Assembly: GCA_965235115.1 (NCBI GenBank)
Contig: OZ249436.1
Location: 31,932,001 to 31,996,000, forward strand
Direction: 5' to 3'
Source of the DNA: Laetmonice hystrix
Taxonomy: Eukaryota
DNA: 64,000 bases
Position numbers and translations under genes: made by a program. A model generated the notes under the pieces. That model saw only the letters and a program-made list of their open reading frames with translations. It had not been told where the DNA came from and did no database searches. Each line of letters opens with the position of its first letter. The stretch's first letter is position 1. Positions 1-64,000 of this stretch are shown piece after piece.

Positions 1-757
1 ACCAGTTCTCCCTGGACCATAACACCAATCCTCCCTGGCCGTTAACACCAATCCTCCCTGGACGTGAACACCAATCCTCCCTGGACGTTAACACCAATCC
101 TCCCTGAACCATAACACCAATCCTCCCTGGCCGTTAACACCAATCCTCCCTGGCCGTGAACACCAATCCTCCCTGGCCGTGAACACCAATCCTCCCTGGA
201 CCATAACACCAATCCTCCCTGGACCATAACACCAATCCTCCCTGGACCATAACACCAATCCTCCCTGGCCGTTAACACCAATCCTCCCTGGACGTGAACA
301 CCAATCCTCCCTGGACGTGAACACCAATCCTCCCTGCACCATAACACCAATCCTCACTGGACCATAACACCAATCCTCCCTGGACGTTAACACCAATCCT
401 CCCAGGACCATAACACCAATCCTCCCTGGACCATAACACCAATCCCCTGGACTAACCCCTGGACCATAACACTAATCCTCCCTGAACCATAACACCAATC
501 CTCCCTGGACCATAACACCAATCCTCCCTGGACTAACCCCTGGACCATAACACTAATCCTCCCTGAACCATAACACCAATCCTCCCTGGACCATAACACC
601 AATCCTCCCTGGACTAACCCCTGAACCATAACACTAATCCTCCCTGAACCATAACACCAATCCTCCCTGGCCCATAACACCAATCCTCCCTGGACGTTAA
701 CACCAATCCTCCCTGGACGTTAACACCAATCCTCTCTGGACTTTAACACTAATCCCC
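1..757. repeat. 23-bp minisatellite (GGACCATAACACCAATCCTCCCT and variants), about 32 units, runs off the window start
   Basis: Tandem units visible directly. An 81-bp higher-order unit (3x23+12) occurs around 445-660. Explains the repetitive ORFs at 42-683. Confidence 0.95.
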
Positions 758-1428
758 CATCCCGGTATACAATCATCATTATTATCAGGAACTGTTAAGA
801 AGGGCGTTTTAAGTACTGCGATTATTCGCTAACCACACTGACAGGCATTCCCTGACCCTGGTCATACTGAACCTTTTCATCAACAGAGCTTTAATTTCTT
901 GAGAAGCAGAAAAAAAGTCATAAAATTCAAAAATATTCCTATGTGGAACTGTCTGCTCGATTCTTTTCAAGTGTAAAATATATCTGTATGTATATGAACA
1001 TGTGCACGTCAAAATATGAATACCAGTGTCATATACATGTATTATAATGTGCGTCCACGGGTACAAAAATACAACAGCCTCCTCAAAACCGACCAAGGAC
1101 TTTGTCCGAGTCAAGCATGACCTCATCTACGGCAAGAAGACTTGAAGCGATGATTATAAGAGAGAATGAGAGTGAAATGAGCAGTTACCTATGTACGACG
1201 AGGTGTGTGACACAGACAGTAGTGTAAGACTGTATCTGTTGTGGTATAAGACCAGTATTCTGTGCCCCCTACCCAATACGTGTATGAATGTGGAACCCTA
1301 AGTTCGTCAGCACTGTCACTATCTGACTGCTCGGTGACGTCACCCAGACGTCTGACTGTTAGTGATACCTAGTGGAGGCGGTGCGGTGGGGCTGGGGGGA
1401 GCAGACTGGTAAAGACAGAGAGGCTTAC

Positions 1429-1452
1429 CTGACGCCGAGATTTGGTTCTTGG
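1429..1452 (-). CDS. CaMKII: Candidate 24-nt CaMKII hub microexon (A)KNQISAS
   Basis: Long pyrimidine tract ttgctttctttcttcttcactacgcccag, donor CAG|GTAAGC, phase 1-1, open in frame after ...FDN-G. Confidence 0.6.
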
Positions 1453-2893
1453 CTGGGCGTAGTGAAGAAGAAAGAAAGCAAATTATAAGATACGGCAGTC
1501 TTTGGGGAGGTTACTCTAACGCCAGCCATGCATGGTAAAAGCAGCGATAAATTTTCATTTAGCCAAACACCTTCCAAGGTCAGTGTCCTCAAGGAGTTTC
1601 CGAAGGACTTATGTGTATTAACGCCACATTCACGATCTTTAGACCAACCTAATCCAGAATGTATAGGCACACTATCAAGATGAAGGTACCTGGTAAAAAG
1701 CCTATACTTTTCCACGGAATTTCACAGTACAATCACATGCCGGCGGTAGAAACAGACTCTCTGACGGTGACTCTAACCATTCCAACAACAGTGTACCGAT
1801 CAACAACGTAGCATTTGTAAATTGTAACGTTTTGCCTGGGTGTTCAAAGGTGGGGGGTAGAAACACAGATTCTACTGCAATTCTGCCTTTAATATCGCGT
1901 CTGAAAAATCTACCCTATGCCGATATCGTGTATGAGTGGTATATGGAGCATATGTATTACGGAAACAGGATGCTGTTGACTGTAGCGCACACACTACATG
2001 GAGCGTGTCGGAGGCAGTGGTGAGACGGTGGCACTCCTGGTGGTAGACAAGTGTACTAAATACGGACAACCAGCACGCCATTGGTTCAGTGCAAACGTGG
2101 TGCCCAGCCGAAAGGTCGGCACAAACTATGGAACTAGCAATAATCTAGTGGTGATGTTGAGGCGCTAACACCGCTGTCACTATCAGCTTCCAAGATGCCA
2201 AACCCACACGCACCTACCTACCCTGGTTGCAGTCCTACACACCAGGTGGCGACCAGTAGGTGCTGCCCTGCACCAAGCAGGCAGTTGGTGACCTGTACTG
2301 TACCTTGGAAGGGGAGGGGCCCCAGCCCGCATCCATCCTTTAATAACTCAAGTCCCTCAGCAGATCACGTACTACAATTCCCGCCCATAGACAAGGCGAC
2401 TGAAACTCTCACTTCATCTATACTAAATTAGAGTTGGGAGGTTGGTTTCTGCTGGGAAAATGACAGTGTATCTGGATGGGTGTATATGTCTCCTACCGCC
2501 CTATCAAATAATGACGCCAATAGTGGTGCCCAAAACAAAGGCCTTATCGGTGGCAACAAAAGAAAAAGTGCATGGCAGCAGGCAGCCCACTCGGTGACTC
2601 AAAAACGTTTTAATCTTAATGTTGTCTTTATGAAAAATTACATCTAGGTCATAGCTAAATAAAATTTTATACAAAATTATGAAAAAAATCGTATTGCATC
2701 AGTAGACTCTCGAAAACATTTCAATAATTTTGTAAACTGACAACTTGTTAGCTGTATCAACCAAAATACATCAAAATAGCTCTTTACTAGTGGAACTAGT
2801 TTGTCCAAAATTGGTACCGCCCCCTGGTGGGCAAGTCCTACACCACTGTGGCTGACTGCTGTACTGGCATGCACATGCACAAAAGAACTTTAC

Positions 2894-2988
2894 CATTATC
2901 AAAGTAGAACTTGTGAAAGTCCATGCCTTCTATTAGGTTGCCAAATGCCTCAGGTTCGAAGCAGGTCAACTGGGGGTCCACATACTTC
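2894..2988 (-). CDS. CaMKII: CaMKII hub exon (T)[31 protein letters not shown]
   Basis: 95 nt, cag/gtaaag ends, phase 2-1, recognisable association-domain sequence. Confidence 0.97.
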
Positions 2989-3537
2989 CTGTAGTGACAT
3001 GAAAAAAAGAGAAGCGAATCAGAATCAAGAAAGTATCATGATTGCAACGAGTTGGTGTGGGACTTGGCAAGATAAAGTGTTTTGGATCCTAAAGCATTGA
3101 ACGCAATTAACAAGATAGATGCTTGGGTAATACCTTAATATTTCAGGAGCATGATGTAGCATACCTCTACATTTTCCCAAGCGTGCTCCTTCAACATCGT
3201 TTACTAATATCTATAATTGGGAATTATTGATGAAGACCGTTGCCTGACCAAGACCTTATTTCAGATATGGAAATGTTTTCATGCTGTTCCTCATCTGCAT
3301 ATGCATTCTAAATCTCAGCGGATTTCCAAAGATCATCATTTTTTAAGAGACAAATCGGAATTCAGTGGGGAAACCTGCAACAATCTGATGCCTGACCTGG
3401 GATGCCGATAAGCCCTCATCGTGTTGTATTGATTTCCATTCAAACTCTGAGTCACAACACTCTCCGACCCTGTAAACTGCACCAGGCTCGCCATTAAAAC
3501 GTCAGACTGACGGACCCCTGACCCTGTAATAACTCAC

Positions 3538-3613
3538 GTGTATTCTTCGTAGCTCCCACTGGTGATGGCTCCGATGAGTTGTTCTGTGAGCTTCACCACC
3601 TCCTGCTTACGGC
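3538..3613 (-). CDS. CaMKII: CaMKII first hub exon (G)RKQEVVKLTEQLIGAITSGSYEEY(T)
   Basis: 76 nt, tttcag/gtgagt ends, phase 1-2, matches the hub N-terminal helix. Confidence 0.97.
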
Positions 3614-6600
3614 CTGAAACGATTAGAACAATAAGACGGTTGTAAAAACTCGCTCCGACATTCCCGCACTCGCTGCAGTCAGAAAGGGGGCACACCTAGG
3701 GTGGGTAAACGGCACCCCACGTATTCTAAATAATAGAGGGACTGTGGTTTAGAACAATGTAAGGTTCTACTTTGGCTTTTACTGGTGTACTGGTATTGAC
3801 AATGGTGTTTACGATACAGACGTCGGGATTTATTTAGGTGATGTGCGGCAGTTCTATCCCAAATTTCTCCCCTTTATTAAATAATTAAAAACAATATACA
3901 ATGTACAGTGAAAATTAAAATTGTGAAGGGAGTGTCAACAGAACATCTTGTCTTTCTGATTTAATCGTGAAAACAAATCAAATCATAATTGACAGCTCCT
4001 TTTGTGAGTCCAGTCTCGCGAAATTATACGCCTCATGTCCTGTACTGAATAAAATTCAAACTAGGCGACAGAATTAACACTAAAGTACAAACAGCTACAC
4101 GGCCTAGGGCAGTAGCCTACGTACAGGGCACACACTGAGCGCCCTCTAACAGAAGCTGCAAGAACTAGGGTGAAACGGGTATTTCTGAACGAAGGCTGAA
4201 ACCGAAATTGTTAGTAACCACTGGAGCTGCGCTATGAAGGTGATGTGAAGGTGGTGGTAGGGCCAACACAAGTCGAACAGGGACAATGTTGATACTACCA
4301 GGACTATGACCTCTAAAAGCAAACAATAGGTCAAACTGGCCATCAACTAGCAACTGCCATGGCCCTGTCTCTAACCAGGCTTCAGCATTAACAAACACAA
4401 ACCGAGGGTGGGACGTGGAAACAAAATAACCAAAAATAAATAAATCCCAACCTCCCCCAAAACCTTCAAAATGAGAAACATCTTCCGACTCATATTTGTA
4501 AACCCAACACCTCAAAAAAGTCATCAGTTATTTGCAAAAGCTGTTTGTTCTCTTTTGAATGTATCACAAATTTGGAACAGAATAATGATTTTGAACCATA
4601 CTACTTGTAACCCTAAACTTTACCAAAACTCTAGCCAAAAGTATATTCCAGCTTGGAACCGATACATGTACCAGCCCTCTGGCCTGGTCTCCTCGTTACC
4701 CAGGCGCTGCACATTTTATAGGATATTTTTTAAGGTACGGTATGGACGGCTCTGACGGGAGCTGTATAACGAGCGGTGACAGGGGTCAAGTCCCCGTCAT
4801 CCTGATGTCATGGCCGCCAACAATCGGGATGGTTGGCACAGACCGTATCCCGACTACCGACAATCTGTTCATACTCACGAACAGAACGCCCGAACGTACG
4901 GCATGAAAACCATTGTTAACCACATGACGTATTTAAAGGATATACGATATTAAAATATTCAAAATATGGACGGTAAACCTTCTGCAAGGATATAACGGCT
5001 GGTAGAAAATTGCCCCTAATTGTCTCTATTTTAATCTGAGATTCTATATAATTACGGGCATCCTTCAACTTTTCATGTTCATATAAAAAAAGTAAGATGA
5101 ATTGACTGTAAATAATTTATTACCAGTTTTACAGCAAACCTGCTGTCCTTATATAGTTTAGTGAGGAGATTCTTTGGAAACGGTAGCACGGCTGTAGCAT
5201 TTCATATCAGCCTAAAATGGTGCTCGTTATGAATAAAAAAGTTTAGTCGAGATCAACGTTTAGTCTCCGAACATGTATGGATTAAATGTTTCAGCGCCCT
5301 TCATTGTTTTCATTCCAATCCAGACATTGCCGGCTACAGTCACCTCATTAACGTACTGTGGTAGATTTTTGTTTGAACCTAAATCAGTACTCATCAAAAC
5401 GATGCAATCCCTCATGTACCCTACTATATGACAGCCAGACACCACAGTCTTTGAGTACTGTCCGCTCGCAACAACGCCAAGTCAGCTAGCACTTTGGAAG
5501 GACGGCAGATGGACGAAGAAATCCGCCACACACGTTTGCTAAAGGTGAATGTGCGGGGCTGAATTCACATGACTGAGTGAGTGGGGCGACAGCATGTCGA
5601 TCACCATTTAACAGGGGGTAGGGAACACCAACCAGTGCCTAAACACAGCCTCAGTCAGTGGCGTCAACGACTGCATGTACCTCAGGAAACCATACACGAT
5701 GCACCATTGTTTACAGCGGACAACTTCAACTCGGTTAGTCTAGGTCTAAACAATATTAAAAAAATATATATACAATCGGACAAAAGATGGCTACAGGTAT
5801 TATCTGCCAGTCAGTCCCAGATAGTCGTTACACCAGTGTCAAATACTGCACACGTATTAAGTATAGGATTGGGAGGACTGCATCAAGAAATATATTAGGT
5901 CAGGCGAAGATTGTGGGCACGATATACTCACTGTCTACCGAATTACTAGTAGTATCTGACTTTCCTGCAGTGGAGACCCAGCCAAGAAAGAAATAGACAC
6001 ATTAGTGAAAGAACCTGTTACACAGTATGAAAGTAGGGGCACACACACACAGGTCAGACATGGTTGTGTATATGGATGGCAAATACTTACTGCTGTCATA
6101 GCAGAGTAAATGTACGAATGTAATCATTACAGCAAGGCCCAGTGGCCGAGCCTAACCTGACATCATGCCTCATGTTACTGGGAGCGGGTTAAACTAGGCA
6201 AGGTACGGAAAACGTTGCAATAATAACTGGACAATTACCGCCTATTATAATACCATGTTTAAAGGAAAAGAGCTCACTTGCTAATATTTCTACACAAATC
6301 GGCTGTCTTTCGGAAAGATGAATTATGCTTTTCAAAGCCGAGAATCAGTCAGACTACTCGTAAACAAAGATTCACAGTTCACACACATGCTCTGTGACAA
6401 GGCATTAGACAATTAATTTACTTGTTTGTTGTCAAAAATGGAAAAGGTGTTTAAATTTATCTTTCCAAATGACAGCCTCGTACTTGGATGGTTCTCTCTA
6501 CTTACATGTCGCACCATGGGACCATTTCTAATTGCCGATGCAAATACACTTTTGTCTCATGACCCACATACTAACCTCAATTTTCTCAGGGCACAGGTAA

Positions 6601-9317
6601 AACTGACCAATTTTCAATTGGGCCAATGTACAAAAAAACAGGTCTTTACATCATGTTATGTTCCCTCATTTTGTTGCACACGTTTTGTTTGACGAGCACG
6701 TATCATTACTTAAATACCATTCTGGTCATTGCGGACCATGACGAGTGATTACACTTCAGGCATCGTGACAAAGCCCAGACTGATTAGTGAGAGGGAGAGA
6801 GAGGGAGCGAGGAATACACGTTAACATTTGGGGCCACGATGACCACCATGCAAGGCTGATGGTGCACAGAGGATCGTTTAGAGCCACACAAGTTCTTTTT
6901 TCTTTTCCTTTTTTTTTCTTCTTTTTCGGAAAGATGCAATCCCACCAGGCTGTCAATCAATCAATCAATCAATCAATGGTCAAATGTATCGTTACTGTCG
7001 ACAATGCAGCTGGTCTGGGAGTTGGCGGGGGTTATAAGCCGAGGGAACATCCAGAACAAGGAAAACAGCTGCCTGGATTGAACTTTCACAAAATGCGTCT
7101 ACTACCGCCGCCACTTGGACACATACTCTACCGTAATATAAAACCAGTCACAATGACACTTGGAAAAGTCACCGAAAAAAGGCGTCACCAGACACAGCTG
7201 CTAATGGATCTTTACTTTGATATCACAACAGTGAACTGTCTGGATAGGAAGTAAAGATGGTACAAGAAGACAGTGGCGCACACAACACTCGGCGACTGCA
7301 GAGGAGGAGGTAGAGGGGCACAGTGACTAACTCACACGGTCAAATAAAGGGGGGGGGCGAGAGGCCGGCGGGGCCTCCGCGGCAACCCAACGACAACAAG
7401 AGCAATGCACAATCTGCATGGCGGCAGCAACCACGTGGGGCCCGGGTGGTCCGGCTGGCCTGGCGGACAAGGGCCGGCCCAAACCCGGTTGACGGCCCTC
7501 CCCCCTCCAACCGGATCGGACCCACCCGGCCCTCTCTCCCGCAGAGGTCCGCAGACGTCCAAACTGCCAGAGCCCGATAAATCACAGCCAGGCCACAACG
7601 GCGGTATCGGGTAGGGCAAGGAAGGGGGAAGCTCTCAAAAATTCACAATTTCATTGAAAGCCTCTGGCAGGGGAGGAGGGAGGCAGGGGTGTGTCTCAAT
7701 AGGCTACAACTGAACGACAGCTAACATTGGTGCATGTAGAAATCCATGGGTACCGCGAGGTTTGGGGAAGGGTTTTTTTTGGTGTGGGTATACTATTTCA
7801 AGGGGGTTGTGTTCTTTTATGGGGTTAACAGTCAACTTTTCGGTTGCACTAAGAATGCAGCGCCGGCGGTGACCGTGGTCACTAGCAACAGATGGCTGAG
7901 CTGACTAGAGACATGAAACACAGGAACAACTTAGAAACCGATCAAAACACACTGGGTGAGTGGCACCAACGAGGGCGGCAAACTGTACGCTGTTACATAC
8001 TCATATGCCTGGGAGTTAGTCCTAAAAGGCCAAACCACAGCAGAAATAACTTGAAGAGGGAATTTTCATTATGCAGAATCAATTTCATAAGCTACAAATA
8101 TATATAAATACAGACACACATATGTATATATATTCTACTTTAACTTTTACTTCATTCAACAAAAGGGGCCAAAAATGAGCAAGCAACTTGTTCATTAAGG
8201 AGAAGTTCTGAGGCTAAACTGCTCAATGGACTTTAGTACAAAGCATGGTGGGTAACCAGGTGATGGTACCGAGGCCATAAGGGGAAGTTTTCCATGCTGA
8301 ATGCAGAGTGCCTCACCCAAAGAAGTGGTTTGGCCTGCGCATGATTGTGTATCGCTTTGTGAGGCTGCTTTGTCTGCTTTGGGGACCGGACCTTCATTTG
8401 TAAAGATCATCTATTGCACAACGCATATCTAGCTCAACTTCATAACTAACATAACAACTATAGATACAAATGTCGCTGACACATGCAAAAGCAATCCTCT
8501 ACAAATCCAGATGCAACATGAATGCTGTTTTTAATTGGATTTAGTGGCGATCTAGCGTCTGATTACAGACTTATCCATACATTTACTCGCATTTCTTTAG
8601 TTCCTATTATCATTATTTTAATGTCAAACAATCAAACCCTCAATACAAACACACGCCATGTCACTTCTAAATGAATTACATTTTTACACAAGAGACATTA
8701 TCCTAATTAGTGAATCTTACACTAACTTTAAAAACTGCCATAACAATATTCTTATTTTGGGCCTCATTTAGGCAGGTTATACATTATCAACAAGATGTCT
8801 CTAACTTTATCTTTCACAAGCTTTGTGAAATCAATGTCATGTAACGCCACATCTTGTGTTTTACTGTTTACAAACTCAATGCCACGTCAAATAGCACCAG
8901 AAGACATAGAAGGAAGACCAAAGGCACTACTTTCTTACTATTGCCACATGTACGAGAACTTGTTCAACTCAGTTCCAAAGCAATCGAACTTTAGTCACTA
9001 TGAATATCAACAAATCAATCAACAAAGCAGTCACTAATCACAAGTCCATAATTACGTTCAGTTTCTCTTTTTCTTTCTTTTTCCCCCCCTTCCGTTTCTT
9101 GCTTCACTTTGGCCAAATCAAATAATGTGGAATGGATAAAACAATTACTGTGCTTTGCGACGTAAAACAGAAGGTGGGGGTGAGAACTATTTCTTTTTCT
9201 CTTACTGACAAATCAACTGAGGTGCTTTGAATGTAATAGTAAAGTACAAACTGACTAAAACAGTAGGGAATATGGAGTGTCGGAGAGGTAGGTGGTTTGA
9301 GAAGCAGACCTACATAC

Positions 9318-9383
9318 TTGTTACTTCCTGAACGGTCAGATTCCTTTGTTGTGTGAACATGCTCGCCATAGATCTACAAAACC
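9318..9383 (-). CDS. CaMKII: Candidate variable-linker cassette exon (G)FCRSMASMFTQQRNLTVQEVT
   Basis: 66 nt, phase 1-1, open. Branch-like GCTGAC, then cattgccttgctgtctacacacag acceptor; donor CAA|GTATGT. Confidence 0.55.
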
Positions 9384-10365
9384 CTGTGTGTAGACAGCAA
9401 GGCAATGCGTCAGCACAGACTCTCCAAGCCATAAAACCCCAAGCCACACACCCGGTTAAGAAAGAAAAAAAAAGCCCCAGACCAGTCTATAGTTCAAACA
9501 GATCTTTTAACACAAACAGGTGGGGGCCCAGCTGGGCTAATAGAAAATAATCATATCCGATTAGGCTTATTTAGGGGCGTCTTTGATCTACAAGTCTTAG
9601 TAATCCGCAATTATTTCATTTTGCACTAAGATACTGATAGCAATTAATCTTTTACCGAAGTGACTAGGTGTCCCCGGGTATGTTAATCATTCATTAATCA
9701 TACAGTATGTGTGTATAGCACATGCTGCCCAACAAAACATAATTGATTTCAGTCAACCAAACCATGTTTCACTTACAACATTTGAGAGCCATGATAATTA
9801 GAACTTATAATATAAATTTTCTTAAACGTATGAGAAAAAACGTTTCCTTACTGATAATATGAAAAGAAACAAATCATTATTCTTATAATATTACTGTAAC
9901 GGAAATCTGTTAATATAAACTTCTGTATACATAAAGGAACTTTGTGACAAAAAGGCTTGGAATTCCTTGGTCCAAAATGAAAAAATATTGGTAAATGCAT
10001 TACACGTGCTCAATGTTTTTCTCAGAAACTGCAGAAAGTCAAACATGTGCAGAGCATACTAGAAACGCTACCAAAGTTAAAGATAATTATAAAATTGTGC
10101 AAAATATGGAAGTGCTATGCATTGCATAATCACCCAGATAAAAAAGGCAAAATTTTCCTACCGGCGACTACTGAAGCGAATCTAATCTATAAATCAAAAG
10201 AATCACTTGGGGGACTTTCACAAATTTCCTCTATGCTACCACAAAAATCACGGTTCATCTATACCCGAACGTATGGCAAGAACCTGGTGGGGGGGGGGGG
10301 TACAATGACTTCTACGACAGGCACGTTTGCCATAGGACATGTGCTGCCCCACCGAGTCACTAATC

Positions 10366-10765
10366 CAGGGTGTCAAGTGCCAATGACCCTCAAAAAAATA
10401 GGAAAATAGGAATTTGCTGTGGCAAAAAATAGGAATAAAATAGGAATATCAAACAGAAAATACATGTACATATATGGAAAATATGATTTTTTTGAATAGT
10501 CACTATCGACTTAGATAAATTCTTGAGATTCTAAAGCTTAAGTCCTTGTAAAAAATGTCCAGCGACGAGGTGGTGTTCACTTTGGTACCATTTATTGAAA
10601 TTCACGCAATTTTACGGTTTATAAAAATCGACAAAAGACATGTGTAGAAATACTTTAGGGATCTATACTGCCCCAAAATAGGAAAAAATAGGAATTTTAC
10701 TCCAAAAATAGGAATAAATAGGAATGATGCCGAAAAATAGGAAAAAATAGGAACTTGACACCCTG
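10366..10765. mobile_element. 400-bp MITE with CAGGG termini (hAT-like)
   Basis: Perfect 13-bp TIRs CAGGGTGTCAAGT (10366-10378) and ACTTGACACCCTG (10753-10765). Flanking direct repeat CTAATC (10360-10365, 10766-10771). Subterminal AAAATAGGAA repeats. Confidence 0.88.
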
Positions 10766-10929
10766 CTAATCACAAGTCACGGGGCACTATGACTGACATC
10801 CAAATCTTGCCGATTGAACAGTTCAGTCTATACTGTAGTTTACATAGACACAGACTCGCAGAGAGCACGGCTAGGACAAAAAGCCAGCCACGAAGGACCA
10901 TACAGGGACTCGGACGTATGGAACACGAA

Positions 10930-11597
10930 GACAAGCTAACCACAGATGGTTACCATCCCAGGACAAGCCAACCACAGATGGTTACCATCCCGGGACACGC
11001 TAACCACAGATGGTTACCATCCCGGGACAAGCCAACCACAGATGGTTACCATCCCGGGACATGCCAACCACAGATGGTTACCATCCCGGGACAAGCCAAC
11101 CACAGATGGTTACCATCCCAGGACAAGCCAACCACAGATGGTTACCATCCCGGGACATGCCAACCACAGATGGTTACCATCCCGGGACAAGCCAACCACA
11201 GATGGTTACCATCCCGGGACAAGCCAACCACAGATGGTTACCATCCCGGGACAAGCTAACCACAGATGGTTACCATCCCATGGGACAAGCCAACCACAGA
11301 TGGTTACCATCCCGGGACAAGCCAACCACAGATGGTTACCATCCCGGGACAAGCCAACCACAGATGGTTACCATCCCAGGACAAGCCAACCACAGATGGT
11401 TACCATCCCGGGACAAGCCAACCACAGATGGTTACCATCCCGGGACATGCCAACCACAGATGGTTACCATCCCGGGACAAGCCAACCACAGATGGTTACC
11501 ATCCCGGGACAAGCCAACCACAGATGGTTACCATCCCGGGACATGCCAACCACAGATGGTTACCATCCCGGGACAAGCCAACCACAGATGGTTACCA
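10930..11597. repeat. 32-bp minisatellite GGGACAAGCCAACCACAGATGGTTACCATCCC, about 21 units
   Basis: Highly homogeneous tandem units with internal palindromes GATGGT-T-ACCATC and TCCCGGGA. Source of ORFs at 10789-11769. Confidence 0.95.
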
Positions 11598-11938
11598 ACC
11601 AGACAGGGGGAACTTGTCACTGAAGGCGACGTCCACGACACAGGTGTGTGAATACAAAAACACAGAGACGACAAAGATGAGACACAAATATGAAACCAAT
11701 CTGGTGCCAATCAAAAATCCTTTATCGCCGCACCGGTCAGCAAACCTAGCTCTGCTCCTTCAGTGTTAGACCACTGCCTCTTTCCTAACATCTCTCCGCT
11801 ACAATCAGATCCAAAGTTACTGCTCGGACATTGGAAATCTGTCACTGGAAGCCACTGTTGCGACACACCTGGAATCTACAACTCGCATATCGAACCACAA
11901 TGATTGGAAGTTGGGCACTAACATCCCGGCCTGGTGAA

Positions 11939-12075
11939 ATGACTATGATTAAAGATCCTCTCTCAGAATGACTATGATTAACGATCCTCTCTCAGAATTA
12001 CTATGATTAACGATCCTCTCTCAGAATGACTATGGTTAACGATCCTCTCTCAGAATGACTATGGTTAACAATCTT
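11939..12075. repeat. 30-bp tandem repeat (ATGACTATGATTAACGATCCTCTCTCAGA-type), 4-5 units
   Basis: Directly visible tandem units. Confidence 0.9.
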
Positions 12076-12165
12076 CTCATAAATAAGGGATGAGTAGAAC
12101 GACTTTTGTGGGCAGTCTCTTCTCAGACATGCAGGTAAGATGGCCATGATTGGCAGAAACCTACC

Positions 12166-13405
12166 AGTCTGGTAGAATGACTATGATTGGCAGTACCATG
12201 TCAGACAGTCTCGTAGAATGGGTATGATTGACAGTACCATGTCAGACAGTCTCGTAGAATGGGTATGATTGACAGTACCATGTCAGACAGTCTCGTAGAA
12301 TGGGTATGATTGACAGTACCATGTCAGACAGTCTCGTAGAATGGGTATGATTGACAGTACCATGTCAGACAGTCTCGTAGAATGGGTATGATTGACAGTA
12401 CCATGTCAGTCTCGTAGAATGGGTATGATTGACAGTACCATGTCAGACAGTCTCGTAGAATGGGTATGATTGACAGTACCATGTCAGTCTCGTAGAATGG
12501 GTATGATTGACAGTACCATGTCAGACAGTCTCGTAGAATGGGTATGATTGACAGTACCATGTCAGACAGTCTCGTAGAATGACTATGATTGGCAGTACCA
12601 TGTCAGACAGTCTCGTAGAATGGGTATGATTGACAGTACCATGTCAGTCTCGTAGAATGGGTATGATTGGCAGTACCATGTCAGTCTCGTAGAATGGGTA
12701 TGATTGGCAGTACCATGTCAGATCAGACAGTCTCGTAGAATGACTATGATTGGCAGTACCATGTCAGACAGTCTCGTAGAATGGGTATGATTGGCAGTAC
12801 CATGTCAGTCTCGTAGAATGGGTATGATTGACAGTACCATGTCAGTCTCGTAGAATGGGTATGATTGGCAGTACCATGTCAGACAGTCTCGTAGAATGGG
12901 TATGATTGACAGTACCATGTCAGACAGTCTCGTAGAATGGGTATGATTGACAGTACCATGTCAGTCTCGTAGAATGGGTATGATTGGTAGTACCATGTCA
13001 GACAGTCTCGTAGAATGGGTATGATTGGCAGTACCATGTCAGTCTCGTAGAATGGGTATGATTGGCAGTACCATGTCAGATCAGACAGTCTCGTAGAATG
13101 GGTATGATTGGTAGTACCATGTCAGACAGTCTCGTAGAATGGGTATGATTGGCAGTACCATGTCAGTCTCGTAGAATGGGTATGATTGGCAGTACCATGT
13201 CAGATCAGACAGTCTCGTAGAATGGGTATGATTGGCAGTACCATGTCAGACAGTCTCGTAGAATGGGTATGATTGGTAGTACCATGTCAGACAGTCTCGT
13301 AGAATGGGTATGATTGACAGTACCATGTCAGACAGTCTCGTAGAATGGGTATGATTGACAGTACCATGTCAGACAGTCTCGTAGAATGGGTATGATTGGT
13401 AGTAA
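12166..13405. repeat. 41-bp minisatellite GTAGAATGGGTATGATTGACAGTACCATGTCAGACAGTCTC with 37- and 46-bp variants, about 30 units
   Basis: Tandem units visible. Length variants come from loss of ACAG or gain of ATCAG. Degenerate copies lie on both flanks. Confidence 0.95.
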
Positions 13406-13865
13406 CCTTTCAAGAGTCTGGTAGAATGATTGATTGACAGTAACCTGTCCCCAAAGTTTATCAGAATGACTATGATTGAAAGTAATTCTTCACAAACAGT
13501 TGGGACACACCATGATAAAAAAAAAAACCGTTGTGACAGGCTGCTCCCATAATGACACAGCCAGACCAGACCAACTGTGAAAATGAATTGTCGGGCCATA
13601 ACATACCTTATCTTGTAAAGTTGGCGGTCTGTATTAACAAGCGTTTTCGTTCAACAATGCCTGTGAAAAAAGTCACTGGGGTAGCAGTGAAAGCCAGTTC
13701 CAACAGTATCCTCACCTCCCTTTCCCGAGACAAGCAAGCCCTCTATCAACCTGTAGTGGCACCCATCAAACCATCAGTCGCCACCCCTCAAAACAGCCCC
13801 ACTTCAGTTCTATGATTTGTAGTATGACCTCGTACTTCAGATTTCTCGTTCTCTCCACGGTGTTA

Positions 13866-14832
13866 TGGCTGGATCACACATAGCCGACCGATGGTTTCAG
13901 CCGATGCTGCACCCGTCGGTTGGCTGTCGCCTGACTCTCCTAACCAACCGATGGCCAACTGATCCTCATTTACATTAAAAATTGAATTACAATTTACATA
14001 GCCGATTTTTGATCCGATTCGTCATCAGCTGGCCGTCGCTGATGTGTAATCAGGGATTGGAGAGTCGGCTGGCTCAGCCGATGGTTCAGCCGACGACCAG
14101 TCAGCTTCCCTACCGATTGAATCAAATCATTTCGATTTTGTCGCTTGATCGGTTAACGCTCGGTTCGGTGGTGACTGAGGCGTTTCTAACCAAACGCCGC
14201 TTGATCACGTCAGCCGACTCGATGGTGTCCACACAAATATTCCAGGCAGAATAACATGGCTAGGCCGAAGTGTGACCCCAAAACGAGAGGACAACACTTG
14301 TTCTGTGACTCCTCCAACCTTGGATGCTTCTGCCGACCGATGACCAACGGATCATGCGATCAAGCGATAGCAAACCGATCACCAATTACATACAGCTGAG
14401 TGCCAACAGATCCTACTGCCAAATGTTAACCTATCCTACGACCGATCACCCCAGGGTGTCGTCTCATCAGGTGTGTTTCCTATATGGAATACAAAAGATA
14501 GACGATGAGGAGGTGGTTGCTTTTGGTGCCATTCGACTTGCTGCTGCAGCTTTCGCAATTCTGGGTAAAGATTATCCGCCAAACATTATTTTATGACTTC
14601 CTGTTTTGTTAGGCTTAGCCAGACCTACCCACCCTATACTGGCTACATAAACCTGACCAGCAAACCGATAATTCGGTTGGGCAGCCAATTGGTTGCGACG
14701 GCGGCTGAGCCAGCTGACGGTCAGCCGATACCTGATTACACAGCAGTGACATCGGCAGAAGGATCGGCTGGAGCAGTCGATGGTCAGCCGATGGCGAATC
14801 GGACAGAAAATCGGCTATGTGTGATCCAGCAT
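13866..14832. mobile_element. About 970-bp non-autonomous DNA transposon, PIF/Harbinger-like
   Basis: Perfect 20-bp inverted repeat GCTGGATCACACATAGCCGA (13868-13887 vs 14811-14830), TTA on both flanks. Degenerate internal inverted homology between 13996-14120 and 14670-14820, many CAGCCGA/TCGGCTG motifs, no transposase ORF. Confidence 0.8.
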
Positions 14833-17600
14833 TTAAACTGTGACACAAATCTTCACATCAAACACACCTGGGCACAAAACCTTACATTTAAGGCCATGGT
14901 ATAATAATTCCACTATTCCATTTAGAATTGCAGATCCTTAGCCCAAATGTTTTCTCTATGACCGAATCCAAAACACCAATCTCTGGACGATTCATTCATA
15001 AAGCCATCAAAATATACCATCATAGGCTGTGAGTTAATAGTAACCATACAAAATCATTATTATTCTGGCATACTTGCCTCTCCTCGATATTTCTATCTTG
15101 TTGAGCTCTGACTATGCGGTAATACTTGGGGCCAGTATGACAGTATACAACTTTTAACTGTTTTATCATCCTAAAGTCTTCTATGAAGAGTTTTTAAAAT
15201 CCCGATTCCTTTATGAATGAGCATGATATCAAACAATTCTTATAAATAGGCAGCGGTTTTTGTTTACTTGTCATTCTGGACCACTTTACCATTATCTTCA
15301 TTATAGGTGGGAGGTACTTACACTGAGCGAGACCTCAAAATGTTCACTGCAGTCTATAGCGACACCTAAAGATGTTTGCTGCAGTAAATTTCAGCATCAT
15401 TTTTGGGGCACCATTTTTGTTTATTCAAAAACTACGAATACGAATTCCCTTGAAAAAAAAATTAGCCTAAGGCCATACATGATATTCACTTTACTCACAG
15501 CAATCATATCTCGGTGTATACTTTTGTAAATAGTAGCATAACGTTATGTTTGAACTGTCACAAGTCGGCCGGTCACATTCTGGTCACATCCTCGTGACCA
15601 CTTAAACACGTTGTTTCAGTCATCAAGACTCCGAAACGGGTGCCTCCAGAATTCATCCACCCATCTTTAGTGCTTTTAAATCAAACAAGACCTAATCAAG
15701 TACTCGGGGACCCAATAACAACTATCTGATTAAATATAATATTGGCTTTTATTGAAGAGAACCTCCCTCAAATTGCTTGAGGAGCCCGCAGGTAAAGGAC
15801 ATGACACTTCACCTGTGAAAACCCACGTCTCATTTGCAGCTAATTCATAGTGTGTGTTTTCCAATTTTTCAAACCATCGAAATGTGCCATGACGTGTTTC
15901 ATATAGGAACATCACGATATGCCACTTCAAAAATATTAAAATCTCTGGCCCCAACCCCTCGCACTATCTCTATACAGTATACTACTGAGAGCGACCCTAA
16001 TATTGGTTTAAATCCGACCGGGACAGGTTTGTTCAGGCTCTTGAAATTCCTACAAACACAGATTCCTTTTTTATACTTTATGAACATCACGGTAATGACA
16101 TTCTAGTCTTATAACATTCATCTGCATAATTAATACTGTAGGGAACTGTAAGGAGCAAATGGAGACATGGCAAGAGATGTTGATAAAAAGTAAGGATGAT
16201 GAGAAAAAATTAGATGAGTAGACAGGTCAGAGGGGCACAGGCAAGCAAGAGAGTGTGGCCTCAGGACAAGAAGACAGACAACCGGCAGGACACCTACAGT
16301 CGTGATATCAAGGTCAAGGCTTGTAGTAGTCTATTAATATTGAAAGGAAGCAAAGAAAGAGAGATAGTGAAAGATGCGGTTCGCTGGGCATGGTCTATGC
16401 TCTAGTTGTTGTTGTTATCCGTGCACAATATGTAAATGTGTGCCTTCTACCACCTTCAGACAATTACTGCTGCTACGCTCGAGAGGTGGTAATCAGAACC
16501 CTTAGTGTAATGATCTCCCATTTAGAAAAAGGATCCCGCCCACTAGCAGACGGTAACAGACACCCCTTCCCCTACCCATTCTTCCATACCAGCAAACATG
16601 TGCCAACATGACTGCCCACTTACAACCAGTACCGATACCAGCCAACCATTGGCACCCTCACCAATATTCGCTTACAGCCTTTCAAACCACAACTCATGTT
16701 CCGAAAAGTCCGAACACCTCAGCCCGACAGAATCCCCACATGATGATAATTTTTCTTAACTTAAGCTAAAACAAGTACACTGTGACCTGCTTCTTAATCC
16801 AAGGTTTGCTGACTTTGAACTGGTCAAAACCATTAATAATGTAACACCACCAATGATAATAATACTACTAAATAATACAAAGAAGAATAAGAAAAATATT
16901 GATTTCATAATGCCCTGGTTTTCTAGGGCAGATCATACTGGCACACCATAACTTCCCGACTCAAACATTTTCAACGAAAGATAATCGGGTGATTCAAGGA
17001 AGAATTCAAGTACATAAGGAGATGGTAGGCAACCAGATAGAGAGATCTCTGGAGTGGGGCCCCTGCTGGCTGCGGCCGCTGGATTTCCTAGGTACCACGG
17101 CAGATCTTGATCAAGTAGAACTGGTGCAGGTGGTGATGAAGTACGGGCAGAAGAAAGGGCCTACCTCTGTAGAGCAGTGCCTTGCCGTGGCGTCCCGTGT
17201 TCCAAGTGGAGGTGGGTGGGGGGACTGACAAGGGGATTGGGGGGCTGCAGGCGTGCCATACCAACAGCTAAATACCCGTACATCACACAGACACAACATC
17301 AAGTCAGCAACACCACCACCAGCACCGCCGGTATCACTACCATATCAACACCACCACCACCACCATCACCCCAACTACCATGTTCTACATATCGATGGCG
17401 GCCTCCTCCTCTCCAGGGCGCTGGCGTCGGCCCTACTTCTCCTCCTGCTTTCTCTGCTCATCGTGATTAGCAACGGTGGCCCCAGTACTGGAGGCACGGG
17501 TGATTAACACTGACTTGGTCGGTTTGGGGGAAAACAGCGAGATACGGGGCGTGTGAGTGTAAGGGGGTATGGGGAGTGGAATATTTCTGGGGCTACCTAC

Positions 17601-17687
17601 CGCGGGTGTCTTGGTCATCTTCTATCGTAGTACTGCTGTCGGTGGATTCCTTGATGCCATCGTTCTTCCTCACTATCATACTACGGC
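17601..17687 (-). CDS. CaMKII: CaMKII linker exon (S)RSMIVRKNDGIKESTDSSTTIEDDQDTR
   Basis: 87 nt, ttgcag/gtaggt ends, phase 1-1, contains the conserved KESTDSSTTIEDD linker motif. Confidence 0.95.
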
Positions 17688-20600
17688 CTGCAAGCATACA
17701 TCAACTCCTCACTTAGTGAACACGACAGGGTGGGTAGGGGACAGCCCCAAACAACACATCTCCGTCCACCTTCAGACTGCCCCTGCTGTGGAGACGCCCA
17801 AGGCTTCCCCTACGGGATACAATCCAACGCTATAACAACGGCAGTGTCACAATTACATAACCCTGCAACAACAGTGGTTAACAGACAAATATAAATAACA
17901 CGTCAACGGTTCAATGCCATTGGCATTACTCAACAAATCATTCATGTGAAATCAAACAAAGTATATGTGAGATTTTACAAATAATGCTCTAGTCGTTAAC
18001 TGGGACGGCAAAAATAATCTTCATCGTATTCAAATATCGACTGTAGTCAATCTATGTCCGTCAAATCATTGGGTATATTACTGAGGTTTAGAGAGTGTTC
18101 ATTGTCGCTTCCTGGTGAAGATTAACTGGTTTAACTCAAACCATAAATCAAAGATCAGATGTCTGCTTCATTCTGAAAACACTTGCATAAATCAAAAGTC
18201 TAAATTCATTCCAGAGTAACGCACCCAAAGGTCGTTCAAGTACACACATCGAATTCATCATGACGGCGCCACCCACACCCAACTCTTCTGGCCGCCGTCA
18301 ACTCAATAAAGTGCATGTTCTCATCCTTACTCATCCATAATGTCCTTCTCACAATTACCTTCGTCCATGGGCGGCCCAATATTATCTGGGCCACCCCTGG
18401 GTGTCATAAGTAGAGCCCATTTAGTTATAATATTTCTACAGCGGGTCGCAGCAGTGATTTTTGAATTGGCTCGCTGAGTGATTCGGAGCCAGGACTGATT
18501 GCTGAAGATGACAGATCTTCGATGAAGGACCATCTGCTCTGGCTACCATCAATACTTATAGTCCGAGCAGACGGAAGTGATCTGGGCAGGAGAATCCCTG
18601 CTCGGTTCTACACAAAATCGGATGAAATTTGAATGACTCCAGAATAAGAGGCGTGTGAATATATCTATTTGTCACATCCCTCGAGAGCGACTGAATTCAA
18701 TTTACAAATAAGATCATGACAGCAATCTCATTTGGTCCATGTGTCTGGCTTGACTGGAGGTACACATTGCCAGTTCCCAGTAATGATATAGTAGTTGTAA
18801 AGTTGTAAACCAGGCTACCCCTACTACCCCTCTTTCCCGACCTACCGCGTCTCTTCCGTGCCGCGCTATCAACGTTACGCCGACGCTGCAGGATCCCCAT
18901 TTTTATAGACTACTATCAAAACGCTTCCCTCAGTGCCGCGTTTTAATCGTACGACAATGGCGACTACACCTGCTGTGTCCTGGCCGCTGGAATCTAGCTG
19001 CCTTTCTAAGCTTGGCGTCTCTTTACCACATGACGGACAACAACTGGCCACGGGTCTGTAGTACCCAGGGACACACACGTCGTGCTGAACAACATTAGTG
19101 TTCACATTAGGCCTGGCTTTTACGCCAACATGATCCATCCTCAATTTTAAAATGATTCATTCTCGACTCGGCTTAACCAAACATGACAAACAGGCCATAC
19201 GGGTTGGTAGATTGGTTCCTGACTTTCAGCGAATCCAGGCGCCGGATTGCAATGAGCGACGGCCTGACAGAACAGATTGGCGGGGAACCTTAGCTAAAAT
19301 CCCCGTCCCCGCACAGACATCACAACTGTTCGGGTTTCTCTATTTACCCTTGTTCACTCTCAAAGTATTTGCATCTACTGCGACCGGAATGTCTGATAGT
19401 ATGTACATGAAAGACTATCCCCTCTATGGTACAACTCTATGGTACAACCAAGTCTAGAAGCAGCAACAGGAACACCGTCCACTTATAATCTACCACAACA
19501 CTACACGCACCCACACACTCCTTTCGCGGAAAGCCAACCAACAGTAAAACAAAAATCATTCCTGTTAATCATGCAGAAGCTTTCACCACACAGATTTCTC
19601 ACTTGTCATTACAACACAATACTCGTGGGGAATCATCATTGCTCACTGATCTCACGCTGGAAGCATACGTAGCTCAGTTTATCATTAGTTGCACGGTTAT
19701 CAAACCTTCCTAAGTCCTTGCTCACTCAAGCGGCTGGCTGCTTGAAAAAAACCCAACCCGACCATTATTACTTACCCAGACGGTCGGCGATCGGATCACT
19801 ATATTTAGTAAAACCATGCCGTGAGATCAGAGGATAAGAGCGAACCGTCGCAGTCTGGCTCCTATCAACATCATCACGTTTTCTATTTCTGCGCACGTGT
19901 TCGCAAACAACCCACACACACACACTCTTGACAGAGGCAAACACGACCTAGATCCACACCATTCTACGTCTCCATTTCACATTATTTGTGCCCTTACTTC
20001 TACTAGCGGCACACCACCCCTCTTCAGTGATTTCTTTGGGGAGAAAAGGGCTCGCCTCAAATCAAAGGGATCGAAAAGCACACGTCAACACGACAGGCTA
20101 CCTTCAATACAGGCAAAGTGCCTCTCCATAATATGAAAGTGAAATGGCAACAGGCATGGGTGGATTGATGGATCTCTTCATCCCGTAACTCTAAGCGAAT
20201 CTCTCTCCTTGCCAATGACGCCCAAATTGAGCGGCCTTTACGGATCAGTTTAACAAACTGATATTCATGCACTCCTGGGGCTTATAAATATACAATGTAC
20301 CGTAAAAACGTCTCTGACAGAAACTAGTCCATCTAGAGAAACGGCAATAACACTACAAGGAGGTTGACAGCGGTTTGAGGGCATGGGTGGGGAAGATCAA
20401 CACTGAATGCAAATGCAGACTTTTCTACTGCGTAACTCCATTATTCATCTATTTTGGCAGGCAGGAGAAATAACCTTTGCTCGGCCGTAAATTAGTCCCA
20501 TCACCAGTGGTACATATATGCATCAAAACCGATATGAGGGTAACAAAAGTTCATCCACTATGGCACCCACCCCCCGCCGTGGGGTAAGAGAGATAGCCAT

Positions 20601-23600
20601 CAGAAACCGCTCAGATATAAGGACAACCTACAGTTTTCACCGAGAATCACCAATGAGACAATAAAGATTAAAGAGGATTTACATGTTGAATAAACAGCGA
20701 GAAATTTTACCGTTTTCCGACCTACTGTCCCCGGGCGCGACCGTTAAGATACTTAGTAAAAAGTAACTTCAATCATTTTTCAACAATAGGTGGGCGGTGT
20801 GTGATGGTGCGAGACATTTTTGATCTCTCTCTCTCCGTCTCACTCTCCCTCAGGCCCCAATCCTATGCTCCCATTGTGACGCTGTGGGTGAGGAAGTTGC
20901 ATCGGTTACTCAGGCAAGGCGCGGGGGGGGGGGGGGCAAACAGACGTCATAAAAATGACCAACCGGCAGAACAAGCACAACTTACACACGAGTCCGGAGA
21001 TGTCTTTGGTGCTTGGAGCACTTTTCCTGTTGTCTGTAAAGTCAGGGCATGCGTTTTTCAGACAAGTACACTTGAGAATCCAAAGATGGATTTTTTCCCT
21101 CACAAAAGCCGAACCTATGAAATACATGTCTGTAAATGGTACATATCCCGTCACACACTCACCCCCACCCTGACTCTCCACCCTAGCAGCCAGACACACT
21201 CTAGGCGAGGGACACTGTCGCCCTGTGGATGGACGGACGAAGATCTGGGCAGGCCATTAGCACGGGCCCGTGTAGCGTCTCCCTACTTTGTCCCTCATCC
21301 ATTACCATAAGGCTCTATCATTACTACTGGTGGCGCCCCTGCCATTCCACACTCATCATCCATACCACAGTCACCACACACGCTGCCCCATCCGGGACAA
21401 CCCTCCTCGGCTTGCCAATCACCCCCCCCCCCCCCCAACACACACACAAACTCGTGGGTCAATACAAACAGTGCTAACCTAACTGACACCAAACCTTGTA
21501 CACCAATACCGATCCCAATCCCGGGGGCCATCTCTACCATGGCTGACAGTGCTATTGATATTACCACATAACAACTGTTAGCAGCCATGAGGTTCCCGCT
21601 GCTTCGTTACTATATAACATTATATCTTATATTTTATACAGGCCTATTCAAGAGAATTCCATTCATGATGCAACACCTAATAACAATGACTGAGAGATGC
21701 TATATTCATGGACTTTTGGCAACAGGCTAACTGGAAAATGACGACCTATTACAACCGCTTTGAACAAGTGTCTCCGAGGATGTTCGTCATATTGTACATG
21801 AAATTATTTTGTTCCTCCCCGCATGGGAAGGTCATAAATATGGCAGATGTACATGCACGGCTTTATGTTCCTTTTACGAGACTTCCATTGTGTGTATGGC
21901 AGAACGCTTCAGGCTGAAGATAAATATTTGAAAGTCACAGTGGCTATGGGATTGGTACTATACTGGTACCGATATAGGGATGTGGCACACAGGTAACAAC
22001 AGAGGGTCTTTCCAAGTGTTGGTTAGGATGGAGTTGTTTGAAACACATTCTTCTCTCCATGCAAACCAAACAAAAAGCAAACATAACTTTGTTATTCTAG
22101 TTTCGACAACTCTGCAGCAGGTTGATACCCCGAATTAACTGCACAATTTCTGCACATTTGGGAATCTACTCATAGCTTAACTATTCCAGGTTACGGTTAT
22201 CCGAAATTAGGTCATGTAATCCGTATCAATAAATGAACATCACCGACCATGCTCTGCTTTGTCTGTACAAACAAGAGGACAAAGCTCATTGACAAATATT
22301 GCTAGTGGCATCGACGCCTGTACAGAATATAAATTGGCACTTCTGTCTAACTTGGCCATGGATATTTCCTCTCCTCTATTTACTCAGGCATGTCTGTATT
22401 CCTCCCCCGATATCTCAACGCCTACACGAGGAATGATGATCCACGAAAGGCACGATCCACCAGAATCTAACCTAGCGGAGAATAAACCATTAAGATCACC
22501 ACAGCCGATACACATACAGAACGTACGAATTTACCGAGTAGATGGTCAACATAAAGCTCTCGGTGACTCGGAAGAATTCGGTGGAGTTTTATTAATGTAG
22601 TGCGCTGCTGCCAGTTCCTTTACATTTATGCAGGTGAAGGGAGTCGGCGTCATTATTCTTAATCAATCTCCACGGATCAATTACCCAAACAGTCCTAATC
22701 AGAAAATGGAGTTTCATCAATCACCATTATTCCAATCCAAAGAGGGTCGGGTGTGTCAAGAGGGTCACACTGACTGGGACTGACAGCCAAGGGGCAGCAG
22801 GCGGGAGGTGGGCGGACTGGTTGCAGTACAGGCCCTCTTTCATTGTACCATCATGTATCTTCCAATTACTTCCTTGTCTTCAGTACAGTGGGACCTTGTG
22901 CCGCCAAGCGGTGTTCTCAGATGGGTAAAGCCATCAGACTGACGTGTTCCAAGTTATTGGAATTCATGCTGGGCAGCTGACCCATCTGTTTCCTACCTGC
23001 TTGTCTACGCCGCGTGTGTCCTGCATACAGACCCAACCACCGGCTATACTACTAAACTATCGGCTACTACTAAACTACCGGCTACCGAGAGTACGTCAGG
23101 ATCAACAAGAGCTATTCGGCCAGTTCGCCATCCATACTGACTGCACATTCAGCCAGCAAAGAGGCAAGCTAACCTGCAATGCTAGCAGTTCGACTTCTGA
23201 ACCACACCAACTCAGACTCACAACGCCATCAAAGAAAATTCTCATTACATTTTGCTGCTAGCACTGCTCTCTGCGTTCTATAAGTATAAGCACACTGCAC
23301 ACAAGTCCCAGGAGAGGTCAGTCGGTAACGTTCAAGATGAAGCACCAATTGTACTGGGCCAACCAACCGGGAACTGGCCTCCTGTCCTCTTGTACATCAG
23401 TCCTACTAAAACTGATAGCTGCCACTCAGCATTAGAACAAGGGAATTCTATATTGTACAGAGGCCAACTCTAACAGTAACACTGCAATGTCAACTGCTAG
23501 TGGGCCGGGGGGAAGATGGTGGATGGAGTTGATGCAGGGGGGCTGGGAGAAATATGCTTCTACTCCAGTGTGTAAGTAAGTGCTCCTATTTATATTTCTT

Positions 23601-24574
23601 GTTTGTTTTGGCAGTATATTGATAGCGTAGCTCAGTATATTCTGGTGCAGACTGGGTATTTGATGCCAGCTACCGACATGTTAACAGTAACGTTATCTGT
23701 CCCATCTCCGAGACGCCAGCTAATGTCCTCCTGCCGGCCGACTGCTTCCCCCTCCCCCCGTCCCGTCTCACCCCCTGCTGCCGGCCCGGCCGGGTGTGTG
23801 TGTGAGACATGAATCCAGTGGCCACCACCAGAATGGTGGGTGCCGTACTGCAGACAGCCAGGAGCGAAGCGACTGACACCAACGCCGCCCCACCCACTGT
23901 CCCGCCAATCCATCCGACAATAATTATTGCAGTCGTACTCACCATCATCATCTTCGTCCTTTTTGTCCAGCAAACTCATAACTCTCCGTAGTAAATCCAT
24001 TGAGCCGTGCTGGGCCAGCCATCCCCGGCACCACCACGAGCAATGTACCGAACAGTGTACCTGCTACACTTCCTCTGTCCCACAACCCATTACATAAGAG
24101 AATCCGTGGCCCGAATCGGCGGCGCTGGGCCGCTCCGACACATTCCGAGTGGTGCTGATGATGGTGGTGCCGATGGTGCGCGGCCGACCGCCGCTGGTGC
24201 ACGAGGCCCTCGGTGCAGTACTGCCAGAGGCTCCTGACTGCATATGGCAGCTACCACACCACCCCGCTGCACATGCTAGCGCATAATGTAGATTTTCGCC
24301 TCAATAGTTGGACCACTCGAGTCGCTGTTGACCCTTCGGAGACAAGACGGCCGTGTGCGGTCAGTGGGCTGCAGCGAGCGGAGCCATCCAACAGGTGTGG
24401 AACACTGGCCACCGTCTGAGACTCTTCCTTCCTTCCTCCCCAGCCGGTGGCCCGTCGTTGGTCGGAAACTATCAGTCACACCCAGCACTGGCGGCGGGGA
24501 TCGGTACACCACTGGGTAATGGTCACACTCCAACTGACACGGATCCGTTCGCCATTAGACCAACTGATCTCAGT

Positions 24575-24955
24575 ACCCCCACCGGTACCTCCGCACCCCC
24601 GCCGGTACCTCCGCACCCCCGCCGGTACCTCCGCACCCTCGCTGGTACCTCGGCACCCTAGCACCCTCGCCGGTACCTCCTACCCCCGCCGATACCTCCG
24701 CACCCCCGCCGGTACCTCCGCACCCTCGCCGGTACCTCCTACCCCCGCCGGTACCTCCTATCCCCGCCGGTACCTCCGCAGCCCCGCTGGTACCTCCGCA
24801 CCCTAGCACCCTCGCTGGTACCTCCGCACCCTCGCTGGTACCTCCGCACCCCCGCCGGTACCTCCGCAACCCCGCCGGTACCTCCGCACCCCCGCCGGTA
24901 CCTCCGCACCCTCGCTGGTACCTCCGCACCCTCGCTGGTACCTCCGCACCCCAGC
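24575..24955. repeat. 20-bp GC-rich minisatellite GCCGGTACCTCCGCACCCCC, about 19 units
   Basis: Tandem units with a GGTACC core. Source of ORFs at 24353-25109. Confidence 0.92.
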
Positions 24956-25855
24956 ACTCACGCCAGTTTCGGGTGGATGAATGTGTACGGTTACATCCAA
25001 CCTTCCTTCTGAAACACCTTGCCACCTGTCGACATCGATGCCTCGGCTGGCCGCCAGAAATTCCAGGCCAACCAATACCACAGTGCCAATCCACACGAAT
25101 ACCACACAATAAGCTAACCGATCCGCCTGACGACGCCCCTGATACCGCCTCGAGCCTTCAGTATATATAGGTCATTCGGGGTCACACTGGGCACTGCAGG
25201 TGGCAAGGTCGTGGATATATTCGAGGAATTCAATCAGAGAAGTCCCATGGTCTTTCTTGGCAGGACCTGCAGGTTGGGAGGTCGCGAGACGGTTGCGTCC
25301 ATTCGATGAGACAGCAGAGCTCTTGATTAATAACGTGGACTGATTTTCTGCTGGGGGAGGGACGGGTGGGCGTACATGTGGCTGCCTGCCTGTCTGGCTT
25401 GCTGATGAACAGGTGGTTGTCATGGAGATGGGTCACACGAACGCGCCTGGACTGTCCTTCCATGTCGCCCCCTGCCAGGACAGGCCAAAGCGTCAACACT
25501 CCACTGTCTGTGAGCAACCAAAGTTCTGTCACAGACACATCTAAAGTCATCGACCCTGCCCGTTAACATTGGGGCTCCCAAAATGATGAAAGCTCAACCT
25601 TTCCCGGGTTAGTTTCCTAGAAAACTGAACGCATCCACAATAGGCGATATGTCTATTGCTTTCCTTAAAGGTTACTGATAACTGAAAGATTAGGGCAATG
25701 GACTGCAATGGAATCAAGGTGTGCTCACCCAAAATGCTTGGTGTGCCACGGTTGAGGGGGAAACGTCCATGAACTCGGGTTCAAACCAGGAGGCAAGGGG
25801 GAGGGGGTTGTGTCGGTGGGGGGTAGGGTTGTCGGGGTTCAGCCAGTCCACATAC

Positions 25856-25942
25856 CTGCCACCTTTGCCGGACCATTGGCAGCTGGCGTAGCACTCACGT
25901 TACCTGTTGGGGGCATGTTACCTGATGGAGCAGCCACTGCAC
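25856..25942 (-). CDS. CaMKII: Candidate linker cassette exon (S)AVAAPSGNMPPTGNVSATPAANGPAKVA
   Basis: 87 nt, phase 1-1, open, Ala/Pro/Gly/Ser linker-like composition. Donor CAG|GTATGT; CTAAC branch motif upstream but a weak pyrimidine tract. Confidence 0.55.
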
Positions 25943-26104
25943 CTGTTTTGACATAATCGTCATTATGTTGGTTAGATCGAAACTGGTTTAGCACACACCT
26001 TTTCTAATGCAACTAGTTGTCTACAAAACCAGCCGAGTCTTCTCTTCCAGCGGTCGGCATCGACCAGCGGGCACGACTTAAACGTCGTTATTACCCGTAC
26101 AAAA

Positions 26105-26270
26105 GGGCACTGAAGGCACAATACCCTCATGAAACGGACACTGACGGCACAGTGCCCTCATGAAACGAGCACGGCAGGCACGATGCCCTCATGCATTGGG
26201 TAGGGGCACGGAACCCTATTGAAACGTTGAAAGGCATGGTTCCCTCATGGAACGGGTAGTGAAGGCATGC
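26105..26270. repeat. Degenerate tandem repeat, about 31-bp unit (GGCAC...GGCAC..TGCCCTCATGAAAC), 5-6 units
   Basis: Recurring CCCTCATG(A/G)AAC and GGCAC motifs at regular spacing. Confidence 0.7.
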
Positions 26271-29200
26271 GGCATGAACAAAACTGGTCAATGGTCAAGT
26301 ATTCAGTGTGGCCGGCCTATAATCACACCATGCAAAAATCTGTCGTCTTCAGCAAAGTCCTCCACAAAACCGGAAGTCACTTACATCTTCGGCCCAATGA
26401 GCAATTCAGTTCGTGAATCAGTAAAATGTCGACTCACTTTAAATAAAAAGTGTGAAATGGAGTAGTCTTGATTGCCTGAAAGGTCTGGCAAAAGACTTTC
26501 AATGTTTTCAGGGTTTACAAAAAGAGGGACCAAAAATCGCTTTAAGGCCCACGTCAGAAATTTCTTTTGGGAGGGAGCAAAAAGAAAAGGAACTGTAACA
26601 TTGCATTACACTAAGGTATAGCATAACAGTCAAGAGTACTAAAAATATGGGAGGGGCGGGGTCAGCACCTGAAAAACTTCAGAAACACAGCACTGATGAC
26701 AAAGATTGGGCACGAGTGTAACTGAATGAAATGGGGCAGGACAAAACAGAAGAACAGCAGCAACTTCTGGGAGGCCCAAATCTGGCCCAACTACTGCAAC
26801 CAATCAGCTGCAACTTCGACAGATCGTCAACCCGCAAAGGTGCAAAACGTCTGATAGCGGCCAGAAGCCAGAGTCGACGTGACTTCTAATATTTGGTAGT
26901 CACATCTTAATGATCTTTGGAATTCTAGGAAATAGGATAGCCGAGTTGTGTTCAACCAGTAAGTGGGGTTTTTTTTAATGATAAGGCATAAAAAGCTAAG
27001 GCATATAAAAGCTGGTCTTGCCAGAGTTAAGTGCCGAGATATACTATGTGTTTTGTAGCTATGAGCAATACACATCAACCCGGCAGTTTTCTTGTAGTGT
27101 TAGAGTACGCATGCAATACATTATGCCTACATGTGGTTTCTGGTTTAAAACATTTCAATTGATATGATCTTTCCTAGTTGCTTTTTTTTATGATTATTCC
27201 TTGTATAGCTTCAATTATAAATAAATGATTATGAGTGAGTGTATGGTTACAAAGCGGCCTGGCTAAGCCTCCACTATATTTGCACCTCTCTAGGTTTTAC
27301 CCATGGCACTACACGAATTGAGCCAATCGCATGCACAGTTCCTACAATCGGCAAGCTCAAATTCAGGTCATCCACAAGAAAGCGCATGTGTGAGAAAGAG
27401 AAAATGTAAACAATAGAATGGATATAAAACCCGACACATTTGTTTCAGTGCTGGTGTATACGGACGGCTTTGTGACCAGCTAGTATATTAGATGTGCCGT
27501 AGGTGGCGCTGGCGGTTGTGAAGGTGGGCGCGGGTGTTGATAGGATCCGCTATCAGTGCAAAGACTTCCAAAATGTGAAATTCATTAAAGTACTACATGC
27601 AAAATGACTTTCTGCACTGATTTGGATCAAGTCTCTACAAAAATTTCAAAGCGAGGGCCATTTTCTTCAATCTACTTTTCTTGTTCCTTCTGGTTCAAAT
27701 CAATCATGCGGTAATTCCCAGAATTTTCAAGAAGAGAGAATGCAGAAAAGAGCTTCAGACTGGGAATTCAAAGACAAGAATACAATTTATGCTAATGACA
27801 TCAGAGCTGTCAGCCTCGTGCGACAGCTGACAATTCAGTGGATATCCCTTTTGCAAGAGAATGTCACCGTGCTGCACTGTGGAATCACTTCCACACTAGA
27901 GTGGGCAGCAACAGTTTTTTTTTTTTTGCTGTGCCGCCTTCTCCGTAAGGCACTCTCTGTGGGGAACCTTTGAGCAAGCCTTAAGTGTCTATGTTCTTCA
28001 TATCTCATTCAGCCTTGCCTGAATGCTGCCGGTTCCGCGTGGCGGGCGTGAAGGGCCTAGGTCGAGGAGGCGGAGGTGGAGGGGGCGGTCTGGTTTACAT
28101 ACCCGACCTTACCACCGCTAACGGACGCTATCAAAAACTCGATCCGAGGTGGGCATGACTCAACAGTTGAATCAACACTACGGGATTCTGGTCGGTACCG
28201 CAGGCTGGTCTGGTCGGGCAATGAACACCTGGTCTGGTGTATACCAGCCAGCATGTCCAGCTTACAAAGTGCCCGCTTCTTATTGAACCGGACAAGTCAA
28301 CTACATCGACAAGATAGATAGATAGAACGCCCTCTGGCTGAATTTGCCCGGATGCTGTATCGTACTGTACTATACTGTACTGTACAGAATATATCCAGTA
28401 CTGGTTGGGTTGTTTCTAAACAATCATAAATTCCGTCTGAATCTGAATAAAAGTATTTCCAAACCGACTAACAACATTAGTTTGGTACTCAACAATTTAC
28501 AAATAATTTTGTTAATGGGAAATGGGGTTGACGTTGATGGCGCCCTCCATCATGCAAGAAACGGCAGCATAGAGACTACAGGCCTTCACTCAGACTGTGC
28601 TGAAACCTGGTACCAGAGTCTAAACTGAGAGAGCCAAAACTGCCCCTCATTTGAAAAGGTAGTATTAAAAAATCAAAAACCAAATTAGTTATGAATGTAA
28701 ATAATGGTAAGTGTAAAACCGGGCTGGGAAGTATACAGACGAATGTTCACTTACTTTTGTCACCCTTATCACCCTTGTTTACTAGATGGGGTGCAAAGAG
28801 AACAGGTCAAGAACAACATGGTCATTACACAGTTCATGCTACATATATACATTGTACATCACAACGGAAGGCAACAACAGTGGCGCCATCTGCAGCCAAC
28901 GTGAGAGAAACTCAGACACGTTTCGGCAGACTGTGTTGTTCATTCTGCTGAAAGTTAGACCGGCCCATAATTAGCTCCCTGAAGAGGTTTCAAAATCCGA
29001 ATTAAAAAACTCTTGGATTATCAATAATGACGACTGCTGCAAGGGGACCTGGGTTACATTTTACTATGGATACCACTAGGAGGCACGAATGATCCGTCCG
29101 ATTTAAAAATCAGATTGCGTTTCATCGTATAATCAGTCGGGTTGCTGCTTTCTACATAATTAAATAGTTCGAACAAGCATGATTTATAAGCTATTAATAA

Positions 29201-30022
29201 TACTGAAATGAGGAATGGGGCAGTCTACTCAGAGCCAACTCTGAACACTTGTTGCACGTCCCCCCATTCAGGCCATCACCAATACAACAGTTCAAAGTTT
29301 CCAGTGAATGCGACGTCAGAAGAGGTTAAAATTTCAGATTATCTGGCCCCCTACTGGTATGTTTGGACATATTCAAATGAACATTTTCCCATGAGCTTCT
29401 ACACATCTGAGCCCCCCCCCCCCACCAAAAAAATAAACCTTACACAAAGATCCCCCATTTACTAAATTTCAGTCATGCTAGTTTCCCTAGTGCACGTCTG
29501 AAAAAACAAAACCATAAATAAGATATGGAATGCAAGTTTCTTCTTTTTTTCATAACCCCTGGTGTTGCCAAAATGTACTAGTGCGACTGCTGAAAATGGT
29601 GAAAAACACACCCAGTACTGCTGAGATGGACTCCAATTAATACATACGGCTCATGCAAGTTGGCACTGCATACCTTATTTGGCTTCTGTGGTACGTGGCC
29701 AATCTTCGATATGATACTCGGGTAGAAACCCAGCATACATGGACGTACGTGTCACTACACTTAGTGGGTCCTTATCTAAAAGCTCCGGCTAAACATTCTA
29801 ATTAGCTATTCTAATCATGTCAAAAATACACCTTAACTTCTTAGAAAAACACCAATTACATGCAGACAATTATGTATGCGATCGGAAATAAAGAAGACGG
29901 GAATTGATGTCACTGTTATCTGAAAACCAGTGCTAGCGTTCGTCTAAAGATTTCAGTTTTCATTCTGTCCACAGGTAAATCAACAAGGTCTTCAAAACGC
30001 GAGAAATGTGTGGGAGACTTAC

Positions 30023-30065
30023 TTGAAAAGTTACGTGTGGCCAGCATGGTTGTGAGGATAGCACC
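30023..30065 (-). CDS. CaMKII: CaMKII exon GAILTTMLATRNFS (CaM-binding C-terminal half, inhibitory Thr-Thr)
   Basis: 43 nt, tacag/gtaagt ends, phase 0-1, invariant CaMKII peptide. Confidence 0.98.
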
Positions 30066-30824
30066 CTGTAAGCAGAGATCAAATACAAAACGGTATTAAA
30101 AGTTCAAACCTTCCCATCATTAATATTGGAAATATGTATTTCCACAACCTCACCAAGGCATTTCCCTTTATGACGTCTGTGCCATTCTGATGCCACTGCT
30201 TCAATATGTTGTGATTTATATTTAAAGGATAGAACCAATTTCCGGAATCAGGTGACAACCAGCCACCAAATATTAGAGCCTGACATTCTACCTTTAAATT
30301 AGAAATCGCACGGACACCTGAGGAATAATCGCACCGATGGGTTTGGCTCTTATACAAGAACGCACAGCAATCGTTTCACAAACAATAAATATATATCACA
30401 CGTTTATTGCAACATTTTTCAGCTCAGGTACGCACGCCAGTAGCGGTCTCTAAAGATCAGAGACTACTGTCAGGTGATGGTGACAATTTGATTGATCTCT
30501 TTAAAGGTTTTCGCTCTCATGTCTGGGTGGGAATGGTCTGGGGTGGCTGGTACGGGTCTAATCTGCCCCACCCCTGACCAACCGTCCCCCCGACCCGGCC
30601 GGCCCGGCTTCCCTGTGTTGGAGCGCGATCAATGCTCCCTACCGCCATGCCATGACATACTGTAGGACGCAGGCTCCAATTTGACCCAGTTATAATGCTG
30701 GCCCACTTGGTCAGGATCTGTATGCAGAATTCAGACTTGTAGCCGGAGGCCGCCGAATGAGGTGTTATCTGCCTCGTGCCAGAGCCAGTATCAGCAACGT
30801 GAGATGTATGACACCTAGGTTTCT

Positions 30825-30828
<4 letters not shown>

Positions 30829-30876
<48 letters not shown>
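30829..30876. repeat. (CTG)16 microsatellite, read as (CAG)16 on the transcribed strand
   Basis: 48 bp uninterrupted. Confidence 0.97.
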
Positions 30877-30877
<1 letters not shown>

Positions 30878-31406
30878 GAGGGCAACAACGGTTAGCCATG
30901 CCGCCTCTCAGTGTCACCATACGCACTCGTACGACATCTCCAAATTCTAAACACATCGGGACGGCGCACTCCATTTTCAATATACTACTTACTATGCGGT
31001 GACTAGACGTCTCCGAGCTGCCATTCTAACCTCCCAGTCCGTCAGTAATTACGTCCAGCAGTTGTAGATTTACAAGTCAACTTAAGATGGTCAGCCAGGG
31101 AGTGTAAACTGAGTAGGAGGCTGTCTGGACGTGACAAGCCTCACGTAATGCCTCAGGTCCTCCCCACACAGACTCACATTGTGGAGGACATGGAATGAAT
31201 GATGAGACGGCATGCCGTACACCTGACTTTAACTGGTAGCGTGATATTATCGCAGGACTCTCCTACCTCCACCGACCCCTTAACCAATCTATCAAAACTA
31301 TCTAAAGAGAGTGCCTTATCGTTCGTATATCATGCCGTCACCAGTCTACTTCCACATTAGACAGAGATAATATTCAAAAGTTTCACACCGCGGCAATAAC
31401 GTCAAG

Positions 31407-31596
31407 GACATACTGTAGGACGCAGGCTCCAATTTGACCCAGTTAAAATGCTGGTCCACTCGGTCAGGATCTGTATGCAGAATCTGAGAGGTTAGAATGG
31501 CAGCTCGGAGACGTCTAGTCACCGCATAGTAAGTAGTATATAGAAAATGGAGTGCGCCGTCCCGATGTGTTTAGAATTTGGAGATGTCTTACGAGT
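31407..31596. repeat. Composite local duplication: direct copy of 30654-30730 joined to an inverted copy of 30925-31037
   Basis: 77-bp direct copy and 113-bp inverted copy, each with about 3 mismatches by eye, abutting at 31483/31484. Confidence 0.93.
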
Positions 31597-33822
31597 ATTA
31601 AAATTAGAACGGATGAACCTCTGATTACAACATAGAGGGAATCTGGTCTCCTGACAACCCCCTGTAAACCCCTTCATAAATCACTGGGACTTCCACGCCC
31701 CCTGGTGGATGTCCGTGACGTTGTCCCAGCAATAATTCACGTTTCTGGAGTTCTAATATTTCGCCATTAAGTCACCAAATTTCGACACGTTTTGACGTCG
31801 ACCTGGCTTAATTTTTGCCTAAAAATAAAAACATAATAGCTCGGGAAAAGATTATTTTCAGCTGGCGACTGAATAATGAGATATTATTCTCATCGTGCCC
31901 CTAGCACTCTGGGGGCGAGGTTCAAGGGGTTGTATATTTGACGATCATTTAAAACTGGTGAGTATTATCAAACGATTCGTGCTCAGTCAGCCATTTTCAC
32001 TGGACAGGCGCTTTTGGTCAACAACTTTTCAACTGATAAACGTTTTTCTGCAAATTACGCTATTTATACGAACACTCATATATTTCAGAAGTCACGGCCA
32101 GATCAGATTCGATCAATGGCTCTTCCTCCCATAATGTCCCATGTATAGTCTGTGACTATAAAACCTCCTGATATTGGGATATATAAATCAGACTCCTGCA
32201 GGCACCTGCTCACTCGGAGCAGCAGGCTGCGGGAATAATACCGCCCTAAAAAAACCCTTACATTTTCTGACACGTTAACTCCTGACACACACTGGACCGT
32301 ACGCACCGCGCAATCCCGATTTACTGACCCATTTCCGAATCCACTGATAACCTGACTGAACTATAGATTTATCAAAATAGACAAGTAGTACTGCCTTCGC
32401 TGCTTCCAAAACGGGAGCCATTCAAGTTTATACGACCTTGGGAAATGGTGGTCACAAAATTACAATTGTAGGTCATTAAGGTTTCTCTCTTATCTATAAT
32501 GTAACAGATCCATATTGTACATGCGCCACCTATCCTCAACACTTGGTACCAGAGGATGTCGAACGGTGGCAGCACAGTTTGCCCTGTCATCCACAACCCC
32601 GCACTTGTAATGGAGGACATGTGTGGACTGTGGGTATCCTCATCCTCATCTGGCAGTGGTAGAAGAGTTTAACACCTTCTCCATACCAGGCCACACGAAT
32701 ACTGCCTAAATTAGGTACAAATCTCGTTTTCTTGTGACTAATGACAAAAAAATAATAATTAAAATTATTGTCTTTTTCAATTCAATGAAACATTTTGCCC
32801 GCAATTTTAGCAAGAAAAACCATGAAATTAAGTAATTTGTGGCGGTATCCTCTATTTAAGGACTCCCAATTATCATATTGAGAATTTTCGATTTTCGAAT
32901 GTCTGTCATGCCCGATAAGAACAGTCAACTGCAAATAATATGTATAAATTTTATACCATAACGAGTTCTTCTGTGATAAGCATGAGATGCCATGTGGGTA
33001 CTGATAAGTTATTTCAAACAAAAAGCGTCCTGCAAAAGTGTTATCCCCCCCCCGACCCAAAAAACAAAAACAAAACAAAGCAAAACCAAAAAAAACCACA
33101 AAAACACGTATTATAGAAAAAAGGTTTCTGTCTACCTACAGGCCATGAGGTTGACTTTGATAATGCATTAGCACACCTGAGCGACTGGTTTTACATGGGC
33201 CGATCAATACTAATATGTATCACCATATCCCACAGGCACTTCATGATATAGAGTAACCCCCCACCAACCCTGCTTCACCTCTGACACCCTGCGTGTTCTC
33301 AATGATCTGCGGCTTTTTATAGGCAGCCTTGATCTCCTTTGAGCTTTATTACGTTAAGGATGACGCACATATTCCATCTAGCATTAGAGCGTGTGAATTT
33401 ATCGGGATTCCATGTGAAGCCGCCAGATACGACTACCACAACTTACGGTTAACCCTGTGCTATAGAAATACAACAATCCCACCATTTATGACTTCTACAA
33501 GCTGCCCACCAAATCTTTGTCTCTCTGGTTGAATCTGTGCCAAATGAAATAAACCGTAAAATACTACCTTTTGTATAGCGTCTGAGCAATACTACAGCAC
33601 GTTCCTGTTCCCGTGTTACACTAAGTAAAGGCCATAAAACGGTTGGAACTTTTTAAACACTGAATTGTACTGATAATGAACAATGATATCAGTTTGTTAC
33701 TGATACTCTCGGATTATCAATGATCAAGTTCTGATTGGGCATTATGTTATCAGTACTGGTATAGCGAACGCGATATGAAACATATCTTCATGACGTGTGT
33801 TGGCTTGCCATGCCATACTCAC

Positions 33823-34158
33823 ATCATTTTCCTTGACATGATTTAACCATTTCTGATTACATGTCGGACAGTACACCACCGATTCATCCCCAGTATTCGG
33901 CGGCGGCGGCGTCTCGCTGACCTGCTTCTGACGGTTCCCGCTGGGTGGCCGATCTCCTTCTGCTGCGAGTGGGGCCATTCTGCAGGAGTCCTGAAGCCAA
34001 CTGTTGCTGGTGGAAGGCCACCTGGCGGAGGTTTCGGTGGGGTCCTTGGTTGACGGTGCTGACTCCTGGCTGTGCGGTGCCATGGGAGTCTTGCTGCGGC
34101 CGGGAGTGAGACAGATCTCGGGGCTGTGGTCCCTAGACCGGCTCGGACTAGAGCCCAT
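33823..34158 (-). CDS. CaMKII: Candidate alternative first coding exon of a kinase-less CaMKII isoform (MGSSPSRSRDHSPE...YCPTCNQKWLNHVKEND, 112 aa)
   Basis: GCCATGG Kozak, MGxxxS motif, GC-rich open frame. Phase-0 donors GAT|GTGAGT (33823) and CAG|GTCAGC (33922) match the phase-0 GAILTT exon. Confidence 0.55.
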
Positions 34159-36199
34159 GGCCCTTACCGTCACGTCGAGCCCCTTGGGTCATCTCTTTTC
34201 AAATCCTCGCAAAAGCATCCTTCTCCGGTCCTTTACCTCCACACACTACGGCGCCCTGCGAGTCTTTAATCAAGCCCCATTGTCGCACGGCCGGAGGTGG
34301 GTTCAATGGTAATTCGTTGAGAAACCCAGCTCACCTTGATTCACACAGGGAAGAATAACACACACTGTATGACTGAATCATGCCCGCGCGCTATGGTATC
34401 TATGGATTGCCCACAGCGCATGATCATGACGACATTGTAATCCAGTTAGTGAAACCAATCTCCGTCGTGAGAAACCAGCGCAGGCTCCGTGCAGCCTCGG
34501 CCGCCATGGCATAATCTGACAGAAGAGATCTCTATAAAAAGAATGTCTCGTTTGCAAGCAGACTGGCACGTTGACTTGCACACGGCAGATTGGTTACATA
34601 GGGGGAGCGAGTCACTATTGATCTCTCCCATGCACACGCAGATTAGAGAGAGGCAGTTAAAAATAAAAGCCGCTGTCCTTGAGCCTGTTCAATGCGCACG
34701 TGGAGAGCTTTGTGCCGGCCTGGTGTTTCCGGCCTGTCTGTCTCTGGGCTCGTTTCCAGCGCCATCCCCGTCAGATCCGACATACGAGTTACGAACAATG
34801 TTCTAGAAAGTCGGCACAGGTGACGCCTAACTCAGAGTGATACACAACCGACCCAGGTGGTCGGGCTTCATACCACCTCATAGACGCCGCATCATTAACT
34901 GCGCCAATTGGAGAATTCTAGCTGCCATGGCAACCATGATCAGACCAGATGAAGGTGGGTCTTTCTCTAGCAATCACCACCACCAGAGGCAGACCCGGAG
35001 TTAGTTCACTTCGTACCGACTGCTGGCTTATACACACCGTCGCCTGACACAGGTATGGGAGGTTGGTCTACAGAACCACAGGTTATATTCTTCACTTATC
35101 GGTGACCAATCAATGCCGTTTGTAAGCACTCCCTGCACCACCACCCGTCCCCCACCGGCCTCAGCAGAAACCTCGCGCAAGCCCACACCATCCTTCCCAA
35201 GAAATCCTAGCTCAAAGTTACCCCCACCGAGACAACCCCACCCCCACCCATATACACGCATAAACTTGTTTCTTGTTTTTCTGTCCCTAAGAAATTACAA
35301 ACTTTTAACTCTCTATCCCCATTCCCGTCTTATTTCTTCCCCCCCTGCCCCCTTAGCCCCAGAGAAGTCAAATCCTTCACGCGCCACTCCCACTTTACAA
35401 CCTTTTACCCCCATCCCCATCAACAGCCTCACAATTACCCCACCTCCAGCACCCCTCACATTTACCCCCCCCCCACACACACACACACACACACCCTCCC
35501 AGGCAGTTCCCACTGACGTAGCTTGGCGAGTCTCTGGCATCAGAAACAGATTATTGACTGTCACCTGTAGTAATACCTATGAAATCATTGAAAGAAGTAT
35601 TGGCTATGTCCGACTATCCGGTTACCAACTCAAGTCTTCTGACTATCCATAATACAGGTTGGTCTGCTCGGTCTATCAGACTAGGGTAAGCTAGGCTCAC
35701 CGACCGCGGGGGCGATGGGTCGTTGGGGGTGATCCAAAATTAGCGCAATGATGATGATTTAATTCCTGATGATAAACTGACGGGCGGGGAAGGGGTCGTA
35801 CCAAGTCACCGAACCTAACCCTACTTGACTAAATACTCGCCTCTTTCCTGTTTAACACCCCTCCCCTTACTTCTGCAACGTCAAGGTGCAAACGTATTCT
35901 CTACGGCAATCTTCCTTTTGATCCTTCTTTAAGTTCTCCCGTCTCGGTATTTAAGTGTCCTATGTACTATCTCTGCTATTAGAGCTTGGACTGCTTTCCC
36001 TTCATGCCTTTAAATCATTTAATCAAATTAATGGTTCACACCGCAGGATTCTGATCCCTGAGTAGGCCTACCTTTCCGAGGACTCATTAAAGTGGCACTA
36101 TTTTTTCGCCCCAGGAAGTTGACCCCTCCCATATAGATCCCCTGCACTTATCGTAATAAATTTGAGTGGAACCAACCCGATTTACTGTGAGAACCGACG

Positions 36200-37730
36200 A
36201 TGTACCATGATGGTATCATGCCTGCGTCTCCGCGCCATTTTGCCATGTTGCCTCGGCTGGGTAACGGGGGAATTCCGTCGATGCGCGCGCATAACCACGT
36301 GACTGCATCTACTTCCCGAGAGGAGCACGCGGAAAATGGCGGACAGCGAACAGGAGGTTAGGCATGTTAGGGGAACGGGCTCCGGGCCCCCTACTGCGGT
36401 CCCTACACACACAGACACCCCCCACCCCGGCCCTCGCCACCTCGCCTGCCGAACGTGTCACTGAGTCAGTGAGTGGCAGCCCGACGAACGGCGGTGCTCT
36501 GAGAGAGACGGCAGCGTCACGGTTCGCCCCGCGGGTGGGAAGGCTGCCGCTGGCACACACTCATTTTGAACTCGCGATTTTTCATAAACTACGCTACGCA
36601 TCGTTATCAGACTTAGACTAGGGTCTACAACATAGAAATATTATATGCTAGTGTAAAGTTCGAGTAAATAGCACCCCTCCTTATGCGCGTGTTAACGGGC
36701 ACCGGGGCCTCGGCAGCTCGGCTGAGTCGCGTAGCACAGAACGAGTAGCACACCGAGCACACTCCTCGCGTAGCAGACTCCTCTGGCAACCGTTTTAGTG
36801 TAGCCACTACAACAAGCCCCGTTTTCTCAGCAGAGGATGAGCGATGAATATTTTATCTTAGTATATAGTCTATAGCCAATACCAGTACTAGTTTGCTCCT
36901 CCACGTACCGAGGTGCGAGCATCGACTGAAATGGCCCAGCGTGTGTTGCGGGGCGTGGGGCGGTGGGGCATTCCCCGGAAGCGGCCTAGCGGGGTATTTT
37001 GGGATGGTTGATGCAATGACGTCAGTCATAGCGCCACTTGTCGACAGCGGCAGATTTGAACTCAACAACAAAAACATGGACAGTGTTTACTCGGGACCCC
37101 GGCTGGAGCACACTTTCACGGTTTTCTCGACATTGCAGCGCCTGTGAGACATCATATTTCACATGTGGGTACAAATTGACTAACTGGAACGGGGGGAGAG
37201 TGACTAGGGGACCTTTAATATCTAAATAAATGCAACGGTAATTCGGTCAACACCTGTTTCAATATTTTATCAATTGTATCCGCAAAAGGCCGACGGAAGC
37301 TGTGAACGAACGAGAACTTCTATATCTTTATCTGAGACAACTGTATTAGGTTTCTGTCGACCTTACTAATCTAGATTTGTATTCCAAATCCAAGAAGTCA
37401 TAAGTTGAACATGACAACCGTGTCAAAATCACTGGCTTCAGCGGCGCAGGCATTTGTTGCTATTGGGCTGGCCGGAAGTGACGTTCCAGGGCCCATCTAT
37501 TGGCTGCATGCCGGGGCTAGGCTAGACTAGACTAAAGTAAAGGCAGCCGAGGCGGGTCGGCAACTCAACGGGGGTCAGTCCCACAGTCACAGTCACAAAA
37601 AACGCAACAGGTCTGTGCTGAACACAGGAGTCTGACACTGCCAGCACCCGCCCGTCAACATCGCACCTCCGAGCGGGACGAATTGAATTCAGGCGGCCGA
37701 AACCCACGGCTGGAGCTTGCCCAGATCCGT
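36200..37730. promoter_or_regulatory. Intronic CpG-rich, promoter-like region
   Basis: YY1-type CGCCATTTTG (about 36233) and AAAATGGCGG (about 36333), full CRE TGACGTCA (37017-37024), ETS/half-CRE CCGGAAGTGACGT (about 37472), ATTGG box (about 37499), dense CpG. Confidence 0.45.
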
Positions 37731-39481
37731 GTCCACCCTGATATCCCCTGACATCACTATGATCGATGGTTTTCGTCTATGTTCTAACAAATTTTGCTTA
37801 TAAGCTGTCAACGTTAACGCTACCTTTCTCTACGCAACTGGTGCGTCAGTTTTTCGTTCCTCCCAAACTGGAGAGCAGTGGTTCAAGCATGCGCAGTGGG
37901 AGATTAGCCCAAGGAGCAGACGCTAATGGCGGCCACCAGCAGCGGAGTAGGTTCTAAGCAGGCTCCGGCACTAAAGTGCTTATATCTTAACTATTTGAGC
38001 ACCAATTGTGTTCAAATCTTTTTTTAAATTGCTTAGAATATCACGGCCTGTGTGCCTGGCCTGTACACACTGGCGGTGGACGTTTCTTTTAAAGCAGACA
38101 TTCGACTCCTCCCATAAACACCTGACAAAGCATTTGCTTGCTATCATACAAATATTAATACCTGGATTATGGCCACATTAATAAGGTGAGCAATTACCAT
38201 TGTCCGTTATACCTTTGTAATCCGAACACCTTTCCCGTCGTGTATGGCCGCAGGAGAAGCAGGTGCAATGTTCTTGTCACTTCCATTGTTCAACTATTGA
38301 ATACTCGCCCCCTCCCCCGTCTTGTTCTCATTTATCAATCCTTCCCCATGTTCTTCTGGTATTTCAAGGTACAACCGCATTTTGCTACCGAATACACCAT
38401 TTATATGTATGGAAAATGAGTTTTTCTTTACTCCCGCACTGTTGAGGGAGTCCACAGGCGTGTTTTTATCAAAAAAATATCCTGCATTCTACATTCTCCA
38501 AAACGATACACCAGCTCTATATTTCTTTAAGAAATGAGATATGCTATTATTTACTTCGCTATGCAATATTTAAGTCGAATGATAAAGTAAAATGAACAGA
38601 ATGATATATCCATCCTTTAAGAATATGACATACATAATATCTGAATCCAAATGGTGCTAATATATCAGGTTCACCCAGATTTTGACTCGGCCCCGTCTGT
38701 AGTATCGATCTGGCACGATATCTTGTTGTGATCCTCGGGGGATTTGGCTTAAATCCTACCTGGTTTGGAGTCCGAGTCGGGCTGACTGCTACGACAGAGT
38801 CATGGCCCCGTGTGTATACGTGTCGGAGCCACACACACAACAACTCTTGTTCCAACTGGCTCGGAGTCAAGCTCAATCAATAGACAGAGGGCACATCTGT
38901 CATACAGGCCTTGGATCACACATGGCAAACATTCAGCCTCACTCATTCTTGTATGTTTGCTCGGTACACGGTGCTATAGGCTGTCAGTTTATACGTATGG
39001 CCATAATACATAACCTACTTTTGACAGGGTACCCGACTGTCAAAACTTAAGTTGTTACGTAAGCTTAACGCTTCAGATTGACGGGTCTAAGCAAACCAGC
39101 CAGTCAGAAGCGTTAAGCGTCAGCTTAACCAAAAACTTAATTTCTGAAAAACTGAGCCCTGAGCACATTGGCAAATTCCTCAGAAATTCCCCTTCCACTG
39201 GACTTGAAAGGGCCTGAATGTGGCTCCATCTGGTGTGTAATCCTGCATCTGTATCCATTTAATCGTCTCCAGACTCTGTGCCCGGTAAACATCACGATGG
39301 AACCTATTCCGCACTCATGTACGTCCAAATTTGTAGAGCTCTTGATACGAAGAATATGAGGAAATCTACCTTGGGTTGATTTTTTTCAGCCCCCCCCCCC
39401 CACCTGAAAAAAACAAACATTCAATTCTACTCCAGACCAACAGTTAGAATTAGTCAGGATTGTGCAAAGTTTGATTCTTAC

Positions 39482-39565
39482 CTTAAGCTTACGCCTGGCA
39501 TTGAACTTCTTCAAACAGTCGACAGTCTCTTGCCGGTGCACTACAGATGCAACGCGTTCCCTCTG
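39482..39565 (-). CDS. CaMKII: CaMKII regulatory exon [28 protein letters not shown] (Thr286/287 autophosphorylation site)
   Basis: 84 nt, ttgcag/gtaaga ends, phase 0-0. The acceptor is a CAGCAG tandem. Confidence 0.98.
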
Positions 39566-42500
39566 CTGCAAAGACACAAGTACGACACGCGGTGAGAATA
39601 AATACAATCCTACGAGGGAAGAGAGTCCTCTCTAAAAAAGCCATTGCCCAGTGAAGGAATGAGAGCCCAACATGAGGGAGGCCTTAACCTAAAGAGTCAA
39701 CGGGAGAGTCTGAAGTGCGAAATACCTTCTTTTTTTGGGTGGGTGGGGTAAAAAGACCCCCCCCCCCGAGCAATGGGACCAATGACAAGCCACTGGTCAA
39801 GCTACAGCTAACTAATATATCCTCTCTCGCCTACCAGCAAAGGAAGTAATGATGTACAGTTTTAATGCTAAACTACCCCGCTAATATTTGACCATGCCGC
39901 CATTACTACAACGGTCATTATCTTCATATTTACATACTTTTGTATACACTTAAAAAGATGAAAATTCCCTAGTGATCCGATGTATTATCAGTATACATGT
40001 ACCTAGTATGAACCATGCAGTATACAAGTAGCCCTCCCACAACGCTCATGCTAATGCTTCATTCATCTAAGCGTCGTTCATAACCGACATGCCGATTCAG
40101 GACATGTGCCATACTACTTTCTGAACTCCCTGTCACCTTGTCTGTCTTATTATCTTTTAGAGTGACTTCATTCGAGCAATCAATAAACAGTAATGTTCAC
40201 GCTTGTCTACGCTCGTGGCTCCCCCTATGGGATTCCCAGTAAACCAAGCCCGCTCACTCCATCAATATCTCCCAGCTGTATTATTACCCCAGGAGGACCC
40301 AATTAGTGTCCACGGACGAATAATTTACAACACCCAACGGAGGACATCCACTAAGGCTTTCCTTTATCAAATTCAGAAATGCATAATCTTTACAAATTTC
40401 GTTTTAATGCTGCTTTAAATCATTGTAAGGACCAATATACCTGGGGATGGAACGTCTCACTTTATGACTTTTATTGACTGGTGGCGTTGGTTCACTTTTC
40501 ATTAATAAATATCACTGTGCCATTCCTTCTAGTTAACTGTATATAATCGATGCCAACCAATCAGAAACGGATCCAGAATTTTCAGTTGGGGGTGGGGGGG
40601 GGGGGGCAAGATTCAGATCTTTCAGTCGGTGGGGGGGGGGGGGGGGGGGCAAAGCGCGGATCCAGGATCTCAGTTGTGCACACTTTCTTTAATTTGCGAT
40701 TTTTTTACGGGGGAGGAAGGGCCCTTTGGATCCGCCCTTGCTGATTATGCCAGCCTTAAAATTCTGCCTCTATAAGTGTCTGTCAAAGGGTTAACCTTAG
40801 AAAGTGTGTATACCAGCGCGGCCGCACCCACGGCAGCTAGTGGTACATACGTCTAGGTCTATATCAGGTGATACTGAGAGAAAGAGAGAGAGACAGCCAC
40901 TGCTGAACTGAGGTGCACTTACCAACTACCTGACTACATGTATAATAGATGAGTGACCTGGTATAGAAGATAGAATCTGAGAGAAAATCTCCGTGATCGG
41001 TGAACGTGTTGTTAAAATGACCGTTAACCCCTGTTTTATAAGGAACAATGACGAAGCCAGCTAGGGTTTCCCCCAAAGTGACTCTATCAATGAATTCAGG
41101 GATCTCCGTAAAGTGACAGTTTGCGCTTCAAGTGAATAATGAACGTAGGTGCCATAAAAGCCAATCTGAAAGTTCACTGGCCAATTCCCATCAATGAAGT
41201 TAAGACAGTAAGAGATATTTTCTGGGTGTTTCCTAAACAGAATCGATATTCCCAACACCAGGATGTTCTTAAGGCGAAGATTCGCATACCCCAATTCTGG
41301 ATGCACTAACTTACCAAAGATTTTACAGAATCGGAGCCATCTTGAATATTTGCAGTCAAGAACAAGCCACACCCTTACCAAATGTGGCTTCCCACCTAAC
41401 ATCAGAAAAACACATACCGTACATGTCACAGTTGCCACTAAGTTCAATGCAGTTGACTACTAATTCCTTTCAGATGTTAACAAAATGGTAAAGCTCCAAA
41501 GAGGACCCAGGACCTCTACAAGATCCATAAGCACCGGTACTTTCTCTATCCCTGTTGCCACGACTTGAAAACCTAATCAGTAGTACAAGTTTTTTCTACG
41601 ACGGTTTCGAAGTATCAAAAATTCCGAACGTGATTACTGAGCAGATATCAGCATTAAGATATCGAGGGAATGAAGGACAAACGTATTCCCTTGCCCTTCC
41701 TACCAATCCCAGCTGTTGGGCTCTGATACAAAGGCAGTGAGACAGTGGCAAATGTGACCTTGACAATGCATCGACAACACAACTGTTCTGACTTGGCATC
41801 TACATTACCTCTTTGACCATGTCATACATGAGGTGGCCTGACCACACCACAGATATAATATCACAAGAAATAATTTATGAACAACGTACTAGTACTTATA
41901 GACCATCAGAAAATTACTGGTTTTCACTTTCTACCTTTGGGCAACAATTTTAGTGTGTTGACTCTTTGACACTCAGTACAGAGCACATATCGATGTTGTT
42001 GTTGTTGTGGTTGTTGGTTTTGTGAAACAGGCGATTCTTTAATAGGTACCGTCGTCCTAGTAATCAGTAACTTCAGTGTTCTTGCGTTCTATGACAATCT
42101 TTCTTAGCTAGCAAACACTACCGTCACACCTACGGCAGGCGTTAGCATCATGCGGCGCAAACAAACAACGGCCTGCGCCAGGCCTGGGCCCGCTTTGCCC
42201 AAAGTTTAGTTCTTACTGAAACTTAAACTGAAGTCAAATCTTACATTTTGAAAAACCGAGAGCTGCTGCTTTCCGCAACCCCGTGACACTGTTCAGACAA
42301 CCTCTCTTCGTATCTTTGCTCTAGGTCCCCTGCTTTATAAATCTTCTGTCAAAATATCTATCTCCCCAACGCTACTTCATGGCCCTCGGGATTTTTGGAT
42401 TCGGTTGTGCCTGCTGGTACACATGAATCAAACATACCTGTATCGAAGCCCACTTGACATTCTTGAGGCCAAGAACTTGAATAGACCTTAGTGTTAGAAT

Positions 42501-43860
42501 TACATGTAACCCTTTGATATGTTAACCCAACTGCCCGTACCATTCTTTTGCTGCTTCCAGCCAAGAAATGACAGTAGATTGAATGTTCCTTGTGTCTTTA
42601 ACATTTTCCTCGACAAAGTGTACCACACAACCATAGCACCATAAATACAAAGTCGGGCTCCAAACAAATTCTCCTAGAAAATTAATGTGTGAACGGTAAA
42701 CTCCTCATGACTATCAAGCTAAGGGTCCGAATACATCCCGCGCAATAACTTTGCGGAAAATTTTAACGTTTCTAAAAATATATGTAAAGTCTCCGGTACG
42801 GCTACGTATTAAAAAAAAGCTCAATTTTAAAGGGTTAAAATACAATATCCCTTAAACTAGACTGAATGTAAATACAACCAATCAAACAGTCTAATTGCTA
42901 TATTAGTCCATGTAACCAGTGATTGAACAAATTTTCAGGCAGGAGCCAAATCCCATATTACCATAAGCAATACAAAGGTCTGTGGGAAGCCTAAACCTTG
43001 GTAAGTCAAACACAAACCCAACCACCTTAACCTTACAGCCTTCATGATCATGTGCCACTGTGACTCTCTGGCAATCTATCCATAGCCGCCCTCAAAGGAA
43101 GGTTAGTATCTTATTTTTCGGACTGTCTCGTACTGCGCAAAGAGCTATAAATTTACAGCGAACTGCGATCGCCGTGCCTGTACTTGATACTTAGCAGTAG
43201 TGACACCGGTCCCATTGTTAGTCTTTTACTCAAGTTATTCCCTGAATGTACAAATGTCTGTGACGATATTTAGGTGTATGCGTGTTGATAAAGACAGACT
43301 GTATCCTACTGGCTACTAAACTGGTCATACTGGGGATGACAGCAGCGCACGACAAACAGCTTCTAGGACATACTGATATAACACCAACATAGGGGGCGGG
43401 GGGGGGAGGGGGGGGGGGCAAGATACAGAGAACGGTTTAGGGGGAGCTGGCATAATACTGCTCAGCCGTCATGTGGCTAGAATGACAATGTCAAATGTTA
43501 TGTGCACAATGATATGACATACAAGTTTACCCCAAAGTCTCCAGAGTCTATGCCGGCACACAGATATCAATGCTAAAACAGGCCAATACCGCTAATATGA
43601 TTTCCAACTGTGGCGTTTATCAAGTGTCAAATGTTTGAGTGGTGAGGGGCTAGGAAAGGAGTGAGGTTTGGAAGGTCACACTTTGACAAACTGCACTGAT
43701 CAGGGCTAGGGGATGGGGATTGAGGGCGCGGGGGTCCACTTCACAACAGACTGGTATACAAGGGAATCCACTGAGGGGATTTGTCAGTACATCCATTTAT
43801 CGTACATACCAATAACTACACATTATTACGGCGCAGTCAGGCAGAGAAATGATATATTCT

Positions 43861-44075
43861 TTACAGGTTACAAAGCAGACCTCAACGGTAGATTTTTTAC
43901 AGGTTACAGAGCAGACCTCAAGGATAGATTTTGTTCTTACAGGTTACAGAGCAGACCTCAAGGGTAGATTTTGTTCTTACAGGTTACGGTGCAGACCTCA
44001 AGGGTAGATTTTGTTCTTACAGCTTACGGTGCAGACCTCAAGGGTAGAATTTAAAGGTTACAGAGCAGACCTCAA
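43861..44075. repeat. About 40-bp tandem repeat TTACAGGTTACAGAGCAGACCTCAAGGGTAGATTTTGTTC, about 6 units
   Basis: Directly visible units, degenerate at the ends. Confidence 0.9.
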
Positions 44076-47000
44076 GCTAGTAAAACTGATTATTTATCAA
44101 TAGGCTGAATGCAAACCGCACGCGAGGAAAAGCCCTGTGTTGAGGATTAGTAAAAACTTGCTTGATGATGCAGTTAATCGTATTAAAGTCATGCTCACTG
44201 TTACTCAATCCAGAACCAAAACCTTAACTACCTTATGAGCTGCTCCAATCTTTTTGCACTCTGGTCATCACCCTTTTTTTGTTTGGTCTTAAATTTTGTC
44301 AACCCATGCTTATTTGGAGGGGGGTTCGTATTTTTGCAACGGACGAACTGAAATCATATGCACATGAAATGCTTATGACATCTTGCTCAGTCAGAAAATA
44401 TAATTCCACCTAAAGCTAGGTCTAGACTACACCTTCCATCGTGAAAAAAGCTGTCGATGACTGGCTTCTTACATTCGCAAAAGGAAATATTTAGGAACTG
44501 ATCGAAATCACTGCAAATCTCTAAAGCATCGCCAGAAAATAACTGGGCAAGTGCAAAAATATTTAAAGCAAACACCCCTTACGCCAATGAATGAAAGGGA
44601 TCTAGCAAGACAATCTCCTAGTTAGCGCTCAACAACTCTAAGATTTGGAATTTTTATATAGAAATATTGCCCATAGGACAAGTACTTGCCTCAGGCTTCA
44701 GCAAGTTTAGAGTGCAAGAGGAAGGTCAAGTTCAAGGTCATAAGGTCAAGGTCATACTTGTCAAAGCAACAGATCAGTTACACTTGTCCTTGGGCTACAC
44801 TTCAAAATACCGAGTGACAAATCCAAGTTTGTACTCCGGGGCAAGTGGCGAAGGAATTGTGCATATAACCCAGGTATCGCCTCTAAGTATAATTTACTAA
44901 AGATAAAGATACAAATAAAACACAACAGACTTTTCTGTAAAAGTCATAAAATAAGGCCATAAAGAGACATCTATGAAACCTGCATTTAAGTAGGGGTTTT
45001 CTTGGGATCTATTGCACAGCAAGGAGAAGTCACTGGTTATTGTAGTGCCGTAATTTTCACGAGTTCCACCAGGTGGCACTGCCATTAGCAATAATACTCA
45101 GAAAGCTAAGAAGGTTTGGGGTCTCAACAATTTTTCTTACACGTAATCGTTACGAAAGGTTCAATTCAAAATGGATGGCACACAAAGGCATACAGTTAAA
45201 CATATTGGACATTGCTGACTATTCAAAATGGCTTTCACTGTGTAAAAGCTGTTTTTCAATTTCCTTTCAAGAGTTTGAAAAAATAAAACTAACATGCAAA
45301 ACAGTCATTACACAGCGCACGATGGGTATGGAATACGGTCACACAAATGAATAAAGACTTTTCGACATTGAAATAACTTCGGGACCAAACACTTGTATGT
45401 TACACACACAAACAAACAGAAATAATCATTCACAATGTCATAAGGTTTGTATCATGATTGCGAAGTGAACCTAATTCACCGTTTCAGAAGTAGGTGTTAC
45501 ACCATGTACCAGATAGTTTACAACATATTCGACTTGTGAACACTGGAGAACAGCACTGTACAATGGCGATATGTTGAGGAGGGACAAACAATAGGAGGGT
45601 TGGTCGAACCAAGGTTGGCAAGCACAGAGGTTTGTAATAAAAAGCACAGTTTGTCCAACACTTAATGCCAAGAGAAAAATACCTCTATTCTTCAGATAAA
45701 AGTGGCAGCTAAGCGAAATAAATTCTGATCCAATTTACACCCACGTGGGTTTTACTTTGACTAAGACTAAGTCCTGAAGGAGCGTTGGTCTTTTCAACTT
45801 TAAATAATTACCTTGACCTTATGAGTACTCTCTCAGCAAAAAGTAGAATTTTGCCTTGTCCAAACAATAGTGCTGGAATAAAACTGTGCCAGTTTTGGTC
45901 GAGTGGCAATAGACACATAGAAGAGAGTTTCACAGAGTGTTGCGGGATACGGATTTTCCCCTTTGTTACGCAATATGAGAGATAAACAAAGAAATCCCTC
46001 CTAATTTTACTTTCATACTTGTGCATAGAAATGTTCGTGTATGAATGACTGTATGCACTGAAATATACGTTTTTCAATTTAGAAGGGAATAGTTTGGACC
46101 TAAGATAATAAAACCTTGACCTGCCGAGGATCGTTACCCGACAGTAGTGGCCCTAAGCCATCAGGTATTTCGTCAATGGTTCTTTTTTAATCATTTTAAA
46201 CGCACGCCAATCAACCGTGAAGACACCAGAGCTACATTACGAATTCTTCTTTCCCCTCACCGAAGAGAAACACCAGCGTTTATCACTAACTATAACTATA
46301 ATTACATCATGTATCAATTACATTTTCAGGTCAAATTGAGTAGGGAAATAAATGCAAGTAAAGTTTACTGAAACAGTACACCCTAACCGGTGGGCTGATA
46401 AAACAGCTTCGTGGGAGCAGTGAAAAGAAACGAGACAGCGGCTTCAAGTGAACACAAGCTAGATGTAATAAAAGGTCCTATCACAAGGCATAGGATCTCT
46501 AACGCCTTTAGAAAATCTCCTCCACAAGTACCTTGAAAAAATGCAGCTTACCTACCCCAAACTGCTAGGACCAAGGTCCCATTCAACTTTTGTCAAACTG
46601 AAATGCATCATACTCAGACCACATCAAAGCTCTGGAAAAAAAGGTCCGCTTGAGAAGGGCGACCTCTTCTAGACGACCTCGGTGGGACTCAAATCAATCT
46701 ATGAATTACTCCTTTGTATATGTCTATTGGCTTCCGACACCGCCTTCTCCGGCTGGGTTGAACTTCACACCTTGGGTTAAGTATAGGATCAGTTCAGATC
46801 AGGGGGTATTAACGTAAACTATCACCCAGTCTGTGAATGACCTAAGTTAGCATCCATGTCTAATTATCATCGCTACCCAGAGTCCGCCCCGCTCTGAGGT
46901 GATCCTAGGCTTGGTTATGTTGGAGGGATAAGTCGGTGCCTGAAGCGAGGGTTTGGGACGATGGTTTTTCTTTTCTTTATGGGTCAAAGGAGCATGGGGG

Positions 47001-47077
47001 TGAGGGTATGTGGAATGTGGGGTACCGGCTGGTGGGGGTTGGTTGGTGGGGTCTGTAATGACTGAGAGGGTACTTAC

Positions 47078-47200
47078 ACAGATCCATGGGTGCCTCAGAG
47101 CGTCGGCAGCATTGATACGTTTAGCAGGGTTGACTGTCAACATACTGTTGATGAGGTTCTTTGCCTCCGGTGTCACAGTATCCCATTCTGGTGACGGGTA
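47078..47200 (-). CDS. CaMKII: CaMKII kinase exon [41 protein letters not shown]
   Basis: 123 nt, tttcag/gtaagt ends, phase 0-0. Confidence 0.98.
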
Positions 47201-47398
47201 CTGAAAGTACAAACCACGTCACCAATATCACCTACAAACCTTAACGACATCCCCGCCAATGTAACTTCGTAACATCGTCCAAAATAAACTTCAGATCGAA
47301 CTTTCCGAAACCCTTGTATAATACACATATAATAGACATTCTTATCCGGTATAGTTAATTACGTAAAAGGTTCAATAACTTAGTACCTCGATACATTT

Positions 47399-47887
47399 AT
47401 ACAAGAAACAGACCCTCTTCATGTATACACTCCTCTTAATACAAGAAACAGCTCCTCTTCATGTATACACTCCTCTTAATACAAGAAACAGCTCCTCTTC
47501 ATGTATACACTCCTCTTAATACAAGAAACAGCTCCTCTTCATGTATACACTCCTCTTAATACAAGAAACAGCTCCTCTCCATGTATACACTCCTCTTAAT
47601 ACAAGAAACAGACCCTCGTCATGTATACACTCCTCTTAATACAAGAAACAGCTCCTCTCCATGTATACACTCCTCTTAATACAAGAAACAGACCCTCTTC
47701 ATGTATACACTCCTCTTAATACAAGAAACAGACCCTCTTCATGTAAACACTCCTCTTAATACAAGAAACAGACCCTCGTCATGTATACACTCCTCTTAAT
47801 ACAAGAAACAGCTCCTCTCCATGTATACACTCCTCTTAATACAAGAAACAGACCCTCGTCATGTATACACTCCTCTTGATACAAGAA
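47399..47887. repeat. 40-bp minisatellite ATACAAGAAACAGACCCTCTTCATGTATACACTCCTCTTA, about 12 units
   Basis: Exact 40-bp period (ACAAGAAACA at 47401, 47441, 47481...). Confidence 0.96.
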
Positions 47888-47905
47888 TTGAGCCTTTCCA
47901 CTCAC

Positions 47906-48000
47906 GTCGTAAGCTCCAGCCTTTATTTGTGCATATAGCCTGTGCTGATCTTCGTCCCAGAACGGAGGGTAGCCAACCAACAAAATGTACAATATCACAC
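47906..48000 (-). CDS. CaMKII: CaMKII kinase exon (G)[31 protein letters not shown]
   Basis: 95 nt, tttcag/gtgagt ends, phase 1-0. Confidence 0.98.
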
Positions 48001-49333
48001 CTGAAACACACAAATCAGCACACATCAAAAAAATTCTCCAACATCGGGCTGGAAGTATTAAGGACTGAGGACATTCTGGCGGCAACTGTTATAGAACCAG
48101 ATAAACACAGTTCCCTGCTAGAAGACTTCAGTTATGCCACCGAAGACCTCAGGGTGATTTCTCAAATTTTCTTAATTATTTTGTAATCTTCTTGCTCGCA
48201 CCGAAGAAAAATACCCCAACTCATTTTCTAAACCTATATGCACACGCCACCTAGAGGATGTTGGTAGAACTAATTCCATTTTTGCCACCAGGTGGCGTAA
48301 GCTGCGCTGAGGCTGGATTTGGCGTCTACCGGCCACACAGCAAAGCAGCAGGAGCATGCCGGGAGCCATGTAAACCCTTCTCCCAGAGACCTTGCTATGT
48401 CGGCCATCTCCTAGCAGTTCCCTTGAAGGCAGACCCAGTGCGGTAGGGTCCACAATCATAACATCATAGTATAGTGTCACCAATAATGATGTGAACTCCT
48501 CCACAACAGACTCCCCCCTCCCCTTCTCTCCCACCACACCGCCCACATTCCAACAGTTGGGGCCCAAACATCTGTCTGGCGGCCTATATTTAGACTCCCT
48601 CCTGATATGCTTAGATCATCCCGGCACTGCTTGTTTCTGTTCTTGATCCGTGGCCGAGCGATCAGAGCTGCGTTTGATGGATGTATAATTAAGGCCTGTC
48701 GGTGTGGGTCCCGTCAACAGTGCCGGGCGGGAGGGACGGCTATCGCTCGCCGGGTGGGGCCACTCTCTGGGCAGGTGTTCTTGGCGTGCCCCACCCCTCC
48801 CACCCACCCGTAACTACGTTTTGATGTTCTCAATCACCAAGGCAATTGATCTGTTCTGTAGGCAGTGTCCAGGTTCTAAGGAGAAGGACGGCACCCACGC
48901 TTCTTAACGCCCCCTACCTCCTTCACTGCCACACGCGGAAAAAACAAATTACGTAAACTGCAGACCTAACCATGGAACGGCGGGGGGGGGGGGGTGGCTG
49001 TCCAGTTGGATCTCTTCCACTGGTCCGTATAGTGTAGAAGGTTCAATCCTGATAGCTCTACTATCAATGAAGTTTCCTTTTAGCAGAAACTGGGAAGTGC
49101 CTCCCCTGTGGACTTCCTGTTACTATATGTGTAATACTTATTACAATGTACACACTTAATGAAGACAAATACTAGCTGAAAACGACAGCTTCACGTTGTG
49201 ACGACGGATGCTGTGCTTGTTCGGTTATTAGATTGTACACCTGACGGATTCGTGTTTTAATGAATGAACTATGTTTTATTTCTCTGACTGAAACTTAAGT
49301 TTCCCATTAATCGTTCACATTTCGTTGCGTTCA

Positions 49334-49865
<532 letters not shown>

Positions 49866-51894
49866 TTACAACTTCAAGGGTTATAAAAAGTATTACTGGA
49901 AACTAGTTATTAGAACTAGTAAAGAAGATACGCCAGGACACTGTTGTCTGTTTATGAAAGGCCACATTATAGAGTGCCGCTTATGGTAAAACTCCGATCG
50001 GGCCGTAATCCACATATGTATATGAATCAATAAGACGAAAAAAAATGATAATAAAAAAGCGAACGGACCCCACCTGTAAGGACTTACTGATAATTTAAAT
50101 AACAACTGACCATTTAATAATTTATTTTTTCAATGATTCTTACTATTATTCTTGAACATACCTCAAATTAGGATTAATCAAACAATTACGAAAGCATTTT
50201 AAAGCTTACTTTACGATTAATAGCACTTAGAAATTGGCTGTGTATGATTTAACTGTTGATTTATTTCAAGCTCTGGGACAATAAATTCGTTCTGCCTCGT
50301 CCCTCGACAATATTCCTTATTATCTTCTTAACGACAGCATATATGTGACGGCGGGGTCAGTATGCAGTGGTGTGTGTGCGGCCAGTCGCAGCGACACCCC
50401 GGCCCAGGATAGTAGGAATGTGTACATGCAGCTAATACATGTACGACGATGGATGGCGGTAGGGGCTTGGGTCAGAGACGGTCCCCAGGCAGGCCGTGCA
50501 TACTGATGCCGGTCCAAGAGGGGCATTACAGCCGTCCGCCGTTTGGCCGTCCGCCCGTCCTAGCGACACCTCATTAAGGGGTCTATTTCTTGAAGCGGTG
50601 GCCAGGACCCTAAAGGCGGATTGGCCCTACAGGTGGGGACGTCGGGTGGCAGACAGAAAGGCGAGCGTGTGCCGGGCATGCAAAGTGCCACATCCTCTGT
50701 TGTCGGGGATTTAGGAGTGGGCCCCGCCGGGCTGAGGCCATTGGGATGCGAGGGATAAGGAGGCTGAAGGAAGGCTGGGGAGATAGGGGTCAAGCGCCCA
50801 GCCATGGGCACCTCAATAAGGCCAGTTTTTTTTTTGGTTGTTGGGGGGGGGGGGGGGGGCAGAAAACAACGTCGTTCTGCTTATTCAATACACCGTACAA
50901 AACGACTAAATCCAGAAACGTCCGCTTTTCCATCCCCACCGCCCAATCGTGCATCAATGTGGCATATACCCCTGGGTCTAACAAAGACCGCCGCAGTACA
51001 AATATCCCACATGGTTTTATTGACGTAATCTCACGACGCTTCCCACCACAAGCTTGTCCCCTCATTCAAGGTCACGGCGGTTCATAGGACGCTTACACTG
51101 GGCCGGTGAGCACAAACTGACGCCTGACGCCAGTACACGGCTCACCAACACGAACAAGCGTCTTCGTTCTCCAAATTACAACTTCCAGGCAATGCGTTTT
51201 GCCTCATCACCACTGAAGGATGTTTTTCGTTGCGCGCTGGGAATGCCGAGATGAAATGAGTGCGTTGTTTATGCGGTTATTTTAATATTCAAAGGTACAG
51301 GAGAACACTGTACCAATTGCCTGCTTCCCAAGCCGTGTCCGACTCGAGACTTCACGCCAGACCTTGCCACGTTTTAGCGTACCCTAGGGGCTGATCCTCT
51401 GCACTGCAGACCGTTGCACTTTCTGAGGGAACTGACATGCATTTGTCTGGTTCTAAGCCAAAGCTCGCTGGTCTCCCTAGCGTGTAGGCTGGGGATGGGG
51501 CTTATTGGAACCCAAGCACCCGGGGTTCCGTATCGTACTGCGGTAGGGTTATCCAGGTCAAGGTAAGAGGTTTTCTCTGACGTCTGCACGCATGGAAGAG
51601 GTCCTCCAGTCGTAAGGCGTGCCGGATTCTCAGAAAGGATGAGATGTTTCAGGACCAAACCATCCAGGGTTCTCCAACGTTTGGAGGCAGGATGATGGTT
51701 ATCATAGACACAGTATTCAGGGTTCTCCAACGTATGGAGGTAAGGGCAAGGTTTATCCTGGATTTTTAAGAGTTCTGCATTCTGAAAACCTCGGCTATTT
51801 CCGGAATACCTATCTAGTATGATGACGTAGGAATTGGCCGACGGTGAGCCGAGTGTTGCCTGTTGGGTTCTGGTCACAGTGAATCAACAATACC

Positions 51895-52590
51895 CGGCCG
51901 GCACCTGTCTGACGTCACCAGTCAAGTCGGTGCTGTCACAGTACCAGGCCGCCACCTGTCTGACGTCACCGGTCAAGACGATGCTGTCACAGTACCAGGC
52001 CGCCACCAAGTCGATGCTGTCACAGTACCAGGCCGCCACCAAGTCGGTGCTGTCACAGTACCAGGCCGCCACCAAGTCGATGCTGTCACAGTACCAGGCC
52101 GCCACCAAGTCGGTGCTGTCACAGTACCAGGCCGCCACCAAGTCGATGCTGTCACAGTACCAGGCCGCCACCTGTCTGACGTCACCAGTCAAGTCGGTGC
52201 TGTCACAGTACCAGGCCGCCACCTGTCCGACGTCACCGGTCAAGTCGATGCTGTCACAGTACCAGGCCGCAACCTGTCTGACGTCACCGGTCAAGTCGAT
52301 GCTGTCACAGTACCAGGCCGCCACCTGTCTGACGTCACCGGTCAAGACGATGCTGTCACAGTACCAGGCCGCAACCAAGTCGGTAGGCCTACTGTCACAG
52401 TAAACGGCCGCCACCGGTCTGATGTCACCGGTCAAGTCGGTGCTGTCACAGTACCAGGCCGCCACCAAGTCGGTACTGTCACAGTAACAGGCCGCCACCT
52501 GTCTGATGTCACTGGTCAAGTCGGTACTGTCACAGTAACAGGTCGCCACCTGTCTGACGTCACCGGTTAAGTCGGTACTGTTACAGTACA
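51895..52590. repeat. Minisatellite of mixed 51-bp and 33-bp units carrying CRE palindromes
   Basis: Long unit CAAGTCGGTGCTGTCACAGTACCAGGCCGCCACCTGTCTGACGTCACCGGT; the short unit lacks 18 bp. Both are multiples of 3, hence the 189-237 aa ORFs on both strands. Confidence 0.95.
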
Positions 52591-55500
52591 TGTACATTGT
52601 ACCAGGCTGCCACCTGTTTGAGGCGCGGTGTGGTTACAGTGACCCAACAGTAGCAGACTGCCTCTTCATACCCTGTCAAGTCAGGTGGTTGACCCCGCCA
52701 CCCTCCTCGGCGCCAGATCCCTGGCGTAGAAAACTGATATCCACCCAATACCTGTCATACAGGAACGACATACGCACTGTAAATACACAACCTACCAGAA
52801 TCATGCAGCAGAAGACAGCACTGATTCTGACCAAAAGTCCATGAATTTGGCGGTAAAACCAATGAAACACCTTTCCTTGGTAGTTAGTGACGACAAGGCA
52901 TTCTCTTTCCTTTGTCAAGGTCATTTCTTCCTGCTAATCTCCCTTACGGCTACGATTAACCTAAAACCTAGTTTGCATGGTTGATATGGGGCACTCCTGG
53001 CGTAATCCCCTATTACCATCGTGTAAAAAATTCTGATGCACTTGATGTGGTCTGGTAAATAAAATAGCAGGCTTGCCAAGAGTAAAGCAGGCTGTGTACA
53101 GCTGCGGATGGAAGAACCCATCAATTATTGCTGTGCGTGTATGATGACCTTTTGCCTTGGATTTAAAGGTGCTATTCGTCTCGCACAGAATGGCATTTCT
53201 CCTATCATACATTGTGCACATAGTACTAGAAAAAATTCCTACCGATACCATTGGCCTGATAAACCTTCTATTAGTTTGTGTGCAGCATTTGAAACCTATC
53301 TCGGTGCGCACCGAGATAGAGCCATTTCCTATGGTGGGGCGTGTCAGGGTCTCCACAGGCCTTCTGAGAGAGCCCCATTTGTGCCGTTATCCATGAGAAA
53401 TTCTGATTTACTTTGTTGTGAATCTATTTCCATGATAGGTGGGATCACATAAACGTCAACAAAATTAAAAATAAAAAAATTGAACTTTTCTTCACGAATA
53501 GCACCTTTAAGGTAATGGGATAATTATGATGCATAGCAGTTACCGAACTGATACGATGAACGGTAATTAATGGTAGCGTTCTGGTCAGCCTGGTGGAGGC
53601 CACTGAGCCAGCAAACCACCGACCATCTACTGGGAATCCGAGCAAGCCAAGGGGGCTGGATCTGACCATAGAGTATAGAAGGATCTGGACAAAACTTTTT
53701 TATCTCCACGTTTCTACACATACACTACACGTTTAAGTATTAAGGGAAAACGTTGCGACCGTTCATTTAATAAGGCTATTGCTGTTAGCCACCATATCGA
53801 TTCATCATGGTCGTGTTGGGGGAGGGGAGGGGCGGGGATGGAGCGGGACAACCAAACGCCACCAGGACCTAACGCCGGACTCGGACTTCCCGGATATCCT
53901 CCTAGCACGCTCTCCGCTGTAGACACCCCCGCCCCCGTTCAACCAGTATACACCTCACCACCAGTTCTTAAACCGGACAAATTTGTAAGACGGCGGCGAC
54001 GAAATGGAGCGCTGGATGGAGCACCCCAACGCTCCACCTCACCGCCGCACTCCCAATTTCCACTCCAATTGAGACGGATGGAGTTCAAATCCCCGCTCAG
54101 CCTCACTTCACATCTCATTTTAATGGCCAGTAGTCGAGGTCCTCGAGGTTGTCATCAGTCAGCCTCCTTCCCTCGCCACTGGGTCAGTCCTTGACACGTC
54201 TACACCGAATACGCCCAGACTGGACACCAACGTGCTATCAATTCCTGTTTCGTTCCATTAGTCTCGTCAACAGTTTGCATGATGTGTACTGGAAGCATGG
54301 CGAAAATACACATACAGAAGATGTGCATTATACATCATACACTAGTAAATATTTTACAGCACATGCAGGCATAAAGTGTACCGAGATGACGTGAATTGGC
54401 TTCTTTATGGAGCTGACTGCAAACGTTTGACGGCCAGCGACTGGCGTAGATTACCATGGTGAAAGACAGGGGCCGGAGCCATCATCAGCTCTAACAATCA
54501 CAGCCACTTGGCGGGGCCGGAGCCATCAAAGGTCTCACAACCAATCTCGAGCGGGCCTCCGACATCTTTATGAGGGTAATGCACTGAACTAGTGCATGTA
54601 ATCCGGTTGTCCCGTTGTACACGAAAGGTAATAAGCAATGACCCTCTTGACACTGTGCGATACCTCCAGAATAGGATAAAACATATAAATAAAAAATATA
54701 TATAAAAAGGCATTTGATGTACAATTGTTGAGGCCATCATTGTCGGTAGAAATGGCCGAGCCTTGATCCCCAGGGTAGGGTAATATGGTCGGTCGTGTAC
54801 GACGGCAAATTCCTGGCTTCGACTTATGACAGTTCACCGAATGGCTCCTTGGCCCGCTGGCCTTGGATAAATGAAGTCTGCAGTCGGCTCCAGCTACCCC
54901 GTACGGATCTGAGTTCTTGCCGTATGACGGTGGAGGGCAGACGAGAATGTAATGAGATTGAGGCCAATCAGGGGCGGGCGAAGACGCTCACACATCAAGG
55001 CTATTGGTGGCTGGCAGGCACAGGGCCCCGACCACTGCCAATTATCTGCCATCAAATGGACTGCATCTCCCGTCGCTGCCACAAACCTCCAGTGGCGGTC
55101 TGATTGGCAGCACAGAGAGAAAGTCTACTTAAGGGGCCCGCCTTTCCTTTTTTTTCTCGTTTGATTTTCGGTGGGGGATGTCCATAAATCGTAGACGTCA
55201 TCTCTTGTTGGTTTTGTCCTCAATGACCGAAGGCCAGGTGTACACGATAACCATGCTGGCTTCACAATCAAAGATATCTGAAAAGCGAGATTAGCTTAAT
55301 CAGTCTGCTCCTCCGCTCCGCTCAACTTTCGGTGGCATTGAGAAACAAGCAATGCTCTGTCCAAGTCGCTCCTCAGAACTGCTATCTTCTGTCATGAAGC
55401 TTTTTCTCTTCCCTCCAACTGCACAGGAAGATGTCCTTTTTTCATGGATGAGACAACTTCTATCAAAGAAGCTGGTCCTCGCTGCTAGCTGAATGTCTAT

Positions 55501-56385
55501 AGCCGGCCACAGTCTGCCGATATGGCCTCAGATGAACATTTGGAGTCATAGCTTCAATGCTGAGAGACAGGCCAGAACCACAGCAGAGTTAACAAGCATT
55601 AGAATTTCCGATCAGTCTTCTTTGGAGTTTCTTATTCGATGGTATTTCTTTGGAAGCCGTTTTGGAGCAATAAACGTGCAAATAACAAGGCCAGGATAAT
55701 CCTTTACACGGGTATGCTTTGGTTTAACCCCCTGGTCAGAAATTATTTTGGTTTGGTGTCAGGGTAATGCCTGAATTCGTCTTAATCATACACAGCCAAC
55801 AAATAAGGATTCAGTTTTCATGGAAATGCATGGCTTGATCATCTAGCAGGCAGCAAGGCATTTAACTCTTTTCCTTTACAGAAGCCACAGACTTAGGACT
55901 ATTATAAGTAATCATGACTGTATTAGCTCTACCAAAATGCAAAACAACTAGTTCTCTTGGCTTATGAAGATACTGAGGCTTTCTTTTCTTGTAAAGAATG
56001 AACTGAATTTAGACTTGTTTAAAATGGTTATATCAACAAACCCAAACAAAATAAAAGCCCTAATAATTCAATGAATGTGTTAAGTTAAAGCATTAATTTC
56101 CACTTCACTCTGTTAGTGACCGTACTATTTTCTTACCGGTGGAAGTTCGCAAATTATGGAGGGAGCTGCCTTAACTTATCTTGCAACTACTTATCCATAC
56201 ATTTCCATGCTCGCGTTCATCAGATAACACTCAATGGGCACTTTGAAAAATAAACAGTTGATCGAGATGAACTTAAAAACTCATGGTGTGGTATAGTCAC
56301 AGATTGAAAAAAAAAACCTTTGCGGGTAACCGAAATAGAGAGACAAATAAAATATGACAAGTGATATACGATAATGTGCACCCAC

Positions 56386-56458
56386 CTTTAAATCTCTATG
56401 CACTACACCATGTTGATGACAATAGTTAACACTCTCTAATATTTGCTGCATGCAGTGA
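56386..56458 (-). CDS. CaMKII: CaMKII catalytic-loop exon, copy B: (S)[24 protein letters not shown]
   Basis: 73 nt, tttcag/gtgggt ends, phase 2-0, HRD motif. Confidence 0.96.
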
Positions 56459-56558
56459 CTGAAACGTGAAAATGACGACGACGTGAATAAGAGACAACAA
56501 ACTGATAGGAGCGTGCCAGCCACACATGCTTGGGACAAGACACTGCCGTGTCACCCAC

Positions 56559-56631
56559 CTTTAAATCACGGTGAATTATATTATTTTGATGGCAATGTTG
56601 AACACCTTCTAAGATTTGTTGTATGCAGTGA
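56559..56631 (-). CDS. CaMKII: CaMKII catalytic-loop exon, copy A: (S)[24 protein letters not shown]
   Basis: 73 nt, strong pyrimidine tract ttcttcttctttcag, gtgggt donor, phase 2-0, intact HRD. Confidence 0.94.
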
Positions 56632-59600
56632 CTGAAAGAAGAAGAAGGTAGGATTACTGGTTTGGGTGATCGAACTACATTAGCTGCTGCAATAGACCAG
56701 GGGAGTCTGCAGCAGACCATACAGAAAGCAGGTGAAGCCAGAGACGGTGAGCACACAAGAACCATGATGCAGACTCGAGTAGACTGAAGCACGATCTCAG
56801 GGGAGTTGACCCAGCACTGCGCTAGGTCCGTCACAATGTGTGTGACCGCCCTCAGTCACAAGTGACAACTGTGACAGAGGGCCAAGAGGGGCTGCCCTCA
56901 CACTGCAAAAAAATATACATCTGGAAAATGGATACAAAAGTGGGGATAGGGTAGCGACCAAAGGTGACGAGGCACTTTATCCATCTATTATAAATACACT
57001 GAGGTACTGAGAAGCTATAGAACTGGCCTGAAACTGTTTCAGCCGCAACCAAGAAACGTTTACATATTATGGAGACCTACATTTAGCTGAATCCGATGCG
57101 ATTTAATCATTTCGAACCAATCACCGTCGTTGAACCAACAACCTTGCAACCAACCAGGCAACTAGGAATAGAAGGTGTCGACCGTCTAACGATATCAAAA
57201 TGGCAGCTGCTGCCGCCAGTATTCACGTTACGTCGACTTTATTGGCGACATTACCGAGAAGGTTTCCTTCAGTATTCATCATTCCGTTACATAATTAACA
57301 AGGGTACTCAGTGAGTGCATGACAACAGCCTTGCCCACTCCGCACTACTATAAACTGTCTACTTCACAAACATCCTCCTGCCCTTGCCTGAACCGGCTCA
57401 TCTGATCCCGGTTAAAAAAAAAAACTTAAGTCTCAGTTTAAGCTTAAGCAGACCAGCCCCTCAGAAATAAGCTTGAAAAAAGGGGGGCCGTGGTGGCTGA
57501 GAGCTCAGCGGTGAAGCCAGCGGAAATCGGATCCTGTAGCGCCCTGACAGCGTGGCTGCGGCAGCGATATGGTTCATGTACGTCATCGAACCGTGTATGG
57601 TCGATAAAGGCCCAGCTTTAAACATGTTGTCTTGTCACGATATCGACACACTCGTGGCGCCTTCACTGATGAGCCTTGAACACGTCGACAAGTGGCAGGG
57701 CTTGTTTTGGCCGACCCTCGCAAACACTACCAGCCATAGTCTCGGTGGCTGACCTGACAATTCGGAGCTGGAACCTCAAGGTGTTCAAAGGGTGTATTAT
57801 CACCTCGAACCACGCCCGAGCCGTTCGTACACCTACCTATACATGGCAACGCCCATGGTATACACTACAATGGAAATCATGGGCCCATGAAAATTAACAC
57901 TGTACATTACTCTATATACGTAAAACACGCCTAGAGAATATTATTCAGCCGTAACATGATCGGCTATTCAAACTCTGATTAGTTTGAAGAACACAGCAAT
58001 TGCAAGCTACAACTTGTGCAATTACCGATGTATGTTCACAAACTGATTAGCCCTTATATGCTATAAGAATTATCCTTTTAATCGGCCATACCGTCTCCTT
58101 TGCATTATTAGCAGCATTCTATTAAAATTTTGAACCCTTTTTCAATTGGGTAGAATGCTTACTTTCCACCTGAGGGCAAAACTTTATTTAGGGTGCTGAC
58201 TACTCAAATCACCCAGGAGGGTCGCACCTGGAAAGACAAAGACAAAGATATGTCATTGTAAATTCTACTCAATTCCACTCCCCAAAGTAAAACTATTAGG
58301 ATGAACTATCCTTCTATGTTGTATGTGTGATGCAGGTATACTAGAGAAAATACAAATAGTTAAAACCTTTGTATCTGACCTTTCAAGAGGCGGGGACTGC
58401 TGCAGAGGTTGTCATGGTGATGGCACAATCACAATCAACAAGCTCATTACCATTCGGCAAATTACCACTAGAAGCCTTGAAACCATGATGGGCCTCTGCA
58501 CTGTACTATCTTCTGACTGGTAAAATAAGGCCCAGTAAAAGGCACATTAATGGTAGATTAGATGAGAAAATAAGTCATCCATAGGCCAGGTATTGACCAA
58601 TCACTGCAGATTAAAGGGCGGGGGACGTGAAACATGGCCACCTCCTCCCGACCCTCGCTATCCTGCCTACACTCCCGCCCTTCTGTACATACTTCTTCTG
58701 TCCAAAGTTTTTCCTACCTTGATACGTGCTCGCGCCGTGATCTATTAATTCTGCTCTCGTGTCGAGGAGCTACAGATGTTTGTGAAACTATCTACAGAAG
58801 TCAGAAGTGCGCTCATGCCTGCCACTGGCGAATTTTCTTGAATTTAGTTTTCTGATAGATTTTGAAAACCCAGTATCGTAATTATGATTAGGCCTGTTTA
58901 AGCACAAGTAATTGATTAAAACATCGATTAGATGTACCTTACGAAGTCGCAGCCCTACTGGTGCGTCATGTATCTCAATCTCTGATGCCCTTTCATTTAA
59001 AGTCATTATATTATGACCAAGCTCTTGTGCCATGGTCAGTTGGGGGGTGGCGTGGATAAACCTTCTCTAAAATGACTTCTATAACTAGCTTTTTTAATGC
59101 TGTCTCAAGCCAATGGCCCTACCTGCTTCCTCACTAACATATACACACCTCAATGTTCCAGCTTTCAGGCAAACTAAGATGCAATTTAATAAACGTTCTG
59201 TCGATAGAATGCACTGCTTTCGCTTCAATTAACTGTTTCTAGAACCCACTGGGGAAATCAGAAGCCACATTCTACCAACACAAACAATAAAACAAAGGTC
59301 TGCAAAATGACACCAGGGATGGGTAAGGCTATCAGTGCGTGTGCTTTACTTCATTTCTGGACCCACAATACGGGCACACCAGACGTGGATTGATGCCTTC
59401 AGCTTCACGGACCTGCGTGGGTCTTTTCCTTCACCGACCCCAGAGAGTGGCCATCGACCGACGGGGTCCAACGGTTCCATGTCCGGCTCCCCTGACAATC
59501 GGCCCCGTCTCAGGCCTCGGTGGCTTCCACGGAAATCCAAACACCTGATGACCAACCGTCTTAGGGGTGCATTCGTCGCCCAGCCCTAGCTCCGAGCCGG

Positions 59601-62553
59601 GGGAGAGCAGCAGGCTGACGGTGATGGTCTACGTGCAATCACCTCAGTTAAGGTGGCATCACCTGCTTCTCCGGTCATTTTCTGTCCCGCTTCCTCTCCC
59701 CTCAGGACGGGGGGATACTGACCCAGCTGCCTGTGGGAACTTGGAAGGGGATCTTCCATTCTGGGATTGTCCGCACAGGCTACTTCAACCCTTTCAACTA
59801 CTGCCGGTTGTTCAGTAGCAAATATCAATTTATGCACGTTTCGGTTTCATGAATGAAGACATCAGGATTTTGACTGTCCTCCACTACAAAAGACTTGCCC
59901 CCTCTTTACAGCCCTTGTAGTGGGCAAGAGGTGTCAGTCAGACACATTGAGACGGACAGGTCCTGACACGTAAGTCATCCAGGCCTGTGACTCTGGCTTT
60001 TAGTTATCACTTCAGGTAGCAACGTTAGAGTGACAAGTCAGAACTGGCCAGCGAAGTTGCTTTATGTCTGGGAAATATGGAGAGTCAAATAATTATGTTC
60101 AAAAAGAAAATTTGGAAACTAATGATGCATGAATAGTCGAATATTACGGCAAAATATCTGGCATGACTGGACTTCAGTCTTTCACCGATATATTCTCACC
60201 GGCGTGATGTCATGAATGCTACTTGATTAAAACAAAAGCAAATCCTACTACTTCTACACATAGTAGATTTATAGCACAGGATCCGTGGGATGAATAGAAA
60301 GGGCTTATAATTCTATCTTATCAGTAGCCATTTCCAATCAGCTCTCTCTACCTTCTAATGATATCAGCAATGCTAATTCGGCTTCATATCAGGAAGCCTG
60401 TTTGGGTGTGACAGTCGCAGTATCTGATTCCTAAATGATTCCTTCCCTTACAATATATTCTCCTCTGTAAACATGATTACTGCAGCTGTGAGGCGGTTCA
60501 TAATCTTACATCGACACTAGACTTCTGACTAAAAACTTTTTTTTCATCCTCACTGAATACCGTAATCATAGAGCGGTGACAATAAAAAACAACCTTGATT
60601 TCCCTACCCCTTAAACAAATTAATTAATCAAACTTTTCGGACAAAACACATCTAAAATTTTCCCACCTTCTATAAAATAATTAATCGCAGAAAGAATCTG
60701 CGATGTACCTTCATGCATTTTGCAACATTAAACATTTCGTTTGTTCTACAATTGCCTGTTTGTGGAATGCGGGGTGATTTGATAATCAAATAACATGCAA
60801 TAATAATCATTCTCTGAAGTCCTGCTTAGTTCCAACATAGCAACCTCCTCCTGCCTACTGGGAAAAAAATAAATATTTGATTAATGGTTCTACACAAATG
60901 CCACACCATAATAAAGGCAGCTCCCAAAAAAGGACCACCAGAGTTAACAAAGGAAAGCTACTTGATCAGACGTCACGAAGTCAGCACACAAAGACAAAAC
61001 AGCATTATGATGTATTAGGCTGGATTACCATCGTGTGAGTTAAACATTGCTGTCATCAAAAAACACACAGTTGCATAAATCCATTTCACATAGACTTTTC
61101 ATGCAATTATCCCTCCTTTCACCCCCATTTCCTTTTTTAGACTCGCCCAAAGAAGGCTTCCGCCAGTTCTCGATAAGGTACCGGAGATGAAACAAGGGGT
61201 AATAACACTGTTGTGAGTCTACCACATCAAAGGCCATGTACTCATCTATTAGAATAACAATGAGTCAATCTCCCACAACGATCAACCGAATCCAAAATCC
61301 CATCTTAGGAATTATTCCCTGCCAAAGAAGCCAACTTTCATTTGTCCTTGCTACAGCAGTTTGCGACCGTTTCTGCGTAATCTGATTGAGTATAGCACTG
61401 GCCACCGGGCCGGTACAGGGAGGGGCCTTTGAAGCAGTCTATACCATAATATCGTTTTGCGACAGGTGGGAGGCTTTTGATGGCAGCATTGAAACACCAC
61501 TATACACACATACTAATACACACACACGAGCGAGTTATAAAATAGGAAAACAATACACTCAACACAAAAAACTGACAACATCCGAAACCAGGTCATCAAC
61601 TGTTTCAATTCCGTTGGATCACAGACATATATACAGCTATAATACAGGCACAAAGTTCCTTCATGTTAAAGAGTAATGAAAACGAGTTATCAAGTTGAAG
61701 TACCAAATTTTTTATCAAAAATATTGTCATTTGAATATAATATGGAACGAAAGGAGCTGAGTTCACCGCAGTCACTCTTAACATCCTACCATACATTATT
61801 TAATACATCTAAGTTATATCATAACTTAGCAGCCTCACACCCTGAGGAATCGACAACTATCCAAGTAATCTTCCTTCTGTCAAATTAATTCTTACCACTG
61901 AAGATACAAACAAACACTTGAGATGTTCTAAAACAGCGCTAAATCAAGTCAGTGTTCTGGAGCTAGGATCCTGTATGAACACATCCCCCCCACACCCCCA
62001 TAAAAAATAAAAATAAAAAAAGATAGAGAGAAAGAAAGACAAAAAATAACACCGATAGTCAAACCACCGCGGGTCAGTGTTTTTGTGGACAGTGGCCATT
62101 TCCAGGTCCATCAGATACAGTGGCCATTGCGGGGTCTGGCTAATGTACGCCCTCGGGCAGTGCCGCCGCCTCCCACGCCTTCCTAGTGTATCCACAGTCC
62201 GTGGGTAATGAGAAGAGAAACAATATCCTTCGTTCGACCTTTACTGACATGATGGAATTCAATGTCTGTTCTACCATAATACCCGCGGATATTATATATC
62301 TAGTGGAACCAGTATTAACTCCGTGTCTGTACAACAACTTGAGCTAACACACAAGAAACCCCCACCCCCGCTTTCTGCGAAAAGTGTGAAAGGTCGGGAA
62401 CTAAAACAAAATACAGCAAATTCTGCTTACACTCTTACAGTGACATAATAATACCATTGTTCCACATAATGGAGGCTCATTCATATTTAGTTATCAGGCC
62501 CTAGAAATAATTGGAAGAAAATGTTTGCAGCATATGACAGAGCGGTGACCCAC

Positions 62554-62619
62554 CTGGCATCTGCTTCACTGTAAAACTCTCTGGCCACTATGTCTTCAAA
62601 GAGTTCACCCCCTGTTACC
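62554..62619 (-). CDS. CaMKII: CaMKII kinase exon VTGGELFEDIVAREFYSEADA(S)
   Basis: 66 nt, tttcag/gtgggt ends, phase 2-2. Confidence 0.98.
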
Positions 62620-62822
62620 CTGAAACAGACAACAATAGCAATTGTTGATACACTGAGCACTGAAATACACACAGCAAAGTATTGTGAACGTAGGTTAAGG
62701 TAAGTGTGTTACTTAAAACGCTCTGGGTCTTTTGAAAGTTGAAAGAATAAAATATATAAAACTCTTTTCAAAGAATTATTCTAATGTGCTGCATTCGACC
62801 TAGCATGCGACTTAAGGAAAGG

Positions 62823-62891
62823 TATGGTATTCCCAACTTCAATCAACTATGGTATTCCCAACTTCAATCAACTATGGTACTCCCAACTTCA
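62823..62891. repeat. 25-bp tandem repeat TATGGTATTCCCAACTTCAATCAAC, about 2.7 units
   Basis: Directly visible. Confidence 0.85.
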
Positions 62892-62959
62892 TAAAACCAA
62901 AGGACATTAATTTAGGTTGTAGATGACGATTGATAAAATAAGATAAGATATATACTTAC

Positions 62960-63014
62960 AAGTCAAAGACTAGGTAGTGAAAACCCTCATCTTGTATACT
63001 GTCATGAAGTCGAA
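62960..63014 (-). CDS. CaMKII: CaMKII kinase exon (V)RLHDSIQDEGFHYLVFD(L), the most 5' exon in the window
   Basis: 55 nt, ttgcag/gtaagt ends, phase 1-2. Confidence 0.97.
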
Positions 63015-64000
63015 CTGCAAAGACAGAGAGACAGGAAATCAGCGTCAGGCGAACAGTCTGGTGTTCTACATCGCGATCTAACATTACCATTTACGGCTAC
63101 TGACATACACCTAGCAATATATTTCATTTTATGAAACGGCTCCAGGTCTTAATTTAGCCTGGCCTTTTTACGGCACTGCCAATAGTTTCCTTGTACGCGT
63201 TTCAAAGGTCGACTTAAGGCGATATCCTCCTTGTATTCACACCGCGTATGTATTAAAAGTTGAATCGGTGCTAGCCAAACGGGTGTTTAATGTGGTTAAC
63301 AGCTCACTTTCGCTCGTCCTTTTATTTATCACATCAAATGACATACTCTCTCTTCCTTGTCATGACAGATTCTACTTAAGACCACATCAAAGGAACAAGA
63401 ACAAGTACTTTGGCCATTTTAGCCAATATATGAGTAAGACCATTCATTCTCAGTTAGTGATACTCACAGTAGTCCACCTCATTACAACCCATCTTTTATC
63501 CGGAGACCATATATTATACTTTCTTAATTAAAGTCATGGAAATCACGTGAAAATATTAGAAGCGCAGCCTCAAACACGTGGCAATATATTAATGATATTT
63601 TCCAGCTTTGGTTAGATATGAGCTCTGTATGAATGCAGCGTAAGGGCTGTGAGGTAATATTGATGCATCCAAACTTTCCAGTTTGAGGCAAGAAATAAAA
63701 TTTTAGATAAAACTTGACTTCACATAGTTCACTTTTAACATGAACCTAAATCATAAAACTCCAGAGTGTTTCTAAGGCACGTTCACGGATTTCATAATTA
63801 AGGACATTTTAGACAATAATACACCTGCCCCATTGTCCTTGAGACTGGGGTTTGCAGGTGCCGCGTAGCTATAGATCCGCTTTTACCCACCGAATTAACA
63901 AAGCTGATGTTCATGTCCTTCCCCTAATCAGGCATAATGACGTCCTAAGAACCACTGTTTCCATTTTTATATCCACCAACATTTCGAACCGAAATCTCAT

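Follow-up and report, generated by a model that had tools for sequence, protein, structure and literature searches.

A candidate intronic first exon for a kinase-less, possibly N-myristoylated CaMKII subunit in Laetmonice hystrix

The window analysed here, a stretch of 64,000 nucleotides from Laetmonice hystrix, contains most of one CaMKII gene on its minus strand, which we located by tblastn with a relative's protein. Kinase exons run from 63015 to 47078 and are followed by an exon that encodes Thr287 together with the first, basic half of the calmodulin-binding segment (39565-39482), an exon carrying Thr305/306 (30065-30023), a conserved linker exon (17687-17601), and the first and second hub exons (3613-3538 and 2988-2894), all on the minus strand. 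The Thr305/306 exon has a phase-0 acceptor and encodes residues 301-314 (alpha numbering), including the beta-clip. Two more hub exons lie 0.6-1.1 kb past the left edge of the window, and the first three exons of the gene lie about 57-59 kb past its right edge. A search of the 627-Mb genome for the hub family yields matches at this one locus and no further CaMKII gene. In sequence, the linker and hub come nearest to annelid proteins, for example those from Capitella and Paralvinella.

Several other features of the gene stand apart from our main subject. One kinase exon occurs in two tandem versions (56633-56559 and 56460-56386, minus strand; 68% and 100% identical to P0007, respectively), which are probably mutually exclusive. 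The linker region holds four open, symmetrical phase-1 candidate exons on the minus strand at 28755-28781, 25856-25942, 9318-9383, and 5932-5964 (27, 87, 66, and 33 nt), the first of which is matched by annelid proteins. Another exon-like segment on this strand (13607-13659) has good splice sites and a stop codon in the linker frame, and is possibly a poison or truncating exon. Long tandem-repeat arrays occupy CaMKII introns at 10930-13440 and 1-760. Upstream of the linker exon at 17687, a short ATG frame at 23943-24000 (minus strand; 19 codons from its first ATG, basic-hydrophobic and then acidic) closes at a strong phase-1 donor, the point at which the mussel model P0163 carries a distinct N-terminus. 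The DNA beside it, at about 24000-25300, is GC-rich and richer in CpG and includes a tandem repeat. This frame, whose coding score is a low 2.8 bits, could represent another first exon for a kinase-less form.

Our main subject lies in the intron, 9.4 kb long, that separates the exons for Thr287 and Thr305/306. Here a reading frame of 112 codons (33823..34158, minus strand), of low complexity and rich in serine, proline, and threonine, forms a candidate alternative first coding exon. A reading made earlier from the sequence alone had described its ATG at 34158 in a GCCATGG context with an in-frame stop upstream, together with a PPPP run and a CPTC motif within the Ser/Pro/Thr-rich region; all of these are present, the stop being a TGA 10 codons upstream and the CPTC motif comprising Cys97 and Cys100. 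The start codon, whose context is strong, and codons 1-7, which match the recognition motif of N-myristoyltransferase (NMT), occupy 34138..34158 (minus strand). Read without splicing, the frame is 138 codons long and meets its stop at 33742.

The same reading contrasted a GC-rich frame with an AT-richer intron. The count of 40 G+C in 60 nt at 34021-34080 is correct, but the contrast is mainly with the downstream flank (40%): G+C is 59.5% in the ORF, 52% in the 1 kb upstream, and 47% in the intron overall. The observed/expected CpG ratio is 0.94 in the 342 nt upstream of the ORF versus 0.68 in the window, and other stretches of the intron reach 1.0-1.1; compared along the intron in this way, no distinct CpG island appears upstream of the ORF. 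Repeats of very high copy number, with a contig depth of up to about 150,000, occupy 36046-39215, 2-5 kb upstream of the ORF. The ORF itself is single copy: protein and DNA searches of the animal's own genome return a single match, and depth is flat at the single-copy level. We therefore rejected a repeat origin.

For a coding first exon to be joined to the rest of the gene, its donor and phase matter. Two donors had been proposed, GAT/GTGAGT (exon end 33823) and CAG/GTCAGC (exon end 33922); both are indeed phase 0, like the acceptor of exon 30065-30023, but they do not appear equally usable. When all 649 GT sites of the intron are ranked, GTGAGT after codon 112 (33817..33822, minus strand) scores 3.75 and ranks 8th. 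This is within the range of the gene's donors (of 17 scored, 7 are lower and one is equal), and GTGAGT also occurs in three of them. GTCAGC after codon 79 (33916..33921, minus strand; rank 21 of 649) is weak and probably unused, with a C at +3, a position held by A or G in every one of the 17 scored donors of the gene. Since the coding score described below is positive over codons 80-112, past 33922, and negative in the tail past 33822, the 112-codon donor is favoured.

The two strongest donor-like sites of the intron lie upstream of the ATG on the minus strand, at 34329..34334 (rank 1 of 649, 176 nt upstream) and 34162..34167 (rank 2 of 649, 9 nt upstream), and use of either would skip the ORF. 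Three short upstream ORFs (34148..34280, minus strand) begin at ATGs at 34280, 34218, and 34192, the last overlapping the main ATG out of frame. Given these stronger donors and the three ATGs upstream of 34158, a transcript starting further upstream could skip the ORF or translate it poorly; on the other hand, the donor cluster near the ATG may mark a real first exon. If an intronic promoter is real but its transcripts mostly use 34334 or 34167, translation could start at Met307 and yield a soluble, hub-only subunit without an anchor. Consistent with this, each donor scores above 33822 and is preceded, at a short distance, by an in-frame stop; Met307, moreover, lies in the context ACCATGC and would give a product of 172 residues. 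However, such a subunit would leave the coding score of the ORF and its silent alleles unexplained, and we regard it as improbable.

We assessed the coding potential of the ORF with several indirect tests, each of them modest (p about 0.03-0.1) and with thresholds chosen after the ORF had been seen. The first is a periodic Markov model for which 50 GPCR and cadherin reading frames from the genome (27,371 codons) served as the training set. At Markov orders 2-4 the ORF is the only positive frame of the six (+16.8, +14.7, and +9.7 bits), and at order 5 it is negative (-4.4 bits). With 40 genes in training, its own frame scores +0.127 bits per codon and the other five frames are negative. Held-out coding chunks average +0.27 bits per codon, with 21% of 38 falling below the ORF, and stop-free control frames average -0.18 (n=65), with three reaching the ORF score, two of which resemble real exons by eye. 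Among GC-matched controls 2 of 16 reach it, as do 10-31 of 300 base shuffles. Given these shuffles and the order-5 score, the result lacks robustness. Only three windows of the intron score above 0.1, two of them inside the ORF, and the 26 codons past donor 33822 are negative. The same model gives negative scores to 7 of 13 true CaMKII exons, and a synonymous-codon score was uninformative, being reached by 17 of the 65 controls. When the 55 ATG-to-donor candidates of the window are ordered by coding score the ORF is second; the top candidate, 23951-23772, ends in phase 0, and the exons that follow it are phase 1.

A second line of evidence comes from alleles, which we obtained by comparing the window with Logan DNA contigs from three DNA runs listed as one sample. 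The contigs are DNA-like, free of splice joints, and carry no evidence for or against expression. Between 33100 and 35450 there are 24 differences, 23 of them in the stretch covered by all three runs. Both substitutions within the ORF are silent, whereas the flanking rate predicts 3.3 amino-acid changes (P about 0.04). The sole indel inside the ORF is 3 nt long and deletes Trp54; the five outside are 2, 13, 7, 8, and 2 nt, two homopolymer insertions at 33256 being excluded from this comparison. With 2 substitutions in 369 nt, the downstream flank is just as sparse, and the low substitution density of the ORF is therefore unspecific by itself. One substitution in the unspliced tail changes a residue.

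The tail bears on whether the frame is instead an unspliced, stand-alone small protein of 138 residues, or an internal cassette exon. The 26 open codons past the donor would suit the former, but they score as non-coding and carry the replacement allele. Against the latter, the upstream stop and the ATG are separated by 30 purine-rich nt that offer no pyrimidine tract for an acceptor. We consider either of these very improbable.

The third line concerns how rare such a frame is. Over 264 kb of sense strand, the ORF is the only frame of 100 or more codons that runs from a first ATG to a phase-0 donor, and the antisense of the same 264 kb holds two. Such a frame occurs in 33 of 1000 resampled introns; with the Gly2 and Ser/Thr6 pattern added it occurs in none of 1000 at 100 or more codons, and in 8 of 1000 at 20 or more.

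Searches for relatives of the ORF returned little. No homologue was found at E<=1 among proteins of 197-2000 aa (34 candidates), the ESM Atlas gave nothing usable for the ORF or for the wasp N-terminus considered below, and Pfam gave nothing near its cut-off. A zinc finger with four ligands is absent from the ORF, where a 7-residue match (E 0.09) is far below cut-off, and the spliced form has no His pair in canonical zinc-finger spacing. In other animals, tblastn of 31 upstream stretches, being those loci among the matches listed that have at least 800 nt upstream, gave no match below E=1; the corresponding introns in these stretches are mostly 59-2165 nt long and have no Met-Gly frame. A missing homologue is what would be expected of a polar, fast-evolving exon with no close relatives among the sequences compared.

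A metagenome scan for the Thr305/306 exon found at least 113 loci, with full flanks for 80. Those listed comprise 39 canonically spliced, 17 genomic without the intron that precedes this exon here, 56 genomic with it, and 1 uninformative, three loci having been classed by eye (two genomic, one truncated). All 39 informative spliced transcripts among the matches listed, none of them known to come from a close relative, carry the canonical exon upstream. Of the 73 genomic loci among the matches listed, 17 have no intron separating the Thr287 and Thr305/306 exons, and thus a first exon of this kind cannot be universal.

Could the frame be an ORF that arose by chance in GC-rich intronic DNA, or the remnant of an old insertion, now beyond recognition, and in either case never used? 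The lack of a homologue or of a Pfam match near cut-off would fit, stops are few in GC-rich DNA, the antisense strand of the same 264 kb holds two comparable frames, and every statistical test is borderline with post hoc thresholds. Against chance, a frame-specific coding score bounded by the donor, silent-only substitutions, an in-frame indel, and a complete NMT motif all coincide on one frame, and length plus motif was never recovered from resampled introns. An old insertion sits poorly with a sequence that is not a repeat, has a single match in its own genome, and shows flat single-copy depth. We hold this explanation to be somewhat unlikely. The claim that the intron contains a coding first exon draws support from the coding model, the alleles, and the rarity of the frame, and the position and phase of the ORF fit; on such sequence evidence, the ORF is probably a real, translated alternative first exon.

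What would this exon produce? When the exons are joined by coordinate, the frame is open to the normal C-terminus and, provided that the 33823 to 30065 splice occurs, predicts a product of at least 290 residues (32.4 kDa), to which the four optional linker exons could add up to 71 more. Given that splice, the 290-residue form has a complete association (hub) domain. The Thr305/306 exon is the first exon common to the canonical and the predicted short form; the kinase and Thr287 exons are not among the exons downstream of the ORF, and exon 39565-39482 is thus no part of the predicted short product.

The N-terminus MGSSPSR, which the sequence-only reading had singled out as a myristoylation pattern, carries the full NMT motif over residues 1-7. 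This motif is M-G-[^DEFRWY]-X-[^DEKR]-[ACGST]-[KR] (Castrec et al., quoted in the available part of PMC9018777), and every position is satisfied. Targeting by a lipid anchor, which had been proposed on this basis, appears less secure: myristoylation alone binds membranes weakly, according to the same available text (PMC9018777), and the exon has no clear second signal. Its first cysteine is at position 16, the net charge across residues 1-25 is +2, and there is no hydrophobic segment (best 19-residue Kyte-Doolittle mean -0.29, GRAVY -1.19). With weak binding per myristate and these properties, anchoring would need several copies per ring or palmitoylation. Its four RxxS/T and five S/T-P sites are of a kind common in such a composition and are not evidence.

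The Thr305/306 exon would bring a further element into the ring. The beta-clip spans residues 301-308, and in the experiments described in the available part of PMC7538161 a beta-clip peptide without basic residues (peptide B) broke hubs slowly, whereas one with three basic residues changed to glutamate (peptide C) did not break them. In the predicted 112-codon form, the retained 301-314 segment has lost its basic residues, and acidic residues precede the beta-clip. On this basis, the segment would likely bind calmodulin poorly and leave hubs intact.

These considerations also bear on a reading in which the 290-residue subunit is made but mainly dilutes active subunits or modulates their exchange, rather than anchoring, and in which a free beta-clip could loosen hubs. 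No strong second membrane signal is present and peptide B still broke hubs, if slowly, both of which would fit. Yet the complete NMT motif would then be incidental, and the subunit, with acidic residues ahead of its beta-clip, is more like peptide C, which was inactive (PMC7538161, in the part available). It seems distinctly improbable to us.

The reading we prefer is that the single-copy, 112-codon frame is an alternative first exon giving a kinase-less, predicted N-myristoylated CaMKII subunit of at least 290 residues, a tentative reading that we place slightly short of probable. An intronic promoter would fire close to the ATG at 34158, donor 33822 would be spliced to 30065 in frame with the linker and hub exons, Met1 would be removed, and Gly2 would be acylated. 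CaMKII subunits co-assemble through the hub, and the short subunit would do so with full-length subunits. The holoenzyme would be held at a membrane by several short subunits per ring or by palmitoylation of Cys16, and each short subunit would occupy the place of one active kinase. Since the hub search found one CaMKII gene here, any variety in the location and activity of the enzyme has to arise from isoforms. If the preferred reading is true, a lipid-anchored, catalytically dead subunit would set both the location of the holoenzyme and the number of active neighbours available for Thr287 trans-phosphorylation.

The sequence-only reading knew of no earlier description of such a form. This stands in part: kinase-less CaMKII is already annotated in C. 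elegans (unc-43) and modelled in other phyla, but we did not find a myristoyl anchor described. A myristoylated or annelid kinase-less CaMKII was not found in the literature searched, and the WormBase and FlyBase isoform tables could hold closer precedents. The available portions of PMC11088445, PMC3668125, and PMC5133387 contain nothing further on kinase-less forms. It is tempting to speculate that animals repeatedly evolved kinase-less, membrane-anchoring CaMKII subunits from intronic first exons, with a hydrophobic leader as the anchor in vertebrates, myristate here, and cysteine clusters in a wasp and a mussel, and that forms joined before residue 301 add a free beta-clip and Thr305/306 to the ring. 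We think this generalization unlikely as it stands; if true, CaMKII targeting and subunit exchange in the neurons and muscle of invertebrates would have a general layer that has been overlooked.

Among known forms, the short isoforms of unc-43 resemble the candidate in coming from an invertebrate CaMKII gene and lacking the kinase domain. Many such isoforms without a kinase domain exist in C. elegans (PMC10457463, citing WormBase), and the available text of that paper assigns them no function. They would offer a tractable test of the idea.

Databases also hold kinase-less CaMKII models with new N-termini, namely P0149/P0151 from Fopius arisanus, the marine transcript P0171, and P0163 from Dreissena polymorpha. 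P0149/P0151 and P0171 join at the same exon as the candidate, and P0163 joins at the linker. P0171 starts with Met-Gly, as the candidate does, and the wasp and mussel N-termini (P0149/P0151 and P0163) have cysteine clusters that could be palmitoylated. These models differ from the candidate in that their sequences are unrelated and form singleton clusters, and some may be incomplete or mis-built. We rejected P0107 and its cluster as precedents, as their short N-termini end like 3' splice sites; the cluster consists of insect-like CaMKII C-terminal halves that keep to one frame along Logan contigs as long as 18 kb, which suggests an intron-poor paralogue. Likewise, P0009 from Paralvinella, with a hydrophobic N-terminus, was not counted, as it may be intron read-through.

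As to the anchor, the candidate shares Gly2, Ser6, and a basic residue at position 7 with the N-termini of Src-family kinases and G-alpha proteins (motif in the available part of PMC9018777). Unlike these, it has no early cysteine and no clear polybasic cluster, so that the membrane binding of each subunit would be weak.

The closest comparison is with alphaKAP, in which the kinase is lost through an alternative promoter, the whole hub is kept, and holoenzymes are directed to the sarcoplasmic reticulum (PMC5882894, PMC9913510, and PMC8155201, in the parts available). The candidate had been proposed as an analogue, and the overall design would indeed be similar: a kinase lost by an alternative promoter (predicted here), a complete hub, a predicted N-terminal membrane signal, and targeting of mixed holoenzymes. 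The resemblance does not extend to the leader, as alphaKAP has a hydrophobic N-terminal segment whereas the candidate has a long polar N-terminus with a myristoylation motif. Nor does it extend to the junction. AlphaKAP joins further downstream, through a short hydrophobic exon, whereas the candidate would be joined before residue 301 and so would keep residues 301-314, including Thr305/306. Finally, alphaKAP is a product of vertebrate CAMK2A, and the candidate belongs to a different lineage, that of its annelid-like linker and hub. By its leader and its gene of origin, the predicted subunit is outside the alphaKAP class; if real, it would represent a second, independent route to the alphaKAP design, achieved with a different chemistry.
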